Position numbers and translations under genes: made by a program
Virus record (IMG/VR): IMGVR_UViG_3300032285_000709
Span: 10,856 to 74,855 of that record
Reading direction: 5' to 3' (one strand)
DNA length: 64,000 bases
Source: a virus
Part shown: piece by piece, positions 1-64,000 of the stretch
Layout of the letters: each line of letters begins with the position of its first letter
Numbering within the stretch: the stretch's first letter is position 1
The notes under the pieces: generated by a model
The model's input: only the letters and a program-made list of their open reading frames with translations
What the model was told of the DNA's origin: nothing
Databases searched by the model: none

Positions 1-1
1 T

Positions 2-904
2 ATGACCCGCATGCCAAAGGTACAGGAAACTGTAGAGAAGTTGTTTGGTAAAGCACCACGTAAAGATGTTAACCCAGACGAAGCAGTTGCCGCTGGTGCC
101 GCCATTCAAGGTGATGTGTTAGGTGGCGGACGTAAAGACGTTCTATTGTTAGACGTTACTCCGTTGAGCTTGGGCATCGAAACCCAAGGTGGCGTGATGA
201 CTAAGATGATCAAGAAGAACACAACTATCCCAACCAAGTATAGCCAAACATATTCTACTGCGGATGACAACCAGCCCGCTGTTACTATCAAAGTTTACCA
301 AGGTGAACGTGATCTAGTCATTGGTAACAAGTTACTAGGCGAGTTTAATTTGGAAGGTATTGATCCAGCACCGCGCGGTATGCCACAAATTGAAGTTACA
401 TTTGATATTGATGCCAATGGCATCCTTGACGTACATGCCAAAGATAAGAAAACTGGTAAAGAAAAGAAAATTACCATTAAGGCAAGTTCAGGACTATCAG
501 AAGCTGAAATTGAAAAGATGGTAGCAGATGCAGAAGCTAATGCGGAAGAAGATAAAAAGACCTTAGAACTTATCAATGTGCGTAACGAAAGTGATGCGGC
601 TATTGCCCAAACTGAACGCCAAATGAAAGAGCTCGGTCATTTAGTATCCGATGACGAACGTGCTTTGGCAGAAAGTTCAATTGCCAAAGCCAAAGAAGCT
701 AATGCAGGAACTGACAAACAAGCAATCGTAGAAGCTTCAACTGCGGTCAAAGACATACTTGGTAAATTTATGCAGAAGTCTGCAGAAGTTAAAGAATCAA
801 CTAGACAAGAAAACGAGATGGACAAAGGTAAACGTCCGGAAGTTGATGATATGCAGGCAGGTCAGGACAGCGTAGTAGATGCTGATTTTACCGAAGTTAA
901 GTAA
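2..904 (+). CDS. dnaK: Hsp70 chaperone DnaK, C-terminal part (5' truncated by window)
   Basis: [33 protein letters not shown] and terminal [10 protein letters not shown] motifs. Confidence 0.97.
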
Positions 905-1067
905 TAAACTAAAAAGACTCTGGCGTTTGTGGGCAAAAAGTTTGGGCGAAAAGTCCGGAACCACTAACGCCGAGTCCGATATGATCGCTATAATTAGAAC
1001 TGTAATAGTGCTAACTTATATCGTAACCAATTTCTTTATTGTAGCAGGCGTAATTAGGCACTGGTAG
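879..1067 (+). CDS. small phage membrane protein ([11 protein letters not shown]...IAGVIRHW type); start uncertain
   Basis: ORF with one hydrophobic segment; resembles a small protein type common in T4-like phages. Confidence 0.55.
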
Positions 1068-1133
1068 TACATTAAGTACCAACTTAATGGTTTTATTTAC
1101 CGACTGGTAAATATATTATATCGGAGTTCAATC

Positions 1134-1865
1134 GTGGCAACAGCTTCCTCATTTGACTGGAGTGAGTGGGACAAAGAAACCATAATAGACATGGTCTATA
1201 TGGCCAAAGATCTCGTGGTCAATCAAAACTTAACGATCACAGAATTTAACAAGCGATTGACTAGACATATCAAATATTGGTTGCCTATCAGAAGTCGCAA
1301 AAGTCTTGAACCGCAAGTCGATAAAGGTTTTGTTTGGATTGGTGGAATGTACTATACCGATTACGACCAACAAAAGCAAAAAAGTATTGAACTATGTTTA
1401 GCCTATCATAAAGGCGACAGAATGATAAATCTAACAGCACGTAGATTTACCAGAGTATGCCACAGAATTGCAGATGTGCTACTGCACGAAATAATCCACA
1501 TGCGACAAGCTCGCAAGCGTAATTTTAAAAATTTACCAGGATATAGCTCAACCGCTGAATCTACAAAACAACGAGTAGAACAAGAATATCTGGGCGATCC
1601 AGACGAAATAGATGCTTATGCATTTAACATGGCTTGTGAACTTAATGAAAAGTTTTCCGGTAATATCAAAGATATCGTCAATTACTTCAATGAACCACAA
1701 AAAGGTAAAAGACGCTATTACAACACATGGCGTATGTATCTCAAAGCATTTAATTGGGATAGCGACCATCGTATCATTAGACGCTTAAAAAAGCGTTGCA
1801 TCTACTACTTAAACCGTAGTCAAATCTCCAAACCATATCACTGCAAAGACTGGATTCATCGATAA
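1134..1865 (+). CDS. putative zincin-like metallopeptidase
   Basis: LLHEIIH (HExxH) plus downstream DEIDAYA; GGAG RBS, GTG start, TAAATA at 1108. Confidence 0.6.
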   Translation: MATASSFDWSEWDKETIIDMVYMAKDLVVNQNLTITEFNKRLTRHIKYWLPIRSRKSLEPQVDKGFVWIGGMYYTDYDQQKQKSIELCLAYHKGDRMINLTARRFTRVCHRIADVLLHEIIHMRQARKRNFKNLPGYSSTAESTKQRVEQEYLGDPDEIDAYAFNMACELNEKFSGNIKDIVNYFNEPQKGKRRYYNTWRMYLKAFNWDSDHRIIRRLKKRCIYYLNRSQISKPYHCKDWIHR

Positions 1866-1885
1866 CATTTTGGCATAATAATGTC

Positions 1886-1914
1886 TTGTTATTAAGGCAA
1901 CATTGTGTTACAAT
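1886..1914 (+). promoter_or_regulatory. sigma70-type promoter TTGTTA-17-TACAAT
   Basis: 17-nt spacing; ATG 6 nt after the -10 box. Confidence 0.55.
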
Positions 1915-1943
1915 TATTGTATGAATTTACTAGGATTGTTAAA

Positions 1944-2222
1944 ATGAAAGATAGAATAATTTTTCTGTCCTTGCTATGCGGAGTTGGCGTAGGGCTATTC
2001 GCATGCTCGGACGACTTTACAAGTTCTGCTAAGAAAATAAAAGACAAGATGTCTATCAAAGTGTTACAAACATCAGACGCTGACCCAGATAGTGATTTAC
2101 CAGCTGATTATACTCTGTTATGTATCGATGGTGTAAAATACATCAAAACTAAAGAAGGTGGGATCAGCGTAAAATACCAAGCGAATGAGAACGGTGACCC
2201 GAGTGCAGAAGAATGCGATTAA
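1944..2222 (+). CDS. putative lipoprotein
   Basis: signal peptide with lipobox LFAC; AGGA RBS. Confidence 0.65.
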   Translation: MKDRIIFLSLLCGVGVGLFACSDDFTSSAKKIKDKMSIKVLQTSDADPDSDLPADYTLLCIDGVKYIKTKEGGISVKYQANENGDPSAEECD

Positions 2223-2359
2223 TACATCCACTGCATACTCTAACTTAGCGTTTGAGGAAATTTTTTCTGATAAATTAGAGAGTGGTGGTCCTGTTTTATT
2301 AAGTCAAAGTCAAAACAAACTTTTAAGCCGCCAAAGATTAAAATCACAAAAGGATAAAA

Positions 2360-3112
2360 ATGAAAAAAAATAAGTTGAATATCAATGTTAAGCCACAAGC
2401 GGCACCAGTAGCGGCACCTGCCGTACAACCGCAACAGGCTCAGCAACAAGCTCAACCAGCACAAAAAGTAGCACAGCCAGCAGGTAAAACTCCAAGCGTA
2501 ATGATCTTGGTTCCAGCAATGGAAATGGTTAATGCAGAATTTGCACAACACTTGGCCATGGCCGCCGCTAACATGGTAGCCAATGGTATTAAGATCAACT
2601 GTGCATTTAATATTGGATCGGTTATTACAATCGCCCGTCGTAACCTAACTGATATCTTCCTTAAGAGTGATTTTGATTATGCATGGTGGGTCGACTCAGA
2701 CATGAAGTTCCCAATTGACGCACCTATTAAACTATTGAAGCGTGGTGTACCATTAGTTGGAGCAAACTATCGCCGTCGCCGTTTCCCAAATCCAGGCTTT
2801 ACTGGTATGATGGGGCAAGCCGGTAATTTTACAGAGTTAGTAACAGATGACAACAGTCCTGCTATGCAACCAGTAGATGTTCTACCACATGGTATGATGT
2901 TGGTACATCGCTCAGTGTACGAAAAAGTTCCACAGCCACATTACTTGCAAGACTATGTTCCAGAGATCAATCTTGAAATTGGTGAGGACATTTATTTCTG
3001 TAATAAGGCAAAGGAAGCAGGATTTACTCCATACTGTGATCACGAGTTGAGCCGTGAAATTGCACACATTGGTATCTTCCACTTTAACTATAATTTGTCA
3101 GTTCCACAATAA
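2360..3112 (+). CDS. GT-A fold glycosyltransferase-like protein with Q/A/P-rich N-terminus
   Basis: WVDSDM (DxD), GMMLVHRSVY, GEDIYFC, HIG motifs. Confidence 0.75.
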   Translation: MKKNKLNINVKPQAAPVAAPAVQPQQAQQQAQPAQKVAQPAGKTPSVMILVPAMEMVNAEFAQHLAMAAANMVANGIKINCAFNIGSVITIARRNLTDIFLKSDFDYAWWVDSDMKFPIDAPIKLLKRGVPLVGANYRRRRFPNPGFTGMMGQAGNFTELVTDDNSPAMQPVDVLPHGMMLVHRSVYEKVPQPHYLQDYVPEINLEIGEDIYFCNKAKEAGFTPYCDHELSREIAHIGIFHFNYNLSVPQ

Positions 3113-3124
3113 CCCGGAGGTCCT

Positions 3125-3301
3125 ATGGACAATTTTGATTCAATTGAATTACGAAAAGTAAAAAATGGTGTAATCGTCGCACTACGCACTGACGAAGAAG
3201 ATTCCGAATACATCTTTGATACTAATCGCAAAGCATTGAGATTTGTCAAGGACCTACTCGAAGGTAAATTTGTATTAGAAAAAGAAGCCGAAAATGATTG
3301 A
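3125..3301 (+). CDS. hypothetical protein, 58 aa (MDNFDSIELRK...), not in ORF track
   Basis: GGAGG RBS; fills gap and overlaps next start. Confidence 0.75.
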   Translation: MDNFDSIELRKVKNGVIVALRTDEEDSEYIFDTNRKALRFVKDLLEGKFVLEKEAEND

Positions 3302-3671
3302 AACTGCATTAGTGTTCCTAATGTTTCTTCAAATTAAACATTGGTACATTGATTTTGTAAATCAAAGCAACATTGAAGTAGCAAGTAAAGGTATCTATGG
3401 TGATTTCCATGGTATCATGCACTCAGTAAAACAAGGTGTAGGCACGGTGCTTTCTGCATGCCTAGCATTTGGGTGGTCATACATTTTCTTTTGTTTGGTG
3501 CTTGGAGTAATTGATTTCATCGCTCACTATCATATTGATTGGGCAAAGATGAACATCAACAGAATAAAAGGGTACACTATTGAGATGCCTCAATTCTGGG
3601 CATGGTTGGGTGCAGATCAATTAGCACATCAATTAACATATATTGGATTAGTATGGTTAGCCGTAGCGTGA
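3294..3671 (+). CDS. DUF3307-like membrane protein
   Basis: KHWYIDF, HYHIDWAK, DQLAHQ His/Asp pattern in TM helices. Confidence 0.7.
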   Translation: MIETALVFLMFLQIKHWYIDFVNQSNIEVASKGIYGDFHGIMHSVKQGVGTVLSACLAFGWSYIFFCLVLGVIDFIAHYHIDWAKMNINRIKGYTIEMPQFWAWLGADQLAHQLTYIGLVWLAVA

Positions 3672-4018
3672 AGAAAGAATACAACATAGGTGATAGTGCC
3701 TGGATATACGGAGTTGCCGCTGGTCCGGGTTACAATCGCCTAACACAAGGTACCGTTGTCCATTCGATGGAAATTGAAGGATACTCTGGAACACATTATG
3801 TTATAGCCATATCAAATGGCATCGAAGATTTACTCGAAGTTCGAACTTGGGACAGCATGAGTCAAGACGATAAAGGTCCTATTGGATCTTTTAGAGAGTT
3901 GTTAATGAATCGCCCAGCTGAGCAGAAAATGCTGTTACGCACAGGTATGAGATTACCAGACGTTGAATTAAATCCAGAATTCATAGACGATGACCTCCCC
4001 GATCCAATTCAAGATTAA
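3668..4018 (+). CDS. hypothetical protein
   Basis: GTG start overlapping upstream stop (GTGA). Confidence 0.65.
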   Translation: MKKEYNIGDSAWIYGVAAGPGYNRLTQGTVVHSMEIEGYSGTHYVIAISNGIEDLLEVRTWDSMSQDDKGPIGSFRELLMNRPAEQKMLLRTGMRLPDVELNPEFIDDDLPDPIQD

Positions 4019-4184
4019 AGGTCATAATAATGCTCATAAAGCCGCAAATTGGTGTATCGATCAATTTGGGTTAGACAGCTGGGAAATGATGTTGAATACA
4101 TCGAGTTGGGACCTTTATGAATTTAAATTCAAAGAGTCGCAAGAAGCTACATTATTTGCGTTAACATGGGCCGAGTACGCATAA
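3990..4184 (+). CDS. hypothetical protein
   Basis: ORF in tightly packed operon; ends ATLFALTW. Confidence 0.6.
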   Translation: MTSPIQFKIKGHNNAHKAANWCIDQFGLDSWEMMLNTSSWDLYEFKFKESQEATLFALTWAEYA

Positions 4185-4465
4185 ACTTTAATAAAGAAGG
4201 ATTGGGCAACACCATGTTCAACAATGTACTCAATGCCTTTAAAAAAGAACACGGATATCACGCAAACGCATATGACGGATATTACAATAAAAAACCATAT
4301 TGGAAAAGTGAATTAAGTGAATGGCTATCAGTAAAAGGGTTTCCGTGTTTGATGTGTATGGAAATGACAGATACCCAGATTGGTTCGTCTACTACGGCAT
4401 ACGACCTTATAGGAGTGGAGATGGACAGCGCAACCGCTACCGCGTTCATAATAACATGGTCGTAG
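4166..4465 (+). CDS. hypothetical protein
   Basis: ORF in operon; ends ATAFIITW, similar to the previous ORF. Confidence 0.6.
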   Translation: MGRVRINFNKEGLGNTMFNNVLNAFKKEHGYHANAYDGYYNKKPYWKSELSEWLSVKGFPCLMCMEMTDTQIGSSTTAYDLIGVEMDSATATAFIITWS

Positions 4466-4737
4466 AATCCAAACAAATTATCGTACACACAATTACTATG
4501 GGCGATGTCGAAGACCCAGATTTAATGGTAGCCGAGCCAATTTACAAATGGCAACAAACAGATCACGGAAAATGGGTCATGGAAAACGCTGTTCCAGAAA
4601 GCCCAATGTGGAATAGATATTTGGACCCAATGTCCTATGGGCACAAGTACATGATATCCGCAGTATTTGAAGGGTCCAAAATAACAGAGTACTACTTACG
4701 TTTTGGCGATTCTGCCCAAAAAAGAGTTCCTTTATAG
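4456..4737 (+). CDS. hypothetical protein (MGDVEDPDL motif)
   Basis: start reassigned to ATG 4456 to avoid a long overlap. Confidence 0.65.
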   Translation: MVVESKQIIVHTITMGDVEDPDLMVAEPIYKWQQTDHGKWVMENAVPESPMWNRYLDPMSYGHKYMISAVFEGSKITEYYLRFGDSAQKRVPL

Positions 4738-4766
4738 TTGACAAAACCATCAATTGATGTTATAAT
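4738..4766 (+). promoter_or_regulatory. sigma70 promoter TTGACA-17-TATAAT
   Basis: perfect consensus; ATG 6 nt downstream. Confidence 0.9.
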
Positions 4767-4772
4767 TGTACT

Positions 4773-5309
4773 ATGAAAATAACATCACTTGATTTAGAAC
4801 TGAACCAACCTTCGGGAAAAATTATCCAAATTGGTGCTGTAATAGGCGATACCCAAACAGGAGAAATTTCTCAACGGTTGCGTATCTATGTAGACCCACA
4901 AGAACAACTAAGTGATTTTATTACTGAGTTAACTGGTATTAGTCAGCAACACATTGATACTCACGGAGTAAGTTTAAAAGAAGCATATCTTCAACTGAGA
5001 GAATTTCATCTTAGGCATTCAACTTTTATCAACCCGTTAACATGGGGCGGAGGTGATAGCCAAGAAATTTTTAATCAATTGTCACCAGAAGATCGAGTAG
5101 AATGGCCCTTTGGACGCAGATGGGTAGATGCAAAAACACTTTATGTAAGTGAGTGCATTGCAAAAGGATTACCTGTTCAGGGTGGCCTAAGCAAAGTGAT
5201 GACTAAGTACAGTATGAATTTTAAAGGGCGTAAACACGATGCCCAAGACGATGCAGAAAACACGTTTAGACTGTATCATGAAATGTTAGTAAGAATAAGG
5301 AACAAATGA
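4773..5309 (+). CDS. DEDDh 3'-5' exonuclease (DnaQ/ERI-like)
   Basis: DLE, IIQIGAV, ELTGI, WGGGD, HDAQDDA. Confidence 0.9.
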   Translation: MKITSLDLELNQPSGKIIQIGAVIGDTQTGEISQRLRIYVDPQEQLSDFITELTGISQQHIDTHGVSLKEAYLQLREFHLRHSTFINPLTWGGGDSQEIFNQLSPEDRVEWPFGRRWVDAKTLYVSECIAKGLPVQGGLSKVMTKYSMNFKGRKHDAQDDAENTFRLYHEMLVRIRNK

Positions 5310-6145
5310 TGAGATCACATTATTGGACAATTAGCAAGTTTGCAGGATGGATTCGCGGTACTCCTAGTCCTGGTGCCCTTACATCCGAAGGTTGGGATGA
5401 GTGGCATGAAAAGGCCAGCAAACTGCATCCCGTTCGATATTGGATTGCCGAAGAAGGTTTAGACTATCTTCAGAAGTTTGTTTACTATATTCCAGATAAA
5501 TTAAATGATGTTAGATATTATATTAATAATCGTTGGGTTAGCCGCAGTCATAGTCTCACTGCTCACCCTCGTGATATTCGTCCTGGCGACTGGTGCGATG
5601 TTGGGAATCGATTCCTGCCATGCCTATTTAATGAGCTTGTGGACTTCGTTGAAATAGAGCAAGCATGGCATCATTGCCTATGGAGTGACGAAGCTAAGAC
5701 CAAGTTTGATGTGCCCTGGTATCGCCGCGGTTGGTTGCGCTGGCGTACTTGGCGATGCCCAGAAGCAGGTATGGAGTATCTAAAGTGGGCCAGCGGGCTT
5801 GTTGTAGATGACCATATGGGTGCAGAGCCTGGTAGCAAAGGCTACGGTGAGCCAACTTATCAAGCCAAAGCCGCTAAGGAAATTATCGAGCTTTACACTT
5901 GGTGGACTGTAACTTATCGTAATCGTCCAGATCCGTACGAAGCCAGTGGCTGGACTGAGTATTGCGAAGCCAGTCGTATTGCTAACGGTGGCCGACTAAG
6001 TTTCAGCGGAGACAAGACTCCTGAAATGCGTAAGATGAGTGACAAGGCACATAAGCTATTGCGTAAAATTGAAGCGGCTTATGAAAAAGAAGATGAACAG
6101 ATGATGATCCGTTTAATTAAGATAAGACAATCACTATGGACTTGA
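5306..6145 (+). CDS. hypothetical Trp-rich phage protein
   Basis: 279-aa ORF, coupled start. Confidence 0.7.
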   Translation: MMRSHYWTISKFAGWIRGTPSPGALTSEGWDEWHEKASKLHPVRYWIAEEGLDYLQKFVYYIPDKLNDVRYYINNRWVSRSHSLTAHPRDIRPGDWCDVGNRFLPCLFNELVDFVEIEQAWHHCLWSDEAKTKFDVPWYRRGWLRWRTWRCPEAGMEYLKWASGLVVDDHMGAEPGSKGYGEPTYQAKAAKEIIELYTWWTVTYRNRPDPYEASGWTEYCEASRIANGGRLSFSGDKTPEMRKMSDKAHKLLRKIEAAYEKEDEQMMIRLIKIRQSLWT

Positions 6146-6912
6146 AAGGCACAGTTAAAGTTGGGTGGACTCCTTTTGTCCATAATGAAGGTCAACCTAG
6201 CGACAGCTTTGGGTATTTTTCAGAATGGCAAAACGTAGCAGTACAACCGCCCGAACTTGCATACAAAACTATTGCAGGAGATAGAGAAGGTAGTGATATC
6301 CTTCCCTGTCCCGCAATACAAGGATATTTTAAAAATACATATCTAATTCGCTGTCCTGTAGATTTTACCATTATTCCAAAACCAAATGCTAAGACCTACA
6401 GCATTGATCGGTTTGATCAAAAGTTTTTTAATGAGTGGTGCATTCGTAGACCTAATGATTTTATAAATCCGGATCGTCCTATTTGCACACTAGGTCCTAA
6501 AATGGTGTTTGTTGCTGACGAAGATGTTATTATTGAATCGTTGCCTGCTATGATGCACGATAGTCCTACCTTAAGAAATATTAGGGTCATTCCTGGTACA
6601 TACAATATTCATCGTTGGATACGTCCGTTAGACTTTACATTTGAAATTTTAGATCCTAGTCAACCATTAGAATTTAAAAGAGGTGATCCGTTATTCTACG
6701 TTAGGTTTATTGACAAAAAGGGCCGAAAGGTAGAATTAGAAAGAATAGAACAGTCTAATGATCTATTAAAAACTATGTACGGAATGATTGTTGTAAAAAA
6801 CTACATTCAAAAGTTAGGTCTTGAGAAGATGTATGAAATGGCTCACGATTGGATTAAAAATCGTAAGTGGTTAGGTAAAACTAAAAAATGTCCATTTAAC
6901 TGGAGAAAATAA
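6136..6912 (+). CDS. hypothetical protein (CPA...CPF motifs, possible dUTPase-like beta fold)
   Basis: 258-aa ORF; FKRGDPL motif. Confidence 0.6.
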   Translation: MDLKGTVKVGWTPFVHNEGQPSDSFGYFSEWQNVAVQPPELAYKTIAGDREGSDILPCPAIQGYFKNTYLIRCPVDFTIIPKPNAKTYSIDRFDQKFFNEWCIRRPNDFINPDRPICTLGPKMVFVADEDVIIESLPAMMHDSPTLRNIRVIPGTYNIHRWIRPLDFTFEILDPSQPLEFKRGDPLFYVRFIDKKGRKVELERIEQSNDLLKTMYGMIVVKNYIQKLGLEKMYEMAHDWIKNRKWLGKTKKCPFNWRK

Positions 6913-7268
6913 TGGAAGAAGTTGTTAGTATTTTAGTATATGCCTTTGTGGCATTGTTCTTCTATGCAATACTCAAAGGTGTTGTAAACTACATGCTTCA
7001 TCAAGAAGTTAGGTCTCATCTTAAAGAAGTGTTGTCCGATATGGTGCATGAGGTAACAGTTGAGAAACACGGAACAATGCACTACTGGTTTGACTCTGAA
7101 TCAAATATATTTTTAGGTCAAGGTACAACTGATTCTGAAATTATCGAGCATGTAAAAGCACGATTCCCTACACATATATTCATCATCCCTAACAAAGGTT
7201 TGTTAGCTCGTCCAGATTGGGTTTTCAAAACTGAAATTAATGACATCATCAACGTTGACAGATCGTAA
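6912..7268 (+). CDS. hypothetical protein with N-terminal TM helix
   Basis: GGAG RBS, hydrophobic N-terminus. Confidence 0.7.
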   Translation: MEEVVSILVYAFVALFFYAILKGVVNYMLHQEVRSHLKEVLSDMVHEVTVEKHGTMHYWFDSESNIFLGQGTTDSEIIEHVKARFPTHIFIIPNKGLLARPDWVFKTEINDIINVDRS

Positions 7269-7284
7269 AATAGAAAGTAAAATT

Positions 7285-7518
7285 ATGGCTAAGAAAAAAC
7301 TTAAATTAGAATTCGCACCCGGATGCTTTGATCATTTCGACGGCACACAAGAAGAATTAGACGAAATGGTTGCTGAAATCCAACGCATGTTCGAAAGTGG
7401 CGAAATGGAAAAATTAGCAAAGCCGATTGATCCAGATGAAATGACTAAAGAAGAAATGTCTATATTGGCCAAAGCGTTTGAAAACGAAATCAACCCAGAG
7501 AAGAGAAAACTACAATGA
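7285..7518 (+). CDS. hypothetical protein (FAPGCFD motif)
   Basis: ORF; start reassigned to ATG 7285. Confidence 0.65.
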   Translation: MAKKKLKLEFAPGCFDHFDGTQEELDEMVAEIQRMFESGEMEKLAKPIDPDEMTKEEMSILAKAFENEINPEKRKLQ

Positions 7519-7946
7519 AAGCACAATTACCGGCAGAAGGTATATTAAAGACTCATGATTGGGGAGACTCAAAAGTTTATAAAGTTACCTGCGATTGCGG
7601 TCAGCCCGATCACGAACACAATGTTTGGATCGAAGCAGACGAGTGCGGTGTTAACGTAAACATCTATACAACAGTTAAAACTGACTGTTGGAGTGAAGAA
7701 TTAAAACCCAAATACGATATTGAGAACATTTGGTTACAAGAGTTTGAGTGGTTCTGGAAAGGACTATACAACAGTCTTGCCCGAAAACTAAAACTTACAA
7801 AATCCATTTGGAGCAAGGGCTATGTCGATTTTGAAACTACAATCAGCATGAATGAACAGGCCGCATTGAACTACGCAACAACTTTAAAGAACGCAATAGC
7901 AGATGTCAAAGAATTCAAAAAACCCAAAGGCGGCCAGCAGTCCTGA
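7515..7946 (+). CDS. hypothetical protein
   Basis: ATGA-coupled ORF; CxC...H motif. Confidence 0.7.
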   Translation: MKAQLPAEGILKTHDWGDSKVYKVTCDCGQPDHEHNVWIEADECGVNVNIYTTVKTDCWSEELKPKYDIENIWLQEFEWFWKGLYNSLARKLKLTKSIWSKGYVDFETTISMNEQAALNYATTLKNAIADVKEFKKPKGGQQS

Positions 7947-8478
7947 ACGCCATACCTTCCAAAAAGAAGGGTACGTTAAACGCAAACAGGAAGAAGGACT
8001 AGAACCACTCGAAGAATATATCGAGATGTTCAAAACTTGGAAACAGCAGGATGAAGCCAATCTTGTAGATCCGGAGTGGCAAAAAGACAACATGGAGTAT
8101 GATCTCCGTAGTACCAAATGGATTTGCGATAAAGTCAAAGCCAGTGAAAACTATGCGCAGAATCTGTATGCGGCCATGTGCAATATGCAGTTTACCAAAT
8201 TAGCAGTTATTCCAATTTTAAAAGAACAACGATGGAGTCGTAGTTGGCGTAGTGCTGGCGGTATTATTGCCGACATGCGTGAAGAAGGTGACTACATTGA
8301 TTGGTATTGTAGTGGCATTCGCAACGACGAATTGGGCAACGGGTTGGATGGGACAAAGCCAATTTTGGACGAAGATGGGCGCGATTACGTTCCAGAAGGT
8401 ACTGTTACTGAGGAAATTCGGGCAGATCTCCAAAAATTGGGCTGGTTTCCTGTGCCTTGGGACGATGACGACTCTTGA
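7903..8478 (+). CDS. hypothetical phage protein (YAQNLYAAMCN, DWYCSG)
   Basis: 191-aa ORF. Confidence 0.7.
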   Translation: MSKNSKNPKAASSPERHTFQKEGYVKRKQEEGLEPLEEYIEMFKTWKQQDEANLVDPEWQKDNMEYDLRSTKWICDKVKASENYAQNLYAAMCNMQFTKLAVIPILKEQRWSRSWRSAGGIIADMREEGDYIDWYCSGIRNDELGNGLDGTKPILDEDGRDYVPEGTVTEEIRADLQKLGWFPVPWDDDDS

Positions 8479-8503
8479 CAAAACCAAATAAAGACTGTAT
8501 AAT
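8475..8503 (+). promoter_or_regulatory. sigma70 promoter TTGACA-17-TATAAT
   Basis: perfect consensus with extended TG; shares TTGACAAAACCA with the 4738 promoter. Confidence 0.9.
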
Positions 8504-8534
8504 ATATACATATTGAACACTAAGGAGTAGGCAA

Positions 8535-9737
8535 ATGGCAACAAAAGCACCAGCAAAAAAGACCCGTGTAACTAAAGCACAGGTTGTGGCACATCGTACA
8601 AACGCTAAAAAAGATCACAGCCCAACTTGGAATGATGTTGAAGGCTTAACTGGCGAACAGTTTGGCGCAAAGTATCGTGAAGCGATGAAGTGGTATCGTT
8701 TGGAAGGTTCAGCTAAGGACCTTAAGCCAAAAGTTATCGACTGGATGGGTCGTGCTGGTATGAGCAAAACTGAAATTGCCGCTTTTAAGAAAACCAAAGA
8801 CTGGCGTTGTAATTTGACCATGGGTGCCATTGCATCTTGCTTGATCAAAGGTATGCCAGACAGTCATAAAGATTGGAACCAAGGCCGTAGTTTTTCCGAA
8901 TACCTCAAGAAAAGTATTAAGGAAGTTGTTGAGTCTGGCAAAAATGATATTGAAGAAGTAGAAGAAGTTAAGGCTATTAAAGCAGTGGCTCCTGTGGTTA
9001 CTATCCAAGATCGTTTGAAAGATGCCGCAGGCGACATGAGCGAAGAAATTGACTACGCCATTGATAGCTGGATTACCGATCCAGATGCGTTTGATCCAAA
9101 AGCATTTAAGATGACAAACTTGTTGCGTGGCAAGGGTGCTAAAGCCGCACACGCTCGATTTATCAAATCTTACTTCAAGCGTGGACAAGATGAATTACTA
9201 GAGCTTGCCAGCGGTAATGCTGACGAACAGTTGCGTGAAGCCTACAGCCATGTAGCTCGTAAGAATGTTAAGAAGCTGATCGAGTTCTACGAAAGCATCA
9301 TGACCGCATGTGACCAAATCGCGGCAGAGGCTAAACTTAACAAGAAGCCCCGCGCTAAGAAGATCGTCCCTGCTGAGAAATTGGTTGCTAAACTTAAATT
9401 CAAAGCCAGTGACGACAAGCTGGGGCTTACGTCAGTGCCTCCTGCACAGTTAGTTGGTGCTCAAGGTGCAGTAGTGTACAATGCCAAGACACGTAAGTTG
9501 GGCATCTATACTGCTAAGACGAGTGCCGGCCTTGCTATCAAAGGTACAAGTATCTTAGAGTTTACTGTAAAGAGTACACAAAAGACTCTGCGTAAACCCG
9601 AAATTCAATTGCGTGAGTTTAAAGAGCAAAATACTAACAAGCGGATTGAAACTTGGTTTGCTAAGATCAAGGCTACTGAGACTGTGATGAACGGACGCAT
9701 GAACGAAGAGATCATGATCTTAAAGGTCTTTAAATGA
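8535..9737 (+). CDS. hypothetical basic early protein, 400 aa
   Basis: AGGAG RBS, strong promoter, Lys-rich. Confidence 0.8.
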   Translation: MATKAPAKKTRVTKAQVVAHRTNAKKDHSPTWNDVEGLTGEQFGAKYREAMKWYRLEGSAKDLKPKVIDWMGRAGMSKTEIAAFKKTKDWRCNLTMGAIASCLIKGMPDSHKDWNQGRSFSEYLKKSIKEVVESGKNDIEEVEEVKAIKAVAPVVTIQDRLKDAAGDMSEEIDYAIDSWITDPDAFDPKAFKMTNLLRGKGAKAAHARFIKSYFKRGQDELLELASGNADEQLREAYSHVARKNVKKLIEFYESIMTACDQIAAEAKLNKKPRAKKIVPAEKLVAKLKFKASDDKLGLTSVPPAQLVGAQGAVVYNAKTRKLGIYTAKTSAGLAIKGTSILEFTVKSTQKTLRKPEIQLREFKEQNTNKRIETWFAKIKATETVMNGRMNEEIMILKVFK

Positions 9738-9910
9738 AAGTAGGCGGCGTCAATCCAGCAATGGCTCATAAGGTCGAGTTACAGAAATTGGCACAGCAAG
9801 AAACTATCAAACAGCAACAGATCAAAGCTATTAAGGAACGACAAAAAGAATTAGAAAAAATTAGACCGCAAGATCTTGATAAAGGTAGCAACATTGACAA
9901 AATAGTTTAG
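9734..9910 (+). CDS. hypothetical protein, 58 aa
   Basis: start overlaps upstream stop (ATGA). Confidence 0.6.
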   Translation: MKVGGVNPAMAHKVELQKLAQQETIKQQQIKAIKERQKELEKIRPQDLDKGSNIDKIV

Positions 9911-9919
9911 GAGTAATGT

Positions 9920-10027
9920 ATGAATAGTGACGGAGCATTTTTTGGTACAATCTTAGCCATGATGGCACTACTGTTTGGACATCCTGTTGCGGCTGTGTTT
10001 ATCTTTCTAATTGGCGTATTGTCTTGA
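9920..10027 (+). CDS. small membrane protein, 35 aa
   Basis: AGGAG RBS; hydrophobic. Confidence 0.6.
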   Translation: MNSDGAFFGTILAMMALLFGHPVAAVFIFLIGVLS

Positions 10028-10182
10028 AATCAACCGTTGATATTATAGTTTGCATCTGTATGTTAGTAGCACTATATTTCAATCTAACTTCGATACCTAA
10101 ACAAGACTATATCCATAACAATCCATGGAAACAAACAGTAACAAGTGGACCTTTGGAAAGAATTCAAAATGAAACAAAGTAA
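10024..10182 (+). CDS. possible small membrane protein, 52 aa (TTG start)
   Basis: fills gap, TTGA overlap. Confidence 0.4.
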   Translation: MKSTVDIIVCICMLVALYFNLTSIPKQDYIHNNPWKQTVTSGPLERIQNETK

Positions 10183-10636
10183 AATCTATTACGAAAAAGT
10201 TGGACGCAGGTATGTGCCTGTTGCAGAATACAACGAAGAATGGTTGGATAGTTTTTTTAAAGGCACCCACATTGTAATGTGCTACCCAGGTGGTAGTAGC
10301 CGTAGATACAATATCGATCCTGCGTATGCTCCTATGATAGCCGCTGGCCGTGTTGCTGAAGATGCTATCTGTCGTGCTATCAGCAAGGCAAGTGAACTAC
10401 GACCACAGCAAACTCCTATCACGCTTGGCCAGAAACGAGCATGGGAAAAGTTAGCCAAAGAGTTTGGTAATGAATTAGCTACCCTGCAGATCAACAGCGC
10501 CCGGGATATTGCAGAAGCCGGAGTTAAAGCAATGCAAGAGGAAGTTGATAAGTTATTGACTAACCCAACTGTACGTAAGGCTTATGATCATTTTTTATTA
10601 TTATGTGAATTAACCAAAGAAAGAGAAACTGTATGA
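10169..10636 (+). CDS. hypothetical phage protein
   Basis: ORF; probable start ATG 10169. Confidence 0.7.
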   Translation: MKQSKIYYEKVGRRYVPVAEYNEEWLDSFFKGTHIVMCYPGGSSRRYNIDPAYAPMIAAGRVAEDAICRAISKASELRPQQTPITLGQKRAWEKLAKEFGNELATLQINSARDIAEAGVKAMQEEVDKLLTNPTVRKAYDHFLLLCELTKERETV

Positions 10637-10722
10637 AATGGCTATTACCTGTTGCCCTTGTTTGTTTTGGACATTTTTTCTGGGCCATGTTTTTTTCAAT
10701 AGTTTTTATACTAACTGAATAA
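10633..10722 (+). CDS. small membrane peptide, 29 aa
   Basis: ATGA-coupled at start, TAATG-coupled at end. Confidence 0.5.
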   Translation: MKWLLPVALVCFGHFFWAMFFSIVFILTE

Positions 10723-10925
10723 TGAAGAAAATTCTAATCAACTTTTTCTTTTTAATTGGAGTTGCAGGAATACTATTGTCTATGGTCGCTCTAATTGTGT
10801 TTGGTAATCAATTAGTTGACAAAAATACGCCTAGACTGTATAATTGTAGTATAGCAGAGATAAGTCCAGACTTTACTCATGCTATGCGTGAAGAATGTCG
10901 TAAACAAAGAAAGTTAACCACATGA
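10722..10925 (+). CDS. small membrane protein (CSIAEISPDF motif)
   Basis: TM helix plus Cys pair. Confidence 0.65.
   Translation: MKKILINFFFLIGVAGILLSMVALIVFGNQLVDKNTPRLYNCSIAEISPDFTHAMREECRKQRKLTT
10816..10844 (+). promoter_or_regulatory. intragenic sigma70 promoter TTGACA-17-TATAAT
   Basis: perfect consensus with extended TG. Confidence 0.75.
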
Positions 10926-11176
10926 GCAAGGCAAAACATAAACCCTATCAATGGATAGATGGTGAAACTGCTGATCGTATCACCAGTATGAACCTAAAAG
11001 ACTATCGTGCGTATCTTAAAAAAGAATTGAAGCAGTGGAAGAAAAATCCAAAGAGCGAATCTAATCCTAACGGTTACTGGTTACATCCAGAAGACGTAGG
11101 CCTTAATATTCAAACTATTGCGGCATTGGATTTAATCATCAGTCACTTTCCAGAAACATCGGATGAAATAAAATGA
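10922..11176 (+). CDS. hypothetical protein
   Basis: coupled ORF. Confidence 0.7.
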   Translation: MSKAKHKPYQWIDGETADRITSMNLKDYRAYLKKELKQWKKNPKSESNPNGYWLHPEDVGLNIQTIAALDLIISHFPETSDEIK

Positions 11177-11529
11177 GCGGTTGGAACACTATTCAAAGAA
11201 TTAAACGCATGGAAGTAGAGATTGATAAACTTGGCTTCAAGTTTAGACAACCTAAACATGGTGATTGGGATCAACAAGAACGCAGTATTAGTCTCGTGCC
11301 AAAAGATTCAGACTCACTACCCATCTACTGTAGAGATGCTGAACTGTATGTTGGTACTTTAGAAAACCTAGAAACATGGCTATACGGAGTCCGTTGGGCA
11401 CGTGAATACGACATGATGTTGCGCCTCAGTGACGATAGCAAACGTGCCAAGGCAGAACAAAAAGAACGCAATAAAAACCTAATGCGTACTATCAAAGAAG
11501 GTAAACTTGTAACTGGAGATGTAGAATGA
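11173..11529 (+). CDS. hypothetical protein
   Basis: coupled ORF. Confidence 0.7.
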   Translation: MSGWNTIQRIKRMEVEIDKLGFKFRQPKHGDWDQQERSISLVPKDSDSLPIYCRDAELYVGTLENLETWLYGVRWAREYDMMLRLSDDSKRAKAEQKERNKNLMRTIKEGKLVTGDVE

Positions 11530-12104
11530 TTACAATGAAAGAGTGGATGGAATTGGTCGACTATAAGATCACCGAGGGCAGTGATTATGGTTGGTCGTGT
11601 TACGGTCCAAATGCCTATTGCTTGGATAGCTGGAATGGTGTCCACGGCAAAGGAGGATACAGTTTTAGTATTGTGTTCAGTACCAAGACACAAAAGGTCT
11701 ACGAAGTCACTGTATGTGACTACACCAATGATCGTGCTTATCGTATGATTGCGGAGAACAAGCGAGATAAGCACAGCAAGGAATCAATGGAACGTGGCGT
11801 CAATTTGAACGAGGCATGGGACGATGTTGACTATGTGGATTTGGAAATTGATGATGACTTTATCCAAAAATGTCTAGCTATCAAAGCCGGAGAGGATTAC
11901 GATACAAATGTCAGTATTCCGTTGGACTTGCCAGATGACTTGCTGATGTTTGCGTTCAAATGCGCACACGAAGAAAATATGACATTCAACGATTGGGTTA
12001 ATAAAATGTTGCGCAGTTTTATTGACAAAGTAGAAGCAGGTGAGTATACTAAAGAAGATGCGCAGAAGTGGTTAACTGAACAGAAAGAGGAACAAGATGT
12101 TTAA
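11526..12104 (+). CDS. hypothetical protein, possible C-terminal ribbon-helix-helix
   Basis: C-terminal LDLPDDL...AHEENMTFNDWVNKML. Confidence 0.65.
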   Translation: MITMKEWMELVDYKITEGSDYGWSCYGPNAYCLDSWNGVHGKGGYSFSIVFSTKTQKVYEVTVCDYTNDRAYRMIAENKRDKHSKESMERGVNLNEAWDDVDYVDLEIDDDFIQKCLAIKAGEDYDTNVSIPLDLPDDLLMFAFKCAHEENMTFNDWVNKMLRSFIDKVEAGEYTKEDAQKWLTEQKEEQDV

Positions 12105-12414
12105 AGAAATTTCAGCAATCGTAGTTGGTTGGGCGGCCTTGATTATATTGGCCATGTTTGGTAGCTTTTTTGCTTACCAGTACTTTGCTCCTAAGTATCG
12201 TCAGGTAGACAATGAAGTGTTCAAACAAAGTGAGCAGTATAATGACGGTATGATCCGTGATTTGGAAAACTTGCAGATTGAATACATCAATGCCGATGCG
12301 GAGAAGAAACAAGCTCTTCGTGCTATTGTGTTACATCGTTTCTCGGTGTACCCAGAGGACAAGATGCCTCCCAACCTTCGTAACTTTTATAACAATTTGA
12401 AAGCAGGAAAATGA
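12097..12414 (+). CDS. membrane-anchored hypothetical protein
   Basis: GAGG RBS, N-terminal TM. Confidence 0.7.
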   Translation: MFKEISAIVVGWAALIILAMFGSFFAYQYFAPKYRQVDNEVFKQSEQYNDGMIRDLENLQIEYINADAEKKQALRAIVLHRFSVYPEDKMPPNLRNFYNNLKAGK

Positions 12415-12509
12415 AAGATGTAATATTGCCCGAATGGGCTGGCAAGGTAACTTACTTTGCTCTTGGATTTATGGTTTGTTTTACTCTCTTTGTTAAAGGT
12501 ATCCTATGA
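12411..12509 (+). CDS. small membrane peptide, 32 aa
   Basis: ATGA-coupled at both ends. Confidence 0.5.
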   Translation: MKDVILPEWAGKVTYFALGFMVCFTLFVKGIL

Positions 12510-12988
12510 AACATATTCTAGCCCTTGTAGTTGTCGCAACTCTTTTGACAGCATGTGATGTTAAAGAAACATCTACACAGATTGAACGCCGTAAGCAAGA
12601 AGAACTCAGCTTGCAAGGTGTACAGTCAGTTGGTATGCCTAGCATTGTAAACTTTGCCGAAAAGCGTATGATGAAAGACATCATTGAGTTGCGTGATCAA
12701 AATGTAGCCACTTATGTTTACATCACGGACATGAATGGTCGTTTGCATAAGGTATGTAATGCAGTCGGTTACGGCTTGCCTTATGCTACTCAGTACACTA
12801 ACCCAATGCGTATTAGCGGTGATGGGCATGGCTATGTAACATTGCCACAAGCTGATCCAAACGGTTTGTACAGTCCAGCAAGTGCTGATGGTACCTGGGT
12901 CCTGTGTGTAGACACTAAGTCCGGTAAAGCTAAACCAGTTTATATTGAACCACGTGTTATTGTAAGCCCGATTGCATTAGGCGAGTAA
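12506..12988 (+). CDS. putative lipoprotein
   Basis: lipobox LLTAC; GYGLPYATQYTNP, QADPNGLY. Confidence 0.75.
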   Translation: MKHILALVVVATLLTACDVKETSTQIERRKQEELSLQGVQSVGMPSIVNFAEKRMMKDIIELRDQNVATYVYITDMNGRLHKVCNAVGYGLPYATQYTNPMRISGDGHGYVTLPQADPNGLYSPASADGTWVLCVDTKSGKAKPVYIEPRVIVSPIALGE

Positions 12989-12989
12989 T

Positions 12990-13106
12990 ATGAACGGAGA
13001 TCATTGGGCACAGTTTATAGCCTGTTTGATTGCAATTGGCGGCATGGCGTTTGCATTTGTAATGGGCTACCTGATTGGATACAATGATGCTAAGGACGGC
13101 AGATGA
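12990..13106 (+). CDS. small membrane peptide, 38 aa
   Basis: fills gap, coupled to next gene. Confidence 0.5.
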   Translation: MNGDHWAQFIACLIAIGGMAFAFVMGYLIGYNDAKDGR

Positions 13107-13564
13107 AATTATTTGAGCGATCCGGCGGGTGTTGGTTGTTTTGGTGGAGTGCCGTTTACTTCACTATAGGAATGATAGATCTTTTTGTGCTCAAAACAGA
13201 TTTGTTTCCATTGACACAGTTAGCATGGTTGTGTATAATAGCATTACCATTAGTTTGTAATCCGCTGGCTCGCTGGCTTAACATGAAAGAAAATACAATG
13301 TTTGATTTGTTTAAGAAAAATAAAATGCCTGAAAATGTAGTTCCGTTTCCTGCACCGGCACCAAAATTGGTAGAGCCTCCTCCGGAACCAAAAAAGCCTG
13401 CCGTAACTTATTACACGCTAGGAATGACCAGTGAGGGTCGATTAGAGTTTAAGATGGGCTATAGTGCCATTACTATGAACTATGGTGGTCTTTGTAACTT
13501 AATGGATCAACTCGAAGTATACAAGAAACAACTCGCCGAATACGAAGATGTTGAAGAAGAATGA
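13103..13564 (+). CDS. membrane protein with likely in-frame internal start at 13298
   Basis: two TM helices then a Pro-rich soluble part; internal promoter. Confidence 0.6.
   Translation: MKLFERSGGCWLFWWSAVYFTIGMIDLFVLKTDLFPLTQLAWLCIIALPLVCNPLARWLNMKENTMFDLFKKNKMPENVVPFPAPAPKLVEPPPEPKKPAVTYYTLGMTSEGRLEFKMGYSAITMNYGGLCNLMDQLEVYKKQLAEYEDVEEE
13211..13239 (+). promoter_or_regulatory. intragenic sigma70 promoter TTGACA-17-TATAAT
   Basis: perfect consensus with TG. Confidence 0.75.
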
Positions 13565-13977
13565 AATTCTTTGAACCTCTGCGTGATGACCTAATGGTCC
13601 AGCAACAGATCTCTAATAGCTGGGAGCATATGGTTGGTGTCATCATGCTTAACCAAACTGGTCGTAAGCCTGTTAAGATGACCTTGCCGGAATTCCTATA
13701 TTGGTTTCCCACACCACAGGCATTGATAGCCGCTGACGAAGAATTTGTCAAAAGCATTATACAACCATTAGGCATGACTAATGTCCGCTACAAACGTCTA
13801 GTAGGTATGAGTTATGATTATTTGACTTGGGATGGCAATGATGCTACAATGTTATATGGGATCGGAAAATACGGCAGTGATAGTTACGAAATATTTTTCA
13901 AACAGAACTATAGTGTAGTACCCACAGATAAAGAATTGAAACGTTATTTAGAAGAGGAAGTTTATGAATCCGTTTAG
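13561..13977 (+). CDS. HhH-GPD DNA glycosylase, MBD4-like
   Basis: IMLNQT, FPTP, PLG, LYGIGKYGSDSYEIF, DKEL motifs. Confidence 0.85.
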   Translation: MKFFEPLRDDLMVQQQISNSWEHMVGVIMLNQTGRKPVKMTLPEFLYWFPTPQALIAADEEFVKSIIQPLGMTNVRYKRLVGMSYDYLTWDGNDATMLYGIGKYGSDSYEIFFKQNYSVVPTDKELKRYLEEEVYESV

Positions 13978-14326
13978 AGATCAAGAAAAGTTTATGAAGG
14001 CATGTGACCAAACTACCGGTGAGTGGAACGTTGAGCAATTCAATTTGTATGTTAATTTGATTGAAGAAGAATTTAATGACGAACTAAAAACAGCCATTAA
14101 AAATTGCGATAATGTTGAAATCTTAGACGCCCTTGTGGATATCCTAGTTGTTACCATTGGTGCCGCACACTCGATGGGTGCAGATATCGAAGGCGCATGG
14201 AAAGAAGTTATGCGAACTAACTTTGCTAAAATTGGCGAAGATGGCAAAGTCCGTAAACGTGAAGATGGCAAAGTATTGAAACCAGTGGGCTGGACTCCTC
14301 CAAATTTAAAACCTTTCGTAAAATAA
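13964..14326 (+). CDS. MazG-like / PRA-PH NTP pyrophosphohydrolase
   Basis: IEEE..E, DALVD, REDGKVLKP.GW.PP. Confidence 0.88.
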   Translation: MNPFRDQEKFMKACDQTTGEWNVEQFNLYVNLIEEEFNDELKTAIKNCDNVEILDALVDILVVTIGAAHSMGADIEGAWKEVMRTNFAKIGEDGKVRKREDGKVLKPVGWTPPNLKPFVK

Positions 14327-14547
14327 TGTATAAAACAATTTACACAGAAGTTGAAGTAGATGTCGACTTGTCAGAATTTGACACAGACGACCTGATTGAA
14401 GAATTGGAGTCGCGTGGTGCTGGTGCTACTGACTACGGTGATGGTAAAGAAGTACTAGAATCCATTTACCAGAAACGTAGACTGGGTCAAGACTACCAAA
14501 CAGAATTAGAAGCATTAATCTATTTAGGATTAGGAAAAATTATATGA
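14326..14547 (+). CDS. hypothetical protein
   Basis: coupled ORF. Confidence 0.65.
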   Translation: MYKTIYTEVEVDVDLSEFDTDDLIEELESRGAGATDYGDGKEVLESIYQKRRLGQDYQTELEALIYLGLGKII

Positions 14548-14996
14548 AAAGAGAACTAGACGAATACCTGTGCAAGACCTATCCAAAGATGATGGTCAAT
14601 CGAAGCAAACCTATGCAGGAAACTGCAATGTGTTGGGGCTTTGAATGTGGGGATGGTTGGTTTGATATCCTTAGAGTCCTTATGGGCAATATCCAGCATC
14701 GCATTGATTGGAACAACAGTAATTTTGAAAAAGGTTATACACAGTACAAACAGATCCCGCAAGTAACCCTAGATCAGGTCAAAGAAAAGTTTGGCACACT
14801 ACGGTTTTACTACTCAGGTGGCGATGACTATATCAGCGGTATGGTAGCTATGGCAGAAAGCATGAGCGCCGTTACTTGCGAAACCTGCGGCAAGCCTGGC
14901 ACACAAACCCGTGGTGGTTGGATTAAGACAGCATGTGTAGAGCATGGTGGTCAAGATTACAGCACTCCAGAAGAGGAACTAGATGACGCTACCTGA
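14544..14996 (+). CDS. hypothetical phage protein (QVKEKFGTLRFY, CETCG zinc ribbon)
   Basis: recurrent phage motifs. Confidence 0.75.
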   Translation: MKRELDEYLCKTYPKMMVNRSKPMQETAMCWGFECGDGWFDILRVLMGNIQHRIDWNNSNFEKGYTQYKQIPQVTLDQVKEKFGTLRFYYSGGDDYISGMVAMAESMSAVTCETCGKPGTQTRGGWIKTACVEHGGQDYSTPEEELDDAT

Positions 14997-15243
14997 TGAA
15001 CGCTATCGTGCTGTGATGTGGGCAAAGAGCTTTTGCGAAGATCTATTGGATTCTAAGAAAACCCCTAGGGTTCCAAAAGAGATTCGACGTAGAGCCTATG
15101 GTGTGTTGCGTCACTTTCCAGATGACTATTACCTAAGTATGCTTGCAGATGCTCGTCCGGATATTTTAGAACGTAAAGGGGAACCTTTTGATCCTCTTTA
15201 CAAAATGGTTAAAGAGTACGACTTACAAAAGGAAAAGGATTAA
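14983..15243 (+). CDS. BPSL0761-like protein
   Basis: MTLPDER...LRHFP motif. Confidence 0.65.
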   Translation: MTLPDERYRAVMWAKSFCEDLLDSKKTPRVPKEIRRRAYGVLRHFPDDYYLSMLADARPDILERKGEPFDPLYKMVKEYDLQKEKD

Positions 15244-15642
15244 ATGTTAGATTGTTTAATTATGGGTGACAGTATTGCAGTAGGCACAGCCCAAGTGCGA
15301 CAAGAATGTGTTTCATATTCTAAAGGCGGTATTAACAGTTACCAATGGTTAAACGCTAACGTGGGTAAAAGTCCTTACGTTGCCAAAACTGTTATTATCA
15401 GTTTGGGATCAAATGATCACAAGTATGTTAAAACCTTAACAGAATTACGTACTATTCGCGAGCTGACTAAGGCAGAACGAGTCTATTGGATTTTACCCGC
15501 TATTAAACCCGACATTCAAGAAATGGTTAAAAAAGTAGCGGCAGAGTGGGGCGATACAGTATTGCCAATGACTCGACTACAAAAAGATGGCGTCCACCCA
15601 AGTTGGGCAGGTTATAAAGAGTTAGCAGAAAATACAAAATAA
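15244..15642 (+). CDS. SGNH/GDSL hydrolase
   Basis: GDS, G, GSND, DGVHP blocks. Confidence 0.85.
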
Positions 15643-15650
15643 GGAAAACT

Positions 15651-16238
15651 ATGTTAGTACCAATGGTAATTGAAAAGTCCAGCAATGGCGAACGTGCTTA
15701 TGACATTTACAGCAGACTTTTAAAAGAACGTATTGTGTTCTTAAATGGTCCTGTACATGACGATTCAGCTAACTTGATCGTAGCACAGATGCTGTTTTTA
15801 GAGTCAGAAGACCCAGATAAAGACATTAATTTTTATATCAATAGCCCGGGCGGTGTTGTTACCGCAGGTATGAGCATTTATGATGTAATGCAGTTTGTTA
15901 AGTGTGATGTTGCTACTTATGTGATGGGGCAGGCTTGTTCAATGGGCAGTTTGTTGGCCAGTTCAGGGAGTGCCGGAAAACGCTATATGTTACCCCAGGC
16001 TCGTCATATGATTCATCAGCCTAGCGGTGGTGCAGGTGGGCAGGCCACTGACATGGAAATCCAAGTAAAAGAGATTCTAAAAATGAAGAAAACTCTCACA
16101 GAAATCTATGTTAAACACAACAGCAAAGGCAAAACTTACGAAGAATTTGCACGTGATATGGAACGTGATTTCTTTATGAGCGCACAAGAAGCCTGCGATT
16201 ATGGCCTCGTAGACACAGTTGTAAGCAAACACGAATAA
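15651..16238 (+). CDS. clpP: ATP-dependent Clp protease proteolytic subunit
   Basis: [31 protein letters not shown]. Confidence 0.97.
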
Positions 16239-16245
16239 ACTACAA

Positions 16246-16303
16246 CGTATTCCGCTAAATAGTAGGTACAGCCCAAATAGGGCTTATCTACTACTGGAAT
16301 ACG
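16246..16303 (+). promoter_or_regulatory. late promoter TAAATA (16256) inside an RBS-sequestering hairpin
   Basis: CGTATTCC/GGAATACG inverted repeat with inner stems. Confidence 0.6.
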
Positions 16304-16306
16304 CTA

Positions 16307-17212
16307 ATGTCAATAATCGATGTCTTAACCTTAGAAAACGGCAAATTAGTCGCTCGTAGCGACCTGAATGTTTACGGACAACTAACTGTAAACAAACTAA
16401 TTACACACGAATTAGTAGCTCATACCAAGTATGATGCACCATTCTTTGAGTTTTCAAAAAATAACGAAACAGGCACAAATGCAGGCCACGGGCTTACTTG
16501 GCCGCAAGCAGACTATGCCCGCCAGTTAATTTGGCGCGATGACCCAAGTCGTTTTTGGTTCACAGATAGCGTAGACCTAGCACCCGACCGTGCTTATCAC
16601 ATCGGTGGTTCTCCTATACTCAGCCAGCATACATTAGGTGGTAGTGTTACAGTATCTAATTTACAAACTGTGGGCGTATTAGAAAGTCTAACAGTTAGCG
16701 GTGACGTAAACTTTGGCGAAGAAGTATTTTTCAATGCAACTTCCGGAAGATTGAGTATTGGCACAGAAGCCGCAACAGGTGTTCTAACTGTTTACGATAC
16801 AACTAACGATGTTGAATTAGTACTAACAGGTGGCACTAATAGTCGTGGACGCATCGGTACAGTTCAAACTAAAAATATTGATATCATTACAGATGATCAA
16901 GCTAGAATCAGCGTTGAGTACAATGGTGACGTTACAATCAGTAATGAAACAGATCGCACAGTAACAACTCGCATCTATGGTCAAGTCGGTGTTAATGTTA
17001 AAAATCCACGTGAAGATTTTGAAGTAGCAGGAAACATTCGCTGGGCTAATAAATTATTTGCAACAGGCAACGGTGCGCCGACAAATGGTCAGTATATGAA
17101 GGGTGATGTGATTTGGAACGATGATCCAAAGAGCATGAGCTACATTGGTTGGGTATGCACTCAATCAGGAAACCCTGGCGACTGGAAGCCGTTTGGTTTA
17201 ATCGGCAGTTAA
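16307..17212 (+). CDS. putative virion structural (fibre-like) protein
   Basis: beta-rich, GRLSIGT, GVNVKNP, GWVCT..G.PG.WKPFG C-terminal motif; late promoter. Confidence 0.7.
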   Translation: MSIIDVLTLENGKLVARSDLNVYGQLTVNKLITHELVAHTKYDAPFFEFSKNNETGTNAGHGLTWPQADYARQLIWRDDPSRFWFTDSVDLAPDRAYHIGGSPILSQHTLGGSVTVSNLQTVGVLESLTVSGDVNFGEEVFFNATSGRLSIGTEAATGVLTVYDTTNDVELVLTGGTNSRGRIGTVQTKNIDIITDDQARISVEYNGDVTISNETDRTVTTRIYGQVGVNVKNPREDFEVAGNIRWANKLFATGNGAPTNGQYMKGDVIWNDDPKSMSYIGWVCTQSGNPGDWKPFGLIGS

Positions 17213-17238
17213 TTCATAGATAATCCAAGATAAGTAAT

Positions 17239-17260
17239 TAGACAAGAGAAATCTTGTTTA
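17239..17260 (+). other. GAAA-tetraloop hairpin in 5' region of the membrane gene
   Basis: TAGACAAGA-GAAA-TCTTGTTTA. Confidence 0.5.
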
Positions 17261-17293
17261 GGCAACTATCTTTTGGCACATTAGGGGATTACT

Positions 17294-17608
17294 ATGAAAG
17301 ACCAACTCAATAAAATTAACTGGCACATTAAACTTTGGCTCTGGTACGGCAGACTTAGCCCGGTACTATTCTTAATCGGAGCATTTTCGCTCTATCAAAT
17401 ACTCAACACGGACATACCACTTATTTTCTACGCGGCTTGGACAATTTTTGTCGCCACTGGAATCATCTGGTGGGCGTGGGTGATTAAAGTACTGTTGGAT
17501 ATGGTAAATTTATTCATTCAAGTAAGCGAACACGTTGAGTCAATACAAAATACCATCAAAGAAGTAAAAGAGGATGTAAAATCTCTCGACACCTCTAGGA
17601 AAGATTAA
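17294..17608 (+). CDS. two-TM membrane protein with coiled-coil tail
   Basis: AGGGG RBS; hydrophobic segments. Confidence 0.7.
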   Translation: MKDQLNKINWHIKLWLWYGRLSPVLFLIGAFSLYQILNTDIPLIFYAAWTIFVATGIIWWAWVIKVLLDMVNLFIQVSEHVESIQNTIKEVKEDVKSLDTSRKD

Positions 17609-17644
17609 ATAAAGATGCTATAATAATTTATAGCGTTAAAACTT

Positions 17645-17717
17645 AGTCGACTCCTATGGCATTCATCCGACTTTAAATATTCTGCATGTCATCAAACTTG
17701 CTACTTTTATAAAGGAG
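17645..17717 (+). ncRNA. candidate cis-regulatory H-type pseudoknot in queD leader
   Basis: AGTCG/CGACT stem; loop ATGGCAT pairs with ATGTCAT; loop CTCCT is anti-SD. Confidence 0.45.
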
Positions 17718-17724
17718 ACTAGAG

Positions 17725-18255
17725 ATGGCAAAATTCTACTCAACAAAAACTTACGGTAACGACCGCGGCCTATCATGCTGTTTTAGACAATGGCGTGCCA
17801 CACACAGCCACTGCTCAACACTACATGGTTACTCAATTGGCATTAAACTTGTGTTTGAATGCGACACACTAGACGACAAAAACTGGTGTATGGACTTTGG
17901 TGGTCTTAAAGAATTCAAAGCATGGGCTGACTATATGTTTGATCATACTTTGGTTATTGCCCACGATGATCCCCATCTAAACTTTTTCCAACAAATGGCT
18001 AATATGGGAAATGTTCCAAGTTCGGGAAATGGTGATCAAGGCTTTGATAAACTAGAACCATATCAACGTGGAGCATTATGCGATCTACGTATTGTACCAG
18101 GCGTAGGTTGTGAAATGTTTGCCAAAATGGCATACGACAAAATGGCCGAACTGCTGGCATCGGGCGATATGCGTTACCCAATCAATCCAACTGTTAGAAT
18201 TAAAACAGTTGAAGTATTCGAACACGGAGCAAATTCAGCTACATACGAAGGTTGA
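17725..18255 (+). CDS. queD: 6-carboxy-5,6,7,8-tetrahydropterin synthase
   Basis: CSTLHGYS, MDFGGLK, FDHT, GCE, VEVFE. Confidence 0.9.
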   Translation: MAKFYSTKTYGNDRGLSCCFRQWRATHSHCSTLHGYSIGIKLVFECDTLDDKNWCMDFGGLKEFKAWADYMFDHTLVIAHDDPHLNFFQQMANMGNVPSSGNGDQGFDKLEPYQRGALCDLRIVPGVGCEMFAKMAYDKMAELLASGDMRYPINPTVRIKTVEVFEHGANSATYEG

Positions 18256-18280
18256 CTTTTTCCAAACAATCTGCTATAAT
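18252..18280 (+). promoter_or_regulatory. sigma70 promoter TTGACT-17-TATAAT
   Basis: extended -10 TGC; ATG 6 nt downstream. Confidence 0.85.
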
Positions 18281-18286
18281 ATTGTT

Positions 18287-18790
18287 ATGATAATATATTT
18301 AGATATGGATGATGTAGTAGCAGATTGGATGGGCTATGCTCGTGCAATCGTTAATCGTAACTGGAACTACGGAGAACGTATTCCAGACGAAGATTGGAAC
18401 AAAGTTAAAGCCAAAGAACGTATGTATAGAGATCTACCTTTAAAAGAGGGTGCAAAAGATCTAGTGCAGTTTTGTCGCACCGCAGTTAGTACAGGCAAAG
18501 CAGATGGGTTATTTTTCTTAACAGCATTACCGCATTCAGATACGGTTCCCTGGGCCGCCTATGACAAGGTATATTGGGCAGAAAAATACTTTCCAGGTAT
18601 TCCTGTGTTCTTTGGCCCTTACAGTTTTGACAAACACAAACATTGTAAATCAGGCGATATCTTAATTGATGACCGTACCAGCAACTGTGAAGAATGGCGT
18701 GCCGCAGGCGGCCACTCACACATTTATCGTAACTGGGAAGAATGTAAACCTTGGTTAGAAAGCATATTAAATGAACATTCTAAATTTTAG
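18287..18790 (+). CDS. HAD-family 5'(3')-deoxyribonucleotidase
   Basis: YLDMDDVVAD, LTA, K, ILIDD; true start 18287. Confidence 0.88.
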   Translation: MIIYLDMDDVVADWMGYARAIVNRNWNYGERIPDEDWNKVKAKERMYRDLPLKEGAKDLVQFCRTAVSTGKADGLFFLTALPHSDTVPWAAYDKVYWAEKYFPGIPVFFGPYSFDKHKHCKSGDILIDDRTSNCEEWRAAGGHSHIYRNWEECKPWLESILNEHSKF

Positions 18791-19058
18791 ATTTGAATTG
18801 GCTAACCCGCTCGATAGGTGGGAATACTTCAAACCATTAGGCCATCTAAGTGGTAGTTTACCTTGGCATAAGGCTTGGGAATTAGAACATTCTTATATGA
18901 GTACCATGTTACTAGATACCGAAATGCATTGGACTCGAAATACTGATCATGCTGGTCTAGGGTTCTCTATAGGTATTTTGGGCTATGGTGTTGCGTTTAG
19001 GATATACGATACTAGGCATTGGAATTACACACTAGATCGATGGGTGTCATATGAGTAG
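18771..19058 (+). CDS. hypothetical protein
   Basis: ORF (DHAG, YDTRHW). Confidence 0.65.
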   Translation: MNILNFRFELANPLDRWEYFKPLGHLSGSLPWHKAWELEHSYMSTMLLDTEMHWTRNTDHAGLGFSIGILGYGVAFRIYDTRHWNYTLDRWVSYE

Positions 19059-19215
19059 ATATCACTGGATCAAAACTATTGTTGAAGACGATAATGGAGA
19101 ACTGATTCTAGACCTTAAAGAAGCCTGTGAAGAATTAGGGTGGAAAGAAGGTGATGTTATTGAATGGATCGACAATAAAGACGGTACATGGACCATTAAG
19201 AAAAAAGATGACTGA
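19051..19215 (+). CDS. AbrB/MazE-like small DNA-binding protein, 54 aa
   Basis: DNGELIL...LGWKEGDVIEW; absent from ORF track. Confidence 0.7.
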   Translation: MSRYHWIKTIVEDDNGELILDLKEACEELGWKEGDVIEWIDNKDGTWTIKKKDD

Positions 19216-19810
19216 AGTTATAGATGATGTATTTTCCGACAAGTTCTTTACTCAGTATCTGTTAGAAGGACTTATTTCCACTAAAGGGTGGCAAATATGT
19301 TCTGATAATTTTTATGAGTCATCTGTAGGTGATAGCGACTTTGAATCTTCAAAATACAGCGATCCCGGAGTTATTTTAGAAACATTTAATCAAGAAAGAC
19401 CGCCACAAGAAAGATTTGGTGATCATAGACTAAATGCCTACGGTGATTTAATCTTTACCAAAATTTTACATCTTAGCCAATACCAGTACGAAGGAGTTGG
19501 AGTGCTTCGTTACTTTTGGAATTATTACAACAGAAGTTCTACAGGACTATATCATTTGGATATGACTGATGCTGATCCACCTGGCAATTACTGTAGTATT
19601 GTATTTTACATTAACGAATCTGACGGTGGCACATATTTGGAAAAAGAGTTCTTTGAACATAAGGCAAATCGTGCTATAATATTTAATAGTAAAACCCCAC
19701 ATAGAGGAGTTGGCCCAACAAACGCAAAGCAACGTTGGAATTTAAACATCATTTTTAAATATGATACTGTGTCAAAAAAGACCGGCACATCGAATAGAAT
19801 CTTACTATGA
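19208..19810 (+). CDS. 2OG-Fe(II) oxygenase superfamily protein
   Basis: HLD, DGGT, HRG, R motifs. Confidence 0.8.
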   Translation: MTEVIDDVFSDKFFTQYLLEGLISTKGWQICSDNFYESSVGDSDFESSKYSDPGVILETFNQERPPQERFGDHRLNAYGDLIFTKILHLSQYQYEGVGVLRYFWNYYNRSSTGLYHLDMTDADPPGNYCSIVFYINESDGGTYLEKEFFEHKANRAIIFNSKTPHRGVGPTNAKQRWNLNIIFKYDTVSKKTGTSNRILL

Positions 19811-20835
19811 TTAAAAAAATTGGGTTCGCCTGCAAATGGATTGACGGACCTAGCCAAATCGACGGTATCAAACAAACCGATACTGCTAAACAATTCAACA
19901 CGGGCACAACTACAGTCGCGTGGTTAAATAGACAATCACGCGATGTGGCGGAGCAAAAGTTATGGGACCTAATGGTAGGCAATATCGAAGCAACAAGGAG
20001 GCTTGTTGAACGTGTCTCCACACTTGATCCTCACCTTAGGATGGTTAGGCTTTCTAGCGACATTCTTCCTGTTTATACTCACGAGTCTTTTGCTGATTAT
20101 TGGCGCCAACCTGATGTTATATCATACGCCGAAACCCACTTTGCGCGAGTGGGCGATATTGCTCGGAATAGCGGTGTTCGACTTAGTATGCATCCTGGCC
20201 AGTTTACTGTCTTGGCAAGTGATAACCCAGGCATTGTCCAACGTTCGTTAGAGGAGTTTGAGTACCATGCAGATATGGCGAGATTTATGGGCTACGGCAA
20301 GACGTTTCAAGATTTCAAGATCAATGTGCATATCAGTGGACGACAGGGCCCTGAAGGTATTCGTCGTGCCTATAGCAAACTCTCGCCAGAAGCAAAGAAT
20401 TGTATTACTATCGAAAACGAAGAAAACGCATGGGGATTAAATGACTGTCTCACTCTTATTGATATTTTGCCTATCGTGCTTGACATACATCATCATTGGA
20501 TTCGTGAGGGAGAGTACATACAGCCTGGAGACGACCGCGTCAAGCGAGTTGTGGACTCTTGGCGGGGTGTTCGCCCTACTATGCATTACAGCCTATCTCG
20601 TGAAGATGTACTTGTAGATCATTGCCCTTTAACTATCCCCAACCACGCTATGTTGCTAGAACAAGGATACAAAAAGCAAAAGCTCAGAGCACATTCTAAC
20701 TTCTACTGGAATAAACCAGCGAATGAATGGGCACTGAGCTTTTTAGGTACACACGATATTATGTGTGAGTCTAAGGCTAAAAACTTAGCCAGCTTTGCTT
20801 TGGCTGAGCAGGCTCGAGAGCTTACTTTGCTTTAG
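19807..20835 (+). CDS. uvsE: UV damage endonuclease
   Basis: IGFAC, RLSSD, SMHPGQF, IENEE, LDIHHH, AHS, MCESKAK. Confidence 0.95.
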   Translation: MIKKIGFACKWIDGPSQIDGIKQTDTAKQFNTGTTTVAWLNRQSRDVAEQKLWDLMVGNIEATRRLVERVSTLDPHLRMVRLSSDILPVYTHESFADYWRQPDVISYAETHFARVGDIARNSGVRLSMHPGQFTVLASDNPGIVQRSLEEFEYHADMARFMGYGKTFQDFKINVHISGRQGPEGIRRAYSKLSPEAKNCITIENEENAWGLNDCLTLIDILPIVLDIHHHWIREGEYIQPGDDRVKRVVDSWRGVRPTMHYSLSREDVLVDHCPLTIPNHAMLLEQGYKKQKLRAHSNFYWNKPANEWALSFLGTHDIMCESKAKNLASFALAEQARELTLL

Positions 20836-21088
20836 GCTTTTTAGCGGCTGTGGTTTTCTTTGCCGCTGGCTTTTTAGCTGTTGCTGTTGTCTTGCGTGGA
20901 GCACGTGGCTTCTTGGCAGGCTTTTCTTCAGCTACAACTGGTGCAGTAACTTCAGCAACAGGTGCCGGTGTTTCTACTTTGTACGGTACGGCTTCAGCCT
21001 GTTCAGCTTCAACTAAATCTTTTGGTTTACGGCTGTAATATACAACTGCACCAAGAACGACCGCGATAAGAACTAAAATAATTTCCAT
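20822..21088 (-). CDS. membrane-anchored Lys/Ala/Pro-rich protein
   Basis: AAGGAAGG RBS on - strand, N-terminal TM, histone-H1-like tail; TAAATA upstream (21119-21124). Confidence 0.8.
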   Translation of the reverse strand: MEIILVLIAVVLGAVVYYSRKPKDLVEAEQAEAVPYKVETPAPVAEVTAPVVAEEKPAKKPRAPRKTTATAKKPAAKKTTAAKKPKAK

Positions 21089-21132
21089 GGTATTATACCT
21101 TCCTTTTAAAAGTACAGCTATTTAATATCTCA

Positions 21133-21264
21133 TAAATACCAGGGAGCTAGAAAAAGAGTCAAGCGCCGATTTGCCGTTTAGCCACGCTGGCTGTGCTAGA
21201 AAAAGAAATAGGGAAAATTCATAGCTTGCGGATCCTCGGATGCCCTATTGACCGCTTGACAGGA
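21133..21264 (+). ncRNA. candidate structured 5' leader of sod
   Basis: nested inverted repeats and a 12-nt direct repeat after a TAAATA promoter. Confidence 0.4.
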
Positions 21265-21272
21265 TATTTACC

Positions 21273-21830
21273 ATGTATAATTTTATCAAAACTATTGCTG
21301 AAGGACGTACTCCAAAGGAATTAACCCAGATTTCTTTACCGTATGCTCACGATGCGTTAGGTCGCAGTTTAAGTAAACAGGCTATCAGTTATCACTACGG
21401 AAAACTGTATAAGGCCTATGTTGATCGCTTTAATGCAGGTGAGGGCGATTCTAACTTCAACGAAGCTGGAGCATACTTACACAGCATATATTTTAGCCAA
21501 TTTCGTCCACCTAAAGGTAGTAATAAACCAGACGGATCTATCTTGGTGTTTATAGAAAAGTATCATAAGACATGGGATACCTTTCAAGAAGCTTTTGAAA
21601 AGACTGCTATGGGCATACAAGGTAGCGGATGGGTCTATCTAGCGAAAGATGGCAAAATTAAAACAATCGTTAATCACGAAATCAAGGACGATATTGTATT
21701 GTTAATTGATTGGTGGGAACATGCCTGGGCACTTGACTATCAAGCCGATAAACAAAAATATTTGTCCAATCAATGGAAGATTATAGACTGGTCAACTATT
21801 AACAATAGAATATTTGATTTTAAACTTTAA
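21273..21830 (+). CDS. sod: Fe/Mn superoxide dismutase
   Basis: LPY, YHYGK, LHSIYF, GSGWVYL, DWWEHAW (all four metal ligands). Confidence 0.92.
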   Translation: MYNFIKTIAEGRTPKELTQISLPYAHDALGRSLSKQAISYHYGKLYKAYVDRFNAGEGDSNFNEAGAYLHSIYFSQFRPPKGSNKPDGSILVFIEKYHKTWDTFQEAFEKTAMGIQGSGWVYLAKDGKIKTIVNHEIKDDIVLLIDWWEHAWALDYQADKQKYLSNQWKIIDWSTINNRIFDFKL

Positions 21831-21842
21831 AGAAGCTATAAT
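21814..21842 (+). promoter_or_regulatory. sigma70 promoter TTGATT-17-TATAAT
   Basis: ATG 6 nt downstream. Confidence 0.75.
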
Positions 21843-21848
21843 AGTTAA

Positions 21849-22586
21849 ATGCTAAAAATAAAAAATCTTAATATAAAATCAGCAGAACAAGAACTAATCA
21901 AAGATGTCAATCTAGAAGTCAAACCCGGAGAAGTACACGCTATCATAGGGCCAAGCGGCAGTGGCAAGAGTGCGCTAATGATGGGATTATGCGGATTGCC
22001 ATTTGTAGATGTAGCATCAGGATCTATCACATATAAGTCAAAAAGCCTGTTAAAACAAACAGTCAGCGAAAGAAGCCTAAACGGTATCGCTTCAATATTT
22101 CAACATCCTGTAGAAATTCCTAACACAACCAATTGGGAACTGTTTTGTAATATACTTAAACACAGACAAGATCCTAGATCTCCTGCAGACTTAAAACCAC
22201 TGTATGACGAAACAGCAGAGAATCTAGGGCTAAGTATTGCTCACGGATTTAAAGCAGTTGATAGTGACAGCATGACACACGCCGAAGCTATGCTCAACGA
22301 ACTCTTAATATCTTTTTTACTTGATCCAAACTTATTGTTAGTAGACGACATAGACGAGAAATTAGAAGTTAACGACAAAACAAAAGTCGCATTAAATATA
22401 AAGAACTTCATTCACACCAAGCGAAGAGCGGGTATTATCTTTAGCAAAGATAAAAACGTGTTAAAGGACATAGAACCCACACACGTACATGTCATTGCAA
22501 ATGGTCAGATAGTTCTCAGCGGTGGAATTGAAATACTAACAAGGATTGAAGAAGATGGGTATTCAGAGCTTCCTACAAGCAAATAA
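21849..22586 (+). CDS. sufC: SufC-like ABC ATPase, degenerate
   Basis: GEVHAIIGPSGSGKS, FQHPVEIP, PTHVHV..G.IV.SGG; signature motif and catalytic Glu altered. Confidence 0.8.
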   Translation: MLKIKNLNIKSAEQELIKDVNLEVKPGEVHAIIGPSGSGKSALMMGLCGLPFVDVASGSITYKSKSLLKQTVSERSLNGIASIFQHPVEIPNTTNWELFCNILKHRQDPRSPADLKPLYDETAENLGLSIAHGFKAVDSDSMTHAEAMLNELLISFLLDPNLLLVDDIDEKLEVNDKTKVALNIKNFIHTKRRAGIIFSKDKNVLKDIEPTHVHVIANGQIVLSGGIEILTRIEEDGYSELPTSK

Positions 22587-23382
22587 AGGCGATCCTGATT
22601 GGCTTTATAGCCCAGAAGAATATTTTGGCAAGCAGTTTAAACTCAGTGAACCAAACATGGTTGAACTGAAGGAGGGCCGAAAAGATAGTGTAGTATTACG
22701 TCACAATCCTACAGAAAAGGGCTTAATAGCCAAACATCTTAAAATAGATCTTAGAGATAACAGCCAACTCGATCTTACGATTTTAAACGAAACTACTCCA
22801 AAATTACAGCAAGTATGCTTATACGATATTCATATTAGAGAAGGTGCTACACTGAATCTAGGGGTATTTGTTAAGGGTGGCAAACTCAATAAACATATAT
22901 TTCAAATAGAAATCGACGATGGTGCCAGTTTAAGCAATTACGGTTATATGAATAACAATGATTCGGGCGACACTGAAGTTGTTTTTAAAATATATCAAAA
23001 GGGCGCAGAATCATTATGTACACAGTTAATTGCCGGAGAGGCAGGGCCTAATAGTCAGACCGTGTATCAAGGCATGGTACATATCGACGAAGGGGCTGAG
23101 ATGGCCGAAACTGGCATAGAAAACGTTAATATCATTACAGGTTCTAACGGAAAATGCTACAGCAAGCCAGAAATCGATAGCCATAACGAAACTACAAGAA
23201 TGCGCTACGGTAGCCAAACTGCGTTCATAGATGATTCTATGTTGTTATACCTTAACAGCAAAGGGCTAACAGATGGTGTGGCGAGAAACCTTATTCTAGA
23301 GGGTTTTAAGAACACCGTATTCAATTTAATTCCCCAAGAAGATTTACAGCAAGAAGTGAGACAAATGTTTGATTTAGATTAG
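22555..23382 (+). CDS. sufD: SufD/SufB-like beta-helix protein
   Basis: YQGMVHI..GA, SKPEI, YL.SKGL....ARNLILEGF. Confidence 0.75.
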   Translation: MGIQSFLQANKGDPDWLYSPEEYFGKQFKLSEPNMVELKEGRKDSVVLRHNPTEKGLIAKHLKIDLRDNSQLDLTILNETTPKLQQVCLYDIHIREGATLNLGVFVKGGKLNKHIFQIEIDDGASLSNYGYMNNNDSGDTEVVFKIYQKGAESLCTQLIAGEAGPNSQTVYQGMVHIDEGAEMAETGIENVNIITGSNGKCYSKPEIDSHNETTRMRYGSQTAFIDDSMLLYLNSKGLTDGVARNLILEGFKNTVFNLIPQEDLQQEVRQMFDLD

Positions 23383-23453
23383 CCAACTGGCTGTTTATTG
23401 GTAAATACCCGTATAATACTATAAACCTGGAGTATGGAGTAAAATTACTCCAA

Positions 23454-23459
23454 TAAATA
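23454..23459 (+). promoter_or_regulatory. late promoter TAAATA
   Basis: T4-like late box before the structural operon; same box at 1108, 16256, 21133, 36289, 41439, 44784, 45394, 50503, 57218, 59990 and on - strand at 21119 and 41375. Confidence 0.7.
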
Positions 23460-23478
23460 TAGGAACGTAGGGAAAAAC

Positions 23479-26400
23479 ATGCCATCAATTTCAACAGCCA
23501 GTCTAATTCAATCAATTAACTTAGGTGCCCAATCTAACGACGGAACGGGTGACGCAATACGTGATGCGTTTAATAAAGTCAATCAAAACTTTTCAACAAT
23601 CGCAGGAGTTTTAGGTGTAGGTTCTGGATTATATTTTACCAAACTTATCGATACACCACACGTTTTATCACCAAATAAATTAATTGTAACTAACCCAACA
23701 GGGTTAACTCTCACCCAAGTTAGTTTAGTTGGTCGCAATGGTATACAACTAACACTAGATCAAACAGCTAAAACGCTGACTGTTGACTCAACTATTACCA
23801 ACTTAGTTAGAGACCCAAATCCAATATTAGCAAATAACCTAAGCGGAAACTATGTTTATAGAGGTGTAAATTTCGTTGACCCAGTCGACGACCAAGACGT
23901 TGCAACAAAGAAGTGGATCTACGATAACTTCCTAAATCGTGACGGTAACTATGAATATATTTCCAACACCAATCCAATCACACATGCAAATGTAACTGCA
24001 ACGATTGTTGAAGGTAGTACTATACGCCACAACATACAATTAACACCTAGCGGAGCGAATACCAGCACAAACACAGGCAAGACTATCACTGTGTTTACTG
24101 CGTCTGGAACTACTTCAACCGTAGACATTAGTCGAGGACAGTGGTTACCCAGCCATGTAACACGTAAAGATTATGTTGATACTAAAATTAGTTTACAAGG
24201 TACCAGCACAATTGATCCGTTCACTGGACAGATAAACACCGGCTTTGGTAAGATGACCGGCGGATTAGAATTATTCCGCAGTCCAGCAGAAAGCGACAGT
24301 CCATTAATTGCCGCAACAAAAGCATACGTTGACGAGAATAGTCCAATTAGTAAAATTAACTTTTATGTTAGTTTAGCTGGCAACGATGCACGTTATGATG
24401 TGCCATCATACAAGCGTGGTAGATCTTTAGCCTATGCGTTTAAATCTATCGGTAAGGCCGCGGCGGCCGCCATTGAATCTGAAGCAGTTAGTGAAATTAA
24501 ATTAGGTCCATATCAGCGTTTCATTACTACTGATAACTATCAAACCAACGTACAAATTTCTAGTACGTCTACCAGTTTGATTCCTAATGCAATCAAACTT
24601 AATGTTACTTACAACGGTGGTCTAGGAACTGATCCGTTCAAAGAGCGAAGTATCCGCCCTGGTATGTTCTTACAAGGTGCCGATAGTAATGCAATGGCTA
24701 ATATATTAAACATCAGCTTAGCCAGCAATAGTAACGTAGAAGAATACTACGAAGTACAATACGTCGATTACGCACAAACATTTACCAGCGCAATTACCGC
24801 AGACAAACTCAGCGGCGATGTTACTTTTACCTTGTTTAACTATAACATAGTTCCTATCCCAGATTTCTGGATCGGATACATATTCCAACTTGAGCAAAGT
24901 GTCGGCGGGCAATCTGGTAAGATTATTAAAGTAGGCACTACTTATGACCCTAACGGAAATGTATACGATACATTCACTGTTAGAATGGACAGCGACCTAA
25001 CTAACCTTAACGCTATTTCTGGAACCAATTGGCACGTTTATTCTGGTTACTTTATTCAAGGCGAAAACTTACGATATGGTCAAAAGTATAACAAGTTAGA
25101 AATCAGCTTGATTGTTGAGTCGGGTGAATACAATGAGCAGTTCCCGATTCGTATGGCAGACAACGTGTCATTGCGTGGTGATGAATTCCGCCGTACTATT
25201 TTCAAACCAGCCTACGTAAACGGTACTGCTCGTGCAAGTATCAGTACATCACCTTGGGTTAATATTTGGTTCCGTAGAGATACACAAGTCGACGGCTTAA
25301 TCACATGTGCAATTAGTACAGCAACAGACTACGCATCTACACTAACTCAAGTATCTGTGATTCCATCTAGCGTAACTAACGATGCTACTACCGGTGTAAC
25401 TACATTTACTCTTAGCACCAGTAGCTCAGTTACTACACCAAAAAACTGGACTAACAAAGTATTTGCAAAATACAATCCAGATGGTAAGACTTACGCCGCT
25501 GTCGGAACTATTACCGCAGTCAACCAAAATACATTCTTTGTTAACTTAGCCGAGAACTATGACAACCAACGATCAATTGGTAGTACTGCTACCATTGCCA
25601 GCGGTGCGTGGCATGTGTTTGATCCTATTAACTTCGGTTATCATTATCTACGTGATCCTTCAAAACCAGCAAACTATATTGCAGGTCCAAACTCAGGCGG
25701 ACACGTACATGCCTATAACATTATTCAAGGCAATATAGAATTCTTAAAATCTGAAATATTCGGTTATGTAAATCAAAAATATTCCGGACAGTTTGTACTT
25801 GATCCTGTTAAGTGTAAACGAGATATTGGAATCTTACTAAATGCGATCGCATACGATCTTAAGTTTGGTGATATTAATCAATCGATTAACGCCGCAGATT
25901 CTTTTGTCAGCGACCCTAGTATTCTTTCAACAAGCTATGGAGCCAAGCTACCATTAACAGTGGACATGGTTGGATATATCAATACTATTTTACAAAGAGT
26001 GTTGATCAACGTTGCACCAACAACAAAATACTCGGTTGCTGTGCAAACTACATTTAGTTACAGCGCAGAAAGTGTAGCACTCTTTACCATAGCTGATTTA
26101 ACAGCGGCAATGCAGGCAATCATTAATAAAGATCCTAGCTTTAATCCTGCCAAGTATAATGACCAGTTAGACGTGTTCTTGATGAACGATGCGACCATCT
26201 TACGCTATTGCGGTGGTCAAGGTCACGGCGGTTTCATGAAAGTTCTTGACCCAGAAGGTCAAATTAAATCTAAGTCACCGTATACACAAACATGTTCTAG
26301 CTTCTCTAGATCAGTAGGTCACCACACATTCTCTGGTGGTATGTTAGTTGACGGATTCTGCGGTAACTTGCCATTAACTGTAACAACTCCAGGTCAGGCC

Positions 26401-29400
26401 GCACAAGCTGATACTCAAGGTAACTTAATCTTTATTCCTGTATCTGGTCTAGTACGTAAGCCACAGTTCCCATGTTTCTTTATCGACAACGGTATTAGCT
26501 ACGAAGTAGATTATATGAATTCATATAATTCGCTTGCAGGTACTGCGGTACTGGCGTTGAACTCAAACAACCCCGGTGGTTTCCAAAGCGTATCTATACA
26601 GAATGCGGCCGCTGAATTCCAAGCCAGCAGAACTCAATCTAACCCAATCTATTGTACCTTTATTAACCCAGGTATTGCTGGAGCTATCAGTGCAAAAGGG
26701 TTTGTTACAACTGATGCAAACGGTGTAATAAACGGCTTCAACGTAACATTCCCAGGTAAAGGTTATGTTGGACAGCCAACTATCATTGTTGGTCAAGCTA
26801 CGTTCAACTTTAGCATAGTCGGCGGTGTTATTAAATCAATGACCGTTAACAACGGCGGTAGTGGTTACACAACTGGCACAAAACTTACTATTTCATCACC
26901 AGGTGGTGGCGGTACACAAGCAACTGCAACTATTACAGGTGTTGACGGTAATGGTGCTATTACCAGTGTTAATTTGTCATATGGCGGTACTGGTTATAGT
27001 CTCAGTGTTACCCCAACTGTTACCTTTGGTCTACAATCATTTAGTGCTGTACTAAAAAATGGCTTTGTTGGTCCTCTGCCATTTAACATTGAACTTAATA
27101 CTGCTGGTAACCGTTCTATGTTGGCTAACGACTATACACAGATTAACGACTTAGGTTATGGTGTATTTGCAACTAACGGTGGTTTGATAGAAAACGTTAG
27201 TATGTTCACATACTATAACTGGACTTCTTACTATGCTCTTAACGGCGCACAAGTTCGTAGTATTACTGGGTCAAGCTGTTACGGTTTCTACGGTCTAGTA
27301 TCTGAAGGTTCAAATCCTTTAGAAATTCCTACACCAGTTACATTGCCTGATCAGCTAACACAAGTAGCAACAGTTTACAATCAAGCACCATATCAAAACG
27401 TTGCAGGTGGTGCGCAATTCTATGTGACTATCGATTCTACATACGGATATGCACCGTTCGCCGGAAGCGAAGTTGAAGTTAACCATTATGGTATTAGAAA
27501 GATCTATAACATACAAAATGCATCACAGGTAGTTAATAATGTGTATGTTCTTAGTATCGACACTACCGCTATTGGCGGCATTTACGCGGCAATCCCAGAT
27601 GGCACACCAGTAACTATTCGATTACAAACACAATTTAGATTGTATGGTCTTAACGCATCTGCGGTTACACGCCCAAGTACAGTATTAACACTTAACGAAG
27701 AATCAACATATATCTATCGTATTTTGAATTATGTTAATCTAGGCAGTGACTATGTATTAGCAGAATCAGAGGAAGCATACGACTATATTAGCATTACTCC
27801 GTATACAATAAACAGTAACTTCCGTCAAGGTATTGGACGACCTAGTTTTATATCAACAGGTTCTGGCTACACAACTACCGCAAATTGGACTGCCACTGTT
27901 GTAACACCTACAACCAAGTCGGCAGTAGTTCTAGGAAACCAAGGTACTGCTCAAGTAGGTGTAACTCAACTTAGTATTGCGTCTGCCAGTGGTCCAATCC
28001 ATCCTGGAATGACTATTACTGGTAACGGTGTATTGTCTGGACAACAGGTACTATGGGTAAGTGCAGATACTTCAGTTATTCAAACAACATTGGCACAACA
28101 ATGGACAGCAAGTACTACACTAAGCTTCATCGGTAGTACTGCAACTGCTTACGCAGTATCCGATCAAGCATCTGGTTACATTACAAATCTAGTAATTACT
28201 GATCCAGGTGTAGGATACGACTCTGCTCCAGCTGTAACTATTTGGCCAAGTCCAGTCGGTGTATCGGGTAACGCAAGTGTAACAGTTTCATTGTCTGGTA
28301 TGGTTGGTTCAAATGTTATTAAGACTTCTAATATCAAATCTTCAGATATTGCGAGAATTAACGCAGGCTTAACTGCGTCAACACCTTACTACTACCAATT
28401 CGGTTACGAAGGTCAGATGTATAAGATAACCAAATACGTTCCTGCAGGTACTCGTACGAAATATAACGATACCAGCGTAACAGGCGGTTCTTGGAATGAG
28501 ATTGAAATTACTCCGATCCAATCTGGTGCTACTTCGATGACTAAGGAGCTTTGGTATTCTAGTACACAGCCATTGTATGCTGGTATAGAGAAAAACCAAG
28601 GTGGTGCTGTAACTATACAGATTTCAACAATGCGTGCCACAGGCCACGATATGTTGAACGTAGGTACTGGTGGATATGCAAGTTCTAAATATCCAAACGA
28701 TCTATACGGTCCTCCAACATATCTACCTGACGCAGGTAAGATCACTAGAGAAGTTGGCAAAGGTCGTGTTTACTCAGTAACTACCGACCAAGACGGTAAC
28801 TTCCGTGTTGGTAAGTACTTCTCCGTAGACCAAGGTCGTGGTACTGTAACAATCAATGCGCCAATCGCATTAAGCGGTATTAGCAAACTATCGTTTAAGA
28901 AGGGCGTCGAAGTTGACAACTTCTCAATCGACGAAACGATGGCAGGTAACAGTCCACGTACTGTTCCTACAGAATCTGCCATCGTAGGCTACGTTGGTCG
29001 TAGATTAGGTTTTGATACATCTGGTAATAAAACATCAGTGCTTGGCCCAGGTGCTATTGCAACCAACGGTGTGATACCAATGGCGGCTCCATTGAATATG
29101 GCCGGCAATAAAGTAACTAACGTAGGTACTCCGACAGGCGGAACTGATGCGGCAAACAAAGATTATGCCGACGACAAAATAAGCAAACGAGGAACTAACG
29201 AGTTATTTTACAAAGGTGGTCAAGGCGCAGGTGTAATGAGCGGTTCGTTGATATTAAACGGCGATCCTAAAGTTGTTACACATACATTATCATCCCAAGT
29301 TAACAGTGGCGATGGATTACTATACTTAGACAGCACCGCTGGTATCGTGCCTGGTATGCAGGTTACTTACGACCCAGGAGTTGGATCATTTGGCTTTATC

Positions 29401-32400
29401 GGTGGGACAACTGTTACTAACGTTAGCACAACATCAAACGTAGTTAATATTAGTCCAAATGCTATCGGAACTGTTGCTCCAAGTACTACGTTATATTTTG
29501 ACAGCGTATATCAAGCGGCAAATAAACGTTATGTAGATAGTCAGTCTCAGATAGCGAAGATGCGTGATGTATCGTTAGTTAATTCAGCTGACGGTGACCT
29601 AATGATGTTTGGCAGTAATATTACTGCTTCTAGTTCAACAGTCACTCCATTATATAATTCTGCTAGACAAGTTGTTAACGTTGCTAACAGCAGTTCTGTA
29701 ATTACTAATACTCCATTAACAAGAGGAGGTGGTAGCGACATTACAATTAGCCGTAATGGACGTTTCGCTACATTTAAATTAGTAGGTGGCCAAGGATCAA
29801 CAAATCCAATTACCGATTATCATATTAATTCTGCGGCGGCTATTGCTCAGAGTAAATTATCATTGCAAGATGCAAAAGCAATATATAATACCGCACCTTT
29901 AAGTTTCAATCAGAGTTTATTAGGTGTTGCAACATTTAATAGCACTCAGTTTAGTGCAAGTAATGGTTGGGTAAGTATTAATCTTACCAGCAACCTAACT
30001 ACGCAGAGTTTAATTCCATCACAGAATGGAACATACGATCTTGGTAGTACAGGTAATAAGTTTGGAAATGTTTACGCTAATACATTGTTTGGTTCCATTG
30101 ACGCTGGACAAATTGGTGGCACACTAGGCATTGAAAACGGTGGAACAGCCGCAGGTACTGCCAGTGGTGCGTTAACTAATATTTTAGCAGGCGCTTCAAA
30201 CCAACCTTCAGTTGGATTTGTATTGAAAGCCAGTGGTACTGGACAGTTCTATTGGGCACAAGAATTAGGCGGCGGATTACAAACTGGTACTAAGATTCTT
30301 ACACAGCGTTTAGGAACTACAGTAGCATCAAACGGTCAAACAGTATTCACTGCGCCAACATACAGCATAGGTGCAGGTCAACTTCGCGTTTATGTTAACG
30401 GTGTTCGCCAAAGCGTAGATAGAAACGACTATACTGAAACAAGTACAACAACCTTTACGTTAGGTACTGGTTTAAACACAGGTGATTATGTTTTAGCTGA
30501 AGTTGATGGATACTATTTCTTCCAAGTTAATGCTAACGCAGTTGCATATACTGCCAGCTATCCATTAACTGCTAACAACGTACAAGATGCAATTGATCAG
30601 TTAAATGCCAACAAGTACGCAAAAACAGGCGGCACAATTACAGGTGATGTAACTATCGATACTGGTAAGGCATTATATCTAGCGGCCGGTACATCTACTA
30701 AGCCTGCCTTAAAATTGATTGCAGGTACAACGTTAACAGCTCCTCAAGTAGGTGCTATTGAATTTGACGGCACATATTTGTATTATACACAAACTGCTGG
30801 TACAACACGCATGGCAGTAGCAAGTCAAACTTATGTAAATGCGCAAGGTTTCTTGAAGTATGCTGACAATATTACAAGTGCTAATACATCAACATACTCA
30901 ACATACGCTGTGTATGCACAAAAAGCAGATACATCTACCTACGCGGCTATCGCTCCATGGAATGGATTAACTGGTACACCTCCAAGCAACACTATATTTG
31001 CTAACGGTGCGGCCTACTTAACATCGTCAGGTACAATTGACAATGCTGTAACAGCCGGAACTGCTAATAATCTTAACAGCGCAAATAGCTACCAAGTTAC
31101 TCGATTAGGTATTGGCCAAGCATTAGGTGCCGCCTACTTAACTATTGCGGCTGGTACTACTGTGCAGTCGGCTATTCAGTTGAACGTGGGCTCAACATTA
31201 ACCAATGCCGTAGTGGGCGCAGTTGAATGGGACGGTAGTAACCTTTACTTAACCAGCCAAGGTCCGACACGACATACAGTCGCTTACCAAGACTGGGTTA
31301 CTGCACAAGGATTCCAAACTGCATCAGGTAACGTACAACAGTCTAATTTAGCAACTACAGCTACATACGTTGTTAACGGTGTTTACACTACTGGTAGCTA
31401 TCCAAACCCAGCGTGGATTACCAGCTACGATGTTTCCAAAGTTACAAATGGTGTATCATCTGCATTAACTTATAGCAATCCAACATTCATTAGTGCGTTA
31501 GATGCAGGTAAATTAACAAGCGGTACTATTCCAAGTGCTACATTAGGTAACAGTTCATTATATATCGGTAGTACTCAAGTAGCATTGAATCGTGCAAGTG
31601 CTAATTTAAGCCTAGCAGGAATTCCGTCTATCGCAATGCCCGGTTCAACAAGTGGAACTATCACTTTACAACCTGCGGCGGTTGCTGGCAGTAACACATT
31701 AACACTACCTGCACAAACAGGCTCGTTAGCAGTTACTGGAGATAGCTTCTATATTGGTAGCACACAGGTTGCTAATAATAGAGCAAGTGGCAATTTAGCA
31801 TTAGCAGGTATTAGCAGTATTACATTGGCAGGTGCAACAAGCGGTAGTACAGTATTGCAACCTTCTGCAACTGCATCGGGTACATTAACATTACCGGCCG
31901 CAACTGGTACACTTGATCTAGTAGGTGCTACATTCTACATTGGTACTACCGCTATCACTAATAACCGTAGTAGTGCGGCGCAAGCGTTAACTGGAATTAA
32001 CAGTATCGACGGTACTGCGGCCAACGTTGCTAATGCCTTAACATTTAAAAATGATGGAACAGGCGCAGTAGCCGATAGTACATACAACGGCGGAACTGCT
32101 AGAAATATATCTTATAACTCAATTGGGGCGGCACCAGTAGGACAAACATTCTACATCGGTACTACGCAAGTAGCAATCAACCGTGCAACTGGTTCTTTAT
32201 CATTAACAGGAGTAAGTATCGACGGTAACGCCGGTACCGTTACAAACGGTGTTTACACAAACAGCACATTGTATATTGGTACTACTGCTATTACAATGAA
32301 CCGTTCAAGTGGCGCACAATCATTGACGGGTATCAACATTGACGGTAGTGCAGGATCAGCAGGATCAGCAAGTTGGGCAACTAACATCCGTGTTAGCTCA

Positions 32401-32868
32401 ACTGACTATGCAGGTGCTACAGCCGCAACAATAAACACAGTTGCATTACGTGATGGTTCAGGAAACTTAACAGCTAATACATTTAACGGTAACCTAAGCG
32501 GTAACGCTACATCAGCTAACTATGCTGACTTGGCAGAGAAATACACAACAGATGTTGAGTATGCTCCAGGTACAGTAGTAATGGTAGGTGGCAACGAAGA
32601 AGTTACTGCGGTAACAGGTCCAGATTGCTGGGTACTAGGTGTTATATCAACTAACCCTGCTCACTTGATGAATGCTGGTGCTAACGGACAACCGATAGCG
32701 TTGACAGGTCGTGTACCAGTTAAATTAAATGTTGCAGTTAAGAAAGGTGACCCGATTTACCCAGACGTAAACGGCGGCGCAACAAATGTAAGTAATGGAC
32801 GTCATCCATTTGGCTTTGCATTAACAACTACCACTGAGCCAGGCTTAGTAGAGTGTGCTATCAAATAA
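23479..32868 (+). CDS. giant tail fibre / baseplate-associated structural protein, 3129 aa
   Basis: N-terminal NDGTGDAIRDAFNKVN.NF, repeated A(T/N)KxYVD motifs, G.GYT repeats, C-terminal YADLAE chaperone-like domain. Confidence 0.85.
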   Translation: MPSISTASLIQSINLGAQSNDGTGDAIRDAFNKVNQNFSTIAGVLGVGSGLYFTKLIDTPHVLSPNKLIVTNPTGLTLTQVSLVGRNGIQLTLDQTAKTLTVDSTITNLVRDPNPILANNLSGNYVYRGVNFVDPVDDQDVATKKWIYDNFLNRDGNYEYISNTNPITHANVTATIVEGSTIRHNIQLTPSGANTSTNTGKTITVFTASGTTSTVDISRGQWLPSHVTRKDYVDTKISLQGTSTIDPFTGQINTGFGKMTGGLELFRSPAESDSPLIAATKAYVDENSPISKINFYVSLAGNDARYDVPSYKRGRSLAYAFKSIGKAAAAAIESEAVSEIKLGPYQRFITTDNYQTNVQISSTSTSLIPNAIKLNVTYNGGLGTDPFKERSIRPGMFLQGADSNAMANILNISLASNSNVEEYYEVQYVDYAQTFTSAITADKLSGDVTFTLFNYNIVPIPDFWIGYIFQLEQSVGGQSGKIIKVGTTYDPNGNVYDTFTVRMDSDLTNLNAISGTNWHVYSGYFIQGENLRYGQKYNKLEISLIVESGEYNEQFPIRMADNVSLRGDEFRRTIFKPAYVNGTARASISTSPWVNIWFRRDTQVDGLITCAISTATDYASTLTQVSVIPSSVTNDATTGVTTFTLSTSSSVTTPKNWTNKVFAKYNPDGKTYAAVGTITAVNQNTFFVNLAENYDNQRSIGSTATIASGAWHVFDPINFGYHYLRDPSKPANYIAGPNSGGHVHAYNIIQGNIEFLKSEIFGYVNQKYSGQFVLDPVKCKRDIGILLNAIAYDLKFGDINQSINAADSFVSDPSILSTSYGAKLPLTVDMVGYINTILQRVLINVAPTTKYSVAVQTTFSYSAESVALFTIADLTAAMQAIINKDPSFNPAKYNDQLDVFLMNDATILRYCGGQGHGGFMKVLDPEGQIKSKSPYTQTCSSFSRSVGHHTFSGGMLVDGFCGNLPLTVTTPGQAAQADTQGNLIFIPVSGLVRKPQFPCFFIDNGISYEVDYMNSYNSLAGTAVLALNSNNPGGFQSVSIQNAAAEFQASRTQSNPIYCTFINPGIAGAISAKGFVTTDANGVINGFNVTFPGKGYVGQPTIIVGQATFNFSIVGGVIKSMTVNNGGSGYTTGTKLTISSPGGGGTQATATITGVDGNGAITSVNLSYGGTGYSLSVTPTVTFGLQSFSAVLKNGFVGPLPFNIELNTAGNRSMLANDYTQINDLGYGVFATNGGLIENVSMFTYYNWTSYYALNGAQVRSITGSSCYGFYGLVSEGSNPLEIPTPVTLPDQLTQVATVYNQAPYQNVAGGAQFYVTIDSTYGYAPFAGSEVEVNHYGIRKIYNIQNASQVVNNVYVLSIDTTAIGGIYAAIPDGTPVTIRLQTQFRLYGLNASAVTRPSTVLTLNEESTYIYRILNYVNLGSDYVLAESEEAYDYISITPYTINSNFRQGIGRPSFISTGSGYTTTANWTATVVTPTTKSAVVLGNQGTAQVGVTQLSIASASGPIHPGMTITGNGVLSGQQVLWVSADTSVIQTTLAQQWTASTTLSFIGSTATAYAVSDQASGYITNLVITDPGVGYDSAPAVTIWPSPVGVSGNASVTVSLSGMVGSNVIKTSNIKSSDIARINAGLTASTPYYYQFGYEGQMYKITKYVPAGTRTKYNDTSVTGGSWNEIEITPIQSGATSMTKELWYSSTQPLYAGIEKNQGGAVTIQISTMRATGHDMLNVGTGGYASSKYPNDLYGPPTYLPDAGKITREVGKGRVYSVTTDQDGNFRVGKYFSVDQGRGTVTINAPIALSGISKLSFKKGVEVDNFSIDETMAGNSPRTVPTESAIVGYVGRRLGFDTSGNKTSVLGPGAIATNGVIPMAAPLNMAGNKVTNVGTPTGGTDAANKDYADDKISKRGTNELFYKGGQGAGVMSGSLILNGDPKVVTHTLSSQVNSGDGLLYLDSTAGIVPGMQVTYDPGVGSFGFIGGTTVTNVSTTSNVVNISPNAIGTVAPSTTLYFDSVYQAANKRYVDSQSQIAKMRDVSLVNSADGDLMMFGSNITASSSTVTPLYNSARQVVNVANSSSVITNTPLTRGGGSDITISRNGRFATFKLVGGQGSTNPITDYHINSAAAIAQSKLSLQDAKAIYNTAPLSFNQSLLGVATFNSTQFSASNGWVSINLTSNLTTQSLIPSQNGTYDLGSTGNKFGNVYANTLFGSIDAGQIGGTLGIENGGTAAGTASGALTNILAGASNQPSVGFVLKASGTGQFYWAQELGGGLQTGTKILTQRLGTTVASNGQTVFTAPTYSIGAGQLRVYVNGVRQSVDRNDYTETSTTTFTLGTGLNTGDYVLAEVDGYYFFQVNANAVAYTASYPLTANNVQDAIDQLNANKYAKTGGTITGDVTIDTGKALYLAAGTSTKPALKLIAGTTLTAPQVGAIEFDGTYLYYTQTAGTTRMAVASQTYVNAQGFLKYADNITSANTSTYSTYAVYAQKADTSTYAAIAPWNGLTGTPPSNTIFANGAAYLTSSGTIDNAVTAGTANNLNSANSYQVTRLGIGQALGAAYLTIAAGTTVQSAIQLNVGSTLTNAVVGAVEWDGSNLYLTSQGPTRHTVAYQDWVTAQGFQTASGNVQQSNLATTATYVVNGVYTTGSYPNPAWITSYDVSKVTNGVSSALTYSNPTFISALDAGKLTSGTIPSATLGNSSLYIGSTQVALNRASANLSLAGIPSIAMPGSTSGTITLQPAAVAGSNTLTLPAQTGSLAVTGDSFYIGSTQVANNRASGNLALAGISSITLAGATSGSTVLQPSATASGTLTLPAATGTLDLVGATFYIGTTAITNNRSSAAQALTGINSIDGTAANVANALTFKNDGTGAVADSTYNGGTARNISYNSIGAAPVGQTFYIGTTQVAINRATGSLSLTGVSIDGNAGTVTNGVYTNSTLYIGTTAITMNRSSGAQSLTGINIDGSAGSAGSASWATNIRVSSTDYAGATAATINTVALRDGSGNLTANTFNGNLSGNATSANYADLAEKYTTDVEYAPGTVVMVGGNEEVTAVTGPDCWVLGVISTNPAHLMNAGANGQPIALTGRVPVKLNVAVKKGDPIYPDVNGGATNVSNGRHPFGFALTTTTEPGLVECAIK
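31552..32340 (+). repeat. five degenerate ~24-aa repeats (F/L)YIG(S/T)TxxxxNRxxxxxxLxG(I/V)
   Basis: visible in the translation of the 3129-aa ORF. Confidence 0.8.
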
Positions 32869-32881
32869 TTAGGAAAATATC

Positions 32882-33445
32882 ATGGTAACAAAAGTAAGAA
32901 GCGATACGTTAGATAGCAGTCTAGTACTAGATGTTGTTTCAATCTCAATGAATAATCCGGGATCTATAACTGGATTACAGACGATTTCCGGCCTAACATC
33001 ACTATCGGCCAGCGGAACCTGCACAGTAAATGGTACATACATATTAGGTAGTAATTCTTCATTCCAAGCCACGTATGCTGACTTGGCAGAAAAATATACC
33101 AGTGATGAATTTTACGAACCAGGAACTGTTGTAGTATTCGGTGGAAAGAAAGAAATTACGATTAGCACAGAAGCAGGTTGTAGAAATATTGCTGGAGTAA
33201 TTTCAAGTTACCCGGCATACGTAATGAACACAGATTGCTACGGTCCAGAGGTGGCACTATTAGGACGAGTTCCTTGTCGTGTAGTAGGTACTATTAAAAA
33301 GGGAGACTTAATGGTTGCAAGTAGCATGCCAGGAGTTGCTACATCTAGTGATGATCCAAAGGTCGGATCTGTTATTGGCAAAGCCCTTGAAAATTATGAC
33401 AGTGAATTCCCTGGCATGATCGAGGTTGTTGTAGGAAGAGTTTAA
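32882..33445 (+). CDS. structural protein with YADLAE intramolecular-chaperone-like domain
   Basis: paralogous to C-terminus of upstream giant protein (YADLAEKY..PGTVV..GRVP). Confidence 0.75.
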   Translation: MVTKVRSDTLDSSLVLDVVSISMNNPGSITGLQTISGLTSLSASGTCTVNGTYILGSNSSFQATYADLAEKYTSDEFYEPGTVVVFGGKKEITISTEAGCRNIAGVISSYPAYVMNTDCYGPEVALLGRVPCRVVGTIKKGDLMVASSMPGVATSSDDPKVGSVIGKALENYDSEFPGMIEVVVGRV

Positions 33446-36291
33446 TGTCATCTCCACCAAAATGGATCACTCCTGCTGGAAGTATCGGTACGTATGTACA
33501 GTCTCAAGAAGCATCATTTGTACTAGAAGCAGTTGGGGCGTCCGACTTTGATCTTATATCCGGAACACCTCCAGGATTTTTTAACTTTCATATTACTACA
33601 GGTACTTCATTAACAGAGGTTACTTCTTTAGAAATTCGTGGTACTCCGTACACCTTTAATGAAAACATTTCATCAACCATAGTATTACGTGCATCAAATA
33701 TATATGGCGTTACAGATCGTACATTTATTTTAAATGTTACAGGTCCTGTTGCTCCTACATGGGTTACTCCAGAAGGATATTTGGAAGTTGGTCCAAAAGC
33801 AGAACCATACTGCCTTAATAAAAATCGTGTAGATATTTTATTACGTGCAGAAACAAATAAACTTCCACAAGGTAAAGAGTTAACATATTACATTGCAGAA
33901 GGCGACGGAACATTGCCGCCAGGACTAAGATTAAATGGAAAGACAGGTCTAATTAACGGATATGTAAATGATAACCTAACTCTAGACTTCAATGCCAGCA
34001 AAATTGGCGGATATGATGCAGAATCGTATGACGCATATCCTTATGATCACGTAGTATTTTTTAATAAGAACCCTGACGGAGTTCCTACGTCAATTAGTAA
34101 AATTTATCCTTTCTATGTTACTGTAACAGATGGCGTTTCTAGTTCTAGACAAAAATTTAAAATTCGAGTTGAGGATCCTAATGCGTTCCGTGCAGACACA
34201 ACACAGATTGATGTCGACACCACTGACTTTTTAGCAGACATCGGTTATCTTCAAACACCAGTATGGGTGGCGGCTGACAACAGCTTATTACCTAATCCTG
34301 CTAACCTCGGCACTATTCGAGCAAATAATAATCATGGAATAGACTTAACAGTATTCGATCCTTATCCTTTTGTTGGTCCAATAACATTTGATTGGGAGTT
34401 AATTCGAGTTAATCCAGAAGTTAGAGTGTTAACTGATAGTCAGAATAATGCAATTTATCTGCCAACTAGAAATTTAGCTGTACAGAATCAAATATATCTC
34501 AGTAAAACTATCGGCGTTCCGTTAGTCGGGATGCAAGTACAACTGGCTCCTTATGTTACTGTAGCAGATAACTTTGTGTATAATATAACACAAGTTGAAA
34601 AGTTCGGTGACTACGGTTATATTCTAACTCTTGACACACCTTTAAAATTTGATATTCCAGACAAGACCAATCTGTATATAGGATCAGCCAGTGTGCATCC
34701 AACCGGGTTAGATCTAGATCCGGAAACAGGATTGCTGTACGGCAGAATCCCTTATCAACCTGCATATAGTCAGACATATAGATTTACTGTTAGAATCACA
34801 AAAAGTGATTATGATACTAACGATAGTGTTTCCGACAATCAAATCTTTAACATAACAGTCAAAGGCGATGTTGAGAATCCTATTATATGGGTAACTGATA
34901 CAGACTTAGGATATATTCTTCCTGGCTACGTTAGTGATCTAAGCGTTACCGCCAAACATGCAACTGTCGGTCTTGACATTGTGTATAGCCTTACTGGCGG
35001 ATCTTTGCCTCCTGGTCTAAGTTTAACCAATCAAGGAAATATTACAGGTTCCATTCCCTACAACATCCAGACTAACTTTGATGCAACAGCGTTAGGCTTT
35101 GGAGCAACTTCATTTGATTTAGGTCGTACAACATTTGATAAACAATATCATTTCAATATTACTGCTCGAGACAGCTATCTATTGTCAGCAGTATCTAAAG
35201 ACTTTACGATTGAAATTGAAGAAACATCAATTACTCCATACACAAATATTTTCGTAAGTCCGTTACTGACTCCAGATCAAAGATCTTATGTTAAGTCATT
35301 AGTTAGCGATCCTGTAGTTTTTGACAGAAGTTTATTATACAAATCTGATGATCCTAATTTTGGTGTACAGAATAAAGTTAAGATGACTATCGAATATGGT
35401 GTCCAACAGATTGATATAGATGCATACACTCCTGCGCTAACCAATTACTTTCAAAGAAAGCGTTACTACTTTGGAGATCTAAAAACTGCACAAGCAGTTG
35501 ATGATACCGGAACTGTATTATATGATGTAATCTATGTAGACATTATTGATGATCAGATGGACGGCAACAAAATTAGTGTCAGTCCTAGTTTTACTCAAAT
35601 TGTTAATGGTTCTATTGTAACTTATTATCCAGATAGTATCATTAACGAACAAGGCGCACTGGCATTAATATCTCCTACCCAAGGACAATTGATCAGTGTA
35701 GATGGACAGCTACGACCAAAGTTCATGCAAACATTACAGCAAGCAACTGGAACTCCTTTAGGATTCATTAAAGCATTTATTTTATGCTATACTATTCCTA
35801 ATAGATCAAGTGATATTATTACAAACATTAAAAATAAAGGGTTTGACTTTAAAAATATCGACTTTGATATCGATCGCATCACTGTTGAAAATGCTATTTC
35901 TGCAAGAACTACCGCAGTAACCGTTTCGCCCACTGACGATTATCCTAATATAATAACACTATCTGAAATCAGCGGTTTGTTGCCAGGGATGCAATGTTTA
36001 TTTAGAGGAGTTGAACAAGGTACTGTAATTACTTACGTTGATGTTCCAAACTCGCAAATTACTATAAGCAACCCCATTCAGCTTAGAATACCGTTTGGTT
36101 CCGTATTGAACTTCAATTTAGGAGTTAAACAGCTGGTATTTGGACTAACTGCGGCCCAGGGTGGTGGTGTAAGTACATCATTCTACCTAGATACAGAAAG
36201 CTATAATGCGGCAACAGATCCAAATCCAGATAATGCGCTATTTGCAGATACAGATATCGATACGGAAGATGGCAGTCCATTATCAATATAA
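33445..36291 (+). CDS. virion protein with Ig-like (He_PIG/cadherin-type) repeats
   Basis: repeated P.W.T, G.LPPGL.L...G.I.G, Y.F.V. Confidence 0.8.
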   Translation: MSSPPKWITPAGSIGTYVQSQEASFVLEAVGASDFDLISGTPPGFFNFHITTGTSLTEVTSLEIRGTPYTFNENISSTIVLRASNIYGVTDRTFILNVTGPVAPTWVTPEGYLEVGPKAEPYCLNKNRVDILLRAETNKLPQGKELTYYIAEGDGTLPPGLRLNGKTGLINGYVNDNLTLDFNASKIGGYDAESYDAYPYDHVVFFNKNPDGVPTSISKIYPFYVTVTDGVSSSRQKFKIRVEDPNAFRADTTQIDVDTTDFLADIGYLQTPVWVAADNSLLPNPANLGTIRANNNHGIDLTVFDPYPFVGPITFDWELIRVNPEVRVLTDSQNNAIYLPTRNLAVQNQIYLSKTIGVPLVGMQVQLAPYVTVADNFVYNITQVEKFGDYGYILTLDTPLKFDIPDKTNLYIGSASVHPTGLDLDPETGLLYGRIPYQPAYSQTYRFTVRITKSDYDTNDSVSDNQIFNITVKGDVENPIIWVTDTDLGYILPGYVSDLSVTAKHATVGLDIVYSLTGGSLPPGLSLTNQGNITGSIPYNIQTNFDATALGFGATSFDLGRTTFDKQYHFNITARDSYLLSAVSKDFTIEIEETSITPYTNIFVSPLLTPDQRSYVKSLVSDPVVFDRSLLYKSDDPNFGVQNKVKMTIEYGVQQIDIDAYTPALTNYFQRKRYYFGDLKTAQAVDDTGTVLYDVIYVDIIDDQMDGNKISVSPSFTQIVNGSIVTYYPDSIINEQGALALISPTQGQLISVDGQLRPKFMQTLQQATGTPLGFIKAFILCYTIPNRSSDIITNIKNKGFDFKNIDFDIDRITVENAISARTTAVTVSPTDDYPNIITLSEISGLLPGMQCLFRGVEQGTVITYVDVPNSQITISNPIQLRIPFGSVLNFNLGVKQLVFGLTAAQGGGVSTSFYLDTESYNAATDPNPDNALFADTDIDTEDGSPLSI

Positions 36292-36315
36292 ATATAAAAC
36301 TACTGAGGAATTAAC

Positions 36316-36894
36316 ATGGCAAGACAGAATACAGTAACCAATTGGTCAAACAGCATTAGTACTGTTTATCCCGTCGCAGGTCAGGATAACGATACGCAAG
36401 GATTTAGAGACAATTTTACCAATATTAAAAATGCGTTCACTAATGCATCAAAGCAATTTAGCGATATTAATAGTAATGGAGTGTTTGTTGATCAAACAAA
36501 TGATCTCGGCGGAAATATTTTACAAAATGCCACATTACAATCATCTGGTCAATTAGTATTAGATAACACGTTAGTTCCAGTAGGAGGTTCGCAGACTGTA
36601 GATTTTACAGAAGGCAATTATCAAAAGTGGGCGTTGAATTCGTCAACTAACTTTACTGTTATCAATTGGCCAGCTTCTAAAATCTATGCTTCAGTGAAGC
36701 TAGAATTACATAACACTTCTGCAACTAACATTACAGTTAGTGTTTTAACAGGAACAAACACATTGCTATTAGATGCAATGACCAGTACAGCGTTTCCTGC
36801 AACATTGAATACTACTACTACATACATTTATGAAGTTGCTACTACTAACGGTGGAGTGACACAGTTAGCAAAACTATCAGGTAGATACAACTAA
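36316..36894 (+). CDS. virion structural protein (YPVAGQDNDTQGFRDNF)
   Basis: TATAAATA at 36287, GAGG RBS. Confidence 0.7.
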   Translation: MARQNTVTNWSNSISTVYPVAGQDNDTQGFRDNFTNIKNAFTNASKQFSDINSNGVFVDQTNDLGGNILQNATLQSSGQLVLDNTLVPVGGSQTVDFTEGNYQKWALNSSTNFTVINWPASKIYASVKLELHNTSATNITVSVLTGTNTLLLDAMTSTAFPATLNTTTTYIYEVATTNGGVTQLAKLSGRYN

Positions 36895-37133
36895 TGTTCA
36901 ACCCGTTATTGCCAAACCTTGGTGAGATTAAAGAAAACGATTTGGAGAATAAAATATCCGAGTTGACTAGAAAATATTTCATGGCATTGCGCACTAACGG
37001 GTATCTAGCAGAGCAAGTGTTGGTAAGTTTAGAAGCATACAAAGCCGAACTACGTCAACGACAAATTGCTTCTCAAAAATCCTTAATGGAAAAATCAAAC
37101 AAAGATCTAGACGATCTTATCAAAGTAGATTGA
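36894..37133 (+). CDS. hypothetical protein
   Basis: coupled ORF. Confidence 0.7.
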   Translation: MFNPLLPNLGEIKENDLENKISELTRKYFMALRTNGYLAEQVLVSLEAYKAELRQRQIASQKSLMEKSNKDLDDLIKVD

Positions 37134-37158
37134 CATTAACACCTAGGTGTGTTATACT
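37130..37158 (+). promoter_or_regulatory. sigma70 promoter TTGACA-17-TATACT
   Basis: ATG 6 nt downstream. Confidence 0.85.
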
Positions 37159-37164
37159 GTCACT

Positions 37165-37686
37165 ATGAAACTCTCTAAATACGGTCAAGTGATATTAAAC
37201 GCAGAGGATGTCTTTAACGGCATGTACTCTGGTAAAATCAAGTCGCTTGAAGATATTTTCTTAGACAGTCCAGAAGAATGTAAGAAATTCAATGAAAGTG
37301 TAAGGAAAAATCACGACCATATAGGAGTTTGTAAGGTTTTCTTAGAAAATGATATTACACAATCCGAGTTTGATGCTGTGAATCAAGAACAATGGTTTAT
37401 GCCCGAAGAGTATAAACTATACGATATAGTAGACTATTTGTATAGCCAGTGTCGTACATTAGAGCAAAAAGAAAGAGTAACTGAAGAACTTAAATTATTT
37501 GCTCAACATAATTTTATCATGGTTCTAAAATATCTTAAATACTTGGTAGATACTATGCGTAAAAACAATATTGTTTGGGGCGTAGGACGTGGCAGTTCTG
37601 TAGCCAGCTATTGTCTATACCTTATTGGGGTACATAAAGTAGACAGTATCAAATACGAGCTAGATATACATGAATTTTTAAAATAG
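37165..37686 (+). CDS. stand-alone DNA polymerase III alpha (DnaE) palm-region fragment
   Basis: RV.EEL, GVGRGSSVAS..LY.IGV..VD.IKY.L...EFL. Confidence 0.8.
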   Translation: MKLSKYGQVILNAEDVFNGMYSGKIKSLEDIFLDSPEECKKFNESVRKNHDHIGVCKVFLENDITQSEFDAVNQEQWFMPEEYKLYDIVDYLYSQCRTLEQKERVTEELKLFAQHNFIMVLKYLKYLVDTMRKNNIVWGVGRGSSVASYCLYLIGVHKVDSIKYELDIHEFLK

Positions 37687-37695
37687 GAGAATCTC

Positions 37696-37899
37696 ATGCC
37701 AAAATATAGATCAATGCAAGGTAAAGAAATAGACATGGACAAGTTGATCCAAGTTAACGAAACTGTACCTGCTGTAGGGAATGTACGTATGAACGCACGG
37801 GGTGATGAATTAGGTCCGGGCGGGAAAGTAGTAAAAACACGTGAAGATATAGTTTCACAATATTATCAAGATACGAAAGGTCAAGATGGGGATCTATGA
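37696..37899 (+). CDS. hypothetical protein (NARGDELGPGG)
   Basis: AGGAG RBS. Confidence 0.75.
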   Translation: MPKYRSMQGKEIDMDKLIQVNETVPAVGNVRMNARGDELGPGGKVVKTREDIVSQYYQDTKGQDGDL

Positions 37900-38296
37900 T
37901 AAATCGGGTTCGATTACAAAAGTAAGCGGAACCTTCCGAGCCTTGCATGACAAGGTGTTTGTAACTGATATGGAATTCGGAGAAGAAGTTACTAAAAGCG
38001 GTATCGTGTTGCAAAGCGATAACGGTAAGAGTGAAGGTGTTCGTCCTCGCTGGGGTCGAGTATGGGCCGTCGGGCCTGAACAGAAAGATGTCAAAGTCGG
38101 TGAATGGGTTCTAGTTGAACACAGCCGTTGGACACGTACTATTCATTACGAAGAGCCAGACGGAAGTGTTGTAGAAATTCGCATGGTCGAACTAGATTCA
38201 ATGATCTTATCAGCAGACGAAAAACCAGACGATAGCGTTGATCGTAGAACAGCAATCGGTGCTGGTTCAAATGTTAACTTTAATATTCCAGGATAA
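37886..38296 (+). CDS. groES: GroES-like co-chaperonin
   Basis: ALHDKVFV, TKSGIVL, G.V.AVGP, VKVGE.VL. Confidence 0.85.
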   Translation: MGIYDKSGSITKVSGTFRALHDKVFVTDMEFGEEVTKSGIVLQSDNGKSEGVRPRWGRVWAVGPEQKDVKVGEWVLVEHSRWTRTIHYEEPDGSVVEIRMVELDSMILSADEKPDDSVDRRTAIGAGSNVNFNIPG

Positions 38297-38299
38297 ATT

Positions 38300-38506
38300 A
38301 TGGATCAGTACAAACATCAGGACGAAGACTATAAAGTTGAACAGGTAAAAGATACAATTACACCTGCGCAACTTGAAGAGCAGTTAAACAAACTAACTGC
38401 TATGGTCGCTCATCTAACTAAAAAGGTTGAATTTTTAGAAAGACAAGATCAGCGCAGTCGTTCTAGTTTCGAACAAATCCAATCGCGTATCGCCGCAAGA
38501 AAATAA
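38300..38506 (+). CDS. hypothetical coiled-coil protein
   Basis: AGGA RBS. Confidence 0.65.
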   Translation: MDQYKHQDEDYKVEQVKDTITPAQLEEQLNKLTAMVAHLTKKVEFLERQDQRSRSSFEQIQSRIAARK

Positions 38507-38507
38507 A

Positions 38508-38545
38508 AATAGGGCTTGACACAGCCCTATTCTTCCCTGTATAAT
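38508..38545 (+). promoter_or_regulatory. hairpin AATAGGGCT/AGCCCTATT overlapping a sigma70 promoter TTGACA-18-TATAAT
   Basis: -35 lies in the hairpin loop; ATG 7 nt after -10. Confidence 0.7.
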
Positions 38546-38552
38546 TAGGGAT

Positions 38553-39023
38553 ATGATATTCAATAAAATAAAACAACTAAAAGAAGAAGGCAAAACAATT
38601 GGCATTACATTTAGCCAATTTGACATGTTACATGCAGGACACATTGCCATGCTGTCCGAGGTTAAAAATCACTGCGACTATCTAATTGCAGGGTTACAAA
38701 ATAACGCACAATGGGACCGTCCGGAAAAGAACGCACCTATCCAAAGTATTGTTGAAAGACAAATCCAATTAAGTGCAGTTCGTTATGTTGACGAAATCGT
38801 TGTTTACAATACAGAAAAAGACCTAGAAGACATATTGCTAACATTACCAATTGATGTTAGAATATTAGGTGTAGAGTATAAAGAAAAAGAATTTACTGGC
38901 AAGGATATTTGTGCCAAACGTGGTATTCAAATAATCTATAACGGACGAGACCATAGTTTTAGTTCAAGCAGTCTACGTAAACGTGTAGTACAAGCGGAGA
39001 AAGAAAAGAATGGAAAAATGTAA
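38553..39023 (+). CDS. cytidylyltransferase (TagD/RfaE-like)
   Basis: FDMLHAGH, ER...L.AVRYVDE, FSSSSLR. Confidence 0.9.
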   Translation: MIFNKIKQLKEEGKTIGITFSQFDMLHAGHIAMLSEVKNHCDYLIAGLQNNAQWDRPEKNAPIQSIVERQIQLSAVRYVDEIVVYNTEKDLEDILLTLPIDVRILGVEYKEKEFTGKDICAKRGIQIIYNGRDHSFSSSSLRKRVVQAEKEKNGKM

Positions 39024-39213
39024 TGCATGTGGTATTGAAATAACAGAAGATTCCGTACAGGTTTGTACATGGCGTCAAGGTCGGTGTCCCCATCAACCTG
39101 CACTAATCGACAGCGTACTTTCAGATCCATATAAGACTAGATTTTATAATCTAATACAATCTATCAAGAATTTTTTTACAAAGGATGACTGCAACTGCGG
39201 TCATAAACATTAA
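39010..39213 (+). CDS. small Cys-rich hypothetical protein
   Basis: CxxC...C.W.QGRCPH. Confidence 0.6.
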   Translation: MEKCNACGIEITEDSVQVCTWRQGRCPHQPALIDSVLSDPYKTRFYNLIQSIKNFFTKDDCNCGHKH

Positions 39214-39437
39214 TGACATCAGATGCAAAATTACAACAGTTATACGATAACTTTTTAGAATTCACAGATCACATGGTCGGACAATACGGTCCTTATGAGG
39301 TAGCCGGTGTTATGCTGGCCCAGGCATTAAGTATCTATAAGTCAAGTATGAATGAAACAGAATTTGACATGATGGTTGATACTATCAGCGCAAGCCGCAG
39401 TAAAGTTCAAACATTTGAAAGGACAGTACTACAATGA
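39213..39437 (+). CDS. hypothetical protein
   Basis: coupled ORF. Confidence 0.7.
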   Translation: MTSDAKLQQLYDNFLEFTDHMVGQYGPYEVAGVMLAQALSIYKSSMNETEFDMMVDTISASRSKVQTFERTVLQ

Positions 39438-39601
39438 GTAAAGGAAGTAGACCAAGACCACTAAAGGTACCTAAGGAACAATTCGATAATAACTTTGAAG
39501 GAATCTTTGGAAAGAGAGTACCTACTTATTTGAAGAAAATGATTCCAGACGAGCCTGTAATTAAACAAGAAACCAAAGAAGAACCTAAGGATAAAGAATG
39601 A
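39434..39601 (+). CDS. hypothetical protein, 55 aa (MSKGSRPRP)
   Basis: ATGA-coupled at both ends. Confidence 0.7.
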   Translation: MSKGSRPRPLKVPKEQFDNNFEGIFGKRVPTYLKKMIPDEPVIKQETKEEPKDKE

Positions 39602-40524
39602 AAGAATTATGGGTAGAGAAATATCGTCCTAAGACTGTAGCAGACTATGTGTTTAGAGATGACAACCAGCGCAATCAAGTCTTAACTTGGATCAAAGAAA
39701 AATCTATTCCGCATCTAATCTTAAGCGGAAGCCCGGGTATTGGTAAGACTACCCTAGCAAAGGTTTTGCTTAACGAAATCGGTGTAGAGGAATATGACAT
39801 CCTACAGATTAACGCCAGTCGCGATAACGGTGTAGAATACCTGCGTGATACTATTGTTACGTTTGTAAGCATGATTCCGTTCGGTCCATTTAAGGTTGTG
39901 TTGTTAGACGAAGCTGATTACTTGACACATAATGCGCAGGCGGTGTTGCGAGGCGTTATGGAAGAATTCCATGATACTGCAAGATTTATTCTTACATGCA
40001 ATCTTAAGAGCAAGATCATGCCTGCATTGTTTAGTCGCTCGCAAGGATTTGATATGGTCAAGACAGATCAAACTGAATTTACTGCTCGTGTAGCAACTAT
40101 CCTTGTCGAAGAGAATGTAGAATTTGATCTAGATACATTAGATACTATTGTAAAAGCAACTTACCCAGACTTACGTAAGTGTATTAACCTAGCACAACAA
40201 AGTATTGTTGACAATAAGTTAGTACTACCAGGAGTAGGCGATGCCGGGCAAGCAGACTATAAAGTAGAAATGGTTAATCTGTTTAAAGCAGGTGATATCC
40301 AAGGTGCCCGAAAACTGTTATGCGGAACTGTGCGTCCAGAAGAGATGGAAGAAGTTTATACTTGGATGTATCAAAACTTAGACTTGTTTGGCAAAGATGA
40401 CGATCAGAAAGACTCAGCATTGTTTATCATCAAGCAAGGATTATGCGATCATGCTATCATCGCCGATCCGGAAATTAATCTAGCAACTGTACTTGCCAAA
40501 CTAGGCAGATTACAGAAGCAATAA
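39598..40524 (+). CDS. clamp loader AAA+ subunit (RFC/gp44-like)
   Basis: WVEKYRP, GSPGIGKT, NAS, LLDEAD, FILTCN, DLRKCIN. Confidence 0.93.
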   Translation: MKELWVEKYRPKTVADYVFRDDNQRNQVLTWIKEKSIPHLILSGSPGIGKTTLAKVLLNEIGVEEYDILQINASRDNGVEYLRDTIVTFVSMIPFGPFKVVLLDEADYLTHNAQAVLRGVMEEFHDTARFILTCNLKSKIMPALFSRSQGFDMVKTDQTEFTARVATILVEENVEFDLDTLDTIVKATYPDLRKCINLAQQSIVDNKLVLPGVGDAGQADYKVEMVNLFKAGDIQGARKLLCGTVRPEEMEEVYTWMYQNLDLFGKDDDQKDSALFIIKQGLCDHAIIADPEINLATVLAKLGRLQKQ

Positions 40525-40525
40525 A

Positions 40526-40570
40526 AAACCGCGCTATCCGGATTTGCAGGTCTGGGTGAATGCGCGGTTT
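40526..40570. terminator. hairpin between convergent genes, likely bidirectional terminator
   Basis: AAACCGCGC/GCGCGGTTT, A-run before and T-rich after. Confidence 0.7.
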
Positions 40571-40590
40571 CTCTTGAATTGATTTAGAGT

Positions 40591-41340
40591 TTAATCAGTA
40601 TCCAGCTCCTTGTATATAGATAAAACTTCGCGAACGACCGGGTGGCGTTCGATATCCTTTGTTTGAAACTTGGCCATGGCAATCATTCGGCAGTCACCTC
40701 CTTCATCGAATAATGTGCAGAATTCCAACAAACCGTTTTCACGGGGTCGGTCAGCCTGATTCAAATCTCCAGTCACAACCATTCGGCTACCTTCACCTAA
40801 CCGTGTAAGTAGCATCTTCATTTGTGATGGCGTTGCGTTTTGCATTTCGTCGGCAACAATCATAGCGTGTTTAAATGTACGACCACGCATATATGCCAAC
40901 GGACTAATTTCAATTACACCTTCTTCTAGCATTTCTGCAATTTGTTTAGTGTGATAATATTCTTGAAATACGTCCATAATGGGCTTTGTCCAGGGCTCCA
41001 TTTTTTGATTTAACGTACCTGGGAGGAAGCCATGTTCCTCGTCTACACTTACAGCTGGCCTTGTAATGATTATGCGCTCAATCACCCCCTCTTTTAATTG
41101 TTTAATGGCCCACTGAACACCCAACATAGTTTTACCCGTACCGGCTGGGCCGATAGCGAATACAATATGTTTTTTGGGATTCTTTAGAAGTTCTAAGTAT
41201 ACCTCCTGCGAAGTGTTTCGCGGAACTATATGAACCTGCTGTTTCTTTTTGAAATAAGTGTTTATTTCTACTACATTTTGACTGTCGTTATAACGTGAAC
41301 CCTGTTGTGGATTACGTCTTTTTGCGCTGTTTCTAGACAA
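40591..41340 (-). CDS. phoH: PhoH-family ATPase
   Basis: GPAGTGKT, ITRPAV, GFLPG, YMRGRTF, DEMQN, LTRLG, GDLNQ; GGAGG RBS, TTG start. Confidence 0.96.
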   Translation of the reverse strand: MSRNSAKRRNPQQGSRYNDSQNVVEINTYFKKKQQVHIVPRNTSQEVYLELLKNPKKHIVFAIGPAGTGKTMLGVQWAIKQLKEGVIERIIITRPAVSVDEEHGFLPGTLNQKMEPWTKPIMDVFQEYYHTKQIAEMLEEGVIEISPLAYMRGRTFKHAMIVADEMQNATPSQMKMLLTRLGEGSRMVVTGDLNQADRPRENGLLEFCTLFDEGGDCRMIAMAKFQTKDIERHPVVREVLSIYKELDTD

Positions 41341-41465
41341 ATCTAACCTCCATTAGTTAGGAGACCTGCAAAGATATTTACGACAATTTTAAAAAACAGG
41401 GTTCAAATAGGGTTTTTTTGGATAGACGAATCTTAGCATAAATATTCAAGTTATCAGGAACTCAC

Positions 41466-42020
41466 ATGCACGATATAGTAGACATTGTTAAAAACATACA
41501 AACATTAGCGGCAGACGATTCATCATTTAAAATACTCAAAGACTATGAGCGTGTTTTAGATGATCTAGATCTGTACGTATTTAAAAACTGGGAAGATGGC
41601 GAGTTACTTGCAGGCCCTAACGTCAGCCGATATTTTGTTAGCTGTAAATTCATGTGGCCAGAAAATGATATGCCAGATCCAGAAGGTGCAGAACGTCTAC
41701 TAGAATATGGTTGTAAGGTCACATTCCAAAAGAACAAAATTCTAGTTCCACGTAAAGTACGCAAGCCAAGCGACTTCCGCCCTGGTACAAAGAAAGGTAA
41801 GATTGATCCACATCCTATTTGGGTCGTAGAGATTACTATTCCTAAGAAATTAATGCAGGATATCTTTACAGGTAAAGAATTACAAGATAATATTCAATAT
41901 GCAGAAGCAATGCAACGAGCAGAAGCAAGTAATATCGAACCAACAGAAGCGGCACAAGAAGCTATGCCAAATCAAATAGACAGTACGGAGCAAACAGATG
42001 TCCCAGCAACCCCACAATAA
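41466..42020 (+). CDS. hypothetical late protein
   Basis: TAAATA at 41439, AGGA RBS. Confidence 0.75.
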   Translation: MHDIVDIVKNIQTLAADDSSFKILKDYERVLDDLDLYVFKNWEDGELLAGPNVSRYFVSCKFMWPENDMPDPEGAERLLEYGCKVTFQKNKILVPRKVRKPSDFRPGTKKGKIDPHPIWVVEITIPKKLMQDIFTGKELQDNIQYAEAMQRAEASNIEPTEAAQEAMPNQIDSTEQTDVPATPQ

Positions 42021-42753
42021 ACTGTTTGAAGGTCTTAGAGAAGGGGACCTAAAAGGCTGTGTAGACAGTATCTTTACCGTAGATCAATATACAAGCAAGA
42101 TGGGCAACGATCGTGATTGTGCTGTATTACGTTTTAGAGTTAACGATAAATTCCCTGCGATCGATATGATGGAATTCCTTGAGCGTGGCTACGGATTTAT
42201 TCTCGATTCTGATATTAGCTCAGGTGAGGAACGTGATAGCAAATATAGTGTGTTTGTTGAAATGGAACGCACTAAAAAATTACCGAGCCAAATTAGAACT
42301 ATTTTAGACGGTCTATCTAAACTCACAGGCAATGAAGAATGGAAGTTTAGATTCTACAAAGATTCTATGAGCCGTGACTTTACTGAAGAAGGAATTACAG
42401 AAAGTGTTCCATTAACTCCAGAAGAGTACGATATGAAATTAAACGAAAACAAAAATCAAGAAGTTAACGAATTTTTTAGCGAAGGTGGAGTTGAAGTTTC
42501 AATAGATGAAGGAATGACTCTTACTTTTAAAAAGCCATTCTTTGAAAATTTAAAATTAGAATTAGAATGCATTGGTCAGTACGATAATATTATGCAGGAC
42601 CTTAAAGGACCTTATCAGATCGACGAAACATCAACGTCGGAAATATTTTATCTTACCAAATATTTAGGTAACTATGATATTAACAAAATAGGTGGCAAGT
42701 TTGTTATTAGAAAAAATAACCAAGCCGCTCTTGTAAATTTTAATAAAGGATAA
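41998..42753 (+). CDS. hypothetical late protein (LFE.L...DL...V...F.VD.Y.SKMG)
   Basis: GGAG RBS. Confidence 0.75.
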   Translation: MSQQPHNKLFEGLREGDLKGCVDSIFTVDQYTSKMGNDRDCAVLRFRVNDKFPAIDMMEFLERGYGFILDSDISSGEERDSKYSVFVEMERTKKLPSQIRTILDGLSKLTGNEEWKFRFYKDSMSRDFTEEGITESVPLTPEEYDMKLNENKNQEVNEFFSEGGVEVSIDEGMTLTFKKPFFENLKLELECIGQYDNIMQDLKGPYQIDETSTSEIFYLTKYLGNYDINKIGGKFVIRKNNQAALVNFNKG

Positions 42754-42755
42754 AC

Positions 42756-43385
42756 ATGTCAGATTTTACATTCGATTTTACAGTAGACAAATTAGCTCAG
42801 ATACTTCCAGGTAACCCCTATCTAGATCACTGGCATGAAGCATTGTGCAAAATTTTGCCAGACTACGACATCGATACCCCTGAGCGTGTAGCGGCTTTTT
42901 TAGCACAAACAGCACACGAGTCAGGTGGCTATAAAGCACTAAAAGAAAATTTAAACTATCGTGCAGAGACACTATGCAAGGTATGGCCAAGACTATTTCC
43001 TAATATGGATATAGCGAACCAGTATGCACACAAACCAGAAGCTATTGCTAATCGTGCATACGGCGGGCGTATGGGCAACGGTCCCGAGGAATCAGGAGAC
43101 GGTTATCGCTATTGCGGAAGAGGATTAATACAATTGACTGGTAAGCAAAACTATACCAAGTTTGCCGAAAGCATTGATACACCATTAGAAGAAATTCCAG
43201 ACTTTCTAGCTACATTTGAAGGTGCTATTCAATCAGCTTGCTGGTTCTGGGAAACTAATAACCTAAACCAATACGCAGACAGCGGCGACATTCTTACTAT
43301 GACTAAGAAGATCAACGGCGGAACACTAGGCCTTGCAGATCGCCAACAGCATTACCAACACGCTATTCACGTCCTACAAGGATAA
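42756..43385 (+). CDS. glycoside hydrolase family 19 endolysin
   Basis: AAFLAQTAHESGG, ENLNY, GRGLIQLTG..NY, SACWFW, INGG..GL.DR. Confidence 0.92.
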   Translation: MSDFTFDFTVDKLAQILPGNPYLDHWHEALCKILPDYDIDTPERVAAFLAQTAHESGGYKALKENLNYRAETLCKVWPRLFPNMDIANQYAHKPEAIANRAYGGRMGNGPEESGDGYRYCGRGLIQLTGKQNYTKFAESIDTPLEEIPDFLATFEGAIQSACWFWETNNLNQYADSGDILTMTKKINGGTLGLADRQQHYQHAIHVLQG

Positions 43386-43388
43386 GCC

Positions 43389-43871
43389 ATGAGCCAAATT
43401 GCTTGGATGTTCAGTTTAATACCTGATGCCGTTCTAAACTGGGTCTACTGGTTTATTATCGCATTAGGCATCTCAGGTATAGCGGCTGGTTGGTTAGGTC
43501 GCTGGATTCCGTTATACGGAAAATACGTAGGATTTCTAAAACCAGCTGGCGTTGCTGTGTTAGTTTTAGGAGTTTGGCTACGTGGCGGTTACGATACAGA
43601 AATGGCATGGAGAGCTAAGGTAGAAGAAGCACAGGCTAAAGTTGCGGCCGCCGAAGTTAAATCCAAAGAAACTAATGTAGTTGTAAAAAAAGTATATGTT
43701 GATCGTGTAAAGAAAGTTAAAGAATTACAGATCGTCTATCAAGATCGTATTAAAGAAATCGAAAAGCGGATCGACGCAGAATGTAAGGTTGCTCCAGAAG
43801 CAATCAGTATCTTAAACGATGCCGCGAAACTCCGCAAAGGAACTGTTACTATTGAGGAGGTTAAGAAATGA
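43389..43871 (+). CDS. putative i-spanin (Rz-like)
   Basis: TM segments then coiled coil with Cys; follows endolysin. Confidence 0.7.
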   Translation: MSQIAWMFSLIPDAVLNWVYWFIIALGISGIAAGWLGRWIPLYGKYVGFLKPAGVAVLVLGVWLRGGYDTEMAWRAKVEEAQAKVAAAEVKSKETNVVVKKVYVDRVKKVKELQIVYQDRIKEIEKRIDAECKVAPEAISILNDAAKLRKGTVTIEEVKK

Positions 43872-44137
43872 AACGTTTATTAGTTTTATTTTCTGTATTA
43901 TTGCTAACAGCATGTGCTACCTCAGTACCAGTAACAATGAACTTTCCACAAGTACCCGAAGAGTTGAAAGTTGCATGTCCCGATTTAAAAGAAACTGATC
44001 CAAATACTACAAAACTTAGCGAAGTTGTATCAGTAGTTGTTGATAATTATGGACAATATCAAGAATGTCGAATTAAAGTCGATGCTTGGATACAATGGTA
44101 CGATAGTCAAAAGAAAATATTTGAGAGCATCAAATGA
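43868..44137 (+). CDS. putative o-spanin (Rz1-like lipoprotein)
   Basis: lipobox LLTAC, P..P.EL...CP, NY..Y.EC. Confidence 0.78.
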   Translation: MKRLLVLFSVLLLTACATSVPVTMNFPQVPEELKVACPDLKETDPNTTKLSEVVSVVVDNYGQYQECRIKVDAWIQWYDSQKKIFESIK

Positions 44138-44535
44138 AAAAAATAATCCTACTTGCAGTAATTAGTTTGTTGCAAGGGTGTGCATTGTATGATGCGTACT
44201 TCATGGCACGATTTGACAACAACGAATATTTACTAATCAATAAAATTAGAACTGAAGCAAACTTAGGAGCGGCCAAATGCGGCAAGCCCGAAGTAATTGA
44301 AGAAGTTGATCGTGTGTGGAGAACTGCTGTAGAGTTTAAAAATTATACACAGAGTATTCCCCACAACGAAGAAGCTACAAAGATGGGTAGCGAGTTAGCT
44401 GAAATTGTTAAAGGGTTAAGTGATCGATATCACGGAAAAGAACCTGTTAGCATGATGTATTGCACTACTAAATTTAGCAGTATTGAGCGCAACGCTGTTA
44501 ATATACAAAACGTTATAGGGAAGAAACCAAGATGA
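44134..44535 (+). CDS. putative lipoprotein
   Basis: lipobox LLQGC. Confidence 0.7.
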   Translation: MKKIILLAVISLLQGCALYDAYFMARFDNNEYLLINKIRTEANLGAAKCGKPEVIEEVDRVWRTAVEFKNYTQSIPHNEEATKMGSELAEIVKGLSDRYHGKEPVSMMYCTTKFSSIERNAVNIQNVIGKKPR

Positions 44536-44786
44536 GCGTAGAAATTAATCAAGCATTAGAAGCTATTTTTAATACCGGCGATCCTAATATGCAGGATCTT
44601 GCTAACCGTGCTCTAGCACTAAAGCAAGCACTAGAACAAGGTCAAATTAGTGCGGGTGAATATAAAGAAATGATCACTGATTTGTATCACGAAAAGAATA
44701 TTAACGAAGCTGTACAAGATCTAGCACTAAAAGAACACATAAATTCAGCAATGAACGCCCTGATAAATCTAGCATCATTGTATTAA
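44532..44786 (+). CDS. hypothetical protein
   Basis: coupled ORF. Confidence 0.7.
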   Translation: MSVEINQALEAIFNTGDPNMQDLANRALALKQALEQGQISAGEYKEMITDLYHEKNINEAVQDLALKEHINSAMNALINLASLY

Positions 44787-44811
44787 ATAAGAGTATAGTA
44801 AGGAGCGAACG

Positions 44812-45396
44812 ATGGCACTAATCGATTCAGTATTAAATTTAGTAAACAAAACACCAAAAGATCCGGATGCGCCTAAGCCGCCGGTTGGATCAAGATCAGA
44901 GCGCGAAGCAAAGATCAAAGATAAAGCAGGTATGGTTATCAACATATTTGCTTTATGTCTAGCAGTCAACGCATGGTATGGCGGCAAGTTGTCTAGCACA
45001 GTATTAAACAATACTATCAAGGCTAACGACACTTATAGCTTCTATCAAGCTAAATCAATTAAGCAAAGTCTAGCAGAACAAAACTTGTACGAAGCACAAC
45101 ACAATGGTGATAAAGCTCGTGCCGCCGAGATGGCCGCAAAGATCGATCGTTATGAAAACGAGCCTAAAGAAGGTAAGAAGGATTTAATGATTAAAGCCAA
45201 AGCATTAGAAGCAGAAAGAGATGATGCTAAGATGCGTAGCCCATGGATTGGATATGCGAGTACAGCATATCAATTAGCAATCGTTTTACTATCCGCAAGT
45301 ATCCTTGCTGTTAGTATGCCTTTGTTCTGGGGTAGCTTTGTAGTAGCAGGTATTGGTTTAGTATTGAGCCTGCAAGGAGCTTTACTATGGTTCTAA
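44812..45396 (+). CDS. DUF4337-like membrane protein
   Basis: AND.YSFYQAKSIK, QLAIVL.S; TAAATA and AAGGAG upstream. Confidence 0.7.
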   Translation: MALIDSVLNLVNKTPKDPDAPKPPVGSRSEREAKIKDKAGMVINIFALCLAVNAWYGGKLSSTVLNNTIKANDTYSFYQAKSIKQSLAEQNLYEAQHNGDKARAAEMAAKIDRYENEPKEGKKDLMIKAKALEAERDDAKMRSPWIGYASTAYQLAIVLLSASILAVSMPLFWGSFVVAGIGLVLSLQGALLWF

Positions 45397-45458
45397 ATAA
45401 CACTGATGATTGCCCTATCTGCGGGCATAAACATCCTAAACAATAAATTGGAGCATTT

Positions 45459-45986
45459 ATGACAGATCAAGTATTAAGCGAAAGCGAAAAGAAAAAAGAA
45501 GATTGGATGAACAGTAAATGGCGTCCAATGATGGGTTGGATGTATATGTTAATCTGTACAATGGATATGGTTGTATTTCCAATTCTATGGAGTTTATTAC
45601 AAGCTGTAACTCATACTGCAATTACACAATGGAATCCACTGACACTACAGGGCGCCGGTCTATTCCATATCGCCATGGGTGCAGTTCTTGGTATTGCGGC
45701 ATTTGGTCGTACACAAGAAAAACTAAACGGAGCAAACAATGGCGGAGCAAACGTACCATCAAGCAACTTTACAGCACCTAGCGCACCTGCGCCAAGCTTC
45801 GGTGCCGCACCTGGGGGCTTCAGTTCTCCAGCACCAGCACCAGCCCCAAGTAGCTTTGGCGGAGGCGGGTTTGGAAGCACACCTCCAGCACCAGCGCCAA
45901 GTTTCGGAGGCGGATTTAATTCATCGCCAGCAGTAAACGCCAAAGGCCAAAAAGTTGTTCCACAAGACGACTTTCCACCACTATAA
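45459..45986 (+). CDS. 3TM-type holin-like protein with P/G/S/F low-complexity tail
   Basis: KWRPMMGW.Y...C..D, MGAVLG..A.GRT.EK. Confidence 0.72.
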   Translation: MTDQVLSESEKKKEDWMNSKWRPMMGWMYMLICTMDMVVFPILWSLLQAVTHTAITQWNPLTLQGAGLFHIAMGAVLGIAAFGRTQEKLNGANNGGANVPSSNFTAPSAPAPSFGAAPGGFSSPAPAPAPSSFGGGGFGSTPPAPAPSFGGGFNSSPAVNAKGQKVVPQDDFPPL

Positions 45987-45997
45987 GGAAATTTAAA

Positions 45998-46180
45998 ATG
46001 AAAAAATTATTAGCATTATTATTAGTAGCAGTATTTGCCTCAACAGCAATGGCCGCTGAGCCAGTCAAGAAGGCCCCAGCTAAGAAAGAAGCCCCAGCTA
46101 AGAAAGAAGTCAAAAAACATAAAAAGTTTGATGGTGAAAAAGTTCCAGAAAAGGCACCGGCACCAGCAAAGAAAAAGTAA
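45998..46180 (+). CDS. small secreted Lys/Ala/Pro-rich protein
   Basis: Sec signal (AMA|A), AAGGA RBS. Confidence 0.75.
   Translation: MKKLLALLLVAVFASTAMAAEPVKKAPAKKEAPAKKEVKKHKKFDGEKVPEKAPAPAKKK
46073..46108 (+). repeat. 18-bp tandem duplication GCCCCAGCTAAGAAAGAA x2
   Basis: exact repeat encoding APAKKE. Confidence 0.9.
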
Positions 46181-46188
46181 TTCTTTAT

Positions 46189-46245
46189 TTGACACAAGCA
46201 AGGCTTCGAGTGTATAATTACACTATGAACCTTGCTTTTTTATTT
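46189..46245 (+). promoter_or_regulatory. sigma70 promoter TTGACA-18-TATAAT nested in a terminator-like hairpin
   Basis: AAGCAAGG/CCTTGCTT and AGTGTA/TACACT stems followed by a T-run. Confidence 0.7.
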
Positions 46246-46250
46246 CCGAA

Positions 46251-47057
46251 ATGAACTATTACGATACCCTAGGCGTCAGTAAAGGCGCAACAGCAGATGA
46301 AATCAAAAAGGCCTATAGAAGCCTTGCAATGAAGCACCACCCCGATCGTGGAGGTGATACTGCCAAATTCAAAGAAATCCAAGAAGCTTATGATACACTA
46401 AGCGATGATCAAAAACGTAGCAGTTACGATCAACCACAACAAGCATACCATCAACATAATTCCGGATTTGGATTTCCGCCAGGATTTGATGCATTCTTTG
46501 GTCACAGTCAATTTAGTGACTTATTTAGACCGCATAGATCTCGAAATAGAGATTTGAATTTTGCCACTCGCATTTCTTTAGAAGATGCATTTTATGGCAA
46601 AGAAATGGTTTTTAGTTTTATTAAAGCAAATGGTCAGGAAAAAATCGTTAACGTAAAAATTCCAGCAGGTATACATAGCGGAATGACTTTACGATTAAGT
46701 GGTATGGGAGATGATACACTTAGCGGACTGCCAGCAGGCGATGTGTTAATTACTGTTGAAGTTATGAATCATCATGAGTTCGTTAGACAAGGCGATGACT
46801 TAATTAAAGAAATTGATTTAAATTGCTTTGATGCGATGTTAGGGTCTCAAATAAACATTACTACTATCGATGGCAAGACTTTAACTGGAAATGTTCCAGC
46901 TGGTACACAACACGATGCAATCATGGCCATCGCAGATCACGGAATGCCAAATGTTAACAATAATGGTAGCAGAGGCCGACTACTTTTGCAATTAAAAATC
47001 AAAATCCCGACTATTAGCGAACAACAAAAAGAAGCTATACGAAAGATTATAAAGTAA
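46251..47057 (+). CDS. dnaJ: DnaJ-class co-chaperone (CbpA-like, no zinc finger)
   Basis: J-domain HPD, G/F region, C-terminal domain. Confidence 0.93.
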   Translation: MNYYDTLGVSKGATADEIKKAYRSLAMKHHPDRGGDTAKFKEIQEAYDTLSDDQKRSSYDQPQQAYHQHNSGFGFPPGFDAFFGHSQFSDLFRPHRSRNRDLNFATRISLEDAFYGKEMVFSFIKANGQEKIVNVKIPAGIHSGMTLRLSGMGDDTLSGLPAGDVLITVEVMNHHEFVRQGDDLIKEIDLNCFDAMLGSQINITTIDGKTLTGNVPAGTQHDAIMAIADHGMPNVNNNGSRGRLLLQLKIKIPTISEQQKEAIRKIIK

Positions 47058-47569
47058 TGATACTACAAATTATTAAATTTCCAAATCCAATTCTAAGAAC
47101 CAGGATGCCTGAGTTTGATTTCAAGAATCCCCTTATCGATCCAAAAGAATTAGAAACAAATTTAATCGAAACAATGTTTGCCAACGGGGGAATCGGACTT
47201 GCGGCAAATCAAGCAGGGATAGAAACCAGAGCGTTTGCTATGGGCGATCCACGTGTCCCAGAAAATGCCACTGTGTTTTTTAATCCAATCGTAACAGCTA
47301 ATACAAAAGACATAGACGATTTGGAGGAAGGGTGCTTGAGTTTTCCCGGAATTTATGTTAATATTAAAAGACCTAAAGCTATCAAAGTCAGTTGGCAAAA
47401 TAGCAGTGGGGAACCTATGGAAGGTGAGTTTGACGGTTACATGTGCAAGGTATTTTTACATGAGTTAGATCACCTCGAAGGGGTTGTGTTTTCAGATCGT
47501 GTCAGCCAATTAAAATGGGCAATGGCACTAAAAAAATTAAAATCAAATAGAAGGAAATTTAATGCTTGA
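47057..47569 (+). CDS. def: peptide deformylase
   Basis: GIGLAANQ, EGCLS, HELDHL. Confidence 0.95.
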   Translation: MILQIIKFPNPILRTRMPEFDFKNPLIDPKELETNLIETMFANGGIGLAANQAGIETRAFAMGDPRVPENATVFFNPIVTANTKDIDDLEEGCLSFPGIYVNIKRPKAIKVSWQNSSGEPMEGEFDGYMCKVFLHELDHLEGVVFSDRVSQLKWAMALKKLKSNRRKFNA

Positions 47570-57295: not shown

Positions 57296-59965
57296 ATGAG
57301 TTATATCGATGCCATCTGGGATCGTGACAATGACCGTGTACGTGTCGTTGAGCGTGATCCAAAAAAAGGTCGAATCTATGTCGACTATCCCGCAAGGTAC
57401 GTGTTTTATTATCCAGATAATAAAGGCAAGTACAAATCAATTTACGGCGAAAGCCTATCAAAAGTTTCTTGCAAAACATTCAAAGAGTTTGCCAAAGAAC
57501 AAAAAATTCACTCAGGTCACAGACTGTTTGAGAGTGACATTAACGCATCATTCCGTATCCTAGAAGAAAACTATCTAGGCAAGGATGCGCCAAAACTAAA
57601 TGTAGCCTTTTTCGACATTGAGGTGGACTTTGATCCAGAACGTGGATATGCTTCTCCAGAAGATGCATTTATGCCAATTACTGCTATCTCAGTTCACCTA
57701 CAGTGGTTAGACACTATGGTTACATTAGCTATTCCTCCAAAAGGTCTTAAGATGGAGGATGCTGAGAAGTTAGTTGAAGAATTTCCTAACACTCACTTGT
57801 TTGAAAGTGAAGCAGAGATGCTTGACACTTTCCTAAAACTAATCGAAGATGCAGATATTATTAGCGGTTGGAACTCGGAAGGTTATGATATTCCCTATAC
57901 TGTTAATCGTGTCACAAAGGTATTGAGTAAAGAAGACACACGTAGATTCTGCCTGTGGGATCAATTCCCAAAGAAACGTGAATATGAAAAATATGGCAAG
58001 TCCGCAGTAACATACGACTTTGTTGGTCGCGTACACTTAGATAGTCTCGAACTGTATCGCAAGTATACGTATGAAGAACGTCATACATATCGACTAGACG
58101 CTATCGGTGAAATGGAAGTAGGCGAAAACAAAACAGTTTATGAAGGCACACTCGACCAACTGTACAACAATGACTTCCGTAAGTTTATTGAATATAACAG
58201 ACAAGATACTGCACTACTTGATAAGCTAGACAAGAAGCTAAAGTTTATTGACCTCGCCAATACACTGGCACATGAATGTACTGTATTGCTACAGACTACA
58301 ATGGGTGCCGTGGCTGTAACTGAGCAAGCTATCGTAAACGAAGCTCATCATAGAGGACTAATTGTTCCAAGTCGACCAAAGCGTGATGAGAATGCAGATA
58401 ATCAAGCGGCAGGTGCTTATGTTGCGTATCCAAAGAAAGGTCTTCATGACTGGATTGGATCCGTTGACATTAACTCACTTTATCCATCAGCGATTCGTGC
58501 GCTTAACATGGGTCCAGAAACTATTATCGGTCAGTTGCGACAAGATTATACACAAGCAGAAATTGATGCCAAAATGGCCAAGGGCAATTCGTTTGCCGCG
58601 GCATGGGAAGGTAAGTTCGGCAGTAATGAATATGAGTTTGTTATGGCCAAAGATAAAGCCAATGATATTACTATAGAATGGGAGTCTGGAGAGGTCGACG
58701 TTTTGAGCGGGGCTCAGATCTATGAAATGATCTTTGAATCAAATCAATCTTGGATGCTCAGTGCCAATGGTACAATTTTCACATATGAAAACGAAGGTAT
58801 TATTCCTGGATTACTTGCCCGTTGGTACAGTGAACGTAAGGACATGCAAAAGAAATTAAAAGAGGCAATAAATGCAGGAAACAAAATTGAAGAAGAATAC
58901 TGGGACAAACGTCAGTTGGTTAAGAAAATTAACCTCAATAGTCTATATGGTGCTATTCTTAACGCTGGTTGCAGGTTCTTTGATAAGCGCATTGGTCAAT
59001 CCACTACCCTTACAGGCCGATGCATTGCTCGTCATATGGCCGCAAAAATAAATGAAGTAATTTGTGGAGAATATGATTATAAAGGTCGCAGTATCATTTA
59101 TGGCGACACAGACTCTGCATATTTCTCGGCTTATACAACATTAAAGACAGATATTGATAAAGGCCGTTTACCTTGGGATAAAGAAACTGTTGTTCAACTG
59201 TACAATCAGATCGCAGATGAAGTAAATGCTACATTCCCGCAGATGATGTTAGACTTCTTCCATTGTCCAAAGAGTCGCGGCGAAGTTATTAAAGCTGGTC
59301 GTGAATTGGTTGCTATCAAAGGCTTGTTCATTACTAAGAAACGGTATGCTGTTCTTTATTACGATAAAGAAAACAAACGTGCAGACGTAGATGGCAAGCC
59401 AGGTAAGATCAAGGCTATGGGCTTAGATTTGAAGCGGAGTGATACGCCAGAATTTATGCAGAAGTTCTTGGAAGAGATCCTAACTAAAGTACTTAACGGT
59501 GCCGAAGAAAAAGAAATCTTAGATCGCATTGGTGAATTCCGAACCGAATTTAAAGTTCGTCCAGGATGGGAAAAAGGATCACCTAAGCGGGCCAACAACA
59601 TCACAGAATATCGCGAGAAAGAAAAGAAAGCAGGTAAGGCCAATATGCCAGGCCATGTACGTGCAAGTATTAACTGGAACGTATTGCGAGAAATGAACGG
59701 TGACAAGTATTCTATGCAGATTGTTGACGGAATGAAAGTTATTGTTTGCAAGGTTCGCGATAACCCTATGGGCTATACAAGTATTGCATATCCTGTAGAC
59801 GAATTAAGATTGCCCAAGTGGTTCCAGGAATTACCATTTGATCATTCTGAAATGGAAACAACAATTATCAATAATAAACTTGATAACCTGATTGGCGTGT
59901 TGGAATGGGACTTAAACTCAACCACACAAAATAATACGTTTGGTAATTTGTTCACATTTGAATAA
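57296..59965 (+). CDS. family B DNA polymerase (gp43-like)
   Basis: FDIE exo I, GWNSEGYD, YNRQD, DINSLYPS, K.NLNSLYG, YGDTDS, KKRY. Confidence 0.97.
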   Translation: MSYIDAIWDRDNDRVRVVERDPKKGRIYVDYPARYVFYYPDNKGKYKSIYGESLSKVSCKTFKEFAKEQKIHSGHRLFESDINASFRILEENYLGKDAPKLNVAFFDIEVDFDPERGYASPEDAFMPITAISVHLQWLDTMVTLAIPPKGLKMEDAEKLVEEFPNTHLFESEAEMLDTFLKLIEDADIISGWNSEGYDIPYTVNRVTKVLSKEDTRRFCLWDQFPKKREYEKYGKSAVTYDFVGRVHLDSLELYRKYTYEERHTYRLDAIGEMEVGENKTVYEGTLDQLYNNDFRKFIEYNRQDTALLDKLDKKLKFIDLANTLAHECTVLLQTTMGAVAVTEQAIVNEAHHRGLIVPSRPKRDENADNQAAGAYVAYPKKGLHDWIGSVDINSLYPSAIRALNMGPETIIGQLRQDYTQAEIDAKMAKGNSFAAAWEGKFGSNEYEFVMAKDKANDITIEWESGEVDVLSGAQIYEMIFESNQSWMLSANGTIFTYENEGIIPGLLARWYSERKDMQKKLKEAINAGNKIEEEYWDKRQLVKKINLNSLYGAILNAGCRFFDKRIGQSTTLTGRCIARHMAAKINEVICGEYDYKGRSIIYGDTDSAYFSAYTTLKTDIDKGRLPWDKETVVQLYNQIADEVNATFPQMMLDFFHCPKSRGEVIKAGRELVAIKGLFITKKRYAVLYYDKENKRADVDGKPGKIKAMGLDLKRSDTPEFMQKFLEEILTKVLNGAEEKEILDRIGEFRTEFKVRPGWEKGSPKRANNITEYREKEKKAGKANMPGHVRASINWNVLREMNGDKYSMQIVDGMKVIVCKVRDNPMGYTSIAYPVDELRLPKWFQELPFDHSEMETTIINNKLDNLIGVLEWDLNSTTQNNTFGNLFTFE

Positions 59966-59970
59966 TTTAC

Positions 59971-59999
59971 TTGACTTTGATTCAAAATCTAAATATAAT
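59971..59999 (+). promoter_or_regulatory. composite promoter TTGACT-17-TATAAT overlapping TAAATA
   Basis: both boxes present. Confidence 0.7.
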
Positions 60000-60017
60000 A
60001 TATAAAAGGACTTTAAC

Positions 60018-60752
60018 ATGAAAGATATTTTACAAGACATCGTATCACATACGCACAACCTAGGATTTTTAGAAGTAGTTAAGATCACAGGAACAGAAGA
60101 CAAGACTCAAATCGACTCTGTTGCAGGAGACAGATCGATTGTATTAACAGCAGAAACTGCGAATCCCCAACCAGACATGGTCGGTGTTTTCGGTATGCCA
60201 CAACTTAACAAACTAAAAATCCATTTAGATTGCCCGGAATATAAAGAGGATGCAAAAATTACTCTTGTTAAGGGTCAGCGAAATGGTGAAGACATTCCTG
60301 TAGGATTACATTTCGAGAACAAAGGCGGCGACTTTAAAAACGATTATCGTTTTATGAATCAAGCCGTTATTGAAGAGAAGTTAAAGGTTCCTAAGTTCAA
60401 AGGCGTTAACTGGGATATCACTATTACTCCTACTGTCGCAAGTGTACAGCGTTTTAACTTCCAAGCAAGTGCTAACTCAGAACACTCAACATTTGTTGCA
60501 AAAACAGATGGCGACAAATTGAAGTTTACATTCGGTGATGTTAATACACACGCAGGTGAATTTGTTTTTGCTGATGGTCTTACAAGCAAGATTACTGCTA
60601 ACCTAAGCTGGCCAGTTGCACAAGTATTAAGCATCTTGAAAATTGCAGATGTTAACAATACTAAAATGAGTATTAGTAACCAAGGTGCGTTGAAGATCAC
60701 CTTAGACAGCGGTCTTGCAACATACGAATACATTTTACCAGCGCAGGCCTAA
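60018..60752 (+). CDS. putative sliding clamp (PCNA/gp45-like)
   Basis: size 244 aa, position after polymerase, C-terminal YEYILPA. Confidence 0.65.
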   Translation: MKDILQDIVSHTHNLGFLEVVKITGTEDKTQIDSVAGDRSIVLTAETANPQPDMVGVFGMPQLNKLKIHLDCPEYKEDAKITLVKGQRNGEDIPVGLHFENKGGDFKNDYRFMNQAVIEEKLKVPKFKGVNWDITITPTVASVQRFNFQASANSEHSTFVAKTDGDKLKFTFGDVNTHAGEFVFADGLTSKITANLSWPVAQVLSILKIADVNNTKMSISNQGALKITLDSGLATYEYILPAQA

Positions 60753-60753
60753 T

Positions 60754-61149
60754 ATGATTAAAGGTATTACACAACAAGGCAGTTTTATTACGGTGTCTAA
60801 CGGCTCGCCTAGTACCACATACATATCAGCAGGTTCAGTCGGATCAGGCATGATGAGATACAACGGCAACATGAACTGTATCGAAGTTAATGACGGTAGT
60901 ATGTGGAAACAATTAGAATCAAGTTATGCAACTGTTGGGTTAACTCCAGAAGCAGAATCTATTTTGCAGTGGGCTAGGCAAAAACGTAACGAAGAACTAG
61001 AAATGACTGCGCTTGGTAAGACTCATCCTGCTGTTAAAATTGCATTAGAAAACCTAAATAAAGCAGAACAACAATTAAAGGCCACTATAATCCTAAGCAG
61101 AGAAACTGCAAATGATTACGGTGACGCGGAGGTAATGCAAGCACCATGA
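60754..61149 (+). CDS. hypothetical protein
   Basis: ORF; start reassigned to 60754. Confidence 0.7.
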   Translation: MIKGITQQGSFITVSNGSPSTTYISAGSVGSGMMRYNGNMNCIEVNDGSMWKQLESSYATVGLTPEAESILQWARQKRNEELEMTALGKTHPAVKIALENLNKAEQQLKATIILSRETANDYGDAEVMQAP

Positions 61150-62702
61150 AACAACAGGCTAATTTAACACCGTTACAAAAAGACTATGCTGTATACCTTC
61201 CTGCTATTTCAGGATTTTATCAAACATATATTTCTAAACAAAGACAAGAAAAGTTTATTCCAGATGACCGCGTTCCGGCAGGATTTGATCGCGGCATTGA
61301 AGGCATGAACTTCCTTAATCCAGAAGAAGGATACTTTACTTACAAGTATGGTTTGTATTCAGCAGGTCACGCACAATTAGATCTTAACAAGTCAATGACG
61401 CAAGAATCAATGATCCAACAACGCGATCGTGCTAACACAATGATCTTAGGCGACTCGGGTGGATATCAGATTGGTAAGGGCGTTCTTAAATTTGATTGGT
61501 TAGACTTTGAAGGTCCTAGTGCTAATAAAACTCGTCAAAGTATTTTAGAATGGCTTGAGCTAACTGCTGACTGGTCAATGATGCTAGACGTTCCTACTTG
61601 GGCATGTGACCATGTGCATAGTCCAAAGACTGGTCTAAAGACTGTCGAAGATTGTTTAGAAAAGACCAAATTCAATAACAAATACTTCTTAGAAAATCGT
61701 TTAGGACAAACTAAGTTCTTAAACGTGCTTCAAGGATGGGATTGGGATTCGGCTGAAGATTGGTATCAAGGCGTAAAAGAATTTAGCGATCCTGCTGTAT
61801 GGGGCGATAAGGCCGCAGAAGGTTGGGCCTTTGGTGGTGCTAATATGTGTAAAATGGATATCACGCTTAAACGTCTAATGACCTTACGCGAAGATGGGTT
61901 GCTCAAAGGAAAGAACTGGATTCACTTCTTAGGTACTGCACAACTAGACTGGGCATGTTACTTAACCAGCATCCAGCGTCAAATCCGTAAGCATATTAAT
62001 CCAGAACTTACAATTAGTTTTGACTGCGCAAGTCCGTTTATTGCTACTGCGCATGGATTAGTTTATACTAACGCACAACATACAACTAAACGCTGGTCAG
62101 TTATTATGGACAAGGCTCCTGATAATAAGAGTCTTGCTAAACGTCACGATATACCTTTCCCGTTTGAAAGCGAGTTTGGTCGTAGACTTACTATAGCAGA
62201 TATTTGCCATTATGCTCCGGGTATGTTGAACAAGATCGGCAAGGAAGGTAAAACTTCTTGGGATAGTTTTGGTTATGCATTAATGATGGGACATAACGTC
62301 GAATGTCATATCAAGGCTGTACAACGTGCAAATGCTTTGATGGATATTGAGTGTGCCAAGGCCCAACCAAATTGGCGCCATTGGAAGAAACTTAAAGATT
62401 CTGAAACAGGTAGTGATCAATATTCAGATTGGGTTCCACGTAACATTTTGTATTTTAATGTATTCGTAGAAGAATTGTTCAATACTAAAACCAAAGCAGA
62501 AGCATTCCAAATGATTGACGATGCTAAACCAATGCTATCTAATATGATGGGTATGCGGTTACGTGGTGGCAATGCCGAAAACAACTTTAGCAGTTTGTTT
62601 GATACCGAAGAAGTAGTATTGGACAAAACTGTAAGCCCTGTAACTGCAATGCCAGAGCTCGACGAAGATAAACTCGAAGCATTAGAAATTGATAACGACT
62701 AA
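61146..62702 (+). CDS. dpdA: TGT-fold DNA transglycosylase (DpdA-like)
   Basis: GDSGGYQ, MLDVP, NVLQG, GWAFGG, IHFLG, SFD. Confidence 0.8.
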   Translation: MKQQANLTPLQKDYAVYLPAISGFYQTYISKQRQEKFIPDDRVPAGFDRGIEGMNFLNPEEGYFTYKYGLYSAGHAQLDLNKSMTQESMIQQRDRANTMILGDSGGYQIGKGVLKFDWLDFEGPSANKTRQSILEWLELTADWSMMLDVPTWACDHVHSPKTGLKTVEDCLEKTKFNNKYFLENRLGQTKFLNVLQGWDWDSAEDWYQGVKEFSDPAVWGDKAAEGWAFGGANMCKMDITLKRLMTLREDGLLKGKNWIHFLGTAQLDWACYLTSIQRQIRKHINPELTISFDCASPFIATAHGLVYTNAQHTTKRWSVIMDKAPDNKSLAKRHDIPFPFESEFGRRLTIADICHYAPGMLNKIGKEGKTSWDSFGYALMMGHNVECHIKAVQRANALMDIECAKAQPNWRHWKKLKDSETGSDQYSDWVPRNILYFNVFVEELFNTKTKAEAFQMIDDAKPMLSNMMGMRLRGGNAENNFSSLFDTEEVVLDKTVSPVTAMPELDEDKLEALEIDND

Positions 62703-63280
62703 TGGACTTTATATCTGAGTATCAATTATCAGACATTACTATCTGTGACGAACTTCTAAGGCTTTTTAGACTTGCAGATAGTAATGGTTTAACCAATCCT
62801 GGTGTTACAGGAGCGGATGAACAAATTAGACCAGAATACAAAGACAGCGTTGATTTTCATTTGGGCGATGCAAGGACGTTAGGCAAACCTCAAGACTTTA
62901 AATGGCCAAACTACCACGCTGAATTGTCCGGATTCATTGACAAGTATTGCACAGATGCTAAAATATATGAACACGCTGGCAAATTTACTATACGCGATTT
63001 ACCACAAATACAGTGGTACAAACCTAGTGCAGGTTATCACGCATGGCATATTGATGGCGGTCATGAGTTCTGCGATCGTGCAATAACATTTTTAACTTAT
63101 TTGAATACAGTACCAAATGGCGGAACTGAATTTTTGCATCAGAACAGAGTTGTTGAAGCGGTCAAAGGCAAGACAGTTTTGTTTCCAACTGCATACACGC
63201 ATATTCATCGAGGACAGATTACTGCGAACCTCGACAAATATATTTTAATTGGCTGGCTTTGGTGGGATAACGAAAGATGA
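62702..63280 (+). CDS. 2OG-Fe(II) oxygenase
   Basis: WHID, YLN, GGTEF, HIHRG, KY. Confidence 0.88.
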   Translation: MDFISEYQLSDITICDELLRLFRLADSNGLTNPGVTGADEQIRPEYKDSVDFHLGDARTLGKPQDFKWPNYHAELSGFIDKYCTDAKIYEHAGKFTIRDLPQIQWYKPSAGYHAWHIDGGHEFCDRAITFLTYLNTVPNGGTEFLHQNRVVEAVKGKTVLFPTAYTHIHRGQITANLDKYILIGWLWWDNER

Positions 63281-63828
63281 AACGAGATTACGACTCTGGT
63301 GTAGCAACAGATATTATGTTCTTCACAGGTATTGAGATTGAAAAGACTCCTGCTTACGGAATGAAAACTCTGTTTGTTGTAGGCACACACGATCCTCAAA
63401 CAGTATTACATATTGCCAACGATACTCAAGCATTACTCGATGAGAGTAAGCGTATCAAACACATCTACTTCGGTGCTAATCAAAGTTTTCCTAAACTTCA
63501 AACTAACGATGCTGATGGCTGGGGTCCTTGGGAATATATGATACAAGAATGTCTTGATGCAGGATACTGGTGTACTTTGGATTTTGACGTAAGTGTAGTA
63601 GAAGGTGTTCTCGAAAGTGCTCTTGTAGAGCATCGCCAATTCATTCCACAAATTTCGGTTAAATTGCCCTACTTGACACAGCTAGGATATAATGCTACAA
63701 TTAAGTTAGACGACAAAGATTTTGCCGCAACTAATCATGGGGTTTGGTGCCATAACCTACATGACCTACTTGATAGAAATAAATTTACAAGTTGGGACCA
63801 ATATGGTAAGGATGAGATTATTAAATGA
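63277..63828 (+). CDS. hypothetical protein in deazaguanine cluster
   Basis: coupled ORF; HIYFGANQSF. Confidence 0.75.
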   Translation: MKRDYDSGVATDIMFFTGIEIEKTPAYGMKTLFVVGTHDPQTVLHIANDTQALLDESKRIKHIYFGANQSFPKLQTNDADGWGPWEYMIQECLDAGYWCTLDFDVSVVEGVLESALVEHRQFIPQISVKLPYLTQLGYNATIKLDDKDFAATNHGVWCHNLHDLLDRNKFTSWDQYGKDEIIK

Positions 63829-64000
63829 GTATTGAAACTATTAAAGAAGCCGCACAAAGACAAATTTGGGTCACCTTTCAAAAGGAAGGCATTCACTGCT
63901 ACCCTGCCGCGGCAACAGACCCAGCACTTGCTACAGGAGATGAATATGATGTATCGTTCCTTGGTACTCCTCATCGTCACATTTTCCATTTTCGGGTGTC
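63825..64000 (+). CDS. QueD-paralog T-fold protein (DpdL-like), 3' truncated by window
   Basis: EGIHCYP...FLGTPHRHIFHFRV (LxxxHRHxF); not in ORF track. Confidence 0.65.
   Translation, partial: MSIETIKEAAQRQIWVTFQKEGIHCYPAAATDPALATGDEYDVSFLGTPHRHIFHFRV

What the first reader, a model, noticed from the sequence alone, without database searches (positions are those of the whole stretch)
17645..17727. Riboswitch-like pseudoknot in the leader of phage queD
Seen: after TGCTATAAT (17616-17624) is a ~95-nt leader with P1 AGTCG(17645-49)/CGACT(17668-72), a loop segment ATGGCAT(17656-62) pairing 7 bp (one G-U) with ATGTCAT(17686-92) across an A/U-rich linker, and loop CTCCT(17651-55) complementary to the SD AGGAG(17713-17). 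Known: preQ1-I riboswitches are small H-type pseudoknots upstream of que genes. This sequence does not match the preQ1-I consensus I recall. Inference: a variant or new ligand-sensing RNA that feedback-controls 7-deazaguanine precursor synthesis in a phage.
Basis: partly seen in the sequence, partly recalled or inferred. Interest (0 to 1): 0.75.

Follow-up and report, generated by a model that had tools for sequence, protein, structure and literature searches.

The report
Phage queD-leader pseudoknot, riboswitch candidate
The leader of this uncultured giant phage's queD-like gene folds into a small RNA pseudoknot that over a hundred uncultured phage sequences keep through compensating base changes; it matches no catalogued RNA family and looks wired to switch translation on, so it is a strong candidate for a new, phage-specific riboswitch.

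Summary

**Conservation.** They form an H-type pseudoknot found in 117 distinct uncultured-phage sequences.
- P1 is paired in 99.6% of cells, and four of its five pairs show compensatory changes.
- All P2 pairs covary.
- The covariation score is 0.42, against 0.15 in shuffles (0 of 500 reach it).
- A loop-3 base co-varies with the middle P1 pair in 13 of 13 independent contrasts, as expected if loop 3 lies in the P1 groove.

**The third pairing.** CUCCU with the SD is present in the window, but it is not conserved.

**Known families.** No Rfam family matches. The preQ1-I model scores about 9 bits, against a cut-off of 39.

**Expression platform.** In 111 of 112 leaders the P2 3' strand can instead pair with the start codon or the SD. 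Forming the knot should therefore free the ribosome site.

**Gene context.**
- The regulated gene is the phage type of QueD (CxxxHGY), as in phages Iggy and phiST.
- Near-complete relatives also carry FolE and a QueE-like radical-SAM enzyme. Two of three also carry a phosphoribosyltransferase.
- None carries QueC or TGT.

The ligand is untested.

Earlier agents of this scan reached the same reading on other genomes.

The parts
17616..17624 (+). Extended -10 promoter-like TGCTATAAT. Transcription would start about 12-14 nt before P1.
   Evidence: Sequence. The two-hexamer scan did not list it because it lacks a good -35. In relatives, 53 of 116 leaders have a -10-like hexamer ending within 14 nt of P1 (mode 7 nt), and 16 have a TATAAATA-like box within 20 nt. 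The promoter role is inferred.
17645..17649 (+). P1 5' strand, AGUCG
   Evidence: Pairs with 17668-72. Paired in 99.6% of 92 sequences; 4 of 5 pairs show changes on both sides.
17650..17655 (+). Loop 1 (ACUCCU). The second base (C) and third base (U) are C and U in every sequence of both alignments; the first base is never G.
   Evidence: Its complementarity to the SD is not conserved.
17656..17662 (+). P2 5' strand, AUGGCAU
   Evidence: Pairs with 17686-92. The core five pairs are paired in 78-87% of sequences and all covary, on an alignment that was not fitted to P2 (variants listed).
17663..17667 (+). Loop 2, UCAUC. Its last base, C17667, is invariant and unpaired.
   Evidence: Invariant columns in the alignment derived from gene homology alone.
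17668..17672 (+). P1 3' strand, CGACU
17673..17685 (+). Loop 3, UUAAAUAUUCUGC. Invariant bases: A17675, A17677, A17679, U17681, C17682, G17684, C17685. A17676 and U17678 co-vary with the P1 middle pair U17647-A17670.
   Evidence: invariants. (co-variation: 13 of 13 independent contrasts, sign test p = 0.00024).
17686..17692 (+). P2 3' strand, AUGUCAU. This is the switching strand.
   Evidence: It overlaps the sequestor strand 17687-93.
17687..17693 (+). Sequestor 5' strand, UGUCAUC (the anti-start-codon strand)
   Evidence: Pairs with 17724-30 in the minimum-energy fold. Covariation C-G (32) versus U-A (23) next to the AUG, 98% paired against 75% in shuffles.
17694..17712 (+). Linker and inner part of the sequestor hairpin. 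CUU and CU segments pair with the SD in the sequestered fold.
   Evidence: MFE structures. This part is weak, irregular and platform-specific.
17713..17717 (+). Shine-Dalgarno, AGGAG
   Evidence: Sequence; 7 nt before the ATG.
17724..17730 (+). Sequestor 3' strand, GAUGGCA, containing the start codon 17725-27
17725..18255 (+). Regulated gene: a 176-aa T-fold protein of the PTPS/QueD family, phage type with CxxxHGY
   Evidence: PF01242, E = 5.6e-15. Below the QueD equivalog cut-off (34.7 against 89.25 bits). 46-53% identical to the QueD of phages Iggy, phiST and immuto, which share CxxxHGY.

Best explanation
The 5' leader of the phage queD-like mRNA carries a compact H-type pseudoknot aptamer of about 48 nt (17645-17692). 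It has a 5-bp P1, a 4-7-bp P2, and invariant unpaired bases in loop 1 (CU), loop 2 (UCAUC) and loop 3 (A.A.A.UCUGC). The P2 3' strand has two mutually exclusive partners: the loop strand, which forms the knot, or the start-codon/SD region, which forms a sequestor hairpin. Without a stabilising factor the local sequestor hairpin wins and translation is off. When a small molecule stabilises the knot, the P2 3' strand is captured, the SD and AUG are freed, and QueD is made. Most likely the ligand is a guanine-like heterocycle, that is, a 7-deazapurine or pterin intermediate of the FolE-QueD-QueE route. The invariant loop-2 C could recognise it. Shown here: the two helices, their covariation, the alternative helix, the gene association, and the absence from known families. 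Inferred: ligand binding, which fold is the bound one, the direction of regulation, and the ligand's identity.
For: 1) 74 of 80 loci found only through QueD homology carry the motif. A pattern scan of IMG/VR gave 82 further full copies among 120 rows. There are 117 distinct sequences in all.
2) Covariation: P1 is 99.6% paired; all P2 pairs covary; the score is 0.424 against 0.153 +/- 0.010 in shuffles (0 of 500) and 0.05-0.11 with slid partners.
3) Ten positions are invariant in the homology-derived alignment: eight unpaired bases and the closing P1 G-C pair.
4) Loop-3 positions 4 and 6 track the identity of the middle P1 pair in 13 of 13 and about 12 of 13 independent contrasts. This is expected if loop 3 lies in the P1 groove.
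5) The P2 3' strand pairs with the AUG (67 leaders) or the SD (44) in 111 of 112 platform folds. That helix covaries. Blocking the strand raises SD+AUG accessibility in 86 of 112 leaders (mean 0.39 to 0.58; window 0.14 to 0.60).
6) Window energies: P2 duplex -5.3, sequestor duplex -7.9, sequestor hairpin -9.1 kcal/mol. The default state is therefore off.
7) The first gene downstream is a T-fold/QueD-like gene in 77 of 80 cases. In the other three it follows in the same operon.
8) There is one copy per genome in a 91%-complete relative.
Against: No binding experiment exists and no ligand is known. All known preQ1 riboswitches repress, and an activator on a biosynthetic gene needs a feed-forward rationale that is only guessed here. 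In the SD-hairpin platform class, P2 and the sequestor overlap by only 2 nt, and the simple accessibility model predicts almost no change (L011 0.54 to 0.56; L022 0.56 to 0.53). In the window, a second and weaker hairpin could still cover the AUG when P2 is formed. A preQ1-I riboswitch separated from its SD can still repress (PMC10018353), so wiring alone does not prove direction. A 95%-complete relative (G002) does without the motif entirely. The loop-3/P1 co-variation could partly reflect recombination of linked blocks.
Confidence: 0.6

Rival explanations
1. It is a very divergent preQ1-I riboswitch that binds preQ1 or preQ0 and represses queD by feedback.
For: It has the same topology: a 5-bp P1, a loop-to-tail P2, a C at the end of loop 2, and an A-rich start of loop 3. 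It sits ahead of a que gene. The preQ1-I model aligns faintly to the copy in G003 (9.3 bits).
Against: RF00522 gives nothing at E <= 10 on the window's leader or on ten diverse copies. It scores 9.3 bits against a 39-bit cut-off, within the noise. Loop 3 is 13 nt with an invariant UCUGC, and P2 reaches 7 bp. The P2 3' strand lies 20-45 nt from the SD and is complementary to the SD or AUG, which is the opposite wiring. The near-complete relatives have no QueC, so preQ0 and preQ1 are not their own pathway products.
Confidence: 0.1
2. The pseudoknot is an operator for a protein, either a phage translational regulator or the T-fold enzyme itself. It does not sense a metabolite.
For: Phages use RNA operators for translational control. 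The invariant single-stranded bases could be protein contacts. The element is confined to one phage group.
Against: The element precedes five different T-fold subfamilies, and also operons that begin with a cupin, a methyltransferase or a radical-SAM gene. That argues against autoregulation by one protein. Its compactness, the loop-3/P1 coupling and an unpaired invariant C at the helix junction resemble small-molecule aptamers. No candidate regulator gene is consistently adjacent.
Confidence: 0.15
3. It is a ligand-independent element. For example, a 5'-end knot that protects the mRNA, or a folding timer or thermometer in which knot and sequestor exchange without a ligand.
For: The knot sits at the extreme 5' end of the predicted transcript. 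The two states are close in energy.
Against: Eight invariant unpaired bases and a pair-specific loop-3 contact are more constraint than a stabiliser or thermometer needs. The strict tie to one pathway gene is unexplained by a generic stability element.
Confidence: 0.1

Closest known systems
preQ1-I riboswitch (Rfam RF00522; B. subtilis queCDEF and T. tengcongensis examples, PMC6445138; C. antarcticum, PMC10018353)
   Same: H-type pseudoknot with a 5-bp P1. P2 forms between the P1 loop and the 3' tail. A C at the 3' end of loop 2 sits next to the helix junction. Loop 3 begins A-rich and appears to contact P1. It is placed ahead of a queuosine/7-deazaguanine pathway gene.
   Different: It fails the family's covariance model. 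It is larger: about 48 nt against a 34-nt minimal aptamer. Loop 3 is 13 nt with an invariant UCUGC, and loop 1 has an invariant CU. P2 is 4-7 bp. The P2 3' strand does not contain the SD but is its competitor, so the predicted logic is ON rather than OFF. It is found only in uncultured phages and two phage-like MAG contigs.
Translational ON riboswitches that work by anti-sequestor capture (for example the adenine 'add' riboswitch; from my own knowledge)
   Same: A strand of the aptamer is also the partner of the SD/start region. Ligand-stabilised aptamer folding releases the ribosome site.
   Different: A different fold (a three-way junction against a pseudoknot), and here the ligand is unknown.
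7-deazaguanine pathways of phages (phiST: FolE/QueD/QueE, dG fully replaced by dDG, PMC10516641; Iggy: dPreQ0, PMC10484667; survey in PMC6884629)
   Same: The regulated protein is 46-53% identical to the QueD of these phages and shares CxxxHGY. Relatives of the window's phage carry FolE and a QueE-like gene but no QueC, like phiST and Flavobacterium phage immuto.
   Different: Those cultured phages have queD inside tight operons without a leader, and they lack the RNA element. Neither paper mentions a riboswitch.

Membership tests
preQ1-I riboswitch (RF00522) | Scores at or above the family's gathering threshold (39 bits) with the Rfam covariance model | tested here: not met
   No hit at gathering over the whole window. 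None at E <= 10 on 17560-17800. None on ten diverse copies. 9.3 bits on the G003 copy, within noise, while the same search passed the cut-off in one control genome.
preQ1-I riboswitch (RF00522) | H-type pseudoknot: a short P1 hairpin whose loop pairs with the 3' tail | tested here: met
   P1 and P2 covariation.
preQ1-I riboswitch (RF00522) | Minimal aptamer of about 34 nt (PMC6445138) | tested here: not met
   48 nt from 17645 to 17692. Loop 3 is 13 nt with an invariant UCUGC. P2 is 4-7 bp.
preQ1-I riboswitch (RF00522) | A loop-2 cytosine recognises the ligand by Watson-Crick pairing (C15 in the T. tengcongensis structure, PMC6445138) | tested here: inconclusive
   An invariant unpaired C (17667) sits at the equivalent place, and the first loop-1 base is never G. 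Pairing to a ligand cannot be tested here.
preQ1-I riboswitch (RF00522) | Gene-off platform: ligand folding buries the SD or forms a terminator (PMC6445138, PMC10018353) | tested here: not met
   The P2 3' strand is the anti-SD/anti-AUG strand, so the knot should release the ribosome site. No terminator follows.
preQ1-I riboswitch (RF00522) | Binds preQ1 | not testable with these tools
   Needs in-line probing or ITC.
preQ1-II and preQ1-III riboswitches (Rfam) | Match to the family covariance model | tested here: not met
   No match to any of the 4227 Rfam families at E <= 10.
Riboswitch (generic) | A conserved aptamer with covarying helices and invariant junction bases in a 5' UTR | tested here: met
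Riboswitch (generic) | An expression platform with a mutually exclusive alternative structure | tested here: met
   The effect is weak in the SD-hairpin class.
Riboswitch (generic) | Direct, selective binding of a metabolite that changes expression | not testable with these tools
QueD (6-carboxytetrahydropterin synthase), for the regulated gene | PTPS/T-fold domain with catalytic Cys and Asp-His; signature CxxxHGH (PMC10516641) | tested here: inconclusive
   PF01242 is met. The NCBIfam QueD equivalog cut-off is not met (34.7 against 89.25 bits). The motif reads CxxxHGY, as in the QueD of phages Iggy, phiST and immuto. C30, H34, D73 and H74 are invariant.
QueD (6-carboxytetrahydropterin synthase), for the regulated gene | Pathway context: FolE upstream and QueE downstream in the route | tested here: met
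   Met in relatives only: FolE in G001-G003, QueE-like in G001-G003, and a single PTPS-family gene per genome. The window's own 75-kb fragment (21% complete) holds none of the partner genes.

The most novel reading that the evidence does not exclude
This is a new, phage-restricted riboswitch class. It is a preQ1-I-shaped pseudoknot that binds a 7-deazapurine or pterin intermediate (for example dihydroneopterin triphosphate, CDG or 7-deazaguanine). It turns queD translation ON, giving feed-forward control of a DNA-hypermodification pathway that runs through FolE, QueD, QueE and a phosphoribosyltransferase, without QueC or a recognisable TGT/DpdA.
Probability: 0.45. Interest if true: 0.85.

Novelty: new variant of a known kind. 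Interest (0 to 1): 0.78.

Why it matters
Riboswitch classes confined to viruses are very rare. An activating switch on a 7-deazaguanine pathway gene would be the opposite logic to every known preQ1 riboswitch. The element is small (about 48 nt), abundant and richly covarying. That makes it a ready target for ligand screening and structure determination. Its ligand would show which intermediate these giant freshwater phages monitor while they build modified bases. It also flags a phage que pathway (FolE, QueD, QueE-like, phosphoribosyltransferase, no QueC or TGT) whose product is unknown.

Tried and rejected
- **Rfam.** Searches at gathering and at E <= 10 on the window, its leader and ten diverse copies found nothing. 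RF00522 applied directly to five phage records gave only noise.
- **Single-sequence folding.** The window's leader is not better than shuffles. This test is uninformative for a pseudoknot.
Rejected as not conserved.
- **TAAATA at 17674 as the promoter.** Rejected as the explanation of loop-3 conservation.
- **Leader peptide.** The window has a 6-codon ORF, ATG 17656 to TAA 17674-76, but most relatives have no ATG in P2, so it is not conserved.
- **QueC in relatives.** The weak PF06508 hits are NAD synthase.
- **TGT/DpdA.** None found. A very distant DpdA3-like protein cannot be excluded.
- **Cultured phages.** BLAST of three leader types against 50,697 records gave only chance hits. The model found no copy in phiST, immuto or Iggy.
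- **Bacterial genomes.** One pattern scan, restricted to the commonest P1 (GCGG/CCGC), gave only two short MAG contigs that carry phage-like genes.
- **Literature.** Searches found no description of this motif.

Full report
**Observation**

- TGCTATAAT at 17616-24
- P1: AGTCG 17645-49 with CGACT 17668-72
- ATGGCAT 17656-62 with ATGTCAT 17686-92 (7 bp, one G-U)
- CTCCT 17651-55 and AGGAG 17713-17
- ATG at 17725
- TAAATA at 17674-79

By itself the leader is unremarkable. Its minimum free energy is no better than that of shuffled sequences (z = +0.69). The MFE fold contains P1 plus a hairpin that pairs UGUCAUC (17687-93) with GAUGGCA (17724-30), which holds the start codon. Rfam gives no match over the whole window at gathering thresholds. 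It gives no riboswitch match at E <= 10 on 17560-17800.

**Where the window comes from**

The window is part of a 74,855-bp IMG/VR virus contig that CheckV rates as 21% complete. It is therefore a fragment of a genome of roughly 300 kb or more. The gene after the leader (17725-18255, 176 aa) is a PTPS/QueD-family T-fold protein (PF01242, E = 5.6e-15).

**Comparative evidence**

A search for relatives of that protein in IMG/VR found 278. The best 80 were fetched, at 79-97% amino-acid identity.
- 74 of the 80 have the same element at the same place upstream.
- The six without it have queD directly behind an upstream gene. In one of the two near-complete genomes (G002) that gene is folE.

This set was chosen by protein homology alone. 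In it, 51 distinct leaders share ten invariant positions. In window coordinates these are G17649, C17667, C17668, A17675, A17677, A17679, U17681, C17682, G17684 and C17685.

A pattern scan of IMG/VR used only loop-2 and loop-3 invariants. In all I collected 117 distinct sequences.

**Structure**

I built a covariance model that knows only P1. I used it to align 92 non-redundant copies, so the alignment is not fitted to P2. On that alignment:
- P1 is paired in 99.6% of cells. Four of its five pairs show changes on both sides: C-G 59, A-U 17 and U-A 16 at the middle pair. The fifth pair, G-C, never varies.
- All seven P2 columns show double changes. The five core pairs are paired in 78-87% of sequences. 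For example, the pair next to loop 2 reads U-A 36, C-G 15, G-C 11 and A-U 10.
- The covariation score is 0.424, against 0.153 +/- 0.010 in 500 shuffles (none reach it). With the 3' partner slid by 1-3 columns it is 0.05-0.11.

RNAalifold independently returns P1. An earlier MAFFT alignment gives the same picture. P2 begins immediately after the invariant CUGC in nearly all copies.

**A tertiary signal**

Loop-3 position 4 (A17676) is A whenever the middle P1 pair is A-U or U-A (36 of 36). It is not A in all but one of 81 copies where that pair is C-G. Position 6 follows the same rule.
- The rule holds inside six different combinations of T-fold subfamily and platform type.
- On a tree of 108 downstream proteins, 13 phylogenetically independent contrasts on supported branches all go the same way (sign test p = 0.00024).

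This is what a loop-3 base docked against that pair would produce. The caveat is that the two sites lie only 6-8 nt apart, so recombination of linked blocks could inflate the count of events.

CUCCU with AGGAG is real in the window. Only 6 of 112 relatives reach 5 bp, and the mean best match (3.3) equals that of shuffled loop 1 (3.1). I treat it as incidental. Loop 1 keeps C and U at its second and third positions in every sequence of both alignments, and its first base is never G.

**Expression platform**

Folding only the stretch from the P2 3' strand to the start codon gives a clear result. That strand pairs with the start-codon region in 67 leaders and with the SD in 44, which is 111 of 112.

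The platforms differ in sequence. Examples are UGUCAUC/GAUGGCA, UGUCAUUG/CAAUGGCA, AAGUCAUC/GAUGACUU, CCUAUG/CAUAGG and UGUCUUC/GGAGACA. The P2 3' strand and its partner change together. The pair flanking the AUG is C-G in 32 and U-A in 23, 98% paired against 75% in shuffles.

Forbidding the P2 3' strand from pairing mimics the formed knot:
- Mean platform stability drops from -9.4 to -5.0 kcal/mol.
- Mean unpaired probability of SD+AUG rises from 0.39 to 0.58.
- Accessibility rises in 86 leaders and falls in 8.
- The window goes from 0.14 to 0.60.

In the window the P2 duplex is worth -5.3 kcal/mol, the sequestor duplex -7.9 and the whole sequestor hairpin -9.1. The unliganded default should therefore be the closed state. 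This wiring means that whatever stabilises the knot should activate translation.

There are weak points. In the SD-hairpin class the overlap is only 2 nt, and the model predicts little change. The window has a second, weaker hairpin that could still cover the AUG. A preQ1-I aptamer separated from its SD has also been shown to repress (PMC10018353).

**Transcript context**

In relatives, a -10-like hexamer ends within 14 nt of P1 in 53 of 116 leaders (mode 7 nt). A TATAAATA-like box lies within 20 nt in 16. The knot would then sit at the very 5' end of the mRNA. In the window, TGCTATAAT ends 20 nt before P1.

Loop 3 reads TAAATA only in copies whose middle P1 pair is A-U or U-A. Its conservation is therefore explained by the RNA, not by a late promoter.

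**What is regulated**

The first gene downstream is a T-fold protein in 77 of 80 resolved cases, from five subfamilies. In the other three it starts with a cupin, a methyltransferase or an unknown gene, and a T-fold gene follows in the same operon. One contig (L081) has two copies, the first ahead of a radical-SAM gene.

The window's protein:
- scores below the QueD equivalog cut-off;
- has CxxxHGY where QueD has CxxxHGH;
- is 46-53% identical to the QueD of phages Iggy, phiST and immuto, which all read CxxxHGY, with the catalytic Cys and Asp-His invariant.

Gene content of near-complete relatives (G001 91%, G002 95%, G003 66% complete):

| Gene | Result |
|---|---|
| FolE | present in G001-G003 |
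| PTPS-family gene | one per genome |
| QueE-like radical-SAM | present in G001-G003 |
| Phosphoribosyltransferase | present in G001 and G003 |
| TGT | none |
| QueC | none; the weak hit is NAD synthase |

This gene set equals that of Flavobacterium phage immuto. It resembles phiST, which replaces all dG with 2'-deoxy-7-deazaguanine (PMC10516641). The label "queD" and the link to 7-deazapurine synthesis are therefore reasonable. They rest on relatives, because the window's own fragment holds none of the partner genes.

**Distribution**

- One copy in G001, none in G002.
- None in phiST, immuto or Iggy.
- No aptamer-level BLAST hit in 50,697 cultured-phage records.
- A scan of 185,579 species genomes, restricted to the commonest P1 (GCGG/CCGC), found only two short MAG contigs (Bacteroidetes, Chitinophagales). 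Both carry phage-like genes.

**Comparison with known families**

The closest family is preQ1-I. It shares the H-type pseudoknot, the 5-bp P1, a C at the end of loop 2 next to the junction, an A-rich start of loop 3, and the que-gene context (PMC6445138).

Membership fails on several counts:
- The Rfam model gives nothing on the window or on ten diverse copies.
- It scores 9.3 bits against a 39-bit cut-off on the G003 copy, while passing in a control genome.
- The element is larger and has extra invariant blocks (UCUGC, UCAU, CU).
- Its platform logic is inverted.

Literature searches found no description of it, and the two main papers on phage 7-deazaguanines do not mention a riboswitch.

**Earlier work in this scan**

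The same element was noted on at least eight other genomes. Follow-up agents reached the same reading: real pseudoknot, no catalogued family, ON wiring. I reached it independently from the data above. Those notes are not independent evidence.
- the loop-3/P1 co-variation;
- the phylogenetic contrast test;
- the pathway context (FolE, QueE-like and phosphoribosyltransferase, without QueC or TGT);
- the link to the CxxxHGY QueD of phages with proven 7-deazaguanine DNA;
- a direct RF00522 test with positive controls.

**Verdict**

A conserved cis-regulatory pseudoknot is essentially certain. That it senses a small molecule is likely but untested (about 0.6-0.65). That it activates rather than represses is the better-supported direction. 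The ligand is unknown; a guanine-like 7-deazapurine or pterin intermediate is the leading guess.

Noticed in passing
window 18252-18280 and 18302-18790: A near-consensus promoter (TTGACT-17-TATAAT, with TG) starts inside the queD stop region. It precedes an NT5C-type 5'-deoxynucleotidase gene, so queD looks like a single-gene unit.
   Followed up: partly
window 19151-23382: A run of auxiliary genes: a 2OG-Fe(II) oxygenase-like gene (below the Pfam cut-off), a UvdE UV endonuclease, an Fe/Mn superoxide dismutase, and a SufC-like ABC ATPase plus SufBD-core protein. A 3129-aa structural-looking protein follows at 23479-32868.
   Followed up: no
L202 (G003 163000-177000); also L081, L201, L140: In relatives the motif-led queD sits in a cluster with FolE, a HIT-domain protein, a QueE-like radical-SAM enzyme, a phosphoribosyltransferase and several nucleotide-sugar enzymes (a GDP-mannose-dehydratase-like protein, a dTDP-sugar epimerase; KdsA in L182). 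There is no QueC or TGT. This suggests a 7-deazapurine nucleotide or nucleoside product made through a phosphoribosyltransferase, in the manner of tubercidin biosynthesis (PMC6112128 appeared in the search results but was not read).
   Followed up: partly
L081 1342-1399 and 2922-2979: Two copies of the pseudoknot lie on one contig. The first precedes a 312-aa radical-SAM gene and a 187-aa unknown gene. The second precedes queD and the QueE-like gene.
   Followed up: partly
L199 6231-7172 (minus strand): One phage has a canonical CxxxHGH QueD directly after the motif, followed by a CxxxHGY T-fold paralogue. The two types can therefore coexist and may differ in function.
   Followed up: no
SD-hairpin platform class, e.g. 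L011, L022, L066: The loop of the SD-sequestering hairpin often reads TGCTATAAT or TGCTAAAAT, a perfect or near-perfect extended -10 box. It could be an internal promoter giving aptamer-less transcripts, or it could be coincidence.
   Followed up: no
window 17656-17676: The P2 5' strand begins a 6-codon ORF (ATG GCA TTC ATC CGA CTT TAA) with no SD. It is absent from most relatives, whose P2 has no ATG.
   Followed up: yes
L205, L206: The only hits in the scan of 185,579 species genomes (restricted to the commonest P1) are two short contigs binned into Bacteroidetes and Chitinophagales MAGs. Both carry phage-like genes (tail-fibre/virion protein, exonuclease). They are probably phage DNA, and give a weak hint that the hosts are Bacteroidota.
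   Followed up: partly
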